In this document: piece by piece, positions 1-64,000 of the stretch
Numbering within the stretch: the first letter of the stretch is position 1
Layout: the number at the start of each line of letters is the position of its first letter
NCBI GenBank assembly: GCA_900088475.1
Contig: FLMG01001436.1
Coordinates: forward strand, 1-64,000
Direction of reading: 5' to 3'
Length of the DNA stretch: 64,000 bases
Source: Hyphochytrium catenoides
Taxonomy: Eukaryota; Protista; Hyphochytriomycota
Made by a program: the position numbers and the translations under genes
Notes under the pieces: model-generated
What the model saw: the letters and a program-made list of their open reading frames with translations, nothing else
Database searches by the model: none
What the model was told of the DNA's origin: nothing

Positions 1-54
1 TAGAGCGTCGGTCTCATAATCCGGAGGTCCTGGGTTCGATCCCCAGTTCGAGCA
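1..54 (+). tRNA. tRNA-Met(CAT), elongator type, 5'-truncated by the window edge
   Basis: Anticodon arm TCGGT-CTCATAA-TCCGG has CAT at 15-17 and the U31-U39 juxtaposition typical of eukaryotic elongator Met. T-arm is CTGGG-TTCGATC-CCCAG (TTC loop, not the initiator ATC). The 3' acceptor strand TTCGAGC is followed by discriminator A. A T4 run at 69-72 is a possible Pol III terminator. Confidence 0.93.
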
Positions 55-58
55 ACAG

Positions 59-459
59 CTCCCAGATCTTTTGGTTGATGGACCGATGAATTGAAGCTCT
101 GCAGCATGCGAAGGCCGCCGCAGACATTGCAAAGCGTCCACCATCAGAGCTCCTCCTCTTGCCTCTTGCCTGCCATAAAAGGAAGGAGTGGAATCTTGAA
201 TGTTCACGCCGGATTATTTACTTTTATTGGGAACAGATCACGCTTGAAGCTTTTTGTCCGATCTCCCAGATCTTTTGGTTGATGGACCGATGATGACTTG
301 AAGCTCTACAGCATGCGAAGGCCGCCACAGACATTGCAAAGCGTCAGAGCTCCTCCTCTTGCCTCTTGCCTGCCATAATAGGAAGGAGTGGAATCTAATG
401 TTCATGCCGGATTATTTACTTTTATTGGGAACAGACCACGCTTGAAGCTTTTGTCCGAT
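59..459. repeat. Two-copy tandem direct duplication of about 200 bp (59-262 and 263-459)
   Basis: Both copies start CTCCCAGATCTTTTGGTTGATGGACCGATG and end GCTTGAAGCTTTT(T)GTCCGAT. They differ by a few substitutions and small indels. Confidence 0.95.
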
Positions 460-555
460 CCGTTGGTTGACGAACTTCATTAATATTAAAATTAGTAGCG
501 CTACTCAATACACAAGGTTAAAGCTCTCTCTTCAAGAAAAGCAAGCACCCAGCTT

Positions 556-3500
556 CTATCGCGGGTAACCTCTTCCGCCTCGAGCCGCCACTGCTCCTCT
601 ACCTGCAGAAGGGTGCCTCCCTCCCACGCCACCTCTACCTCTTCCAGCTGCATATTGAGCCATCATCTGGGGAGTCTGCGGTAAGATATGTCCAGGATGC
701 ATTGGAGAGCTCGCCCTAGCCTTGTTCCTTGCCCTGCAGAGGTCAGCGAAAGCATCATCCACGCATTTCTTGAGATCCACGTAGGAAGCGATCAGAATGG
801 ATTGCTCGTCCCGACTACTCAGAAGAATCTTTTCTGAGTCTCCTAGATCTAGTCGATTTAGGCACTCGACCACATGCCCAAAGTCAATAATAGGTTCCTG
901 ATGCTCTCCCACTTGATGGAAAACATAGTCTCGGAAGAGCTTTAGCAGATAGCGGTCACCTAACGGGAGGGCCCAAGAAGAAGACGATTTAGTCGTGCAT
1001 AGCATCAGTATGCTGTATAGAGGTGTTTCGAGACCAGAATTATCGCATTACCTGTTTCCGCCCAGCTTGTATCCCTGTTATACTCTGGTCTCTCGTTTAT
1101 TACGCCTAGCTTGACCATCAGCTTGAAAAGGCGGCCATTCTCACACTCCTTCATCAGCTCTCCCTCCAAATTGTCGCAGTTCGCTGACATTCTGTCTAAC
1201 TCATCCATTAAATGGCGAGTGAGGAAGGCACTGCACACATCATAGATGCTGACGGGTTTACTAAGACAAAAGACCAAGTTAGAAGCTACGACTCGCCGAA
1301 GGCAACACCACAAAGTAAGATAAGACTACAGCCGAGCGGCAGGAAAGGAAGACCTGGGCTAGACAAGGACGATGTTGAACATACAAATGAGAAGAGTGCT
1401 AGATTCAGATGCCGCAAGCAAGAATGGCACTCCTTATTATATCCCTATCTTGCCCAACCCAAGGTTTACCTGATCATGGTGACGACGAAGTTCATCATCT
1501 CCGTCGAATAATGCTGGCCAATAAACTCGATTGACTTGTTCAGTGTGCTAGTTGTCACGTTTGCACGGCAGCACAAGCTAATTGCCAGCTTTCCTAAGCT
1601 GACTACATCCTCCTACAGAGCACCTTGTTATTACTTTGGAAAAAAGATAAGGCCACAGACCCAATGACCTGGGACGGATATCATAAGAAACGTCCTAGCG
1701 AAAGAAAACCATTGAGGCAGGACGTACAACGCAAAAAGTTTATTGACATAGAACAGAAATCACATTTCTTCATGTGAGATTGAGAAGGTCAAGTAAGTCA
1801 GAGGTAGTGTGACTCCCTACCTGTTGCATCTCAACTGCAGTTTTCTTTGACTCATGCTCAATAATATCCAATAGCCCGCAGCCATTTATTCTAAAGAGTC
1901 AAAGGGTTGTGAGTCTCTACATAGTTCTCCAAGAGGCTAGTTCCGGTCTCCTACCTGACTCTGTTGTGCCCAGTTAGGAGAATATGTGCTGGATTGATTA
2001 TTCTACATGCCAGACCTGCTCCATGGACAGTGCGAAGGGCAGAAGCAACTTGCGCTATGTACGACCATATCAACGACTCCGGCAACAGTTGAAGGCCCCT
2101 CTTATCAATCAGCCTGCCGAGTCCATCAAGCGAGGTAAAAGGATCATTAGAGCCGGCTAGCATCACTCGATAGTAAGGAGTGCTGCTGACCAATGAATAA
2201 ACTCTATGCTGAGAGAGGCTAATAACATAAAGCAGCCATTAGACCTCAACTCCACACTTCATCATTCCTCGTCACATCTACCTCTTATCTCGTCTAACCT
2301 GGATTGCAAGGATTCCGCTCCAGGATGGTAATCCCTAAGTGTGAAGAGCGCTCTGTGTTGACAGAACGCCCGGTGTAATGCAATTACATTTGGATGCCGC
2401 ACATTTCTCCACGTTTCCACCACCGCGTGACAGATTTCATTGGTAGAGCGCACGTTTTCAACTCGCCTTAGCGCGTATGGAAATCCATCTTCCCGACTAA
2501 TCACCTAAACAAAGCAAGCAAGCCTTGTAAACTCAGTCTTGCCGTGTGTAAGAGGCACAAGCACGAAAAGAAGTAGCGACAATAGCCCCACGATAGCAAA
2601 AGTACTACCAGCAAGAGAATCCTCATACTGCCTTGCTTACCTTGTAAACCGACGATGGATAGCCAAATGACCCGGCGGTGCCTCTCCGAACAGCCTCATT
2701 GTCTAGAGGATAGGCGCAATAATATTGAGCAGGAATCTCCTTATATCGTTCGTCATCTGGCTCTATCTGCCTTAGAATAAGCCCAGCTTGTTGCTGGTAG
2801 GTGGCTCTCAGAGTCTCGGCCATAGACAGTGACAGAAGAGTTCTCCTTCTGGGGGTCACCATTATGGAGGGCTCCCATTCAGGAAGAGTCTCGTCTTGGG
2901 TCATGAGTCCCATATTAAGCTGAGTGGCCGTGCCACCCTCTTCTATCAGCGCCTGACTTTCCGGAACAAAGAAAGTGCATCCCCCTAAACCAATCAACTT
3001 TAGATAGGCTGCCGGACGAAGCTCAATTATTCTGATGTGGCGCATTCGAACCCGAGGCAGTACTGCCCCCACCTGCCCGCGCCGGACGAAAGGTAAGATC
3101 CCCTACACTATTACCTATCGCACCTACTTCACTACATCGATGGGCCCCTTCTGCTGCTCTTACTGCCCTTCTTCCAATCGTCGTCTTCATATAATCCCAT
3201 AAAAGACTTGACGGTGAAAAGATATTCTTACCTCTAGTGACCTGCACCATCCGCTCTTTATGTGTCGGAGTAGCGGTGAGGCCCAAGTTCAGCCTAGGTA
3301 CAACTAGCGGAGATGTGGCCTGCTTTGGGATGAAAGGCGCTGCTGTGGAATTCATTCCGACGCTTGAAGGGGAAGTTGCAGAGAGTGTAGGCGTGGGAGA
3401 CTGAAAGCTTTTCTTGTTATAGGTGTCGGAAGAGTTCGGTGCAGCTCCTCCTGCGGTCGATTCTCCACCTCCCGCAGTCTGGGCTTTTGGAGTCCACGAG

Positions 3501-3643
3501 GCTTGTGGTGAAGTAGGACTAATCTTTCCTGGCACGAACGGCGCAGCAGTAGTCGTCAATCTGGAGCTTGGCGACTCTCCTTTCTGCTGTTGAGGAGATT
3601 GAAAGCTCCCCTGAGAGCTGTGGGGATTGCTCTGCATCGCCAT
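556..3643 (-). CDS. PAN3: PAN2-PAN3 deadenylase subunit PAN3 (pseudokinase plus C-terminal knob), multi-exon
   Basis: Spliced exons give SFGYPSSVYK, DGFPYALRRVEN, WRNVRHPNVIAL, LPESLIWSYIAQVASALRTVHGAGLACR, ECENGRLFKLMVKLGVINERPE and WAETG|DRYLLKLFRDYVFHQV, which are PAN3 signatures. PAM2-like motifs lie in the N-terminus. Introns are GT-AG. Confidence 0.95.
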
Positions 3644-4115
3644 AGGTTTGTGCGGTGATGTCCAGTTCTAAGAGTTATAGATTAGATGTCAGAGGAGTCT
3701 CGACAAGAAAGGAAAGAGCCCGGCGGTCGTCAGCGAAGCACTACTGAGACCACTACTTGTTGCAATAAAATATCGGAAGGAAGGTGCCTCAACAGAAGGA
3801 GTGCATAGCCTTAAAAGCGGATCCGGCAGAACGGGCTATGGTCAACAAAAGATGAGAGCAAGAACAACGAGGAGAGGCAACTCGGTGGAGAAGCTGGAAG
3901 TGGCACGTGAAAAATGATGGGGAAAGAGACTGCGTACACTATGCTGCAGCGGTGCCGAGCGGTCACTCTTTTGAGAGGGAGACCAGTACTGATTCTTGGA
4001 TGCCGAGTGGTTCTGTCGCCATTGACTGCTAGCAGTAAGATTTAGAGTGAGAGGCGGAGGTCGTGAACTGGAACTGACATCGCGAGCGTGATGCGAAGCA
4101 GGGAAAGCAGAAGGA

Positions 4116-4189
4116 AGAGAGAGAGAGATGCAGCGAGAGAACTTCTAAGAGACAAGAGAGAGACACTGGGCGAGAGAGAGAGAGAGAGG
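4116..4189. repeat. Imperfect (GA)n microsatellite upstream of PAN3
   Basis: GA dinucleotide runs at about 4116-4128 and 4172-4188, which read (CT)n on the PAN3 sense strand. Confidence 0.8.
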
Positions 4190-5821
4190 AATAGTCACTG
4201 TGACGGAGTGAGAGGAGGGATAGATGAGGATAGGTAGAAGCTCAATTGGGGCGGTCCAATGCAAAATGGTCCTGGGTTACAGGTACAAAGGAATGAGGCG
4301 CTGGCGGTACACCTAAGCAGCTTACTCGCGTTGTCTCTCATCCTTGGATTGCATCATTGTGAGGTCTCGAATGGTCTTGGCGTAGGCTCTAAACGGCTTC
4401 ACAAGGCCAGCCTGTGGGCTACCACCAGCCAATATAAGAGCATTAGGTGTCTGACACTCAAGGGCTTTGCAAGCGGTCCACAGGCGAAGGTGGACAGAAG
4501 ACGATGAGGACTATCGTCCTAAGCGCATATGGTAGCAATAGCTAGACCTCTGTCGCCCCTTACCATTCTCATCCTTTACTTATCTAGAGGAGACAGGTGA
4601 GCCCATGTGGCGCTAGCGCATACCACTTAATCAGAAACGGTCGTTACCGCTTACGCCCCTGTGTGGGTGCGGTCAGGCGAGTCGCATAGCCCTCTTAACA
4701 TAAGCCTCGGTCAAAGTAGGAGAGGATTACCCAGTGCGCGAGACCAATAGAGGCGCCACGTCAAAGTTAGGTCCCCTTTCCAATGGGAGGAGGAACAGTG
4801 GTTCCGTCTGGTTTGTCCCCTCCGAAGTCCCAGAGAGCTCCTCCCAAACAGCAGGATCCGGGCATATACACAGGAGAAAGATCGGATATTATCGTCAACT
4901 TGGCCCTGTCCAGACTCAGAGGAAGAAATCTATCGAGAGGAGCAGCACGAGGGAGATGGAGAAACGTCTGTCTTTGCTGTCAACCTCCCCTTGTGCTCCT
5001 CTCTCTCTCTCTGCAGCATCTGCTTGATGAGAAGAGGAAGCTGGCAAGCTCTTTATTAAAATGTTACCGCAGCGCTCTTCTGCTGTAGGATGAACAAAGG
5101 ATTGTCTGATAGTCTCACCACTCCGAGACAGAATAGTTCTTAGAGGAGGTCTTGAGGGATAAATAGATGCGCCATATATAGGGGGAAAGACTGTAAAGGT
5201 AGGGTGACAGAGGGCCGTTGCCTAGCGAGACAGATCAAAATGAGACATCGACCTTGTTCAACAACGGTACCTACTGAAGTGTGTTACCTCCTCTACCCAC
5301 CCACAGAGACACTCCCTGGATAAGGGTCCTCATATGTTCTGCCAATAGGGGGAAGCTCCTACTCCATAGGGGGAAGGCTCTACCCCCGCTAGGTCTCACC
5401 GTTGAGAAAAATGGTTGAGACTTGATGAGACAGCACAACAGTTCGGTTTGGGTTACATTTCCCTTATTAATTAGAGTTCAATACTGACAGGATGGTCGGG
5501 GCGACTGAACCATGCTGAAGGCACGCTGCGCAGCAGCCAAAGGTCGACGGGGAAGCTGAAGGAAGAAGGATCTATACTCCTCCCTGACGGTTAGGTGAGC
5601 GGAAGGCTTGGCGGTGGGCGGAGAGCGCTGAGGATGACTCTGACGGTCCTACATCCCTGTACTACGTGCTCCGTGGCCATTAGGCTATGTCCATGCACTA
5701 GTACTCAGTGGCTGTTATGATTGGAGGCAACAACCAATCGTGTGAGGCTTGACATTATTAGTGCTGCAGCAGCTAGAGCTTATGAGTGCAACTTTTTCCA
5801 TTAGATCCTATTGGTTCTATC

Positions 5822-11371
<5,550 letters not shown>

Positions 11372-12294
11372 CGTAAGAACGCACGATAGTTTGCTCTGTC
11401 TCCTAACACGCGCGTCACAATAGTTCTACTAACCCTGTCTTCCCACCGCCGCGATGCGCAACTCAGTCAATGAGAAGCAGACTCCCTTACTCTCCCCAAT
11501 CTCTGCTGTTGGTCAGAGGTGTCCTGATGCGCTGTTTGCCTTTGTCTGCCAGAGCGGGAGCTCGGCCTCGGTGGAGCTCTTGAAATATTTGGGCTCGCCC
11601 AGAAATGAAAGCGTTCCCAAGTGCCAAACTTTCAAGATTTCATTCACCTGAATACTTCAAGTAACACACATACAGCTATACGGACTGACCCTCAAAGTTC
11701 CCATCTTTACTTCCAAGCTTTCACGTGTGTGATATCTTCATTCTCCGTGTTGGATGTGCTCTTCAGCCTTCATTTGAAGCTGATGACAGTCTCCAGACAG
11801 GCACCATCATCCTCGAGGGACAAGCCACGAAGCATTTGTTGGAGACCGTATAGTATCCTTCTACAGTCTTGCATCGTGGACTAGAAGGCTAGGTAGAGGT
11901 AGAGAGTCAAGGGCTTGCCCTCCTGCATTGGAGCTTGATGAGCTGCCCATAGGTACTGGTAAGGAGATGCTGGCGATAAGGGGTTTATAGCTATCTTAGA
12001 TCATAGTTTGGCTGTATGTTGGGCTGTACTCCTCCGCTCCCCTAGGCGTGGTTCACTATATCTTTCTCTTCGTCCACCATCCGTGCGGAACAAATGAAGG
12101 CCAACTGAAAATAGAAAAGCATTCGTGGTTCAGATTATTAGACCTTGTTGGCGTTGGCACAGCTTCCCTGATGGCTGTGCCTCTGCACTTACTGACAGCT
12201 ATCTAGCCCTTGCGGTTTAATCCTTTTAGGCCCTAGACTGACAGACCTAAGTCTGTAAAGATACTGGCTCTTTGCTGGTGCCTTGGCGAAGCAT

Positions 12295-15200
12295 CTACCA
12301 GAATGGGCACCTTAAGGAGTGGAGGTAGTGAGGGATGGGGATGGACACAAACGGGTTGGTGAGAGNNNNNNNNNNNNNNNNNNNNNNNNNNNNNNNCAGA
12401 GCTCTAGGAATAAGAGTAACCAGAACTGATCCTTACCATCCTGTGAAGCACTGGCACAAATTCTCATGCGATGTGGCTGCCTCAATGAGCTTTTGAACCT
12501 GAAGGGAGAAATGAGTGCCATCAACTAAATGCCTAGGGTTCTAGGAAAGGAAGGCCACACCCATCTATACGCTCACGACAGAGAGGCAGGGCTTGTGCGA
12601 GAGTAAGGAGTAGGAACTAAATGGCTACGGTCAGATCCTACGTCATCTACCCCCGCCCGCCGCGCTACGATTTTGCGAACAAGAGGAGCTTCTTATAGGA
12701 CGTAGGATCTGTGCCTTTACCTGAGAAGGGACATCCAGAGGATCCCTAGAGCGGTCTGCGTACTTGGCAAAGTCTCGCCCAGTGAGTTTGTCTTGAACCC
12801 TGTTGATTACGGCCAATGCCTTTTGATTTAAGGCCTCCCGGGGTGCAGCGGCTCCCTCAGGACCTGCCCAATGGTGGAGATAAGAAGGACGTTTAGAAAT
12901 CCCTCTCTCGCTTTTCCTCTGGTTCACTTTGTTTACCTAGGGCTTGGAGAAGCTCTCTTTCTCTATGACTCCGATTCGCTTGAATGCTTCCGCCCACGGA
13001 GGCAGCTGTGCTTCCGTCATTCCCATAGTTAACAACGCTAGCACAGTATAGAAATGCAGAGTTAACCAGTCTGATAAGAGAAAAACAGAAAAGCCTCAGC
13101 ATGGGATATGTATGAGCAACAGCAAAAACCCATAATAACAACAGAGTTCCTCAGCGCTCAAGGGTACTGTCTCTCTGGATCGCTAAGCACGAAAGAAGGT
13201 TCAAGCAATATGTGGCAGTTCGTTAAGATGTATACCTTCCATGTCCCACGATTGACAAGGAAGAGGCAAGGTTCTGCATCTCAATGTGCAGCCTCCCGCT
13301 GAGGACAGAGGCACTCAGTCCTGTTGGCTTCTGTACAGCCAGTCCTTGCTGCGAGACACTCTTCTGTCCTCTATCTCCGCCCTTACGTGAGAAAGAGGGG
13401 GATATAGAGGTGAAGCCGTAACCAAGGAGCCTGACCCCAGTGATGGCAAATCATAGCTTAGCCACCTACCTCGCCATTCTCTTGGTCTTCTGTTTGACCG
13501 TTAGGAACTTCTTGATGACTGTCTCCGTTCTCCTTTGTCGGAAGAGACTGATCAGGACCCTGGGACCCTGGAGGCAGTCCATCAGCAGCAGAAGAAGGGC
13601 CCGTTCGATTATGAATGCTGCGACGGGAGAAATCAATACTCCCAGAACGATCTCGCGCTGGACTAGCCTCGTTTGGCGTGAGCTAGCAAGAACTAAAAGT
13701 TAGAGCAAGCCCAAAGCTAGAAAAGATGTCGGAGCAAGAGCGCTTGACGTGAAGGAAAGGCGGTAGTAAAGGAAAGCAGCATAGACTTCCGAAACAGGGT
13801 GATAGGTAGGGGTGAGAAGTCTTAAGTCGAGACCACCACAAGTGAAAGGCTAAGATGGTCTGGAGTCATTACCAGTCGCCAGCATATTAGTGGGTCATGG
13901 ACAAAGGCTTCCAGCATTGCCATGAGAGAGTCCTTGTTTTCTCTAAGCACATTCATCACACTCTCACACGTATGTCTGAAGTTCCCCTCTATTCCGCTCA
14001 CTTCCATGGCGTTGGTTAGCATCCGAGTCAAACGGAACGGTATTTTCTCAGGATACTTTTCCCTGGAGGGATTCAGCAGCCATTAGTAGCGGCAATAGGC
14101 ATCCAAATTGCCCCATCGGCGGCTAGCTACCTGTGCATCGCCACTTCAAAACAGTCTCCAAAGTCGATGTGGAGGATCTTGCCTGGATGCGAGAAGTTAG
14201 AGTGAAGATGGATTACCTTAGGCAAACCAGGTGAGAAAATAGGGTGGTGGTGCGTCTTGTTGGATGAGGCAAATATAGAGAAACGAAGACCCATAGGTTT
14301 CTACCTCATCTCGCGTCAAAGAGTATTGGAATAAAAGGCAAAGACTGTGAGAAGGCAAAGAATGTGAGAAGGTAAAGATAAAGAAGGCATATATATGCCC
14401 ACGTCGCGTGACGAGATGGCACATGTAGCTCTATGTACCTGTAAATCTGTGGAGCATAAGATTTGAAGGATGCCTATCACCGAGCCCAAGAATGTACCCA
14501 ACCATAGACATAACGGCCAAGGATCGCGTGAAGTTTGTTCTTCGGTCTAGCCAGACCTCAGAATTCCTAGAGGTGAGCCATAGAACCTTGTATAGGTCCT
14601 GGCCAGCAGTGTTGGCCAGGGCATAATCCAATACCTCCACCTAAGACCATACATTAGAAAGAGCAAAAAGGAAAAAGTAGTTTCGCAAAAGAGCCAAGTA
14701 CATAGTTATTAGGCTGGCATATTCTTCGTCCATAGTCCTCGAAATAATCATCGATAAGATAGAAACAGTGATTCCAAACTCACCTTTTGTATGAGTGTAA
14801 GGTTGTCATACTCTGGTGCCATTTGCATCATGAGCCGGTGCTCAATATTAAGGAGAATTTTCCTACTATCTCGATAGTCGCGGATCAACTGATGGATGGT
14901 GTCACAATGAGGCACCCAGCCCACCACCCCAACGTTGTGGGAGAGTGGGATGACAGCATAGCGCTGTATGCTCAGATCCCTCTAGAAAAAGGAAGAGCGG
15001 TTAGAAGTCTTTATGCTTAACGAACGGCTAGCGCCGCCCAGGAAGGAGTTTGGTAATAAGTTAACAAAAATTGCGGAAGCAAACAGTATAGAGCGCAGCC
15101 AGCAAGAATTGTTCCTTACTTTAGACGTTGTCCTATCATTCACCAAAAGCGCATTAACCAAGCCAAAGAGCTGCATGACTCTTTCATCCTGCCGGAGGTC

Positions 15201-18200
15201 TTCGTGGCCCTTTAAAAGGAACACATATTCATGTCCATCGCTCCCAAGCATGGTGATCTTCCTTCATTTGTCCACAACAAGATGGAGAAGTGGGTGTGTC
15301 AGGTTGAGAAAAGTAGTCATTGTAGGTCACGATCATTGCTGCACAGGCAACCAGCCCGTCCGAGAATAGATATCCCTTCATCCTTGCTCTCAGAGTGCTT
15401 TGACAGCACAGGCCAACACTCGACCTCAATGCCTTCAAGATTCTCTCTCTGGGCTTACCGTGGCCTCTGCTTTGTGAAGATGACCTGGATGTTTGGCAAG
15501 AAGGAGCGGATCTTGACAACCGGTTTCCCAGCCCGATAAGTACCTGAAGTTGTGGAAAGTAACGGTCATTTTAGACTTTGCCACATTTGCCAGATACTAA
15601 GAATGTCGGAACGTCTGACTTTTACGTGCTAAAGTATAGTGAGGAGTTCGCTAAGGTATGACTTATAAGTGCGATCATGCACCTCCAGGTGAGCTCTTTC
15701 TCGCTTCTTTCTCTCTCTTTGTAAATGTTTGGCATACCTGGTATAGCAAGATCAAGATCCTTCGCTTCTAATAGAGACTCGGAGACGTATTGCAGCTCTA
15801 GTGAGGTCAGCTGGGGAAGTTGCTTGTTAATCCGCCTAAATATGTGATAGTAAAGATCCCAAGCACGCTGGATGTCGGAATCCCTCTGCCGCTCGTTAAG
15901 CTCGTATCGCTGAGTCCACTGTTGGGCCTGGCACGTGCACGAAAGAGGGCAAGAGGAATTAGATGATGTGTGACGTGAAGTAATAGAGCTGAAGCTCAAT
16001 CCGTTGTGCCTTTAGCAGCGAAGACAAAGCAGGCCAGCATGTCTTTTGCCTTACCAAGTAACAGAAAGAACAAACAATACCTATACCTCAGTGACGGAAT
16101 ATTGAGACACATACAAAAGCTAGATACCTCAGCAAGCTCCTTTCCAAAGGCTTGCACAAAAGCCTCTTCTCTTAACGTTTCTGGCCCGTTCTCCATTAAC
16201 TGATGGAGAGGACGGAGTGTTGCCAACATGCCTTACGAAAGTTTTCGCTGTCAGTCCAAGCAGTCACCATAGAGTTGCAACAAATAGCCTTAACAAAAAA
16301 TGATGCTCTTACCATCAACATCATTTTCAACAAAGAAGAGTCGGGAAGCCTCTTGAATGCCCTCATGCCAGAGTTCATGCCACAGTATTGCAACACGGAT
16401 AAGTTCCTTGCTCACAAGAAGAGCCTGCACTCACGACAACAACAAGTATCAGGGGGACGTTAAGACCACCTAATCGGTCGAAAAGAAGGTGCCAGCTGTA
16501 CCTGATCAACCAACGCTGCATTCTCCTTACGTAAAAAGTGCATAATGGCCTCAGCAGCCTGCTGCCGTAATGCTAGGGGGCTGAAAGGAAGGCAACCGTA
16601 ATCAAAGGTCGAGCAAACGATTCAAAAAACGTTAAGTCCAATACTGAACCTCTTGAGAGCCACAGACAGAGGGTATATCAGAGCCTGGGGGTGCTTCGCA
16701 CCAACCCTGCATAGGAGTTGATGCAGCTGCTTCCGGATGTGAGGGTTGGGAGTGTGGATTCGTGCAATTAGCTGAGGCACTACTCCAAGCCACCTATATT
16801 GTTAGAGAAGGAAATAGGGCTGAGTAAACTGGTCCTGACTATTGGAAGGCAATAGGGTAGCAATAGCGAGGTTATGAACCAAGAAGGTGATGATGGGCCA
16901 TTCTACAGCAAGTCGGAAAAGAATTGCAGCAACCCCTATCCAGAAGAAAACGCGATACGAGACAGCGATAATGTGTAGACTCGCAGCTCCACCACTTTTG
17001 AACTGCCAAGAAGTCCCTGAGTCTTACGTATCAATGTTGACACTTTCGAAGCCTCGGGCCAATGTTGCCTGCACCTCGGGTCGGTGGCCATGGGCAAACC
17101 ATAACGTAAGTAGGCGTAGGATATCTTGTTGCACATTAGCCTCCCATCGAGACCGGCCTAGTGCTATCGAACGAAAGAAGCCTGGACCGGAGGGGAAGAG
17201 GTTGAATGGGTCAGGACCATAGAAATTTGAGCTCTCAATGTTCAAAAGGAGATAAACGGAGACATGACGTTGATGAAGCAATGCCTTCTGTCCAGTCTTA
17301 GAGTGGGAACACGAAACGACAGGAACAGGAATAAGCTTCGTACCTTCTATAGCAGGAGCAACGTATGGACCAACAAACTGGTAAGGCATCCGTCTCCTAT
17401 TGAGCTGCTCGACCACCTGGCGGAGTGGGCCATCAGTTAGTCCCACGAAGGCCCAACGCTGATCTCCTCCTGTCCCAATTCCTCGCGCCCTAACTGAGGT
17501 CGTTCTTCCACTTAGGATGCTCTGGCCAGGTCATCCTGGAAGTCCTACCTTGAAATTCATAAAGGCCCAAGAATGCCAAGCTTTGTAACTGGTAGGATCG
17601 AGACGTGTCGCCCTCCTAAAGGAGGTTAGCACCGCTTCAGCATTGACATGATCCAGATTGTCAGGATTACGGGCCAGCTGCCATTCTCCGACTTTCAAGT
17701 AACACTTCACTTTCAGCTTTTCTTCGCCGGGCCCGAGAACTCGTAGAAGACCTACAACGTGAGGATAGCAGACCGAAGATAAGGTCACTGTTATATCTCA
17801 TCACCAGCTGGCTAGCACTTATAGATCGCGCATAGTGCAAATATTGCACTGGTGGAGGGCCACCGGAACCTGAAGAAAGCGGAAGACGACTTTCCGACTT
17901 CAAAATAAGTACGAACAAAGATCGTTCCCTCACTCAAAATAACAGGTACCTTGAAGTTCACCTAGAGCCGTGTTAGTTTCTCCGACCTCCCAGTGGTGCT
18001 TCAAGAAGGCGAATACAACGCGGTGATATTGTGCAGGGCTATAGCCCATGCGATCGGCGTTGGCTAATGCGCTATCTCCAATATCTATAGCGCACTATAT
18101 TAGTTCGATCGAAACCCGCCGCCCTTGTCGTCTCTCTTCGCTACCATTTGTTTTTGTACCCTCACGTCCTTTGTGCGATACTATCTAAAACATACCTGCT

Positions 18201-21200
18201 GGGCCTCTGACTCCCAAGGCACCGGTCAGAACCTTTAGGGAAAGGTCAAAATTGCCACTTTGTCGACATAATGAGGCGAACATTAGCCAAGAGTCTACAT
18301 CCTCCTGGGGAGAGATGAGGAGGGATCGGACAGCAAGCAACTGTTGCCAGACCTCCACCACCCGCTTGCAGCCAAATAGTCGCTCCTTCCACATCAACAT
18401 CAAATGCTGGCGATATTTAGCGGCTTCCTACGAGCATATGCGGATGAGAGCGGTTGACCATAAGGTTGAGGCGGCACCGACAAAGGGCCACGCCTCGATG
18501 GTTCTCGTCTTATACCCTGCTTGCAAAAGCTAATTTACAAGCTTAATTCCCGCCCCGCCCCCGACGTAGACGTCGGCAATTTAGCCTACTTTTGAAACCC
18601 TTGGGCCGCGTTCGTAGCTGCCTAAACAAATACTGTGTCGAGTTACTGTTGTGCCCCCTGGTATCCTACCTCCAAGGACGCGGGATCCTGCCTCAGCATC
18701 TTGTATGAAAGGATCTCTTCAAGCTCAGCCAGTTGCTGGACAACTACCGAAGCCCCATAAGCTCTATCGTAGCTCTCTCCCACTAGAGCTGTTAGCTTGG
18801 TGTCTAACGCCTTCCTTGTGCAATCAATGTAGTGGCGAGCTTGGGGAAAATCTTCATGGTGAATGGCAAGAATTGCCCTGAACGAAATTCGCCAAGAGAG
18901 AGAAACTTAGAAACGGACATGATCCAACGTAACAGCGGGATACAGTCCCAAAGCCACTAGAACGGCGCACAACAGCGAACGAAACCTCAGTGCGGATGGG
19001 GTAAAAGAGAAGACGGATTGAAGGCTTTCCCTACCGGTAAAACGCTCCGTGCTGCTTGGTGGAATCAGTGGCCGAAACATATTGCTCCAAAGCCGTCCAT
19101 CGACCAAGTGCCCAAGCTGCCCTAGCTGCTAGCAGAGATACTTTCTGCTTTAGGTTGACTTGGACAGGAACTGGCGCTCCTGCATTTACAACGGTAATGG
19201 AGGCCAAGCTAGTCGACGATAGCGACAAAGAAGCGGAGGAAGGAGCGCGGTTCGCACTTCCCAGGCCTGCTAAGGAAGAAGATACAGGACGACCATCATA
19301 TTCCTGTAGCTTTAGCCACACTTCCTGAGAGAGCTCAGCCAACGTCTCCCAGTCTCCACGGGCTTCTAAGCATCTCATCCGACCCAGAGCAACCTACAAG
19401 CCGTCGTTGAGGATGAGGTATTGAGCCAACAGTTCGTCACTTAAAGTTATCGTTGTCTCATGGTACACTTCCGTTGCTACTGAATTCCTACGTCTCCCGT
19501 CCATTTCTTTCGACCGCCCTTTTCTCCAATCCATTGCTTCCTACTGGAGGTTAATCTATGCCTTTTTGTCCACCAGCTACCTTGTTCGCACCTCGATGTT
19601 ATTAGGTTCCTCTTGTTGCTTTTTAGTATAGAGTTCCAAGGCTTCTTGCCAGTTCTGCAACTTCTCATACCAGCTCTCTTTCACCTCTATCACATCAGCA
19701 TGATGCTGCTGGGCGTACTTCAAAATGCCAGCTGCTGCCTCGGGCTGGAATTTTAAGAGTGAGTGAGAATTATGCGACTGACAGAGATAGAGGACGAGAA
19801 ACTTTTAACCTATTTCTAGACCTGAAGAAGACAGTCAAAGTAGTCCTCCCGCTCAGAGCGATAATGTTTAGCCAATAATCACCATCTTCTTCAATGTGCA
19901 TGTTCGCCGTCTCACCTGTCCCAGTTGGTTGTTAATACTAATAAGCGCCTCTATGCAGGTTGCTGGTGAGTTATGAAACTCAAGCTCTTTATAGTGTAAG
20001 GCCTTGGCATAAGCATGGCACTTATCAGCTGCCAACTGTCCCAACTGTCTGATGTCGATGGGAAGGGCCTCCACATCATGTTCCATAAACTCTGGGAAAT
20101 GTGACCATCAAATGTGAGAATCGCACTCAGACGATCAGGGAATACCTTTTTAAACAATACTAAGTCACGCAGCTAGGACAAGGAGGAGCGGTAAGGTAAC
20201 GCCTAATCTATCTGTAAGGGTGCTTAGCTTCTTCACCTTTCGCCATATAACTCTCCGGACGATGCCTGAGAGCCCATGATCTAGCTTCTTACCTGCCAGG
20301 TTAAGTAGAGTTTGCAAAATCTCTGGTGGTATGGAGTCACTTTGAAAAGCTGTCTCTAGTGATCTGACCAGATAGTCCTGGTATTGGTCATATAGTTCCG
20401 TCCAGCAAGAGACAAATGCCGGATTAAATAGTTCCCTTGCCAGCGGGTTGTAGACCTGGAAAAGTGTGAGATAATTTAACGAAGCGAAGAAGAAGGGAGG
20501 ATCGGCCAGAAAGGAAGAGCACATCCACGTCCTTTATTGAAGGTAAGCAGGCTAAAGGTATTGCTACACAGATACCCTACTGGGGCCAGTTCAGCTGACA
20601 GAGGTAGATAATTTTAGGCTAGTCGGTGCAACCAACACCCTACCTGGGCTAGAGGAGAGCAGGATCTAAGCGCCGGGGAGGGAGACTCTCGAAGTAGCTC
20701 CACGCTAAATCTCCTCATCCATTCATTCCAGTCGTCCTTTGTGCTTCTCTGTGCCGCTTCCCAGGACCGACGGAGGTTTTGTTGGTTGACATGCAATTTC
20801 TTACTGGTTGTTAAGGTTACCCCCACGCCAGCCGCTTGAGACGTCATGCGATAGGAAGGACCAGATTAGAGGCGTTAGGGGTATCTTTGCATTTAGCCTG
20901 AAGCGATGAGGGCCAGATTGACGAGAGGATAAGGCCGCTAGTGACAAAGCAGAAGGCTTTCATAGCACACTGGACCAGGGGATCCATTTACGCAGGAAAA
21001 CAAAGGAACCTATTTCGGCGAAAGATGACAAAATTCTAGTGCTTACCTTGGTCTCCCTCTGACGCTAATGCTGCGGAAGACCGATAAGGGACCTGTAACG
21101 TCCTCTCTGGTCCAATATCAGATAACCTTTCACCCGCCTTTAGCTTAGTTATAATTTCCTCGTACTTCTGGTATGTAGTATGGACTCTCGAGCTTTGTGC

Positions 21201-24200
21201 AGTATTAGTGCCAGAGCTCTGAGGGACTCCCAGGCTCTTCAAAATTTTTGCAATTAGAGGGACAAACACTAAAAAGTTGTCTTGCATCCGGAAAGCCAAG
21301 CCACAAAGGACCTCTAGCGACAGAATTTGCACCTCGACGCTCCCTACTTAGAATGCACATGGTCAAGGACACTTTATGATGGAGGGAAAAACTAGAAGCT
21401 TGAACTGGTACCGCTGAGCAAATACTCATCCTACTTTAATGGCACCAACTAATGAGGGAATTTGACGCATCGATAGTAAAGATATAAAGCATTGTGGGAC
21501 TGCCCTGCCCTCCTTTACGTAATTGACGTACCAGCCGCCCCAGTCAAGAGCCTTGTCAGAGGGTGGATAACTCTCGACCCAAAATCCGACATCTTGGTGC
21601 TATAATAGCACATCCGTGTGATGGCGCGCAGCACCGTGACGCGCAGAGAGAAGCTATTGGTGAATATAACAAAATTTAGACCATCTTTAATTGGTTGAGC
21701 AGCGCCCTCGGATGGATGATAGATATAGTCAAGTGAAAATATTGCGGTTATGCTCAACAAGAAAATATTGCCGAAGATAACAGATAAAAGCACCCTCGCA
21801 GAGCACGGAACTTAGAATAGGCAGGAAAAAGGAAGCCTAACCTGCTATCAGGTGCTTCTAGAATGCGAATCAGGGCGGGAACGATGAGGTACAAATATTC
21901 GTCGAGTGCCGTCCCCAGCACGCTTAATGTGTTGAGTGTCTTTGGAGAGGTTGAAAGGGATTGAGATAAGGGACGAGTGGCGGAGGTTATTACCCCTGGA
22001 CAAGAGTGCACTCTTGTTCGGTCTCCCATTTGCTCTATCTTACCTTTAATACGACTGCCTGCCTTCTGCCTTCCAGGAGCTGAGTGTCGGAAGATACGTG
22101 AAGGACATTGAGAAGTAGAGGAAGAAGTTCGGGCACGTGGGTACGAAATTGATCGGGGACGGCTAGGGACATCTCTTCCACAAGTGACAGAATCTGGTCG
22201 AGATTTTGGTCCCAATACTCCTACGTGTAAACGCCAGCGTTAGCTAAGGGCAACTGGATGCAAGACACTGGAGGGAGTGAGGATAGATTCTTCCCTATGT
22301 GCGTATCACCCATGATCGCCTTTAGGAGTAGAATGGGAGTTGTATCCAATAGGAGGGTGACAACAGCTCCGTGAATAGTGGCGAAGGGTACCATACCTTG
22401 ACTAACTCAAATATTTCTGCGTGAAAACTGATCAAATGTTGTTTGACAATTGAAACGAGGATAGCCAGTTGCTGGAAGAGCGATTCGCGTAGCCCTTGCT
22501 CACAAGTCCGCACCACATGGATAAATGGAGGTAGAATCTGGGGAAGGAAAGAGACACACCGAGTGCCAAGCGACTGCCGGAGACACGTGAGGTTATGCAA
22601 AGATATTAGAGAGCATATGGTGAAGAATCGTCAGGATCTGCAAAAGACGGATAGCAAACAAGGACGAGTGCCAAAAGTACAACGTAAACGACTGGCAATC
22701 AGCGAGACGGTTAGAGATGTGGCATTTGACAGTCAATATATTTGCGCTTGATTGCTTTAACTTTGAACCGAATACCTTGAAGATGAACATGACAGCTTGT
22801 ATCGCCATGCTGTGATGCGTAGCTAGTGAGGGGTCCTCCAGGATCCTGACCAAAGCATTTATCGCTACTGTTGGATAGTAGTCTTCGGAGAGAGGAGTGA
22901 GATGAGGAGTGTTAGCGCTCTCTTTGGTGTGCGCTTCGGTAACAGAGAGTGAGTTCTGTTCATCGACCACGGCGGCGGCCGCCGATACGTCTTCAATGAC
23001 AGCAACTTTTTGTCCTGTAATGTAGATCCAATCAAACTGTCAGGGAACATTGAACACAGTATAGAAAGGAGGCCAAAAGCGGGAGTTTTGAGAGAGGAGA
23101 GTAAGGTGATCATGCGTCTAGAATAAGCACAATTAGATTACGAGCGGAATTGAGTATTCAGTTTACGACATACTGAGTTCATGAAGTCTTAAGAGCTTGA
23201 GCTTTACAGAAGCCTTACCGCTTCCTGCGTTCTGTGCGATTTCCCCCGCCGGAGTGACCTTCTGATTCTGGAGCTGGAGCTTGGCAATCTTAAGCTTATA
23301 AGGGTCCAATGCCCCGAGAGTTCCTATCGCTTTTATAGCCTCTCGCCTCAGACTCCATGGGGCTGACCCGCCCCCACTCCCGTGGTGGTGCAATATGTTT
23401 AGCATTATATCCAAGAGATGGGGAAACCTGCGTAATAGAGAACATATCGGAAGGTGAAAGGGGTGGGATACACGGTGGAGAGGAGATAGAGAGGGACAAA
23501 ACTAACTTGACAGGCCAACGTTCCTGCCCATATATGGGAATCCGATCCCACAGGGAGGTTACTAAGTTACCGGGGCAATCGAGTGTGGAGAAGCGAGACA
23601 GCGTCATGATAAGAGATTGGATTCTGGAGTTCTAACCTGAGGTAGGGAGTGATAACACTCCCTGTGCTTCCTACTAGCTGGGCAAGAGTTCTCAGGGCTA
23701 CTTCCCTCTTTCTTACTGAGCTATGGTCCTGTAGGGTCTCAATGATGAGAGGAAGAAGCTTGTCTTCGTGGAGTAGCATCTCCCTCCCTGCTACTTGTGC
23801 TAATTCTCCGACTGAGACAGAGAACAATTCGTGCAGGTAGCCAAGGCGGAAGGTCTTGTCAGCAGGGGCATCGAAGAGGGGGCCTAACTCTGCTGCTATA
23901 CCTGTCGAAAGAACCGCGCAGGCAAGACCAGCATTCCCTTCTTTCAACTTTGGAACTGCGAAAGGATACAAGGTTAGGTGGAGGCCCTCGTCATGCCAAC
24001 CACAGAATAAGTCCATCCAGTTCAGGATAGCCTAAGTGCAGGATCACTGAACACATCACGTTTGAAGACATCGATCGAAGTCCGATATACATGAAGGAAA
24101 TATCTTGTCCTAAAAACGAATTATCACTCATACCAAGAGCATCCAGAATTGGGGTAAGATAAGGGCGGATAAGCCTCCTAGACGCTCTAATGAGATGTCC

Positions 24201-27200
24201 CAATAGACGCGTGCTCTCCTCCTTGTTCCTTGTGTCCGAGCTATAGTTTAGCTCTACTAATAAGTGTATGAGATACTTCCGCAAGGAAGGCATTACATAA
24301 GCTGGATTTTTTGAGGCTAATCGACCGATCACGGTAATAGCAGCTTCCCTGATGCTGAAAACTTCGTCGTTCAGCACTATGAATAATGGCTTCAGATTTT
24401 CTGCCTGGGGACAAGATAGAATTCTTAGCCATAGCACGCTGAAGATAATAAGAACAAGCTGCTAATGAGTGTAATATGAATAGCTTAAGTTGGTTGGGGG
24501 TAAGATAGGGAATTATAGGAGACATAATCTGGGCAGATGGCGGAGATGCCGAAGGTTCTATGCAATAGGCACCTGAGCCATGTAGCTGTCAAACCTCCAA
24601 TGGAGGCACCCAATCACAGTGTGTCTGATGTTGACATCTGGGTCTGAAACACCAACGGTGAGAAGCTTCTGAAGAAGTTGAGATACGATTGCTGAAGTCG
24701 GTCCGCGCCTTCCAAGTCTTTTGCCTTCCTCGGCAGCAGGAAGTAGAAGTTTACTGGCATGAGAAGAACTCTTAGTCTTCCTTGAAGTACTGTAACTTTC
24801 ATGGGACCATAAGAGGGGAATTTACCTGCAAGTAATAGCAGCTTCCCTACGTATCACAGGGTTATCATCATCCAGGAAGCGTGAGACGCAATCCCTTACA
24901 AACGGCAAGAGAGGTATTCCCTCGAAATTGAAGGACCCCAAAGTAATCAAGGCCATTATCTTCCTTTCCGCATCATCAACCGATTTTCCTCCCGTTGACT
25001 GAGAAGTAGACAGGGAGGGGATCGTCGTCGTAGTGATGGAGGGCAGATAGGCTGACCCCACTCTTGGCAACCTTTTGTAGGTGTCAAGCAGTGGGATGCC
25101 ATTGCTCCCCGGTAGAATAAAAGGTGTTCCTCCGGTAAGTATCAGGGAGAGCTTATTGATAAGCCGCTCTTGAATTGGGACTAGGTAGGAAGGAATATTC
25201 TGAGCCAGCTCTGCGAGGGCTTTGATCAGGGTGTCATTTATCTCCACCGCACCAGACATCATCTAAGGAAATCTAGGTTAGATGCAATGGAGCATGGACC
25301 CTGCCCAAACCAAGGATGTAGTGCGAAAGAATGCAGCTTCAATTGGTAGGAGAGAAAGGCACACCTGCTCCAAAATATCGTCCATGTATGGAGAAAGTTG
25401 TTCTCCAACAGCGTGAGAGAGTTTTGCTATGCATGTCATGGCCTCCAGACAGACGGTTCCTTTCCGACTCTTTGGGTTCGGTAGACCATCCTGGCACAAA
25501 GTGACAATAGTCTCCATATCGGGAACAATGTACTTTCCTTCAAAGCGATGGCCACGTAGCAGATACGGACAGATCCGTTCAGTCAAAGTGGCAAATTGGA
25601 TATAGGGAGAAGGATGAGGGAGTCACGACGCAAGAAAGGTCAGAGAAATGTAAGGAACTGACGAGGATATCAAGGTCGCTGTAATCCATGCTGCTAAATG
25701 CACCAAGTTCATAGACTTACCAACAGCCTGCGCCATCTCTCCCAGTGCCTGATAGGCAATGGAGCGACCTTCGTTACTTCCGGAGTGGGTGACAGTCTTT
25801 ACCAGGTGTTTTAGACATTGCTCTAAATACCCTCGGACGAAGGGTTCAGGGCAGAATTGGGCTAGCTTTGGAAAAAGTGTACATACTAGAGCAGACAGTG
25901 AGATCCCCACGAGAAGGAGCTATTGGAGTGTTGCAGGTTCCTACCGGTTCGGCGAATGACCTTGTCTTTGTGGTCTTTATACTTCAAGACAGTATCACAT
26001 ACTTCCTTGAACCGAGGGACCATGAAATCNNNNNNNNNNNNNNNNNNNNNNNNNNNNNNNNNNNNNNNNNGAGGCTCAACTGTGTATGTGAGCGCTACTT
26101 CAAACAGACTCGAGCACTAACTAAGGTTAACATAAGAACATAGGAACACTAGCGACCCTCGGAGTCGCAGCTTAGATGAGGGGTGTAGCAGAGTCTACTA
26201 AAATAAAACGTCATTGCAAGTAAGTGAGGAGCAGTAGTGGCTGCGTGCCGACCTGTATTCTTCAATAGCTCGCTAATCGTTAGGAGGCTTCCGTGAATAG
26301 ATGGTACATCTCCTCTAGAAAAGCCCTTGTGGACCTGCTCATAAATCTTGCAGTACCACTGCACTCTGTGGCGAGTCTGCCGGTCAGCAATGAGGGCTAG
26401 ACAGGCACTTAATGCTTGCGCCCCACTGGTTCTTATGTCGATGTTTGAGTCTCTAAGGACAGTCCAGATGTGCTCAAAGAATGTGGAAACGTTTACATAA
26501 AATAACGTTGGTGCATTCTCGGCAAGCTCTTTGAGAACCTGCTCGGTAAGACACCACAAAGAGCGACCGAAATATAAGCGACACACAATCAAAGAGGCTT
26601 ATCGCTGCGAAGCACCCGGCATTGTTTGCTTTACGAAGAATGTCACGAGACAGCAATATCTAGAGGTGCCGCACAAGTGCTGCCTGGGCGTGGTGAAGAT
26701 AACGAATTCCTTACCAAGCATGCTGCCAGCCTTCTTTGGGTCTGTTGCTCGAAGCGCTCTCCTTGCAGCCATTCCAGAGCTCGTTTGACCTCGAAATCCA
26801 CAAAGTCAGCAGTTAGGGTCCCTCCAGCTCGAGCAAGATGTCCCAAAGCCTTTGCAGCCATCACAAGAGCAGGAGTAGCTGTGGCAGGCTGCGCAAAGAA
26901 GATCCGCAGATAGTTGGCGAATCGGATTATTTTGGTCTCATTTTCGTCTGAGGACACGTCGATCAACTCATCGATCGCTTCTATGCCTCCCAATTTCTCA
27001 TGAGTCTCATGGCTCTGTACTAGCTCATTCAAGCGGGGTGTCACATCATTCATAAGCTTTGTGAATGTTTCCGCCGAAAGCTCTCGAGACTCGCTCTCAA
27101 CGAATTCCCTGAGCTCCTTAGCGGCTTTGGACCGAGTGACCTTATCCCGGCTACGAAGGCCCAATAGCAGAGGTCCAAGGACTTGCTCTACCGAGTCCTT

Positions 27201-27221
27201 ACTATCTGAGACCACCGACAT
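12295..27221 (-). CDS. TOR: Target of rapamycin kinase (HEAT-FAT-FRB-PIKK-FATC), about 44 exons
   Basis: N-terminal HEAT repeats ([22 protein letters not shown]), FAT domain ([15 protein letters not shown]), FRB ([21 protein letters not shown] ... [12 protein letters not shown]), kinase domain ([46 protein letters not shown]) and FATC ending LCQCFTGW|CPFW*. ATG at 27221, TAG at 12295-12297. Confidence 0.98.
12366..12396. other. Assembly gap (N run) in the last TOR intron
   Basis: Run of N. Confidence 1.
26030..26070. other. Assembly gap (N run) hiding a TOR splice acceptor
   Basis: Run of N directly before the exon [12 protein letters not shown]. Confidence 1.
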
Positions 27222-28233
27222 GGTCCTTGTCTTAACAGCCTGTGTGTGGAACACGGAGCACTGGCATCAAAAGGCCCAGTGGCAAAGGGCGCACCAAGTC
27301 ACGTCTACCCCATGGCTGTGTGGGGTGTATGCATGCTTCTACGGCCGACCAGTTCGGGACATCTTTCCGGTTTCTGCGAAGTGGATGCTTTGGTGAAGGT
27401 CAGCGAGAGGAAAGAAAGCGCAGAACGATCCTGCCTTGACCAAGCTTGAGTTCTATCAGTTCGTATGACGATCATCAGTCCAAGAGGAGAACGATGATGC
27501 GACACTACTCTACTAGTTCTACTGACACACAGAAACATCATCAACACATCAATTCAATCAGACAATCAGAGAATGGGCAGCTCAGCTACCAATCACAATA
27601 CTTATTTTCCCAGATCAGCCTGCAGATAACTTTTCAAATGGTTTTACATTAGTAGTTTTTCTCCAGGTACAAAGCTTCAAAGCTTGTAACGCTCTTGAGA
27701 CGAGAAGCACCAGTTCTACTGCTAAATAATAAGAGAAGGTCGCCCGCTGAAGCTCATGTGAAAATCTATGCTGCACAGCTCGTTTCATAAGGCATCAAAC
27801 GAACCAATAACTTGTAACTTTTTCTGCTAATCATTTATCATCTTCACAAGTAGGTAGGAAGGGGAGGAATGACGCAGTCGTTGTCTTTAGAATATGTTCG
27901 CAAGACGCAACGATAGTAGATAGCAGCACCTTGAACACTCTTCTCCATTATTATTAGTCGCAAGTTCCTTCTTATAGGGCACCTCATAGATGATGGTGGA
28001 GCTAGCCAATGAACCGAACAAGGGTAATAATAATTCTCTCTCTAAACAAAACTTGCGTTGCGACTACTTAACAGGGGTCTGGACACAGGTCTGGACTAAT
28101 CCATCTTTTTGTGAGGTAAGCCTTCATTAGCATTAGTTCTCCCAATAAGTCCTCTGCCACTGAGGTGGGCTAGTCTAACCACGCTTCTACTATGTCCGGG
28201 GCCGCACGAAAGGCTGGAACCTTCCAATCTCTC

Positions 28234-28266
28234 ACTACTACTATACTACTACTACTATACTACTAC
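28234..28266. repeat. Imperfect (CTA)n microsatellite
   Basis: ACTACTACTATACTACTACTACTATACTACTAC. Confidence 0.9.
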
Positions 28267-28361
28267 AAGTTCTCCGACCAGATGGAGGTAAGGAGAGTCA
28301 CGTCCTGTATAAATAATAGGGTCGCAAATATCTATTAATGGCCACACGCCGCCGCTTTCAC

Positions 28362-29079
28362 CTAGACTGCCATGACTTCCAAGCTTCGCTTGAGACTGCC
28401 CTTTCCTCCCGACGGCGATCCAATCCTACGGGACAGACTTTCCTTTTCACCAGCAAGCTTGACTCTTAACTTCTCGTTTCCAGATGTGGTAAAAGACGGT
28501 GGTGCAGACGACGGCTGCCATCTGCTCTTCTTGTCCGGCTGCCTCTTCGGGTGCATGGAGAGCATTCTTGATGGCGAGGGTCTTGAAATCCGAGTCTTTG
28601 GCGATCCAGGCTCAAGCCAAAGGTCGAGCCCATCAAAAGGTTTGCCATCGATCGGCAAGCCTATGGGCTCAACAATCTCTGCTCCTGCAGAGAGAGTGGC
28701 CGTCGCGGGGGCACCCCATGCACCATCGGGACACAAAGCCCTCAGATCACTACATTTGTATGAACGCTTCATTTGACAGGTTTGTGGCTGGGTGAGGGAC
28801 CGGTTCACTCCGAGATCCGGCTTGATCGTAGAAGAACTTGTAGTTGGCCTTTTGCACGCAGCCGCGAGTTGTTATTCTTGAGGTACAGACCACTGCTGAT
28901 AGCTCACAAGGCTCCTACCGGTATCCTGGCAAGAAATTTGGAGGACTGTGATGAGCCTTGTTGTCAAACGGTTCTTGAGAACGCAGATCCACGCCCTTCA
29001 AAGTTGTCAATGAATTTCTGTCCACGCCTTTCAGAGTGGTCAATGAAGCTCGCTTCGAGCTGTTTTCTATGCTAAGCAT
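28362..29079 (-). CDS. Hypothetical Ser/Pro/basic-rich disordered protein of about 215 aa, putative two-exon model
   Basis: ORF MLSIENSSKRASLTTLKGVDRNSLTTLKGVD... can be joined in phase to the 28362-28848 ORF by a ~70-nt GTAGGAG...AAAAG intron. No domain recognised. Confidence 0.4.
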
Positions 29080-32000
29080 CTCCAGGCCGAAATTTCTTGG
29101 AGACTTAAGTTGGCGATGATTTCTCTCGTTCGGAAGAATGTGAACTAAAAGGAGATTATTATGAGACACGAAGGTGTCCTGATGGTGTGGGTAAAGCCTA
29201 CATAACCCTCGTAGTAAGCAGACAGACACGACGTCTCCTATTACATCGTCCCAGAAATGAACCTTGGGCAGCGATGATGGCTAAGGAACAACAGGTCCAG
29301 CCAAAATGTCCAAAGCGTTTCCTGCTTCATGGTTCCATTTTTTGCCAAAGGAAAGTCCTTTAGGAAGATTGCATCAAGTGCATCCCGTCCTCCTTCCCCC
29401 ACATGCACTTGAACATTCGCATGATGATGGCTGATTGCACAAGCTCATGTTGGTGGAGCATCTCAGAAACAGATGGACACATGCAGAGCAGGAGAGCAGG
29501 AAACAATAAGACAGAGGAGCTATACTCACACAAAAGGTACTGATTGGGGGATGAGAGATGAGAAAAGAGATGAGATGTGAGACAGAAGCTAGGCAGGAAG
29601 CCTTCTGCTTGTGCTGGAGAAAGGATAAGAAAGCCAAAGAAAGATTGAGCAATGGGCCCCCACACGGCCAAATTTCTGTGCCCCGTTCCCCAACGTGTCC
29701 CCGAACGGGTAGTTGCATAAGAGAAACAGCAAGGTTGCTCTTTTGGTCCTCTGCTCTTGGCAGTTACCAAATCAGGCTGGGTGGGTGCAATCTACCCATG
29801 TATTTTTAGCTTTCCCCCATCAGGCTTTCCCTTTCCTTTCATAGTGAAAATAAGGATGTTGAAGCTTTCACTTATACAGAAGCAGCTTCGTTTATTCCTT
29901 TATTCCCTTGAAATGGTTCAGGAGTGTGAACTATTCATGCCCAGAACCACTCCAATTCTGTTGCCCAAGCAAGCCTTGCTTGAGGCAGTACCAGAGCCCC
30001 TCCTGGAGCTGCGGAGGGCTGAACAATGAACAGTCATCAGTGATCAAGAACAACCAGGCAGCGGGGGAACCAGCAGGCAATCAAGGACCCTCTTCTGGAA
30101 GGGATTGGTCTGTTTATACACAAATAGTCCCATCTTTTATTTTAGGACTCGGTAGTAATCAGCACGCCAAAGCTATCAGTTTCTTCTTTCTTATTCGGGT
30201 CTATCGCAGCTCTAAACGACATTCTTCTGTAATGCCAATCTTGAAGAAACTAACCTTATTTTTCGTCTACAATAGTAGACGCAAAAGACTGGACACTGCT
30301 GCTGTTGCGTATAATCAGCGAAAGAGGAAGGCGGCAGACCACCGCTCACCACCACCCGCCGCCGTCATCACGTTAGAGAAATAACAGTCCGCCAAAAACC
30401 ACGTGCAGACCACAATATTTCCCTTTCCAACAGAAAAAGCCCAACAACAAGAAGAAGCCGAAGAAGACGATAAGGCCTTACTACCAGCCTTTTTGTTATT
30501 TTCTCTCTTATGCAGTGGTCTGGATGTTTTTGGTTAAAGGGACACATAGGTCTTGGTTATGATCGCTGACCAGGGTGGTCTTCTTGAGCATTATTGTTGG
30601 TGCCAACTAATAATAGTGTCGCAATAATGACGACAATAACTCTTGTCCCTTACAAGACGAAGTAAGGGTCGGGAGGTAAGGGAGGAAAGGGGGGGGCCGC
30701 CGCAGGGCGCAGCAAATTGCTCTATGATGATGTACTTCAATACATCCACTTATAGCAGACCCCATTACAGATCTCATTACGCGGTCCAGAAACGATTGCT
30801 CCTGCTATTCTTCTATTCACTAAATGCTGCTTAGAACGACTTCTCCTTCCCTGTCCATGATAGACTTCGTCGTCAGTTCAGATGCTATTCCGTCTTTGTG
30901 TTACTACCTTTTCTACATCGACTGTATGATTTGATATATCTCTTCTTCATAGAGCAGCAATAATTAACCGCTCAAAGCTGATAGGGGAGAACAAGTGCGA
31001 CAACGGATAGAGGCTTTCTTTCGGTGGAGGTCACTTTATTTACTAATAGGCTACTGTTGTTACCAATAATAAGGAGAATAAGGAAATAATCTTTTTTTTT
31101 ATTGATGGCTGTATGGGTAGTGAGGCCTCCAGTGAGGTTACATTGACACCGCCCCCCTTGGGAAGCCCTGCCCCTTGTTGCCTGCCACTATCCCTGCTTA
31201 AAGCGAGGCAGTGGAGCTGGGGTTGGATCATCATGCCCTAAGCTAGGCTCTCTGCGGTGCGCTGGCGTAAGGAACTAATCATATAATAAGTAACCTGATG
31301 AGGAGGAGGAGGAGGAGCAGGCTCAGAAGAAGTAAAAAGGAAGGAGCGCTACTATAACAATATACCCTTTGGCTTATATATTATGGTGGAGACGTTAGAT
31401 GTATATTAGCTATGGCACACTCGCGATGACATGAAAGCATATGCTAACCTACAATGGCGATATCGGGCATCTTTTTGTTGCTATTCAGGACAGTGCAGCG
31501 CAGGGCCGGGCCAGGCAGCATGATGAAGGAGGAGGAGGAAGGAGAAGAAGAAGAGATAATAGAGAGAGCATTTGAGGTGGGAACATGAAGTTTGTCGTTG
31601 TTGTCCTGCCAACGTCTATCCTAACTCTCTCTAAGCCTGCCGGTACCGGCTAGTTTCCGCCGTTATTGTCGCTCTTGAAGTGCGGGAAGCTCCTGGGGGG
31701 TGCTTGTCAGTGTCATGGATTATGGGATTCGCACGGCAGCACCTTGTGCTCTGGCTCTTTCCCTTCCTCTCTGCTTGCACCCTCCTCTTGCACTACTTTC
31801 CCACACTTTCTGCCGCTGCTGCTGCTTGTTTTTTAGAGTCTCCTCGACCTCTGCGCAGGAGCGGCATAGAGGAGATGCAGCACCTAAAGGTGTTGCCCTC
31901 AACATTCATTGAGAGACACCTATGTTGTTCCTCCCAGTTGTTGATAATCTCATCCGGATTGTGAGTTTGGTCCGTCTTCTTCCATGCTCTGAGGGCAAGT

Positions 32001-32199
32001 AGACTTGCGCCTTCGGGGACTGTGGGATTTATCTGCCTGCTTCTCTTGGACCTACACCCGCCTCGCAGCAATATCTTGAAGAGTCAGCTGCTCGCAGGAT
32101 TTGAACGAGAGATGTCGGCTACGGCTCTAGCTCTGATATATGGACTCTGATCTGCAATCAATTCACCTGCATTTGCTCTGCTAAGGAGAGACTAGCACC

Positions 32200-35100
32200 A
32201 TGGCTTGTGACTGGGGTTCAGTTGATATCGTCTGTTATACGGTACGTACAGCTTAACCTGCTCTGACTGCGTTAGAAGTGGTGGTAAAGCAAGATCTGCA
32301 GGCATCATGGTTCCTAATGGGGCAGCAACTCCTCTGGGGCTCCGTGATATGGGCCTTCTTTGCTATCCTTGGCTTTGTGTTGGATCGAGTGGAGGAGGCT
32401 AGAGGCAAGGATGTCCACGACAATATGCGACCAGCACTTAAGGCTGACCCCACCCGACTCACGGTACGTAAGAAGAGCCATAAGGTCACAGATCTTCACG
32501 AGCTATAAAAGGGTTATCTCTCCTCTGCAGAACGCTTACGTGCAGCTTGCGCTATCAGCCATAATCTGTGCGCTTTGGGGTAAGTATTGGTCTCTCTGCA
32601 TAGGAAATGCAAACGAACTAACTCCAAAGTAGTCGTTTGGTCTGGTGTAAGGGTCGTCGATCCAGTCTCATGGCTTTTTGGTGTCATTGTGAGCGTGCTT
32701 TGCTTATGCAGCTTCATTATAAGATTCGGAGCTTCGTCACGAAGGTGGGCCTAGTACCTCTGTAAGGACCAACGAGAAAAGACTGATTAGCTTTCTCCGC
32801 ACTCCCCATTGGCTATTAGGTTTTGGTTCGTCTTGTCAGCAAACTCTTTGATGGATATCCTCTCAATCTCATCCCTCTTTGTGATGAGACTTGCGACCGA
32901 GAAGAGAACCACGGTAGGAATGCCACTATGAACCATTGTGCTCGATAGTTCTAACCAAGCGCTCATTCTTCAACACAACTATTTTCAGCGAGCTCTTGGC
33001 ATATTTTCCGTACATTCCTGGCTTTCGCTAGGGTTTTTACGATCGTATGTAATCCACGCCGTCTTCCTGCGCCTTGAAAAGAAGGTACGATAAGAGACCT
33101 ATGGCGACCAAACAGACTGAGCCTAATGCCAAACTTCTTTTCACAGATAAATGCCCACTCGCGCCTTGTAATGCAGATACAGCTCTTCAATTTCGGGTGT
33201 AAAGTTCTATTTTTAATATTTTTTGGTGGGTCCTAGGATTCGTCATTCTCTCCCCGTCCAACTCTCTTTAAGCTCGTACTCCTCAGTCGTCAGATCCTAG
33301 CTACTCTAGAGCCCTCGCTCACCCTTGAGAGTGCCATGTGTTTCCTTCAATCACTCCTATCAAAGCTTTGATCCTTATCTTGAACTCACGAGATCGTTCC
33401 GACCCTGCGTCTCACCTGCGTTGGATTGACTCCTGTCTTGTCAGATCAACTAGCTCCCACCCCACCGCGACCCCAACTAATAACCCTTCATGTTTGTCTC
33501 GGTAGCTGCTGCAATGTTTATGACGCTGGAGACGCTAGGCGAGCTGGAGGGCATCGACTCTTACTTTTCCCATGTGTACAACTGCAACGGCATCTTGGTA
33601 CCCAACAAAGAGTCCATCGCTGACCCTCTGATCAGGAACAGCTGTACCGAAACCTGGTCACTCTTTGTTTCTATCTACTACATCTTTGTCACAGTCAGCA
33701 CTGTGGGATATGGAGAGTTCACGCCTAGAACCTTTCTGGGCAGGTGGGCAGGTATGTCCGTTGAACCCTTTGCGAGTTAGACTTATTGTCCGTCTGATAT
33801 GTTGATAACAACCTTTTGTACAATCAGACCTTTAAAACATGCTTAGTCACGGACTCACGTGCCTTTCCTCTTACTTTGATACCACCTGTAAGGGCTAGCT
33901 AAAGCCTGTGTTGCGCTTGGGTTTGCCACCATATTACTGACAGTGAAATCTGCCTTGTAGCCATCTTCATTATTGTGGTTGGCCTCCCCATGTTTCTTCG
34001 GGAAGCTGCCAGTCTTGTCAACCTTGCCACAGCAGAGAGGACGGGAAGAGGTAAATTTGCGCCACCTAAACACAAAGAAGTTTGCCACGCCGTAGTCATT
34101 GGACTGCCGACCTTCGTCCAGGTAATTATCACTCCTCCTCTTTATCTCTATTGATGTTACGATCCCGCCGGCACTTTCTCGCGGTCTGCCTTTGGTCCGC
34201 TCTGCATAGATCTTCTTGGGCTTTTGGCACTTGAGTCAAGCAACTTGACTTTTCTCAGCTACTATTCAACTTTTGCCACTAGCCCATCGTTAGATAATCT
34301 ATCTCTGTCTGACAGGTGAAAGACCTCCTGACTGAGCTCTTTCACCAAGACCATAAGAGCGTGCGTGACCTTACACACGTGGTTTTTTTGGGTCGACGGT
34401 ATCCTGAAGAGCAGGTGAGACTAAAGAAGTGGTCGCTGTACTTCTTGTCTATGGAGATCTGCAAGTCCTATGCCCTGCTACACGCTGTTGCCGTACCTTA
34501 ACGTCTCCTTTGCACAGGAAGAAGAGTTCCTTCGTGACGTTTCGTCTTGGTTAGAAGGCGATACCATTCGAAGCAAGTGCTGGTTTTTGAGAGGCTCCGC
34601 CCTGGAGGAAGTTGACCTTAAAAGAGCCTCGGTACACGAAGCCAGAGTGGTAGGTTTGATGCCTTTGTAAGAATCTGGGCGTATCCCTAAATCAGCCTTA
34701 TGAGTTGACTGTCACTTTCCTGGACAAGTGAAGAAGTTGAGACTGGTTCACTTACGAGGACACTATTATAGTTCGCCTCATGCTCTGTCGTTCAGGTTTT
34801 TGTCCTGCCAAATAAGAACGCTCAGGATCCAAATGAGGAGGACGCCTCAAACATCCTTCGCGTCCTGGCTGTAAAGGAGCAAATTAAACCTGGAACACGT
34901 ATCATCGTTCAGCTCTTGAACTCTGAGAATTTGCGGCATTTGGAGGTCATTGGGATCCCAGCTGACGATGTTGTCTGTGTTGACGCCATAAAAATGGGGC
35001 TGCTGGGGCTTAACTGCAGGTTTGCTGCTCTCTTCCTTTTGGTACTGCATGCCGGCGCCGCGCTCCTTATCCTGAGTGAACACTTTGGTTCATCTTCCTT

Positions 35101-38100
35101 CCTTATGGGATGTTGCCTTTACCCCGTCACCTTTTCAGTCGGTTCTGACAGCTGTGTACCACCTCTTGATACCCCCATCAATCATCCTCTTATCCACCTA
35201 TGTTGCGAGCTGAAGTACTCGTTATTACAGGTGTCGTGGGATATTGACTCTTATCTCCAACCTGGTCTGTAGCAGAGGGGAGGAGTGGACAGACTCACAA
35301 ACCCCCTGGCTCCGCGAGTATTTGCAAGGCGCAGCCTTGGAGATATACAGCACAAAGCTTAAAAAAGAGTATGTATCACCAAACCATGCATATACATCCA
35401 GCATCGAACTAAAGACCCTACTTTTGTTGTCTTTTACTCCCCTGCCACTGCAACTTGGGCGGTTCAGATTCGCGGGCTGTACTTTCATGGAGGCTGTGCG
35501 AGCCGTTTTCGAAGCAACAGATGGGCGAGTGGTTCTGATCGGGGTCAATCACAGCCAAAGCAACCAGCTCATACTAAATCCAGGCGACAAGCTTATACTG
35601 TCCGAAGACGATGAGGTGACATTACCGCTTCTATCGACCCGTTTCGAAGTTCCCATGTGTTGTTTTTATTCCGGGTACGGAGGTCTCCCTAGCCAGTTCA
35701 ATCTGGGCTGTATGTTTCTAGTTTGTATGCCAGGGACCGCCGTCTCCTTAGCCACCTCCTTAAATGTCAACGGGCTCGTTCGTCGGCGCTATGCTATTCG
35801 GCGATAAAACTACACCCCACCAAGCTGGGCTGATTAGGAAGTAACCCCTTTATGATGGCTTATAGGTTTACGCCATAGCGGAGGATGCAAAATCCTTGGC
35901 TCGAGCCAATTTATTACACGAAACTAAAGAGGAAGACAAGAAGCAAAGTGCGGTCGGGGATGACGCGACTGAGTCGTTGCTAGGTGATAGGCAGAATATT
36001 AGCACCAGTGCAGGACCCCCCAGTAGTAAGGCAGACGACTTCAAATGGAAGAGTAAGGTATGAGGGCCGTCCGGGGTTATGGAAGACACAGCGTCGCATT
36101 GTCATTCGACAAAGGCGGATGCTTGAGAGGTGTGACAACAGGCTCAGACTCCTTACCGACTAACACATCCTTTTGGTCTTCCTACTTGTCTGTTTTATAA
36201 GGGGCGAGAGCAACGACGTATGGATGGAGCAGATATGGAAGTAGTTATCTCAACTTATGATGCCAGTGCTCCACCTGGGCCTCCACCCTCTTCAGTTTTA
36301 CAGAGGTCTCATATAATCGTCTGCAGTAACTTTGGAAATGCGCGGGAAAGCGCGTTGGCATCACTCAAACATTTTCTGGAGCCTCTCCGAGCTCCTCACC
36401 TGCGGTACGAGCAGCCGGTAATTCTAATCGACCCCACAGGTAAGAGTAGGAATGAGAAAGGTAACAAGCGAGGCCATTCGAGGATAGGGTCGAAATACAT
36501 AGGAACTCGGGTTACAGTCTCAATTGGAGACAGATCAAAGAGCAAGCCAAGCGTCTTCTCGGTGACAGTACTTATCAATGTCTAAAACCTGATCTCTCCG
36601 GATACTGCAGAGTTCAATGCATCCTGGTGGTTTGAGTTGTCTCAGTTCAAAGAGGTGTACCACATACAGGGTTCACCTGTGGATATGAGGTAGGGGCATA
36701 CTCTGCTTCCCTCAGTTCTTCCGAAGGCCCTGGAAGAGTCTGTCTCTAATAGCCTTCTCTTGTTACTTCATTTCACTCTTCTGCAGCAACCTTAGTAAGG
36801 CACACCCAGCGTCAGCCTCCACCATTGTAGTACTCTCCCAACCTCGAGTGCGTGATATGGACGATATATCGACAATTTTCAACAGCATGCTGATCAACTC
36901 GGTAGTGGACTCATCCAAGGTAGGAGATCGTCAGTCGGAAAGAGTCGTCGGATTCGAGATATGACACTCGTACGGCCAACAAGAGGTGATCTTAGGTCCA
37001 GTAGGAAACACTCAAGGCAATGAGACACTTGCTACTCTGCCTGGAGTGAAGGGACTGTAGTTTTCCAGGCGTAGTCTGGTGATAGAGCGATAGCACGGAT
37101 CAGAGTTGTATGAGTTTGCTGATAACCTCATTCGGTTAGGTCTTTATACAGATTGAACTCACCAACGCCTCATCGATGAAACTCCTTGATATGGGAGGAA
37201 TGGCTACCCTTAACGCTGCATATGGCCGACCGTCACAAGGGCAACTAGCACGAGTCCCGACCGGCTTGAAGGGTGCCTGGTTGGGTATGAAAGAGCCTAG
37301 CCTGAAGAGGTAAGTCACCTTATAGAACACCCAAAGGCTGATATCAAAGGAAGATAGAGGCATCAGCAGGACGTTGTCGAACATATAAGTTTTGGATGCC
37401 TCATCGCTTCTTCCCAGTATTTCAGAGTCATACTGGTCTCATAGAGGCCCTTGCCCTTTCGACTGCCTCACATGTTCGCTCAAATGTTGGTCACAGCAAA
37501 AGGCCTGAAGATGATAAACCGCATCTGGAAGCGCGGTTTGCCGCTGGTCATCTCTACTCCTCCGCCATCACAGACGAAATTGTCGCTCAGGTAATGACAA
37601 AACTGCCTGTATTTGGTCCCCAGTCAATCGTGCTCGGTGCAGTGTGAAGTCGCACCTTTACTTATTGCTGTCCCTACCATATGACACACTAGGCATACTA
37701 CAACCGGAGGATAAATCGGCTTCTTAACATCGTCCTGGAAGGCGAAAGTGCCTGTTTCACCCTATACAAAATCCCCCTTTTTCTCCGAGTAAGGGTGGTC
37801 GACTGTTTCCGGACCTCACAATGCACGGAGACTAACATATGACTATGATCTCGGGTCTCTTTTTTGCTGTTCGTGTGGTTAGCGCGAGGGCCTTACCTAT
37901 GGGGAAGTCTTCAATTACTTCACCAAGTCCAAGAGTGGCGGATTGCCGCTAGGGCTACTTCGCGCGGCCACGACTTCGAACAAAGCGGCACTCCCTTATG
38001 TCTACACCGCTCCTGACAGATCAGTCCAAGTAAGTAAACAGCGTGAGGGGAAAGCAAATGAGACCGCTTAGTGTCGAGTACACACCATCCTCTGCATGTA

Positions 38101-38440
38101 TAGAGATAATTGGCCTACTTACAAGCCCTACAAGGAGTGGTGGCCGGTTGTTGGTTATATGGGCTGAGGGATAGCGTCTCGTCGTGGCAGGTGGTACCGC
38201 AGAGAAGCTGGAGTTTCCGTGCTGGCACCTTCAAGTACAAATGATTCTGATCTTCTCAACTTGCAGGTCAACGAAGATGATCGCGTATTCATATTGCTGG
38301 GGTACAAGCCTCTCCAGGAAATAGCATGCAAGCTCTCAACGCAAGTTGCGAAGTGGTACAAGTGGAGGAAGTCCTTCACTCCAAGGCATCGAAGGAGCAC
38401 GACGAAAAATGAAGAAGGAAAGGATAAAGGACTGAAATAA
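32200..38440 (+). CDS. Slo/BK-family potassium channel alpha subunit (S0-S6 plus two RCK domains), multi-exon
   Basis: Pore SIYYIFVTVSTVGYGEFTPRTFLGR. RCK1 motifs LTELFHQDH, FLRGSALEEVDLKRA, NKNAQDPNEEDASNILRVLAVK, IKMGLLGLNC, TLISNL and WLREYLQGAALEIY. RCK2 motifs HIIVC, FLEPLRAPHL, RFAAGHLYSS, LPLGLLR and LPYVYTAP. The start ATG (MACDWGS) is inferred. Confidence 0.93.
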
Positions 38441-38797
38441 AGGTTGTGATTAGTATCAGATGGGAATTGTAAGCGGTTCCCTTAACCATTTTTTGCGCAA
38501 CGGAGAAGAGAGTCTCTGCTAAGGGAAGGTCGTACGTAAAACAGCCCTTGTTGCTCCAAAGACCGAGAGAAAAGGTCAAACTGGACGAAATCCTATAAAA
38601 TGGCGAAAAGGAGTCCACGTCAAGAATCAGCAGCTCAAAGAACCGCGTGAGCAGTGTGCTGTCCCAATTTGTCCACCCAAAGAGGGCAGCACAACAGCTC
38701 AATAGCATGCCCTGAGGAGCTAAAGTAACGCTGAGGGGCAACAGGGTCAAACATCAATGAAGGTCTTTCCCAACGTTAAGAGGAAAAGCACTAGCAG

Positions 38798-41773
38798 CTA
38801 TAGATCTTTGTCCAGTGGATTGCCCCTTGAGATAAGCGACACAAACAGCTGCAGGCTTGTCTGTATAGACTGCTTATTGCAGCCTGGACCGCCCACGATC
38901 TCGTAACATGGATTCGTCATTGCCAGGATGCTCAAGGTAACTGTCCAAATGGAGGCTATTACCATAGTCGCAATCATTGCAACTCCAGCGCATCTGTTGA
39001 GAGGTTGAGCTCGCAATTTAGCCAACGCCGCCTTGCCGCTAGGCAGGAGGAAGATGAATGGGAGAGGGAGCAGGTTGATGGCGTTTGCTAGGATGGTAAG
39101 CTTCCATACTCCGTCATAGTTCCCTTCCTCTAGGTCTTCCAACTGGACTGGCCAGACTCCAAGGAGAACGTTCGAGATTGTGGCGGACACGCCCCCGGCG
39201 AGGTTCTGAAAGCCTGTTAGCAGCGCATAGGCCAAACCTGCCGGAGAATCTTAGAAATATGGCTTGGAAACGCACAAGGGGCACCCTAAAGCAGGGATGA
39301 TGACAGCTCAGGAGGACACAACCAATACGAGAAGAAAAGAGCCTAGAGAGCCACAAAATCTTCCATTTTTCAAGAACAATACATGCTTTCGCAACAATAC
39401 CTTCCTGGCCGTCAGGGCAGAGCTGCACGAACATCAATGACGAGGGCAAGTACTGGATTCCCGCTACAAAGGTAATGATGACACTGTCACCCAGAGAGAA
39501 CCAGTAAGGCGAGATGCCCAATGTCTCATTGATGTCAAAGACTAAGAGGATGTTCAACACCGCTACGAAAGAGGCGGTAAAGGTAGTCCAGAAGTAGACA
39601 CCGCGCCAAACGTCTCGGTGCAAGCCATACTTCTTATACAGCCAAACGCCAACGAACATCACCATTGAGCCTACAGCGCCCATAGAAGCGTACTGGAAGG
39701 CTGAAAATCGGTATTTGACCTGCAAGAAGTTTCCCCAGGCAGCGTTGTAGGTCATGGTTGAAGAGTAAAAGAAGATGTATGAAAGAGGTTGCCACACGCC
39801 CCTATTGGAGAGAAGGTCGAAAATAGTCTGAAGCTGCGTCCGGATGGGAGAGCAGACTTGGGGAGGCTCGTGAAGGAAGTAGGTTGAGGGAATCATCACC
39901 ACTAACGGTACGATCTGCGACAGGAAAAGAGAGATTTAGACGGGTTAGGACAGTCTGGGCAAAAGTATGCTTGACGCCGCGGACCCGGTCAACAAATAAG
40001 TATTGAAGAGATAGCGCTCGAGCAAACAGCTTTATACCAGGAAGAAGGCTAAGTGGGGGGTGTGCGGAGGAAGATGAAAGAAGGATGGCTGCCAATAAAG
40101 AGAATGCTGCGAAAGACGAAAGAATTTGTCTTTTTGCATCGGCCTCCTGCTGTCTCTTACCGTCATTATGAGAAATATCTCAGATAAATCAAGGCCCCAT
40201 CCCCAGTCGGCCTTATTATAGAGTATGGCGCCCAGCCAGTACCCTACTATCTCAAACATAAACCTACCAGCGACAGAGAATACAACCCACGAGAAGTTAG
40301 AGAAGAGGATGAGGAACGGATGAGAGCAAGGGTCTATACACAGGCCTTGTCAAACGTCCAACAAGTCAATAGAAAGAACTAAAGGAGTCAAAATCTTAAG
40401 TACGACACCACTTCGTAAAGAGAATGCATTGATGGAGGTCTTCATCCGTATGTCTGACACAAATGGAAAACGCAGCAAAAGATTAGAAAGAGCTTAGAAA
40501 GCTTGCAGCACCTCGATAGATAAACAGTAGACTGGACTGATCCGGTTCTAGTTCCGGTTTCCAGTTTCGCCTTAGAGGCCATCAGGGCATCAGCCATTAC
40601 GTCAGCCATGATAAGACCAAAAACCTCCAGCAGGAGGAGGAAAGTGAAGGTGACCACTGAAGGTGTTTCTATAATACAGAGGAGAAGACTGCCCAAGGCG
40701 CAGATGGAGTAGCCCAGGAACATGTAGGGCTTGCGATGGTAGCCTCTTACGGGAAAAGCGTCCGAGAGAAAGCCATAGAGCAGCTGCAATGTTAAATTGA
40801 AAACGCCGCAGTCAGAAGAGAAGACTGGCACTATAAGCGAGTGTGGTGTATGGCCGATAGTGAGAGCTATTATGGCGAGAGGAAATCATGGGTTAAGGTG
40901 CTGACAGCTAGGTAAGAGAAGTTGCCAAAACTGCCTGTAAGGTGTAGGGATAACCAAGTCAGTGGAGGAGGAAGAGATCCTGTCAGAACAGGTCATTTAA
41001 GGGATGAACTCCTTGTGTTCTTCAGAGAGCGATCGCACCTTGAAGTTCCATGGCAAGGCTCTCACCGTGGCTATTGTTGACAGTTGAGAGTCCGAAGCGT
41101 GCAGAGTCCTTGGATAGAACTGAATGACGGCATTGGGAAATGTCAGGAGGAACCCAACGCACATGTAGCTCAGAGGAATGGCAATGTTGTCCTTCGTAAA
41201 TAGGTTCTGCCTCACTCCAACCTTCAAAGGACGAAGTGCTGGGTAAGTGACGGGAAGGGATAAGGACTTGTAGAGAAGAGAGCTGTATCGCGAGGAGAAT
41301 TGACACCAAGGCCTTCTCCTGTTCTATATTTCTCCTTTTCTCTTTATCCTTTTGCATCCAGGTGTCGGTTGCTCTCAACGTCACAACGACAAACAGTCCA
41401 AAGGAGGAAGCAATAGTAGAAAGAACAGATCACATTGACATGATGACGCATAGGGTCCAGCTAACGGGGCTTAGTGAGAGTAAATCGGGCACCTCTCTTG
41501 TACCTGGACTTCATCTTTTTTCTTCTTAGCAGGATCCTCCTCAGGCTGGAGTAGCCTCAGTCCTAGCTCCTTCTCCTGATTAGATAGCAATGACTCAGCC
41601 AATGGCGAAGGGCGAGGAGATCGGGCGATAGCTTGTGGATTGACATGGACCATCGGGTGGCCAGAGACTTCCACAGAGACATCGACCGACAGAGGCAGAG
41701 CGACGTAGTCATAGTCGTATTCGTCCTCTGCATCGTCGGTCTGACTCTTGTAAACTGAGCTCGGCTGGGCCAT
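38798..41773 (-). CDS. BT1-family folate/biopterin transporter (MFS), multi-exon
   Basis: LPWNFK|LLYGFLSDAFPVRGYHRKPYM, IMADVMADALM, GSVQSTVYLSR, FSLGDSVI, LCPDGQEG|LAYALLTGFQN and LLPLPFIFLLP, with many TM segments. Confidence 0.92.
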
Positions 41774-42133
41774 CCTAGGATGCTAGTCAAAAGGAGGAGG
41801 GACTACAAGGGTATCAATGTCCTATGAAGCTGCGATAGAGGAAGAGAGTTGTAGGGAAGATGGTGATAGACTGTGCATTGAGGATCTCCCGTGGTAAGAA
41901 TCGTTCTAGGTCCGCTTCGCCTCTTATTTTCCCTCCATCTGCTTCGTGTCTTATGACGGAGTGGTGCACCTGAGCTCAGGTATGAAAAGTAGCAATCTAG
42001 AGATAGAGATTGATGCAGTTGAGCGCCAGAAAAGAGCAAACAACAGACTACGATGATAAGTCAGAGACCGGGAGCGAGCGGGAGGAATAGAGGACAGAGC
42101 AGAAGAAGCAGTGAGGCAGGAGAAGAGAAGCGA

Positions 42134-42134
<1 letters not shown>

Positions 42135-42164
<30 letters not shown>

Positions 42165-42183
42165 TAAGAGAGAGATAAGAGAG

Positions 42184-42226
<43 letters not shown>
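42135..42226. repeat. (GA)n microsatellite upstream of the BT1 transporter
   Basis: Long, mostly perfect GA runs, which read (CT)n on the transporter sense strand. Confidence 0.95.
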
Positions 42227-42230
<4 letters not shown>

Positions 42231-43152
42231 AGTGAGGGAAGGGAGAACGGAGACATAACAGCGCTAGATGAGAAGAGCCCCGGCAAGGTAGTAGGCGGAG
42301 AGTGCTGAGAGTCCACTGCTCAACAGCCGGTGTGGCCAGTCTACAAGCAGGAATATTAACGCACCTGCGAGACCGATGCCATCATCTCATCTCGTCTCGG
42401 TCCTCAGTACTATAGAAGCTAAGCAGAGAGCGCTCTGTCTGTCTGTTGGTCAGGCCAGCCAGCCTTCCTTCTTCAAGATCAATCTCCAAGCTGCACAACA
42501 CGTACAAGGGAATTGGAACAATTGAACCTATTTTACAAGTTCCTTTCATATGGATTTAACCTAGACGGAAACATTAGTAAGAATTGAAAGGATAATGGAA
42601 CTTTGCTATCGCTGATAATGCCGTTTACATCCATAACCGGACGGCCACATAGGGAAGAGTCACAATTGAAGAGGAGTTGGGCAAATGTACACATTGCTTG
42701 TTCCTACGGTAAAGGCTTACCTGCTGCTGCCGTTAATAACTCGCCCTACGTGGAGACCAGCAGAGAGAGAGAAAGTGAGAGATTGGACTAGTGACCAGAG
42801 TGCAGGCAGTGTGGTGACATCGGGAAGCAGCAGAAAGAACAGAAGTTGTGGACACTAGAAACCAGGGACGACGATGCTGGGAAGTTGCATATTTCTCTGT
42901 GGGTAAGACTATCGTGGACCTATATTATATAAAGGTTTCTAGGCTACTTAGACTTTTCTTTTTGAGGGGCAAGTCATACTGATCGCAACCATGAGTAAAT
43001 AGAGTAGAGTGAGGCTAATGCTGTACGAAGAATGAACGATATTGGACTAGTCATAGAAGCTAAGGTAGTGTCGGCTTCTATAGTTGTTTCCGCGACCGTT
43101 CGTCAGAGTTGCGCCAGTAGTAGTTATGCGTTAACATGGCAGATTGCCCATT

Positions 43153-43776
43153 GCTCTTTGGCCCTGAAGCAAAAGTAAGCATTAGCGCAATTGTCGCGGC
43201 ATCCCCCTAAGTAAAGCACCTACGATGAGATATCAGACAGATCAAGGTGCAGCCACTCCCTAGAGTCCATGAAGGCCCTTCCGAGAGGTTTCCATGTAGC
43301 CTCAGTATAAGTAGCTATTAGCTCGATGGGCGGCTGATGCCAGCAACAGGATAAGAAGCGTACACAGCCATATGAAATGGCTGCAAGAGTCGTTAGTAAC
43401 ATGGGATAGAAAGAGCTACGTAATAGGAAGGAGCCTAAGGACGCACTGGCGCCACCCATCAACGCTCTTTGGCCCTGAAGCAAAAGTGAGCATTAGCGCA
43501 ATTGTCGCGGCATCCTCCTAAGTAAAGCACCTACGATGAGATATCGGCCAGATCAAGGTGCAGCCACTCCCTAAAGTCCATGAAGGCCCTTCCGAGAGGT
43601 TTCCATGTAGCCTCAGTATAAGTAGCTATTGGTTCGATGGTTGGCTGATGCCAGCAACAGGATAAGAAGCGTACACAGCCATTTGAAATGGCTCCAAGAG
43701 TCGTTAGTAACATGGGAGAGGAAGAGCTACGCAATAGTAAGGAGCTCAAGGACGCATTGACGCCACCCATCAACGC
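43153..43776. repeat. Two-copy tandem direct duplication with a 311-bp unit
   Basis: GCTCTTTGGCCCTGAAGCAAAAGT starts at 43153 and again at 43464, and both copies end CGCCACCCATCAAC. I counted about 19 substitutions by eye and saw no indels. Confidence 0.95.
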
Positions 43777-44861
43777 AAAATGGAGGCCGAGCAGTCCTCC
43801 TTGAATGAGAGCAGCCTTCGATGCAGCACAAGCCCTCCCTCCCAAACATAGCCAGGGGCTACTGTGTCCTCAGGAGCAGACAAATAGACTCAGTTTCGCC
43901 TTCTTAGATCACAGAATGTTCGCCCTTATCGGCCTCATATTTGTCGTCAATGTCTCGTGAAGATTGACCATCACTCTCGGCCTCCTTCCGCCAATAATCG
44001 ACGCAGGTCATCCACGGTAGTGGAGATCTGATTCTCAATGTGCGACGGATTTGGACAGAAGCAAGTCTGGCACTTTCAAGCTTGCCTGCGACTGCTACCG
44101 ACGGTAGTTTGTAAGATCAATCGCTACTCCTGCCTTCAAGCCTGTACGGCCTGAGAGATCAGGATTGCGAGATCCGGCCTTTAAGGACTGAACGTCAGAC
44201 CTTTTACTGATCATCATTGTCTATGCTTCGCTGCTCCTGAAGGGACAGTGTCTAGTGGGACAGTTTATGTTGAAGGGGGTCATCTGAAGGGCTGCATCAT
44301 TGGCTGCTCTTGAGAGTGCAAGAGAACAGGCACATCAGGCAAGCTGCTCACGATTCAACGAACGCAGGATGCAAGTGGAAGGCTGCAAGCGTTCATCTTC
44401 TCTCTGCAGTCAAGCCAGAAGCTCGATTGAATGTCTGAAGCAAGATCTGCGCGCTCACCACAGATTTTTTTGGTTCTTGTTGTGGTGACAGAAGCTGTAG
44501 GAGAGGTAGGAGATGTTGTGGACTGAGGAATATTTCAGACATTCGTGCCCATACCGCATAATAATGCACATACTAGCGGACTGAACTGAAAGATACATAG
44601 CTTCACATTGCAATGTTTCATGAAAGGTTTCCATTGAAGATCGAATCTTCAGAATCATCTCGAGTTCATACGAAGATCGGCTGAGGAGAGACTGCTGCCG
44701 AAGTGTATAAGAACGAGACCGGAACGGGGCGTGGGCACCGTTATCAGTGAAGGAGTGAGGACGGTGAAGGACGAGACTTGAGACGCTTAGACATACATAA
44801 GATTCCTGCTCCGCAAGGCTGCGAAGCGCAGGTTCCGCGAGCCTCAACCTGCCTGTTGTCT

Positions 44862-47800
44862 ATGGCGTCGTCTAGCACGGAATTCGTAATAAGCAGAGAG
44901 CTACGGGGACATGAGGGTGCGGTAGGTGATCTCATATTCTTTTGTAAGCCCTGAAATCTGCTTACCTTTGTTCAAAACACGTGTTTGCCTCGGGGAAGGT
45001 ACGGGCGATCTGTCAGTCTCCCGCTGGCCATGTTGTCACCGGATCCATGGATTGCTCGGTGCGCTTCTGGAAACTCGAGAATGACTCTTCGTTGGTGAGG
45101 TTTCACACAGCGTGATTTCGCTGCTTTAGTGGCTGCTTTGGTACCTTGCAAGTATATAAACACATCTCTCTTCCTATTTGCTGCTTCTCTCATGATAATT
45201 TGACTTTGGAGGTAGATAGGCAGTCTTACAAGTCAGAAGGAGGGCGAGGTGGCGTCCAGCCTAACTCTCTATGAGCATTGGCACTGGGTTACAGCCTTGA
45301 CCTCAATGCCCCCAGGGGTCCTCCCAGACTGTCCGGAGGGAGGCATTGTCTCGGGCAGCATGGACAACATGATTCGCATCTATTCATTAGAGGGAACCTT
45401 GGTAAGAGAGCTTGTAGGACACATCAAGGGCGTGATCTCACTTAGCTGGACCTTGGACGGTAAGCATCCTACCTTACTCTAGCCCAAATTTAGGAGAGAT
45501 AGAGAGAACCAGTGACCTGTAGCAGGACTCTCATGTCGCTGTACTGGCAGGTAACCTAATTTCCGGTTCATGGGACGAGAGTGCGAGGATTTGGGACGTG
45601 AAGACCGCCACATGTCTAGCTACCCTGGAAGGTCATGAGAATGGAGTCTGTGTCCTAGGGCTGAGTGACGGAAACATTGCCACGGGAAGCACAGGCCGAC
45701 AGGAGGGGGACAGTATTGTGGACTATCAGATAAGAATATGGAAGGATTTCAAGGTGGTGAAGTCTGTCAGAGACCATCAGGGAGCCATACGGCAGCTGGT
45801 TATGGTTCCAGGTATAAGTTCGATCCCACAATCGTCTCCATGTTAGTACTTCTCTGCAGCTAACAGTCTCCCTGCACCGGACTTCATGCAATAATCTCTC
45901 CTGCTGTTCGGCCAGGCTCTTTGTCGTCATGCTAAGCCTTACACTATTGGACTTCCTAAAGCTTCTCAGTCTGGCCTTGCGCTCAAGCACTTGTTGGTCT
46001 GTCCTTGTCGCACCTGTCCTTCGAGTTCCTGATTGGCATTTCCCTAGTACTCACTGACAACATTCGTTCCCAGGATTTGGGTTCTTGTCGTGCTCTAATG
46101 ATGGCACAATTCGTCTTCGAAGTAATGATGGNNNNNNNNNNNNNNNNNNNNNNNNNNNNNNNNNNNNNNNNNNNNNNNNNNNNNNNNNNNAGATTAAGTT
46201 CTGGCGAGCTAGTGGCAGCTACGGATGAGGGCTCCGCAGTTATCTGGAGCCCAGATGGTAGTGCATTGCCCTTCACAACTCGATATCCATACGCAATTTA
46301 ACTCTATGACTACAACTTCTCTTGAAACGCCAAGGAACCGTGCTTCAGATTATTGGGCACCCAGCGGGTCTCTGGTGTGTTGCGAGCCTGGCGAATGGGG
46401 ATTTCGTGACAGGTTGTGAGGACAAGGTACTCCTCTCGCCTTAAGAATTGTCAAATGTTTTTTCATCCGTCCTTCTTTCCTACCCGCTATCACTCTGTAT
46501 CCTTCAATCTTTATGACAACGTCCAGACACCTCTTTGTTGGTTGATGTTTATTATCAGAGTAGCTGGGTGAAGATTGCCATCGCTCGTTTAGGTGGCGAG
46601 AGTCTTTACTAGAGAGCCGGTCCGTGGCGCTCCCGACAGTTTACGTGAAGCCTTTAATCGGGCAGTGCTAGATGCCCAGACTGCCAGAGAGCGCGCGGGC
46701 CAAAGTGTGGACGTCAGCACCCTAAAGAAATACGATAACCGCTTTTCATATTCAGGTACAGGCCTGCTCCAATTGCTTAGCCCTAGATGACCATTGCTCT
46801 ACATACTTTTTGGGTTGTTCCGGGTCTCTACGTTGAGGGTAAAACATGCTTGATTCCCTTGGACGTGATGTGTCGGTGAGCAGACGCATGGTGCACTGCT
46901 TTTCGTCATGAGATTGTGTCAGAGCTTCAAGTACCTTCCCCTGATCCTCTGGATTTCACCTGACCTTTTCGCCTCTGCAACAAAGGCAAGAGAGACGGGG
47001 CCGTACAAATGTTTGACCGCGAAGGAAAGGCTTGGGCCTGTAGTTGGAACTCTGCTTCCAAAACGTGGATAGACATTGGGGAGGTGACTGGTACCGGAAG
47101 TGGCGGCGTTGTCGACGGAGAGTCCTTTGACATGGTTATACCAGTAGAGATTGAAGACCCTGCCACTGGAGGAGTGCGGAAGCTGGAAATTGGGTAAATG
47201 GATTGAGTTAGAAGGCGATATACTATGCCTCTGGTTATTGCATAACGATCTCTCTTATTACCTTTGCTGTCCATCGCCATCTAGTGTCGTCCCTTCCGTT
47301 ATTCCCAGCTAGTCCCTGCCTCAATACACCGTGTATTCCGCGATGTCTTGCCCAGCTTTAGTAGAGGCACTAATACTTCTTAAGCTATAACCAGTCCGAC
47401 AACCCCTTCCAAGCGGCTCAGGATTTCATTAACAAGAACAATCTGAACCAGGCATATCTGCAGCAGGTAGAGTGAGGAATCTTCTTCCGTCCACTTTCCA
47501 ACCCCTTGTAGCCTTCCTCTTATCGCCTTCAGGAGCTCTTCCCTCACCATCTGAGAGAACCGCTCTCGTGCTACACCATGTAACGAGGAGACTGACAAAT
47601 CATGACGCTACAGATTGCGGATTACATCATACAGCGATCCAAGAACTATCAGGCNNNNNNNNNNNNNNNNNNNNNNNNNNNNNNNNNNNNNNNNNNNNNN
47701 NNNNNNNNNNNNNNNNNNNNCATTATGCTTCTACTTAGCGGATCTCCCACAGGGCCATCACTCCCGTCTCTGGAGCATATTCCTCCCAAACCAGAAGTCT

Positions 47801-48615
47801 ACTTCGTCTTCGATGCCATCAAGCTTGAGCCAGCTCTTCAGAAGATAATAGAGCTTAACAAATCCAGCCCCCCACCTCCAGTCGTGCTGACGGAAGACCA
47901 GCTTACCACACTCAAGGACACAGTTGATGTTCTTCAGGCGACATCGCGATGGCATGCTTCAGAATTTAGCGGACAACAGGTTAACGTACTCGCGGTTCTG
48001 GCTCTCCAGTGGCCTTTGGAAAAGCTGTTCCCCGTAGTGGACCTCCTGCGAGTTCTTGCAATTCATCCTCAAGGAGCGGCGACGCTTGTTAGTCATCCCT
48101 CAAACTTATTGCAAAGGATTGTCTCCCTTTCACAGGAGACAGAAGCCCCCATGGCCATTTCTTTACTCTCCCTAAGAGTCCTGGCCAATCTCTTTTCGAA
48201 CGGGAAATCAAGGCCAGAGGTCCTCGCAAGTGTCTCTAGATCGGAATATCTAATTTCCATAAGGCACTTGTCAAGTCATCCCAACAAGAATGTGCGCCTC
48301 TCTCTAGCTACTCTGCTCTTCAACATGAGCATCGCTGTTAAGGAGAGTGGGAAAGAAGATCACATGCTCACGCAGAAGGAAATGCTTTCGCTTGCAAGTT
48401 CTACAATCCGGAACTCACGTGAAGATGAAGACATCATCTATCGCTCAACAGTAGCGATAGGGACGTCTTTCTACTATAATGGCCCGTGCCCTGAAGAGCT
48501 GCAGAGCGAATTGTTGGCGCTAACAGAACTGGTCGAGGGCCTAGGCGGTTCTTCCAGATTGCAGGGAGTGTGCCAGGATTTGCGAGCTTTGACAAACTAT
48601 TTGAGCAGAAGATGA
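44862..48615 (+). CDS. PLAA: Phospholipase A2-activating protein / Doa1 / Ufd3 (WD40-PFU-PUL; Cdc48/p97 cofactor), multi-exon
   Basis: MASSSTEFVISRELRGHEGA|VRAI, WD40 repeats (SGSMDNMIRIY, SGSWDESARIW, LEGHENGV), PFU domain (WIDIGEV, FDMVIPVEIED, YNQSDNPFQAAQDFINKNNL) and PUL domain (QWPLEKLFPVVDLLRVL, LRVLANLF, NKNVRLSLATLLFN, YRSTVAIGT). Confidence 0.95.
46132..46190. other. Assembly gap (N run) inside PLAA
   Basis: Run of N. Confidence 1.
47655..47720. other. Assembly gap (N run) inside PLAA
   Basis: Run of N. Confidence 1.
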
Positions 48616-48861
48616 GAAAAGAATTAAATCAAGGCAAAGTAACGACATCACTGATCCTTAAACTATCGAGCAGTGCTAAAATTGTGAGCCTTTTGTTGAT
48701 CCTTTGGCCAACCTTCAGTCTCTGCATATTCGCGCTCCTGCAACAGCAAACCAGAGAGATTGACAGCTGCCAGCACCATCAACTAGCCTTAAGAATATTT
48801 GACGAGCTATAATCTGCCACGCTATGGCACTTGAAGTGTTCTGGCCGTCCCGGACCTAGAG

Positions 48862-50265
48862 TTAGTCAAGCTCCTCTACCCTCTTTCCTGCCCACGACTC
48901 ATCAGGAGCAATGGCAGAGACTAGGGCCTCGACCTCTTCTACGAGCATGCTGTGACTAACCTCTTTGGCGACTAACTGTGCACGCAGAGTAGAGACTTCA
49001 GCTCTTTGCTGGCGCTTTAACTGCCGTTCCAGGGCTTGAAAGCGGCTATAGGTCCGTAGATGCTGCTTTTCTCGCTGCTCCGCCTCCGCTGTCAGTCTTC
49101 GGTTCTGCTCCTGTTCCACCTTGAGCCGCTCTCTTAGGTCCGCTTCCGTATACATCAATGAAGAGATGGTTTTTTGGAGGCAGAGAATTGCGTCCCCGTC
49201 TTCCTGTCTACTAGCCCTTTCCGCCATTAGCTGCCTTCGAAGGTCGATGATCTCCGCTTCGCTGGACTCCAAGGAAATGCCCAACAGATCCGTCTGTGAC
49301 CAATCGTCTCGGTTCCCGACGGCCATCGAAAGGCTTTCAGAGTGCATCGCCGGATATTTTTTCTGTAAAGCGAGAGAGAGAACCAGCAGCTTGAGCTCCT
49401 CTATTTCCATCGAGTGTGCTCGGAGTTTCGTTTCCATAGTTCCATTGGCGAAGCGGAGTCGGCGAAGGGCTTGGCGCAGACGCGCTACTTCAGTCCTTAG
49501 TCTCTGCTCTGGCTCTTCGTCTTCTTCGATTGCATCTCCACGTCCTCCCTCACTACCACTCTCTTCGCCCTTTTCATCCTCCGCACCCTGGCTTGCGCTA
49601 TATTCACTATCATTATTCCAATCCTCACCAGCGCTGTTCTGGTCGCCGCTCTCCTTTTCTTCTTCTTCATTACATCTCTCGCTAGCCTCTCGCTCTTGCG
49701 TCTCTTCATTACTATCTCTCTCAACCTCTGTCTGACCTCTCTCCCCTGAGTAAACATCGACTTCACATCGACGACCCACGGTCTCTGGCTTTTGTCGTTG
49801 GTCTTGTTGGAGTCGCTCAATCGCCTTGTAAGTCTGTTTGTAACGATGCTTTTTGTGACCTTTGCCTTCCTTGCCTGTTCCCGAGCTCCGATTTGCTTTC
49901 TTTTGTGCCATCGGCTCTCCCTGTCCTCTGCATGTCACTCTTTCTTTTCCCTTGCCAGGAACACTAGGTCCCATATTCGGCCTTTCTGTAAGCGGTGCGG
50001 TGAAATTCTCCTGTACGCGGAACAGCAAGCATACAAGGACTGAAGGACTCATTAGGAGAGTTGGAAGACCTATCGCCCATCTGTACCACTGACTGAAGAT
50101 TGAGAGGACCATGATGGCCATCATCCAGCAGTCGATCATGCTGCTGACTTTGGATGCGGTGGCAGTGGCATACTGCTTGCAGTCGACGATGAGTAGAGCA
50201 ATGCATATGACTTCGGGCATATGATGATGCGAACACAGAAAGTCGCTGCGGATAAGGAGTGACAT
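48862..50265 (-). CDS. Intronless protein with hydrophobic N-terminal segments, a basic/acidic linker and a long C-terminal coiled coil (possibly macoilin-like)
   Basis: Uninterrupted 467-codon ORF with a heptad-rich C-terminal half. The true start codon is uncertain. Confidence 0.7.
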   Translation of the reverse strand: MSLLIRSDFLCSHHHMPEVICIALLIVDCKQYATATASKVSSMIDCWMMAIMVLSIFSQWYRWAIGLPTLLMSPSVLVCLLFRVQENFTAPLTERPNMGPSVPGKGKERVTCRGQGEPMAQKKANRSSGTGKEGKGHKKHRYKQTYKAIERLQQDQRQKPETVGRRCEVDVYSGERGQTEVERDSNEETQEREASERCNEEEEKESGDQNSAGEDWNNDSEYSASQGAEDEKGEESGSEGGRGDAIEEDEEPEQRLRTEVARLRQALRRLRFANGTMETKLRAHSMEIEELKLLVLSLALQKKYPAMHSESLSMAVGNRDDWSQTDLLGISLESSEAEIIDLRRQLMAERASRQEDGDAILCLQKTISSLMYTEADLRERLKVEQEQNRRLTAEAEQREKQHLRTYSRFQALERQLKRQQRAEVSTLRAQLVAKEVSHSMLVEEVEALVSAIAPDESWAGKRVEELD

Positions 50266-51563
50266 CGGATCTTTGGTAGACGCTAAGAGGAGGGGGATTC
50301 CGAGATGTGCTTGGCAGGTTGAACTGTCTATATGCTGGTGGCGCTGTGCTCGGCAGAGCTTCGGCTCAACGCTAGGAATACTCTGACTCCCTTATCTCTT
50401 CCTGAACTCGCCCACACTCTCGACCGCTCTGTATCTCTGGCACACACCCCACAGAGGTCTCCTAGTCCTTGTTCGCTCTATCTGCGGAGTTTGTCTCTCT
50501 TTCTTTAGGTCGTTAACCTGTCTCTTTCACGAAGAGATATTGGTTCAAGTGTCCACGTGTTGGAATATTTAATATACGCACAGAAATCCAGGCAGGATGA
50601 CTCTAACATGGGCACTCGGTAGTCGTCCTTCCTTACAACCTTTACATACTGAGCTATTCTAATCAGTTAGTACTCCTCCTAAGCAGCAGCAGCAAGGAGA
50701 AGTACGAGTCAACAATCCTTTCGCGTGGGGGGAAGAAGTGGCGTGAGCCATCATATAAAGAGCAAGAGCGTTCTGCCATAACGCTCTCTTCTATCGTCGT
50801 TTGGCCTCGGACTGCCTACCTGCTTCATAACTAGGCGAACCCCATCCAACTAGCACGGGGACCTCTGAAGTCAACCACGGTTGCATAGTGACTAACTAAG
50901 ACTAGCCAGAAGCTTCGGACTGGAGGAGGTAGATGGACCACGGGATTGCAGGCGCCAGGCAGAGGAGAAGGGTCCAGAGGTGTCAAGAGAGCAGCTCTGA
51001 TGATTGAGTGAAGGTGAAAGGATGGGCCTGCGGCTGGTGGTGACGGTACAGCTGTGACCTTTGACAGCTTCTGACCTCTCTGTCACGATAAATCCAAGTC
51101 TAATGGAGTTCTGCCTATAAATGCTTACTTATACTTGTACACACATGAAAGCAGGAGGCATTGGTACCGACCGGTACTTGTAGATCTGTACTTACAGTAC
51201 TTGTGCTTGCCATAAGGTATCTCCGTTAGCGGCTCTCTGGCTTCTGATGTTTGTTGAGCTTCTGATGTGAGTGAGAGGAAGGATCAACGCCGAAGAAAAA
51301 CCTTCAGATAGAACGAGAGAAGCAAGCTCCAAGGCTTGTCGCGGGCTGTCAGGGCAGACCAAAGCAGTGGCAGAACCATCATCAATCGGGTCTTCCGCTA
51401 ACTGTCGCCCTCAAACTAGCTATCTCACATGGCAGCATTCTAGTAAAGGCTTTAGCTGGTCGGGTCAGCCCGGCGTTGCGTCTGCTGGTTGTGCATCCAA
51501 TTCGGTGTTTCGCATGAGTTAGGAGGATCGGGTCATTGTTAGCTGTGGTTGGGTTAAAGACGA

Positions 51564-53306
51564 ATGAGCTCTCACCAGGATATCACCTGCGATCACTGCC
51601 ACCAGAAGCCTATTGTGGGTACGCGCTTTAAGTGCGGAAACTGTCCTGACTATGATCTCTGTGAACGCTGCATTCCCAGTGCGAGAAGCATTCACGATGC
51701 TTCTCACTGTTTCCTCTATCTTGACCGCCCCACGCCACTGAGGTTGCCTGCACCAGCGCTCTCCATTGAGTTCTACCCACCAGCCCAAACTCTGCATATG
51801 GCTAAGCCCGCCCCTCAGGCAAACGTCCGGAATTCAGCTGCTTTTTCCTATCAGGCTCCAGCGCCACTTGCCACGGGACATCACAGCTCTTCGCTCTCCT
51901 TCATTGACAGAGGTCAAGCGTCCTCTGTTAATCCGCGGAGTTACACCTTAAGATCCCTAGCACCGCAAGATCTGTCTGCGGTCGTTACCAGTTCAACATT
52001 AGCTTCCTCTGTACGAAGATTCGCCCTTCGCCTCCTGCACCAACTATCGCAGCCACATCAGAGGCCGAGGCCACCGCAAGAATCTTTCATTGTCTCTCCT
52101 CTGAGTATCTGGCTTGCTCTAGGAGTCATGGCTTTGGGCGCAAGAGGTCAAACCTACAAAGAAATGTCTTCGGCTTTATACTTTGGAAATTCTAAGGCGG
52201 TGCAACAGTCTTCACTCTCAGAAGTCGAGAGAGAGTGCACAAAGGAAGATATAATTGTCTATGTGCGGGCTATCAAGGGGCGGTATGCCCCTTTGAGCTC
52301 AGCCAACCAGAGTTCGGCACTATCTCTGCGCTTGGACACTGCAACTGCTTTTATTGCTCCAGATACATTTCCCATATCTATGCACTTTCGGGACGAGGTC
52401 TGTGACAAAGCTTTTGGGGCAGAGATATTCCAGGGCCGAGGAGTCCTGCAGCCCAACATTGTCAACACTTGGGTCTCCTCTCGCACCAAGGGTCTTATCC
52501 CTTCTCTGCTTGAAGGGCCTCTCCATATAGAAACAGCCTTTGTCATTCTAAATGCGGTCTATTTGAAGGGAAAGTGGAGGCACCCCTTCCCAAAGCGCAA
52601 CACACATTCATCCATATTCTACCCGCAAAACCCGGCCATGTCGACTGTAGGCGGTAAAGATTGTCAGATGATGTACCAAGAAAGCGCATCCTTGTCCTAC
52701 TTTGAGACTGAGGCCGTCCAAGCCCTCCGTCTGCCTTACATTAGCACAACAGACTCGCAAGGTGACTTCGGCCAATCTCTTCCGTCCGTTATTGCTTACC
52801 CTCCTCATTTGAGTGCCGTTGTTCTCCTGCCCAAGCCTCCGCATTCTGTATGTGCTCTGCTGGAAATCTTGCAATCCGACTCTACCGCCTACACCGAGGT
52901 CCTCGCTGGACTTCGGGTTGAACAAGGAGAAGAGAAATCACTGGTTCAGCTTTGGCTTCCTAAGTTTGAAGCTAGATATCGGACAACCTTGAGAGATCCC
53001 TTAACAAGGATGGGCATGGCTGAGGCGTTCCACCACTCTGCAGACTTCTCAGACATGCTAAACCCGGTCAATATAGGGGACGAGAGGGCAGCTCTGGGTA
53101 TTGGAGAGATTATCCACGAAGCGTATATTAACGTCGACGAGGAGGGAACTGAGGCCGCAGCTGCGACTGCAGTTGTTTGCTTTGGAGCGGCGGCTCCACG
53201 CACTCCTCCTCGAACGGTAAAGATGCGGATAGACCATCCCTTTTTATTCCTTGTAGTGGATGATGATACGGGAGATGTATTGTTTGGTGGGCTCATGAGG
53301 TTGTAA
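51564..53306 (+). CDS. Intronless ZZ-type zinc finger-serpin fusion protein (580 aa)
   Basis: N-terminal ZZ domain CDHCHQKPIVGTRFKCGNCPDYDLCERC...H...H. Serpin core IVSPLSIWLALGVMALGARGQT, VNTWVSSRTKGLIPSLL, ILNAVYLKGKWRHPF, LWLPKFE, ADFSDM, IIHEAYINVDEEGTEAAAATAV and MRIDHPFLFLV. Confidence 0.95.
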   Translation: MSSHQDITCDHCHQKPIVGTRFKCGNCPDYDLCERCIPSARSIHDASHCFLYLDRPTPLRLPAPALSIEFYPPAQTLHMAKPAPQANVRNSAAFSYQAPAPLATGHHSSSLSFIDRGQASSVNPRSYTLRSLAPQDLSAVVTSSTLASSVRRFALRLLHQLSQPHQRPRPPQESFIVSPLSIWLALGVMALGARGQTYKEMSSALYFGNSKAVQQSSLSEVERECTKEDIIVYVRAIKGRYAPLSSANQSSALSLRLDTATAFIAPDTFPISMHFRDEVCDKAFGAEIFQGRGVLQPNIVNTWVSSRTKGLIPSLLEGPLHIETAFVILNAVYLKGKWRHPFPKRNTHSSIFYPQNPAMSTVGGKDCQMMYQESASLSYFETEAVQALRLPYISTTDSQGDFGQSLPSVIAYPPHLSAVVLLPKPPHSVCALLEILQSDSTAYTEVLAGLRVEQGEEKSLVQLWLPKFEARYRTTLRDPLTRMGMAEAFHHSADFSDMLNPVNIGDERAALGIGEIIHEAYINVDEEGTEAAAATAVVCFGAAAPRTPPRTVKMRIDHPFLFLVVDDDTGDVLFGGLMRL

Positions 53307-53934
53307 CGCGGAAACAGCTTCTGACACCGACTAAAAGACGCAGACTACAATGGTTGATAGTGAAAGGCTGAGCTGAAGCAATCGGCTAGACAAGAGCCGC
53401 GTCTCCTTCTTGGAGTTTTGCCGTGACGTGGGTTCATTGATCAGAAGCCAACCTAGGTTCAATATTCTCGCTTGGAAGACAGTCGGTGGTTGTACTGGAT
53501 TAAAGCTGATAGTGAAGGATGAGTCCGAAGTGCCAGGAACTGTGTAGTCTGAAGTGTCAGATAGTGGTCTTCCACAGCCGTGGAGAGATGTCTCAGCAAA
53601 GTCAAGGTCTAGACGCGGTAAAGTTACGCAAGCCCCTTCGGAGAAGTGGTGATGGCTCGGTATTGGGGAAGCCCTTCTTCTTTCGTCTGTAGGCAGCCTC
53701 AAGGGTCAAAAGCATAGAAGCGACCGTTGCAGCATCGGCAATCCCATCTCCAACAAAAGTACTGCCCGTTTGGTCAGCGACGCCTGTTAAGCTGTTGATA
53801 GCCAACCTCCTCAACCATTTTGTAATGATATCTGGGGTGGACTCCGGGCAAAGCCCATGACGTTACGCCGACCGGGAAGGATAGCTGTGACCACCACCAT
53901 TCTTAGCAGCAGATATTGTGCATTGAGTAACGTC

Positions 53935-56597
53935 TCAATCCTCAGCGAGGTCTTCGTCGCCCAAAAGGATTGGCTTTTTCCATTGGGCCTCCCTAGTCCG
54001 CTTGTGATAGTAATAGTAACGCCCAGATTCCTTATCAAAGACTTTGTCGTAGGTCTGTCGGACGAGCTGTCGGGCATCAGTTTGGGCCTTCCGCATCCGG
54101 CACAAAGACTGAATCTGCTTCCAGACGACTTTCAGATACAAGACTGATGATGTGGCTGAATCAGTGCTTGGACTCAAGCATTCTTACCTTTGCAGCGGCT
54201 GTGTCAGTGTTCAGCTCCACCATCTGGCTCTTCCGACTCTTTTTGGCTTTCAGGTTTTCCTGTAGCTGAAAGTCTTCGATGTCCAGGTTGCGGAAGACCT
54301 TCGGTTTCTCCCAGGTCGACTAACGGGGGATGATAAGTCCAATAATCGAGAGTCGTTAGAAGAGGGCCCAGGCTTAAGAGATATAAAGAAATATGTAAAG
54401 CAGCACATCTTAATCAGCAAGAGATCTACCCTCCCCAGCGTGTTCGTTGACACTGCCCTTACCTCCTTCGTCTTCGCATTGTAGTAGTAAAACAGGCCCG
54501 TTCTTGGATCTTTTAGCTTTTGAAAGGAGGAACTGTAAGGGTAGGAGGGGCATCATATAGAGGAGCGTCCAGCGATAAGTCTCAAGCCAGCAGAACAATC
54601 GCGTTAAACACGGAGTACAAACGCACCAGAGCAATCTCCGAAACTTCGTTTTTGCTAAGTTTCCTTCCAGAGCCGAGACTATTTTCCTGAAGCCAATGTT
54701 TGGGAATGATGAGAACACGACAGAGAAAGAGAGACAATGCCCGCAAGTCACGGAGTCACGAAGAAGTGCCGCAAACTGGCATAAAGAATCCGTACAAAGG
54801 AACTGAGTGATGCCTCTAACTCTGGAGATAGAAGTAGAAGGCCGAATCTTCCCTACCTGACCGCCAGTTCTGGATTTTTTACGAGGAAGAGGTAACGTGC
54901 TTGTCGTTGAGGGTTAAAGTATCTCAGATGCGCTATGCCCCGAGGCCTTGCCCACTGGGACTTGCCTGTTTTAATGCTATAGAAATATTCTGGCGTTCCT
55001 CGTTCAGCGTTAGCCGGGACACACTGATAAGTTTGAAGAAGGAGACGCAGTCGCTCACGATAGGCTGTCTTTTTTCTGTAGAGGCATTGAATCATCACAG
55101 CCGCTCGGTTGTAGTCCGATGCTCCCAAAGGGTAGCGGAAGAGAGAGATGTTACTAGTCCCCGGTCTCAGAGGTGGTCTCTTGGAGGAGTTGGAGATAGA
55201 GGACAGACTGGCATCAGTCTGAGCCGTAGTGGCTCGTGCGGGCGGCTCTCTAGCTTCATTGGGTGTTGACGTTCCCTCTGGCAATGGTGGTGGAAGGTCT
55301 TGGCTAACACCCGTCAGACCCTTCATTATGCTTCACATAGAGAGAACACCGATTTCAATAGACATAGACAGATGAAGGGTGAGGGGTAAGCATCGCCTCT
55401 GTGAGCGATTCAGTGGTAAATACAAGCACTTGCTTCATACCGTAGGCTTTCCTCTGCCTTATACATTTTCGCTAGTGCCTGTCTAACAGCCTCAGTGTTT
55501 TGTTTGAGCTCTTTTTCCAGGGACTTGGCCCTGCTGTTTGAGGAAGTGAGAATTCGAAGCCTGACCGACCCTCTGCTCTTAAGTATGCGCATGTCGCCTT
55601 TCTCCATCACCTCCCTCACTTCAGCCGTTAGGGCTTGCACCTTCTGCACAGCTTCAACTCTAGTCTCGACTTGTTCCCTGCAGAGAAAGGAAGAGCGACA
55701 TCTACTTAGGCCCAAATGGGGTACCCATGATCGTTTTGTATGCGACAGCGTACCGCTTAGACTTTCCGAGTCCAGACTCGCGCCACTCTTCAGTCTCTGT
55801 GAGAGGGCGAAAGATCGCCAGTTCACATTAGCTAAGTAACACATAACTAGAAAGCTGAAGAGATATTGGGTCAAGCGAGAGATCGTGGAGAGCTAAATGA
55901 CGCTTGTGCCAGCTTAGAAAACGTGGAACGCTTCTTACTGAGTTCTACTCTCACTTACCATCAACGTCCACCCAGCGATGTGGTTGGCGATGCCATGGAT
56001 GACACTTTATAAAGCAGTCCTCACAGCAGAAACCTTTCGTTTTGGGCTGAAGCCTAAGAAGGGAGAATAACACTCATTAGGGTCATGTGGCCTATCTTGA
56101 TAAGCACCGGCAGGTAGCTTACTCTGCACAGCTAAAGCATTTCCTAGATGCAGGCTTTCCCTCACAGGTTACCCGCATGCTACAGAGAATCTAGGGATGG
56201 GATCATAGAAGGTTAGCCTTTGAGCTCAACCTTCAGAAAACACGCTAATGCAAGGGTGATGTAGCAGTCTTGAAGAGTTCAAGAGATATATGAGTTATTT
56301 CTCGAAGAGTTCAAGAGGTATATGAGACTGACTTACCAGCTGTGGCTGTTCATCAAGACCCGCGGGATTGAGCTTGGGCAACTTTCCCGGATCCGTCTTT
56401 TTACTCTCAGCAGTTAGGACTCTGCCAGCCTGGAGTGGTCTCCGGCGAGATATGGGTCTCCGAGAACTATGCTTGATAAACGCAAGAGGCTGTGGCAACG
56501 CTTCTTCTGGCCAAAGCGGATAGACTGAAATGGAACCATCCGCTTCATAGTCTCCCTCAGAGGGAGCAATCATCACAGGGAGCTCCTCCAGCGCCAT
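53935..56597 (-). CDS. B-box-like zinc finger, coiled coil and tandem IQ/WW-domain protein, multi-exon (5' end uncertain, may extend to 56804)
   Basis: Spliced CEGKPASRKCFSCAE|LQPKTKGFCCEDCFIKCHPWHRQPHRW. IQ motifs AAVMIQCLYRKKTAYR and AAAK|IQSLCRMRKAQ. WW-like units YFYSIKTGKSQWARP, FYYYNAKTKE|STWEKP and YYYYHKRTREAQWKKP. Confidence 0.8.
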
Positions 56598-56937
56598 CCT
56601 GGCCTATCCTTACGGCCAAGAACACCTCAGACCAAGCTCTCTTTTATCTCCTACCGACGATGCCTCGTAAGAAGAACCTGAATAGGCTCTCTCGCCAAAG
56701 TGCTCGCTAGTCGGCCGCGCTGTCCGGCCAACAATGATCTTCAGATGGGCGAAGGCTCGCGGTCCGATGAGCTTTGATCGCCGGTCGTCGCGCAATGTCA
56801 GCATTTGTCAAGTGCGTGGTAGTAGTGCGATGGCGTTTGTTCTTGTGAATAGGCTGTAGCCTTGTTTGTAACGTCCTAGTCGTCAGCTTGATTTATAATC
56901 GCTGCCGTTTGATTATCATCACGTGGTGGTGATGGAT

Positions 56938-56949
56938 TTTCCCGCCAAA
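56938..56949 (+). promoter_or_regulatory. E2F/DP-type binding site TTTCCCGCCAAA
   Basis: Exact TTTSSCGC consensus about 260 bp upstream of the MCMBP start. A weaker CTCCCGCC copy follows at about 56960, and CACGTG lies at 56920-56925. Confidence 0.6.
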
Positions 56950-57206
56950 GTCTAGAGAACTCCCGCCATCTACACTTTGGAGTTGCCGCTTCCTGTCCGC
57001 TCTGTCCTTGGTTCTCATACAGACTTGAAAGGACGATGATCTCTGGAGAGTAAGATGATCTCTCTGTGGGTCAGACATCTGGATAGAAAGAGCGAATTGA
57101 TGAAGAAGGGTTTCCCTCTGGTAGTCTCACAAGTCGTCTCTGGAAAGAGAGATCACCTATAGAAGTCGCGGTGTTTGAAGTCAAAGAGGCGGATCTTCCA
57201 AGCATC

Positions 57207-60200
57207 ATGGAAGCTTTCCCTGCGGTTGCGATCGAGGATGTAGTGCGTGAACCCATACGCCAGGTCTTTAAAATGTTTGACGCCACCTGTGTTAAACATG
57301 GTGGCAGTCTTCCTGAACAGGGGCCGGAAGCTAGTTGGGGTGTCCCAGATTACTTCATGGCCCTTTTAAGAGATGAGCAAGCGATACGAAAGGTCAGGAT
57401 CGTTCAGCGTATCTCTGGGCTAATTATGCCTAGCATGCTAATACGCTCTTGGGCAGATCCCATTGTTCACAAAGGACAAGTTCTCAAAGGGCGAGCTGAG
57501 AGTAGGTTCACTTGTCCGGTATCGCGGGATGGTCCAGGACATGTTTGATCCGGAATACTTTGCAGGCATATATGTTGCTGAACACCGGCAGACAGGTATA
57601 CATCCCTTAGGCAGCTTTGACTTCAGGGTGATATCGAAGGGGAGAGAAATATAATCAGAGAGAAAGAGGTAGAGCATGGAGATAGGGAAAGGTAACTGAA
57701 GAACTTATTGTGGGAATAGCATTGGCATTGTTGGCTTATCGTTTGTGAGGCAAGGTCACGGGAGCATAAAGAGGTTAACTTATTTGCTAGACTTCTTTTC
57801 TCTCCGGAACTGACATAAGAGTGCTGAAGGTGACCGTCTTCTGATGACTGGCAAGTATCAGGATGAACCTGTTGACAACGAGAATCTCAGACCAGTGACA
57901 GACTCGGCTGAGACAAAGACTATGGAAAGGCAGGGGCTGTACTGCATTCCCATACCGGGTGAAAATCCGTGGATGAGGGAGGCTGTTGACTACAATAGAC
58001 CTAGCATAGCCGCTAGTGCTAGCGGTAGGAGTGCTTTCCTTAGTATGAGGAGGCGATGTTACCCTGAATCATCCTATTCCCATCTCAGGACGCAGCTGCG
58101 TCGCCTCTATTTTCTTCTTTTCTCCCTCTAATCAAACTCTCTATACCTCATCTTATCGGCCAACATCAGAGGAAACGGTTCCTCCTTCTCACCTTTTATA
58201 CAGAGGCAGGCAAAGGAGCCAAACGGAAGTTCTCGGAGTCAGAGACGATGCATTTTGCCGGACCCCAATCGTCACAAGCGGGAATCGCAAAGAAAGTCAA
58301 TTCTGAAGCAAGCTCGTCGGAGCAGTATTGTAAGTATTTTGCTATCTTTCCAGCCCATGTGCAATGCAAGAGCTTGACTGTATCTGATTGCCCTCTAATT
58401 CAGCTGTTGCCCCTGTGAGTTCCTTCGATCTTGGACTTCCTTATGAAGATGAGACAGAAACTCCCTGCATCGTAATGGTAATGGTGTTTCAAGCTTGTAT
58501 CCATTGACAATTCTAGCTCGTTGTCGGTTACCGCATGGTCATTTCAGCAGCAATGGTTGTGGTATACTTCCTTCCCAAGCGTCTTCATCTTTCTTATCAG
58601 GCCCAGAGAGGGGACCAGGGTGTCGTAAATTGTCATCCTCGGCTGAAGTAGCCGCATGATCACGCCCTCTGCCATTGAAACACTCCTGAATTCGCAATTT
58701 TCTGCTTAGGTCTACGATGAATGGATGCAGACTGTGAAGCTCAACGAGGCAGTTGAGTTCTTGGGCATTCTGGCTGTGGAAAACGAACTTCCGGTGACTC
58801 CAGGCCAGTCCATCAACCAGGGTGGCTTGGTATTTCCTATGAGGGATATAGAAGAAGAGGCCGCTCATCATCCTCCACCACACCTCGTGGCGAGACTCCA
58901 CTGCCTTGGTCAGACGCAAGAAGCCCGCGACCCAAATCACTCACTATGCTGTCCCTTCCCCTCCAGTTTGCATCTCACCATTCAACCCTATCTCCTGTTT
59001 CACCGTAGCCTTGTTTCTCTTCTTTCCGTAGAGCTCTCGTCAGTAGCGCATTGTGTCGTGTGGCTATCGTTGCTCTACCAGTCCGTATTCTGCTCACCTT
59101 GGCTGCCATACCTCTGCACATGTTCACGCGCCTTTCCGTCTGGTTTCTGCTACTACCCGTCTTGACCTGGACCAACAGCGTTGAGAAGAATGGACCCTGT
59201 CGCCGAGTTGACCCTTCGAGACCCAGGAGAGTTTAGCTCGAACGAAACAAAGCTACAGCTTCTCAGGCAGTTTGGAGGACGGAACGTCTCCTCTGCCAGA
59301 GAGAGTCTCCTTTCCATTCTCCGCACGGTGGTAGGAGGTGTGATCAAGCCCAAATCTTCAACCCTTGTGACCTGGCCACATTGTTATCTCACTCTCTAGC
59401 ACCTCATACGCTATAAGTGGCAATTGGTTGCATTGTTCCGGTCCGCCTTTAATCTGCCTCTGTTAACTGCCGACGCGCCCTCTTTCTTATTAAATGTCTC
59501 TGCACTAACCAACACCTTTTGTTAGACAACCTTGTAGCGGAGTATCTGTTGCTGACATTAGTCTCTACACTGTATCTGAGGCGGGAGGAGCAAGTACTTG
59601 GGCCCCTTTGCCCTAACGTTAGCAACATCCCCGACATACAAACATTCAATTCCTGTCTTCTTGAGCTTCTCCGGATGATCCTTCCTCGGTGTTGTTCCAC
59701 AGATCTATCCCTTGAGTCACTCAACTCAAAACCTTTTTATCCTGTGAAGGTAAGAGGACTGACAACACTGCAGTATAAATTGACCGCGCCTCTGTCATAA
59801 ACGTAACTTCCTCGCTGGTCTTCCATTCTTTCGCCTGCCAGGACTATGCGAAAAACAGATTGCGGACTGGCAAGCTTCAAATATGCCCGGGGACTCCGCT
59901 CATCCTTAATGAAGCGGGAATAACATCGGGCCAGGTAGAGCCGCTAAGAAGTGTCCTCGCTTACAGGGTTCATTATTCTCTTGGCTTTCTTAGCGAAAGG
60001 AACCATTTCTCTTGCGCTTTTGACATCGGATCACCAGGTGAACGAAACAGGTCTCAGGAATATCCAAGCGTTGAGAGACCTTTGTAGTAACCAGAAGGTG
60101 GGCCCTATGCGCCTTTGGCCTTTCCGAAGCTTGTCTAGATCATCATTCTTTACTACCACTTTTCGTTTACTGATCTATGTGGCCTGTCTCCTCTTTGTGC

Positions 60201-61070
60201 GATGTCTTTTGTTAACGGAAGTTCTTACGTAATCAACTCACGTTCGTCCAGGTGGAATGTGACTTCACATACTTCCGCAAGCACTTTGAGGCGGATTCAC
60301 CAACCATTCTGCTTTCCTCTAGAAAGGTATGAAGAGGAAAATATGGTTCTTTTCTCAAATTGTGCATGCTAAAACCTCCACTAGTCTCTGATCCATTCAG
60401 ACTTGGAGGTCCCTCTATCCAGCTCCAGCTGTCCAACCGCCCCAGCACCTCTCTCTCCGGATATGCTTGCCTCCTTGCGCCTATACCTGTGCGTTATACG
60501 TTCTTACTCCTCTACGATTGGAGAAGATGTCTCAGCGGTAGCTCAGGAGTTCTTTGTACAGAGTAGGGCTCAGGACGCGACTCTCTCGGTAAGTAGCAGC
60601 AATTAATACTGTTCTGCGTGTCTAGACCCTACCCTATGGGTTAGTCCTGACGCCTCGTCGACTTGTGCCCCCCTATGTAAGTCGTGTCTTTGGCCCTTTC
60701 TGGTCCAATTTTTACGGTACTCATGGCTTTGATCCAATCTGTTTCTGGTCCTCCGTTCAAGTTGTCCAAAGTAGACACTATCTGCGCCATGTGAAGCCAT
60801 TGCCACTTGTCAATCTGTGACTACCGCTATTCTCAACCTCATCACGCTCCTCTCTACCGTTAGGGCGATGACCTCCATAGGTGGTTAACTCTAGCCCGCC
60901 TCTCTGCCATTTCTCACGGTGTCGAGACCGTTCAATTGTCTCACTGGACAGCTGTATTGGCTCTTGAAAGAGAGAGAAAAGCAAGAATATCAAGAATCAA
61001 CCAATCTACCTTTTCCCCACGCTCTCCTTCATCTGTAGCTGAACCAGTTATAACTAAGACCGACCTTTAG
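57207..61070 (+). CDS. MCMBP: Mini-chromosome maintenance complex-binding protein (MCM-BP/ETG1/Mcb1), multi-exon
   Basis: GSLVRYRGMVQDMFDPEYF, ERQGLYCIPIPGENPW, KLNEAVEFLGIL, PPPHLVARLHCL, G|DNLVAEYLLLTLVS, PVK|DYAKNRLRTGKLQ, Q|VNETGLRNIQAL, and last exon GDDLHRWLTLARLSAISHG...LERERKAR ending TAG at 61068-61070. Confidence 0.94.
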
Positions 61071-61215
61071 CTTATTCGTTCACACAGGAATGTATGATAT
61101 GATTGCTTTCACTCTCCTTTAACCCTTGTCCCATAAAGGTGCCCCTATCGACACATATGTGTTTCTGGACTTCAAATTCGCTCTTTCCCGACCCCATTGT
61201 CTTCACTTTCGCGGT

Positions 61216-63954
61216 TTATCTGGACCTAGTGTTGTCGTTTCTCAAGCCAGCGGCCGAAGTCTCCGTGTGAGGAGTCTCATCCTCTTCGCTCGGTTCCTCA
61301 ATCAAAGAGGACATCCTTGCCTGCCAGAGTTGTTAAGTTCCATGGTGGAGAGCAATGGAAGTTTAGAGTTCCACTACCTGTCCTGCTAACTGCTCCTTGG
61401 CCCGGACTTCCACATCTTGGTTGTCTTGTGGGTCTTGACATCTTTCCACGCCCTTTAATTTGAGCTGCTTACGTGGGCAAGAGATTTCCTTAGTTACCTT
61501 ACCTCGGGTAGGCCGTACGAGATCTACGTTTATTCTAGACTTCACTTTACCTTGTCCTGCTGTGCCTCCGGTTCTACCTCCTCTATCACGTTCTCCTTGC
61601 GAATTGTCCAACTTCCACCTCTAAAGAGCGGGGATGAGCTGCTAATGTCATAGCTTCCGCCTGTTACAAGATCTCATCAGGCCAAGCCTCAAGAGATGTA
61701 AGAGACTCCACCAAAAGTCAACATTAAGTAAATGGGGCGAAATAACGACCCAGAGACTAGTATACGACTCAAGAAGAGGGAGAAGTCAGTGTCCATCACC
61801 GTAAGAGCCATCCCGAGCTGTGAGGTAACGGTCGCTACCAGTGCCAAATGTACCTGTTCCAGGAAGGAAAAGGCCATTAGTGTCAAGATGAAGACATGAC
61901 AATTGAGAAGCTGCAAGAGAGGTGCCGGCAAATGCTTTCTACGTACTAAAAGTGAAGGATTCCCATTGGGAAACTTTGCTTGAGAGGGTATCTGAAGGCC
62001 TTGAACGCGGAGTACCTGCGGTACAGAGCCAGCACCATATGGATCGTATGGATTGAGACAGACAAAAGCATCGAAAGGCCGTTTCTAGAGTTTCTGTGCT
62101 TACCAGTGCCTGAGGACAATGTGCCAGCTGTCCACTCCTCCCTTGCAACACGGTCCTGCCATCGATTATCAGCAAAGCAAAGCATTTGCACAATGCCTCC
62201 ACTGGCCAGTTAAAGACCGAACTCTACACCATATAGGGGGTCCCTCTAACATATTCTAGCGGCTGATGGCCTCTTCTGAGCCGTGTTCCTTCCTCACCTC
62301 TCCTCCTAGTTCCGCCTGAGCTTTTTTAGCGTTCCTGCTAAGCAACTCTTCAATTCTCGCTGTCACCCGGTCCACTTTCTGACGAAACGAACTGTCGGCG
62401 TTCTTCAGCAGCCGGTGCAAATCGCTGTATATCCGGTTTGACCATGGCAGAGTAGCAAAGCGGGAACACCGGTTAAACGGATGAGGATAACGATGGTTAG
62501 ACGGATGAGGATAATGATGATGAGTGCTGTCGTGCTCAGAACTAAGGAGATGAGGACGGACACCCCTTAAGAAGTAACAGAGACAGTTGCTAGTATCTAA
62601 CGACCAATGGCATCGTTTGTATGGAAGAAAGAGAGGAAGGCTGTCGTTAGTGTAGGAGAGATGGGTACCATAGTACTGCCGGAACATCCCTTAGCATGTA
62701 ATTGCTCTCCAAGGCGCTTTTAAACTTCAGTAAACCCTCGTACGAAGTCTTGTTCCGATCCCAGTAGAGAGAGACAAGAGTGTTGTTGACCTGCGAATTC
62801 ATTAAGTCAATAACCTTATGTCCGTAGATGAAGCTACTATGGCAAGGTATCCAATACAGGGAGGCACTTAGGAGGCGACTAGAGGTTTTATCAAAGGAGT
62901 AATCAGTCAATGCAAGAGTCCAGCTCAGAATAGAAGTGGTAAGAGTGCCGAGAAGGCGACATCTAAGCGGGCCTCTTTTATCATCCTTGCTAGTGTACCA
63001 AGACATCAGCAGAACTAAATCAGGAGAGATGTTAAAGAGGGCCCCAGGTAGAACGAGAAGAGACAAATAATGTAAGTAGGGCCTTGTACCGGGATGACTT
63101 GCCCTAGGGCTTCTGCCAAAGCATCGCCTAGATTATTGCCCGTCAGGTCCAACAGCAGAAGAGAGGTGTTCGTGTGCAATGCCTAGGGTGGGGGTAGAGG
63201 GAATCGACTGAGAGCTAATCGACCACACGGGAGCATACACTTAACCGGTTTAGGAAAGGGCAGTGTTTGTCCCCATTAGGTTTCCTTCCCAAGTGAGGGT
63301 TAAGTGGGACCGGAGTGCACGCTTACTTGACAGGAGAAGTAGCAAGGACAAAACAGGCAAGGCCATTTTGGGCTCTGACCTGTACACTCTGAAGCGCAAA
63401 AGCGGGACTGAAAGGAGTGCCGTCAGAGCTAAGATAGAGATGTTTCAACGGTGGTCCCAGCCCAGTCACGGTGTTGATTGAACAAAGCTTCCGATAAAAT
63501 GCAGGCGAGGGCTCGCTGGGCCGCTACGTTTTTTGAAAAGGAAGTGGAAGCAGAGCATCGGGCGAGTATGAAGGACCAGAGCGATAGAAAATACTTAGTA
63601 GGAGTATAGGGGCCCCAAGTACGGCATCAATGTAGCTAAACAGGGAGGCTTGAGGTTGTCACCAAGAGCATCAACAAGTTAGGAAGCTAAAGAGGGACAT
63701 CCCGCCAATTGTTGGTTAGTCTCGAAGAAGCAGAGAGAGGATGGTTGCAGAGACTAAAAGGAGAAAGAGTACCGGCTAAGGATACGCACGGAAACGCCGG
63801 TCTGGCAACGAAAGGCTTCCTCCTTTCTTTTTACCTCCTTGAGCTCTTCTGTCTGCTGTAATGAATCTTCTATCTTTTTGACCACTCCAGATTCTTCATG
63901 CCCCTTCAGCAACTTGAACAGGGCAACGCCCGCCCCAGCCTCTGCCTTAGGGTC
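61216..63954 (-). CDS. 3' part of a CARMIL/LRRC16-like RI-type leucine-rich repeat protein (gene continues beyond the window)
   Basis: GT-AG-spliced exons read PLKHLYLSSDG...SVQ|ALHTNTSLLLLDLTGNNLGDALAEALGQVIP|VNNTLVSLYWDRNKTSYEGLLKFKSALESNYMLRDVPAVL|CDLHRLLKN...RIEELLSRN. This matches the last LRRs and C-cap of CARMIL as I recall them (...WDKN...EKNYTLR...KIENYLLRN). The inferred last exon ends TAA at 61216-61218. Confidence 0.78.
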
Positions 63955-64000
63955 CTAGGAGAGAGTATACGTCAGTGTCTCCAAATATTTCTGGCAGTTG

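Follow-up and report, generated by a model that had tools for sequence, protein, structure and literature searches.

The stramenopile Hyphochytrium catenoides, a diploid with an intron-rich genome, carries an intact single-exon nuclear gene whose product joins an N-terminal ZZ zinc finger to a complete serpin. This gene belongs to a conserved ZZ-serpin family that is otherwise known from the Fungi proper (the Onygenales/Ajellomycetaceae, and Dinochytrium among the chytrids), where its members stand in databases as uncharacterised entries. The explanation that we favor overall, with moderate confidence, is that of a real gene of a conserved family, likely transferred between lineages, that encodes a SERPINB3-type protease trap equipped with a reader of N-termini. 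The features of the gene within the window (the whole stretch of DNA analysed, 64 kb) are the following.

51555..51557, forward strand: in-frame TAA, two codons 5' of the ATG (direct reading of the sequence)
51564..53306, forward strand: ZZ-linker-serpin gene, a single intronless ORF of 580 codons plus stop, with ATG start
51573..51722, forward strand: ZZ zinc finger, residues 4-53 (Pfam PF00569, PDB matches, pLDDT about 90)
51738..51989, forward strand: disordered linker, residues 59-142, ~85 residues (composition, pLDDT below 50)
51990..53303, forward strand: serpin domain, residues 143-580, with the Pfam match at 150-576 (Pfam, AlphaFold2, serpin alignment)
52185..52313, forward strand: insertion, about residues 208-250, partly of low confidence, read as the helix C-D loop
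53139..53201, forward strand: reactive centre loop, from P17 Glu526 to P4' Arg546 (hinge register; pLDDT below 50 at 538-548)
53304..53306, forward strand: stop codon of the ZZ-serpin ORF

The gene and its locus

The original prediction of one intronless ORF containing a ZZ domain, a linker and a full serpin was borne out by the ORF listing, by Pfam and by an independent contig that is free of gaps. The ORF is the longest in the window, where just four ORFs of at least 250 amino acids are found, and its 5' limit is set by the in-frame TAA, barring a spliced-on upstream exon. Pfam identified two domains in the 580-aa product, ZZ and Serpin, and nothing else. A 2099-nt contig from a separate sequencing run, which corresponds to positions 51361-53459, spans the entire ORF with 7 substitutions and no gap, and its read depth over the ORF equals that of the flanks. 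The ZZ-serpin fusion is, therefore, not an assembly artefact. Of the sequencing runs retrieved, three, all of DNA, contain the stretch, and three very small ones lack it.

Comparison of the two assemblies showed that the density of substitutions is ~2.7-fold lower in the ORF than in its flanks (0.40% versus 1.09%; Fisher p = 0.026), and that the ORF contains 0 indels versus five upstream. Of the 7 allelic differences inside the ORF, six are non-synonymous, a proportion that would fit weak constraint, and the frame of 580 codons is open in both haplotypes.

The neighbors are ordinary host genes, coding for Sec23, a BT1 transporter, a PUL-domain protein and a WW-domain protein, and several neighboring genes are in pieces, apparently split by introns. 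This agrees with the 3.64 introns per gene reported, together with a diploid genome, in the H. catenoides paper. Contamination with fungal DNA was ruled out, since apparently intron-split host genes flank the ZZ-serpin gene at equal read depth. Unspliced in-frame introns were also ruled out as the source of the two long insertions of the serpin domain (residues ~208-250 and 395-412), given that the frame is open throughout; at the place of the second of these (~residues 395-412) the fungal homologues also carry insertions.

The serpin, the ZZ finger and the linker

The serpin domain matched Pfam PF00079 with an E-value of 2.9e-70, covering profile positions 3-365 of 370, and its AlphaFold2 model compared with solved serpins at TM scores of 0.76-0.87 (normalised to the target). 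The best whole-domain matches in the PDB include the serine-protease inhibitors PAI-2, tick serpins and SERPINB1, and the hyphochytrid protein retains all the columns that are at least 90% conserved in an alignment of 61 serpins. As predicted originally, there is no signal peptide: inspection by eye revealed no hydrophobic leader, and the very N-terminus is the ZZ finger itself. The insertion at about residues 208-250 was assigned to the region between helices C and D from an alignment to loop-deleted PAI-2, and not from structural superposition. A C-D interhelical loop is a feature of clade B serpins (PMC4136820). The hyphochytrid protein thus combines two clade B traits, a missing signal peptide and a C-D loop, with nearest relatives of known source that are fungal, and its resemblance to animal clade B (ov-serpins) is treated here as functional and not as membership.

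The features claimed for the reactive loop were also recovered. The hinge EEGTEAAAAT is of the inhibitory type, with Glu526 at P17, Gly528 at P15, Thr529 at P14 and Ala531-534 at P12-P9; the consensus used for inhibitory serpins was Glu at P17, Gly at P15, Thr/Ser at P14 and small residues at P12-P9. Counting from P17 Glu526 gives C-F-G-A/A for P4-P1', i.e., Cys539, Phe540, Gly541 and Ala542 followed by Ala543, which puts Phe540-Gly541 at P3-P2 and the predicted canonical scissile bond between Ala542 and Ala543. AlphaFold2 places the reactive loop inserted, in a cleaved/latent-like conformation, and this modelled form decides neither for nor against a metastable native state. Judging by the fold, the hinge and the core columns, the serpin is predicted to be of the inhibitory type.

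Reactive loops generally diverge fast between serpins. From P17 to P1, however, the loop of the hyphochytrid protein is identical to that of human SERPINB3 (PDB 4zk0/2zv6) at 14 of 17 positions, with Phe-Gly in register. It belongs to a loop type in which Val-Val-x-Phe-Gly is followed by two or three small residues and then by Pro. Phe-Gly is found at P3-P2 in 9 of the 10 ZZ-serpins, counting Dinochytrium, where it lies one residue later (P2-P1), versus 6 of the 156 other loops scanned, and three of these 6 belong to Onygenales relatives. The loop and the ZZ finger are not strictly coupled, because an environmental 2xZZ member has Arg at P1 and is without Phe-Gly, and a plain serpin that is probably bacterial has a nearly identical loop.

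Like the hyphochytrid protein, SERPINB3 (SCCA1) is intracellular, has no signal peptide and carries small residues and Pro after the Phe-Gly. It contains, however, neither a ZZ finger nor any other added domain, and the overall identity is about 25%. Cleavage of SERPINB3 by cathepsins occurs at Gly353-Ser354 and places Phe352 in S2. Gly351 and Phe352 of SERPINB3 have been linked to specificity for cysteine proteases (PMC4136820). Both SERPINB3 and SRP-6 inhibit cathepsins K/L/S and calpain in the cytosol (PMC7863939; PMC8755814), which SERPINB3 protects from the cysteine proteases of the lysosome (PMC8755814, PMC7863939). The likeness between the two loops is probably convergent, since the hyphochytrid serpin groups with fungal and environmental serpins, and fungal serpins were unclassified orphans in a 2021 phylogeny of serpins (PMC8233489).

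The ZZ finger matched Pfam PF00569 at residues 4-41 with an E-value of 4.9e-11 and a score of 42.7 bits (cut-off 21.4). Its zinc ligands (Cys9, Cys12, Cys24, Cys27, Cys33, Cys36, His44 and His48) form three Cys-x2-Cys motifs and one His-x3-His motif, and all eight are invariant in the seven ZZ-serpins aligned. It had been predicted that the equivalents of p62 Asp129, Asp147 and Asp149 are kept and that Asn132 is replaced by His. HMMER alignment with the structures of the p62 ZZ domain agreed, pairing the three residues with Asp10, Asp29 and Asp31, and this acidic triad is also invariant in 7/7 aligned ZZ-serpins. In p62, N-degron binding is lost in the D129A mutant, and the position of Asn132 governs N-degron specificity (PMC8038991). 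This position, which follows the second Cys of the finger, is occupied by His13 in the hyphochytrid protein, by Gly in the fungal ZZ-serpins and by Gln in HERC2, and therefore a preference for Arg/N-degrons is not to be presumed.

The closest solved relatives of the finger are the ZZ domains of HERC2, p62, MIB1, Nbr1, KCMF1 and PRT1, with E-values of 1e-11 to 1e-10 for HERC2 and p62, and several of these structures were crystallised with an N-terminal peptide, either fused or bound. The ZZ domain of HERC2, which is the closest of all, and those of p300 and ZZZ3 were crystallised as chimeras with the N-terminus of histone H3, which begins with Ala. The ZZ domains of dystrophin, dystrobrevin and CBP, which bind internal surfaces and not N-termini, are among the weaker PDB matches. 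The fold, the eight ligands and the three-Asp pocket are shared with the ZZ domains of p62/SQSTM1, NBR1/Nbr1, HERC2, KCMF1 and PRT1 (E-values of 1e-11 to 1e-5), whereas the partner domains of these N-terminus readers (PB1, UBA, LIR, HECT and RING) are missing from the hyphochytrid protein. The suggestion that the protein might link serpin-protease adducts to autophagy found no support, given that Pfam revealed ZZ and Serpin alone, with no PB1 or UBA domain of the kind found in p62/NBR1-type receptors, and that no LIR-like motif was seen by eye in the linker. Without PB1, UBA and LIR, a role as an autophagy receptor was ruled out.

The linker of ~90 residues rich in Pro, Ser and Ala that had been described is evident in the composition of residues 56-145 (Ala 14, Ser 14, Pro 12) and in the disorder of residues 59-142 in the AlphaFold2 model, where the pLDDT is below 50. 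It is weakly conserved across the ZZ-serpin homologues. Precedents for a serpin that is steered by an added element are chicken MENT, with its chromatin-binding M-loop, and the dockerin serpin of anaerobic gut fungi; the PDB matches of the serpin domain include MENT, and a serpin-plus-dockerin protein (P0025) is among the homologues. The element of MENT is, however, a loop inside the serpin and not a separate domain, and the dockerin is C-terminal in a protein taken as secreted, whereas the ZZ finger is N-terminal. Neither of the two reads N-termini.

Distribution and phylogeny of ZZ-serpins

Collinear ZZ-linker-serpin proteins surfaced only in an exhaustive protein search, which retrieved them in the Onygenales from Emergomyces, Blastomyces, Arachnomyces, Emmonsiellopsis and Paracoccidioides. 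The protein of Emergomyces pasteurianus (OJD18018.1; UniProt A0A1J9PQ36) is labelled 'ZZ-type domain-containing protein', and further collinear ZZ-serpins were found in E. africanus, for which tools are available (PMC13410962), Blastomyces silverae, B. percursus and an Onygenales sp. The gene model of Paracoccidioides lutzii misses the first ZZ exon, which is present just upstream. Outside the Onygenales, the chytrid Dinochytrium kinnereticum encodes a ZZ-serpin as one uninterrupted ORF (KAJ3208268.1), and the 2xZZ form is found on an environmental contig. No ZZ-serpin came up in word-indexed searches, whether these used the whole protein or an alignment of two sequences; their yield was limited to plain serpins and a single NBR1-like protein. 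When metagenomes were scanned with the alignment of the family, 80 serpin loci emerged, all plain and mostly prokaryote-like, and none of them matched the ZZ part. No hidden ZZ exon was found within 3 kb upstream of the ZZ-less serpins of Chytridium and Phlyctochytrium, nor on the contigs of the ZZ-less environmental serpins.

These results qualify the earlier statement that no ZZ-serpin had been described. With regard to the literature it still holds, as no describing paper was found and a full-text search with the fungal locus tags came back empty; the architecture itself is, however, already present in databases, in Onygenales and Dinochytrium. The fungal ZZ-serpins share with the hyphochytrid protein the N-terminal ZZ finger with its invariant ligands and acidic triad, a variable linker, and a full serpin whose hinge is inhibitory and whose loop has Phe-Gly shortly ahead of the scissile bond, and they have no signal peptide. 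They are, however, merely 27-32% identical to it. The Onygenales genes have an intron within the ZZ, whereas in the hyphochytrid and in Dinochytrium a single ORF encodes the protein. The hosts also differ, a stramenopile in the present case and fungi for all the other ZZ-serpins with a named host.

Separate phylogenies of the two domains, as proposed at the outset, were informative for the serpin but not for the finger. In the maximum-likelihood tree, which was built without any identified clade B sequence, the hyphochytrid serpin falls in a clade supported at 98/95 with the fungal ZZ-serpins, chytrid serpins that have no ZZ and three serpins of environmental origin, and the identified members of this clade are all fungal. 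A single clade of ZZ-bearers was not rejected (AU p = 0.41), and the 2xZZ environmental member lies outside the 98/95 clade on a long branch. The tree of the ZZ domain has 54 columns, too few to resolve its branching. Multi-ZZ/RING and NBR1-like proteins score higher against the hyphochytrid finger than the ZZ domains of the fungal ZZ-serpins do, and the second-best match, at 57% identity, is an NBR1-like protein (P0014) with ZZ, NBR1-FW and PB1 domains. In view of these scores and of the unresolved tree, the hyphochytrid ZZ may have had an independent origin or have been replaced.

Since the host is rich in introns but the gene has none, and since its serpin falls in a clade with fungal relatives, we infer that a horizontal transfer between a fungus and a pseudofungus likely took place. 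This transfer would have involved a chytrid-like fungus and could have been into or out of the hyphochytrid lineage.

Proposed function and its alternatives

In the mechanism that we propose, the serpin would act as a cytosolic suicide-substrate trap. Because the reactive loop is of the SERPINB3/SCCA1 type, the likeliest targets would be papain-like (clan CA) cysteine proteases that are active in the cytosol or leak into it, in which case Phe540 would occupy S2 and the cut would fall next to Gly541/Ala542. Serine proteases that accept a small P1 residue, either elastase- or subtilisin-like, would be the alternative targets, and judging by the loop, cysteine proteases, for which Phe540 would be the key residue, appear at least as likely as these. 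Cathepsin-L-like enzymes are few in Dikarya, and therefore the target shared by the family may instead be a serine protease or some other enzyme of clan CA. The acidic pocket of the ZZ finger would serve, as in related ZZ domains, to hold a free alpha-amino group, making the finger a tethered reader of N-termini that would carry the trap to a protease or to a proteolytic product. Such putative N-terminus-guided trapping is plausible. A bolder view, which we consider speculative, is that ZZ-serpins constitute a new functional class of inhibitors, in which an irreversible trap is flexibly tethered to a reader of free N-termini and which is conserved from chytrids and Onygenales to a stramenopile that received it by transfer. 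It may take two forms, with the ZZ reading either a cleavage product or the protease's mature N-terminus (aiming), or the neo-N-terminus of the serpin's own cut loop (flagging).

The P1 Ala of the canonical register, and the presence of PAI-2, tick serpins and SERPINB1 among the top PDB matches, would also suit an ordinary intracellular inhibitor of serine proteases, with Ala, Gly or Ser at P1 and elastase-, proteinase K- or HtrA-like enzymes as targets. The finger would in that case be a generic zinc-stabilised module for protein-protein contacts or dimerisation and not an N-terminus reader, which is consistent with dystrophin, dystrobrevin and CBP being among its weaker matches. We consider this unlikely, given that the Asp triad of the N-terminus pocket is invariant across the aligned ZZ-serpins, that the best ZZ matches are of the N-terminus-binding class and not dystrophin or CBP, and that Phe-Gly before a small residue is the cysteine-protease signature of SERPINB3, unlike a typical elastase loop. 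It is less likely still that the ZZ binds, instead of the protease, the neo-N-terminus of the serpin's own cut loop (Ala-Ala-(Ala)-Pro-Arg...), so that spent serpin and serpin-protease complexes would be marked or clustered, in cis or intermolecularly. In either register, the hyphochytrid protein and most fungal members would expose a small residue (Ala, Ser, Gly or Thr) as the new N-terminus, yet the canonical P1' of the Onygenales sp. member is Met. Pro follows two to four residues beyond this neo-N-terminal residue, but Pro on the P' side is common in ZZ-less serpins, e.g., SERPINB3 and the plain serpin P0158. The histone H3 chimeras of the HERC2, p300 and ZZZ3 domains and the flexible linker, which in the AlphaFold2 model could reach any face of the serpin, also fit such binding; the sample, however, comprises just three or four independent lineages.

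We give little credence to a fusion that lacks a function in this organism, whether as a recent acquisition that is silent or under weak constraint, or as a plain serpin made from an internal start. The preponderance of non-synonymous allelic differences and the lack of introns amid an intron-rich genome could be taken to indicate it, but the frame is open in both haplotypes and free of indels, its substitution density is well below that of the flanks, all conserved serpin columns and ZZ ligands are kept, and distant fungi retain the same fusion. ATG4, which occurs in each of these lineages, is a cysteine protease of clan CA that cleaves after Phe-Gly. The Phe-Gly, which is conserved in register in the ZZ-serpin family, could in principle mimic the processed C-terminal tail of Atg8/LC3, so that the protein would be a decoy or trap for ATG4, tied to autophagy by its p62/NBR1-like ZZ; the NBR1-like protein found as second-best ZZ match points the same way. 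This is very improbable, as a dipeptide carries little weight, ATG4 recognises Atg8 by its folded body, there is no PB1, UBA or LIR element, and SERPINB3 shares the Phe-Gly yet targets cathepsins.

With regard to the favored reading, a SERPINB3-type trap that reads N-termini, much is understood about serpins and about ZZ fingers singly, but no study was found of a protein that joins both. The fusion is retained across a chytrid, the Onygenales and a stramenopile, and its persistence in such distant lineages, together with the conservation of the reactive loop, argues for a specific intracellular protease target and for a real role of the ZZ. Paracoccidioides, Blastomyces and Emergomyces, all of them Onygenales, cause systemic mycoses. 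Moreover, the locus is a clean candidate for transfer between fungi and pseudofungi, being intronless, of a serpin clade with identified members that are all fungal, and surrounded by intron-bearing host genes. Fungal serpins are rare and little studied, and thus even plain proof of the target and localisation of a ZZ-serpin would be new. Should the ZZ read a neo-N-terminus made by proteolysis, the ZZ-serpin would, to our knowledge, be the first protease inhibitor directed or reported via N-terminus recognition, and it would connect the N-degron field with the control of proteases.

The ZZ-serpin gene and its locus

The longest ORF of the 64-kb window, in which only four ORFs reach at least 250 aa, joins an N-terminal ZZ finger through a linker to a serpin. 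Direct reading of the sequence places an in-frame TAA two codons 5' of its ATG.

Features of the ZZ-serpin and its neighborhood (window positions unless residues are stated)
47722-48612, +, PUL-domain coding region, Doa1/Ufd3/PLAA-like (Pfam, E 2.4e-45)
48862-50265, -, 467-codon ORF divergent from the ZZ-serpin gene, whose product has an acidic region rich in Glu and a long coiled coil
51564-53306, +, ZZ-serpin ORF of 580 codons (ORF listing)
Residues 4-41 of the ZZ-serpin, ZZ finger (Pfam, E 4.9e-11)
Residues 150-576 of the ZZ-serpin, serpin domain (Pfam, E 2.9e-70, nearly the entire profile covered)
53935-54177, -, downstream convergent ORF with a WW domain (Pfam, E 3.2e-09)
54853-55326, -, downstream convergent ORF with a WW-like stretch and, by eye, an IQ-like motif

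Ala, Ser and Pro are abundant in residues 56-145, and residues 59-142 are disordered in an AlphaFold2 model built from a 61-sequence alignment, in which the ZZ domain has a pLDDT of about 90 and the serpin is mostly above 90. The hinge reads Glu-Glu-Gly-Thr-Glu-Ala-Ala-Ala-Ala-Thr, and a canonical count with Glu526 as P17 puts Cys-Phe-Gly-Ala at P4-P1 and Ala at P1'. The original prediction had described the ORF, ZZ domain, Pro/Ser/Ala linker, serpin, hinge and P4-P1' correctly throughout.

Two further sequencing runs of this organism yield assembled contigs that cover the region. One, of 2099 nt, spans 51361-53459, and with it the entire ORF; it has no gap and differs by seven substitutions, and the depth over it is the same as in the flanks. 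The differences between the read assemblies and the window look allelic. Substitutions have a density of 0.40% in the ORF, as against 1.09% over the flanks (Fisher p = 0.026); the indels between assemblies, five in number, are all upstream of the ORF. Six of the seven differences in the ORF change an amino acid, which is no departure from the neutral expectation of 76%, and therefore constraint shows in the density of substitutions and not in their kind. The upstream intergenic stretch at 50800-51200 is far more polymorphic between read assemblies than the gene, containing 8 of the 9 upstream substitutions and 4 of the 5 insertions (the largest of 5 nt).

The neighbors are ordinary eukaryotic genes (Sec23, a BT1 transporter, the PUL-domain and WW-domain proteins), several of which come in pieces, apparently split by introns; contamination by fungal DNA was rejected for this reason. 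An assembly gap (N run, 47653-47721) lies inside the ORF preceding the PUL-domain coding region. The Pfam search gave sub-threshold matches only for the 467-codon ORF and none for that at 54853-55326. The H. catenoides genome is diploid, with a first assembly of 107 Mb, an intron density of 3.64 per gene, and exons of about 228 bp (PMC5795050). The few long ORFs and the allelic variants at this locus agree with that description, and a 1.7-kb intronless gene stands out in such a genome.

The serpin reactive loop and the ZZ pocket

The best solved matches of the serpin are intracellular clade B and arthropod serpins, and it keeps every column whose conservation across 61 serpins reaches 90% or more. 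The AlphaFold2 model is loop-inserted, with cleaved or latent serpins as its best structural matches; as modeled, the hinge can thread into sheet A, which falls short of proof that the native state is metastable.

The loop is the most informative feature of this serpin. Of its 17 positions from P17 to P1, 14 are identical in human SERPINB3; the two loops have Phe-Gly in register, and small residues and then a proline come after it. When cathepsins cleave SERPINB3, they do so one residue N-terminal to the canonical bond, and the Phe occupies the S2 pocket. SERPINB3 inhibits cathepsins K, L and S and is the classic example of a cross-class inhibitor (PMC7863939), and its Gly351 and Phe352 have been linked to cathepsin specificity (PMC4136820). 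Both SERPINB3 and nematode SRP-6 protect the cytosol from calpain and from cysteine proteases that escape the lysosome (PMC8755814). By its loop, a clan CA cysteine protease would be the most likely target class, with small-P1 serine proteases as the main alternative.

A scan of 166 reactive loops (10 ZZ-serpins and 156 others) located Phe-Gly at the same place in nine of the ten ZZ-serpins, counting that of Dinochytrium, where it sits one residue later; a two-ZZ environmental protein has P1 Arg instead. Phe-Gly occurs in 6 of the 156 other loops: three belong to Onygenales relatives, two to the two domains of a tandem serpin and one to a serpin that is probably bacterial. The database sequence L088 (positions 843-2075) encodes a 410-residue plain serpin, probably bacterial, that adjoins a Cpn10 (GroES) gene and whose loop, Gly-Leu-Phe-Gly-Ser-Ala-Gln-Pro-Pro, is almost the same as in H. 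catenoides and SERPINB3.

Among solved ZZ domains, the nearest belong to HERC2, p62, MIB1, fission-yeast Nbr1, KCMF1, BIG and PRT1, and in many of the closest structure entries the domain is fused to, or in complex with, an N-terminal peptide. Alignment with them bore out that the three Asp residues of the p62 pocket are kept (here Asp10, Asp29 and Asp31), as they are throughout the ZZ-serpin family, and that Asn132 is replaced by His. In p62, mutation of Asp129 abolishes N-degron binding, and Asn132 tunes preference (PMC8038991). Because the latter position varies (His in H. catenoides, Gly in fungal ZZ-serpins, Gln in HERC2), the type of N-terminus that the ZZ domain may recognize cannot be read from the sequence.

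ZZ-serpins in other organisms and their history

Word-indexed searches recovered no ZZ-serpins; among the 150 best hits of an exhaustive HMMER search, five representatives carry both domains.

ZZ-serpins in other organisms
Emergomyces pasteurianus OJD18018.1, ZZ-serpin (UniProt name just 'ZZ-type domain-containing protein')
Arachnomyces sp., Onygenales sp. and Emmonsiellopsis sp., ZZ-serpins (exhaustive search)
Dinochytrium kinnereticum, a chytrid, ZZ-serpin (exhaustive search)
Environmental contig, two ZZ fingers, then serpin (exhaustive search)
Emergomyces africanus, Blastomyces silverae and B. percursus, ZZ-serpins (further search)

Paracoccidioides lutzii PAAG_05958 is annotated as a plain serpin whose model starts inside a ZZ finger. 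Upstream of the annotated start, at a distance of 175-290 nt, is the first half of the ZZ, which shares 74% identity with Emergomyces; the second half falls within the model (L091, KN294007.1, positions 2713-2826 and 3013-3087), with an intron-sized gap between them. The public gene model thus looks truncated, and the protein is a ZZ-serpin. In Emergomyces the ZZ coding region is split over two exons, the frame of exon 2 continuing through linker and serpin, and in Dinochytrium the gene is one uninterrupted genomic ORF. There are therefore at least three unrelated genomes that encode the fusion contiguously. The eight zinc ligands, the three Asp residues and the serpin hinge are invariant in a seven-sequence alignment. 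The environmental sequence L002 (positions 48-1844; JGI sample 3300030671, 1995-nt contig) encodes a protein whose N-terminal stretch is Cys-rich and precedes two ZZ fingers and a serpin with P1 Arg in place of Phe-Gly; the contig consists of the ORF and short flanks only, as would fit a transcript.

A careful maximum-likelihood tree built on 56 serpin domains places the H. catenoides serpin in a clade (98% bootstrap, 95% SH-aLRT) with the Onygenales and Dinochytrium ZZ-serpins, ZZ-less Chytridium and Phlyctochytrium serpins and three environmental sequences. No ZZ was found within 3 kb of the ZZ-less members, or within the available contig. The two-ZZ environmental protein lies outside this clade on a long branch, and grouping the ZZ-bearing proteins into one clade is not rejected in an AU test (p = 0.41). 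The ZZ domain is too short for its own tree to be resolved; the H. catenoides ZZ is closer to those of multi-ZZ/RING proteins and an NBR1-like protein than to those of fungal ZZ-serpins. Some proteins from the exhaustive search are largely ZZ repeats (P0017, with eight ZZ fingers in 620 residues; P0023, with a RING and four ZZ; and the P0024 entry) and hold the fingers closest to it.

Given the intronless gene, its fungal relatives and its host-like base composition (GC3 0.51), our reading is that the fusion arose once, is patchily distributed and probably passed horizontally, in either direction, between the hyphochytrid lineage and a chytrid-like fungus.

Proposed function

We propose that the protein would act in the cytosol as a suicide inhibitor whose loop resembles that of SERPINB3, and would carry on a long flexible tether a ZZ domain that may recognize a free N-terminus and so bring the trap and its protease together. 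Taken whole, this model seems to us narrowly probable, its weakest steps being the target class and the ZZ ligand. The interpretation offered in the original prediction is supported in part: an inhibitory-type serpin with a ZZ domain stands; the link to autophagy was not upheld, as Pfam shows no other autophagy-receptor element in the protein.

Alternatively, the ZZ domain might bind the new N-terminus that cutting exposes in the loop of its own serpin; in most ZZ-serpins this end starts with a small residue and bears a proline. Or the protein might be an inhibitor of serine proteases on which the ZZ domain is a generic module for interactions. The loop might instead imitate the Atg8 tail and trap ATG4, or the gene might be silent, or expressed without the ZZ, in H. 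catenoides.

Literature searches found no paper mentioning the combination of ZZ and serpin and no mention of the locus tags of fungal ZZ-serpins. A 2021 superfamily phylogeny has fungal serpins as unclassified orphans (PMC8233489), and a 2026 'mycoserpin' paper concerns a 365-residue single-domain protein (PMC13236867). The architecture, of which the original prediction knew no description, is indeed absent from the literature searched, but is already in databases, from fungi and an environmental contig. Within the searches made, the ZZ-serpin is a conserved and as yet unstudied variant, by domain make-up, of a familiar family of inhibitors, accompanied at the H. catenoides locus by a probable inter-kingdom transfer.
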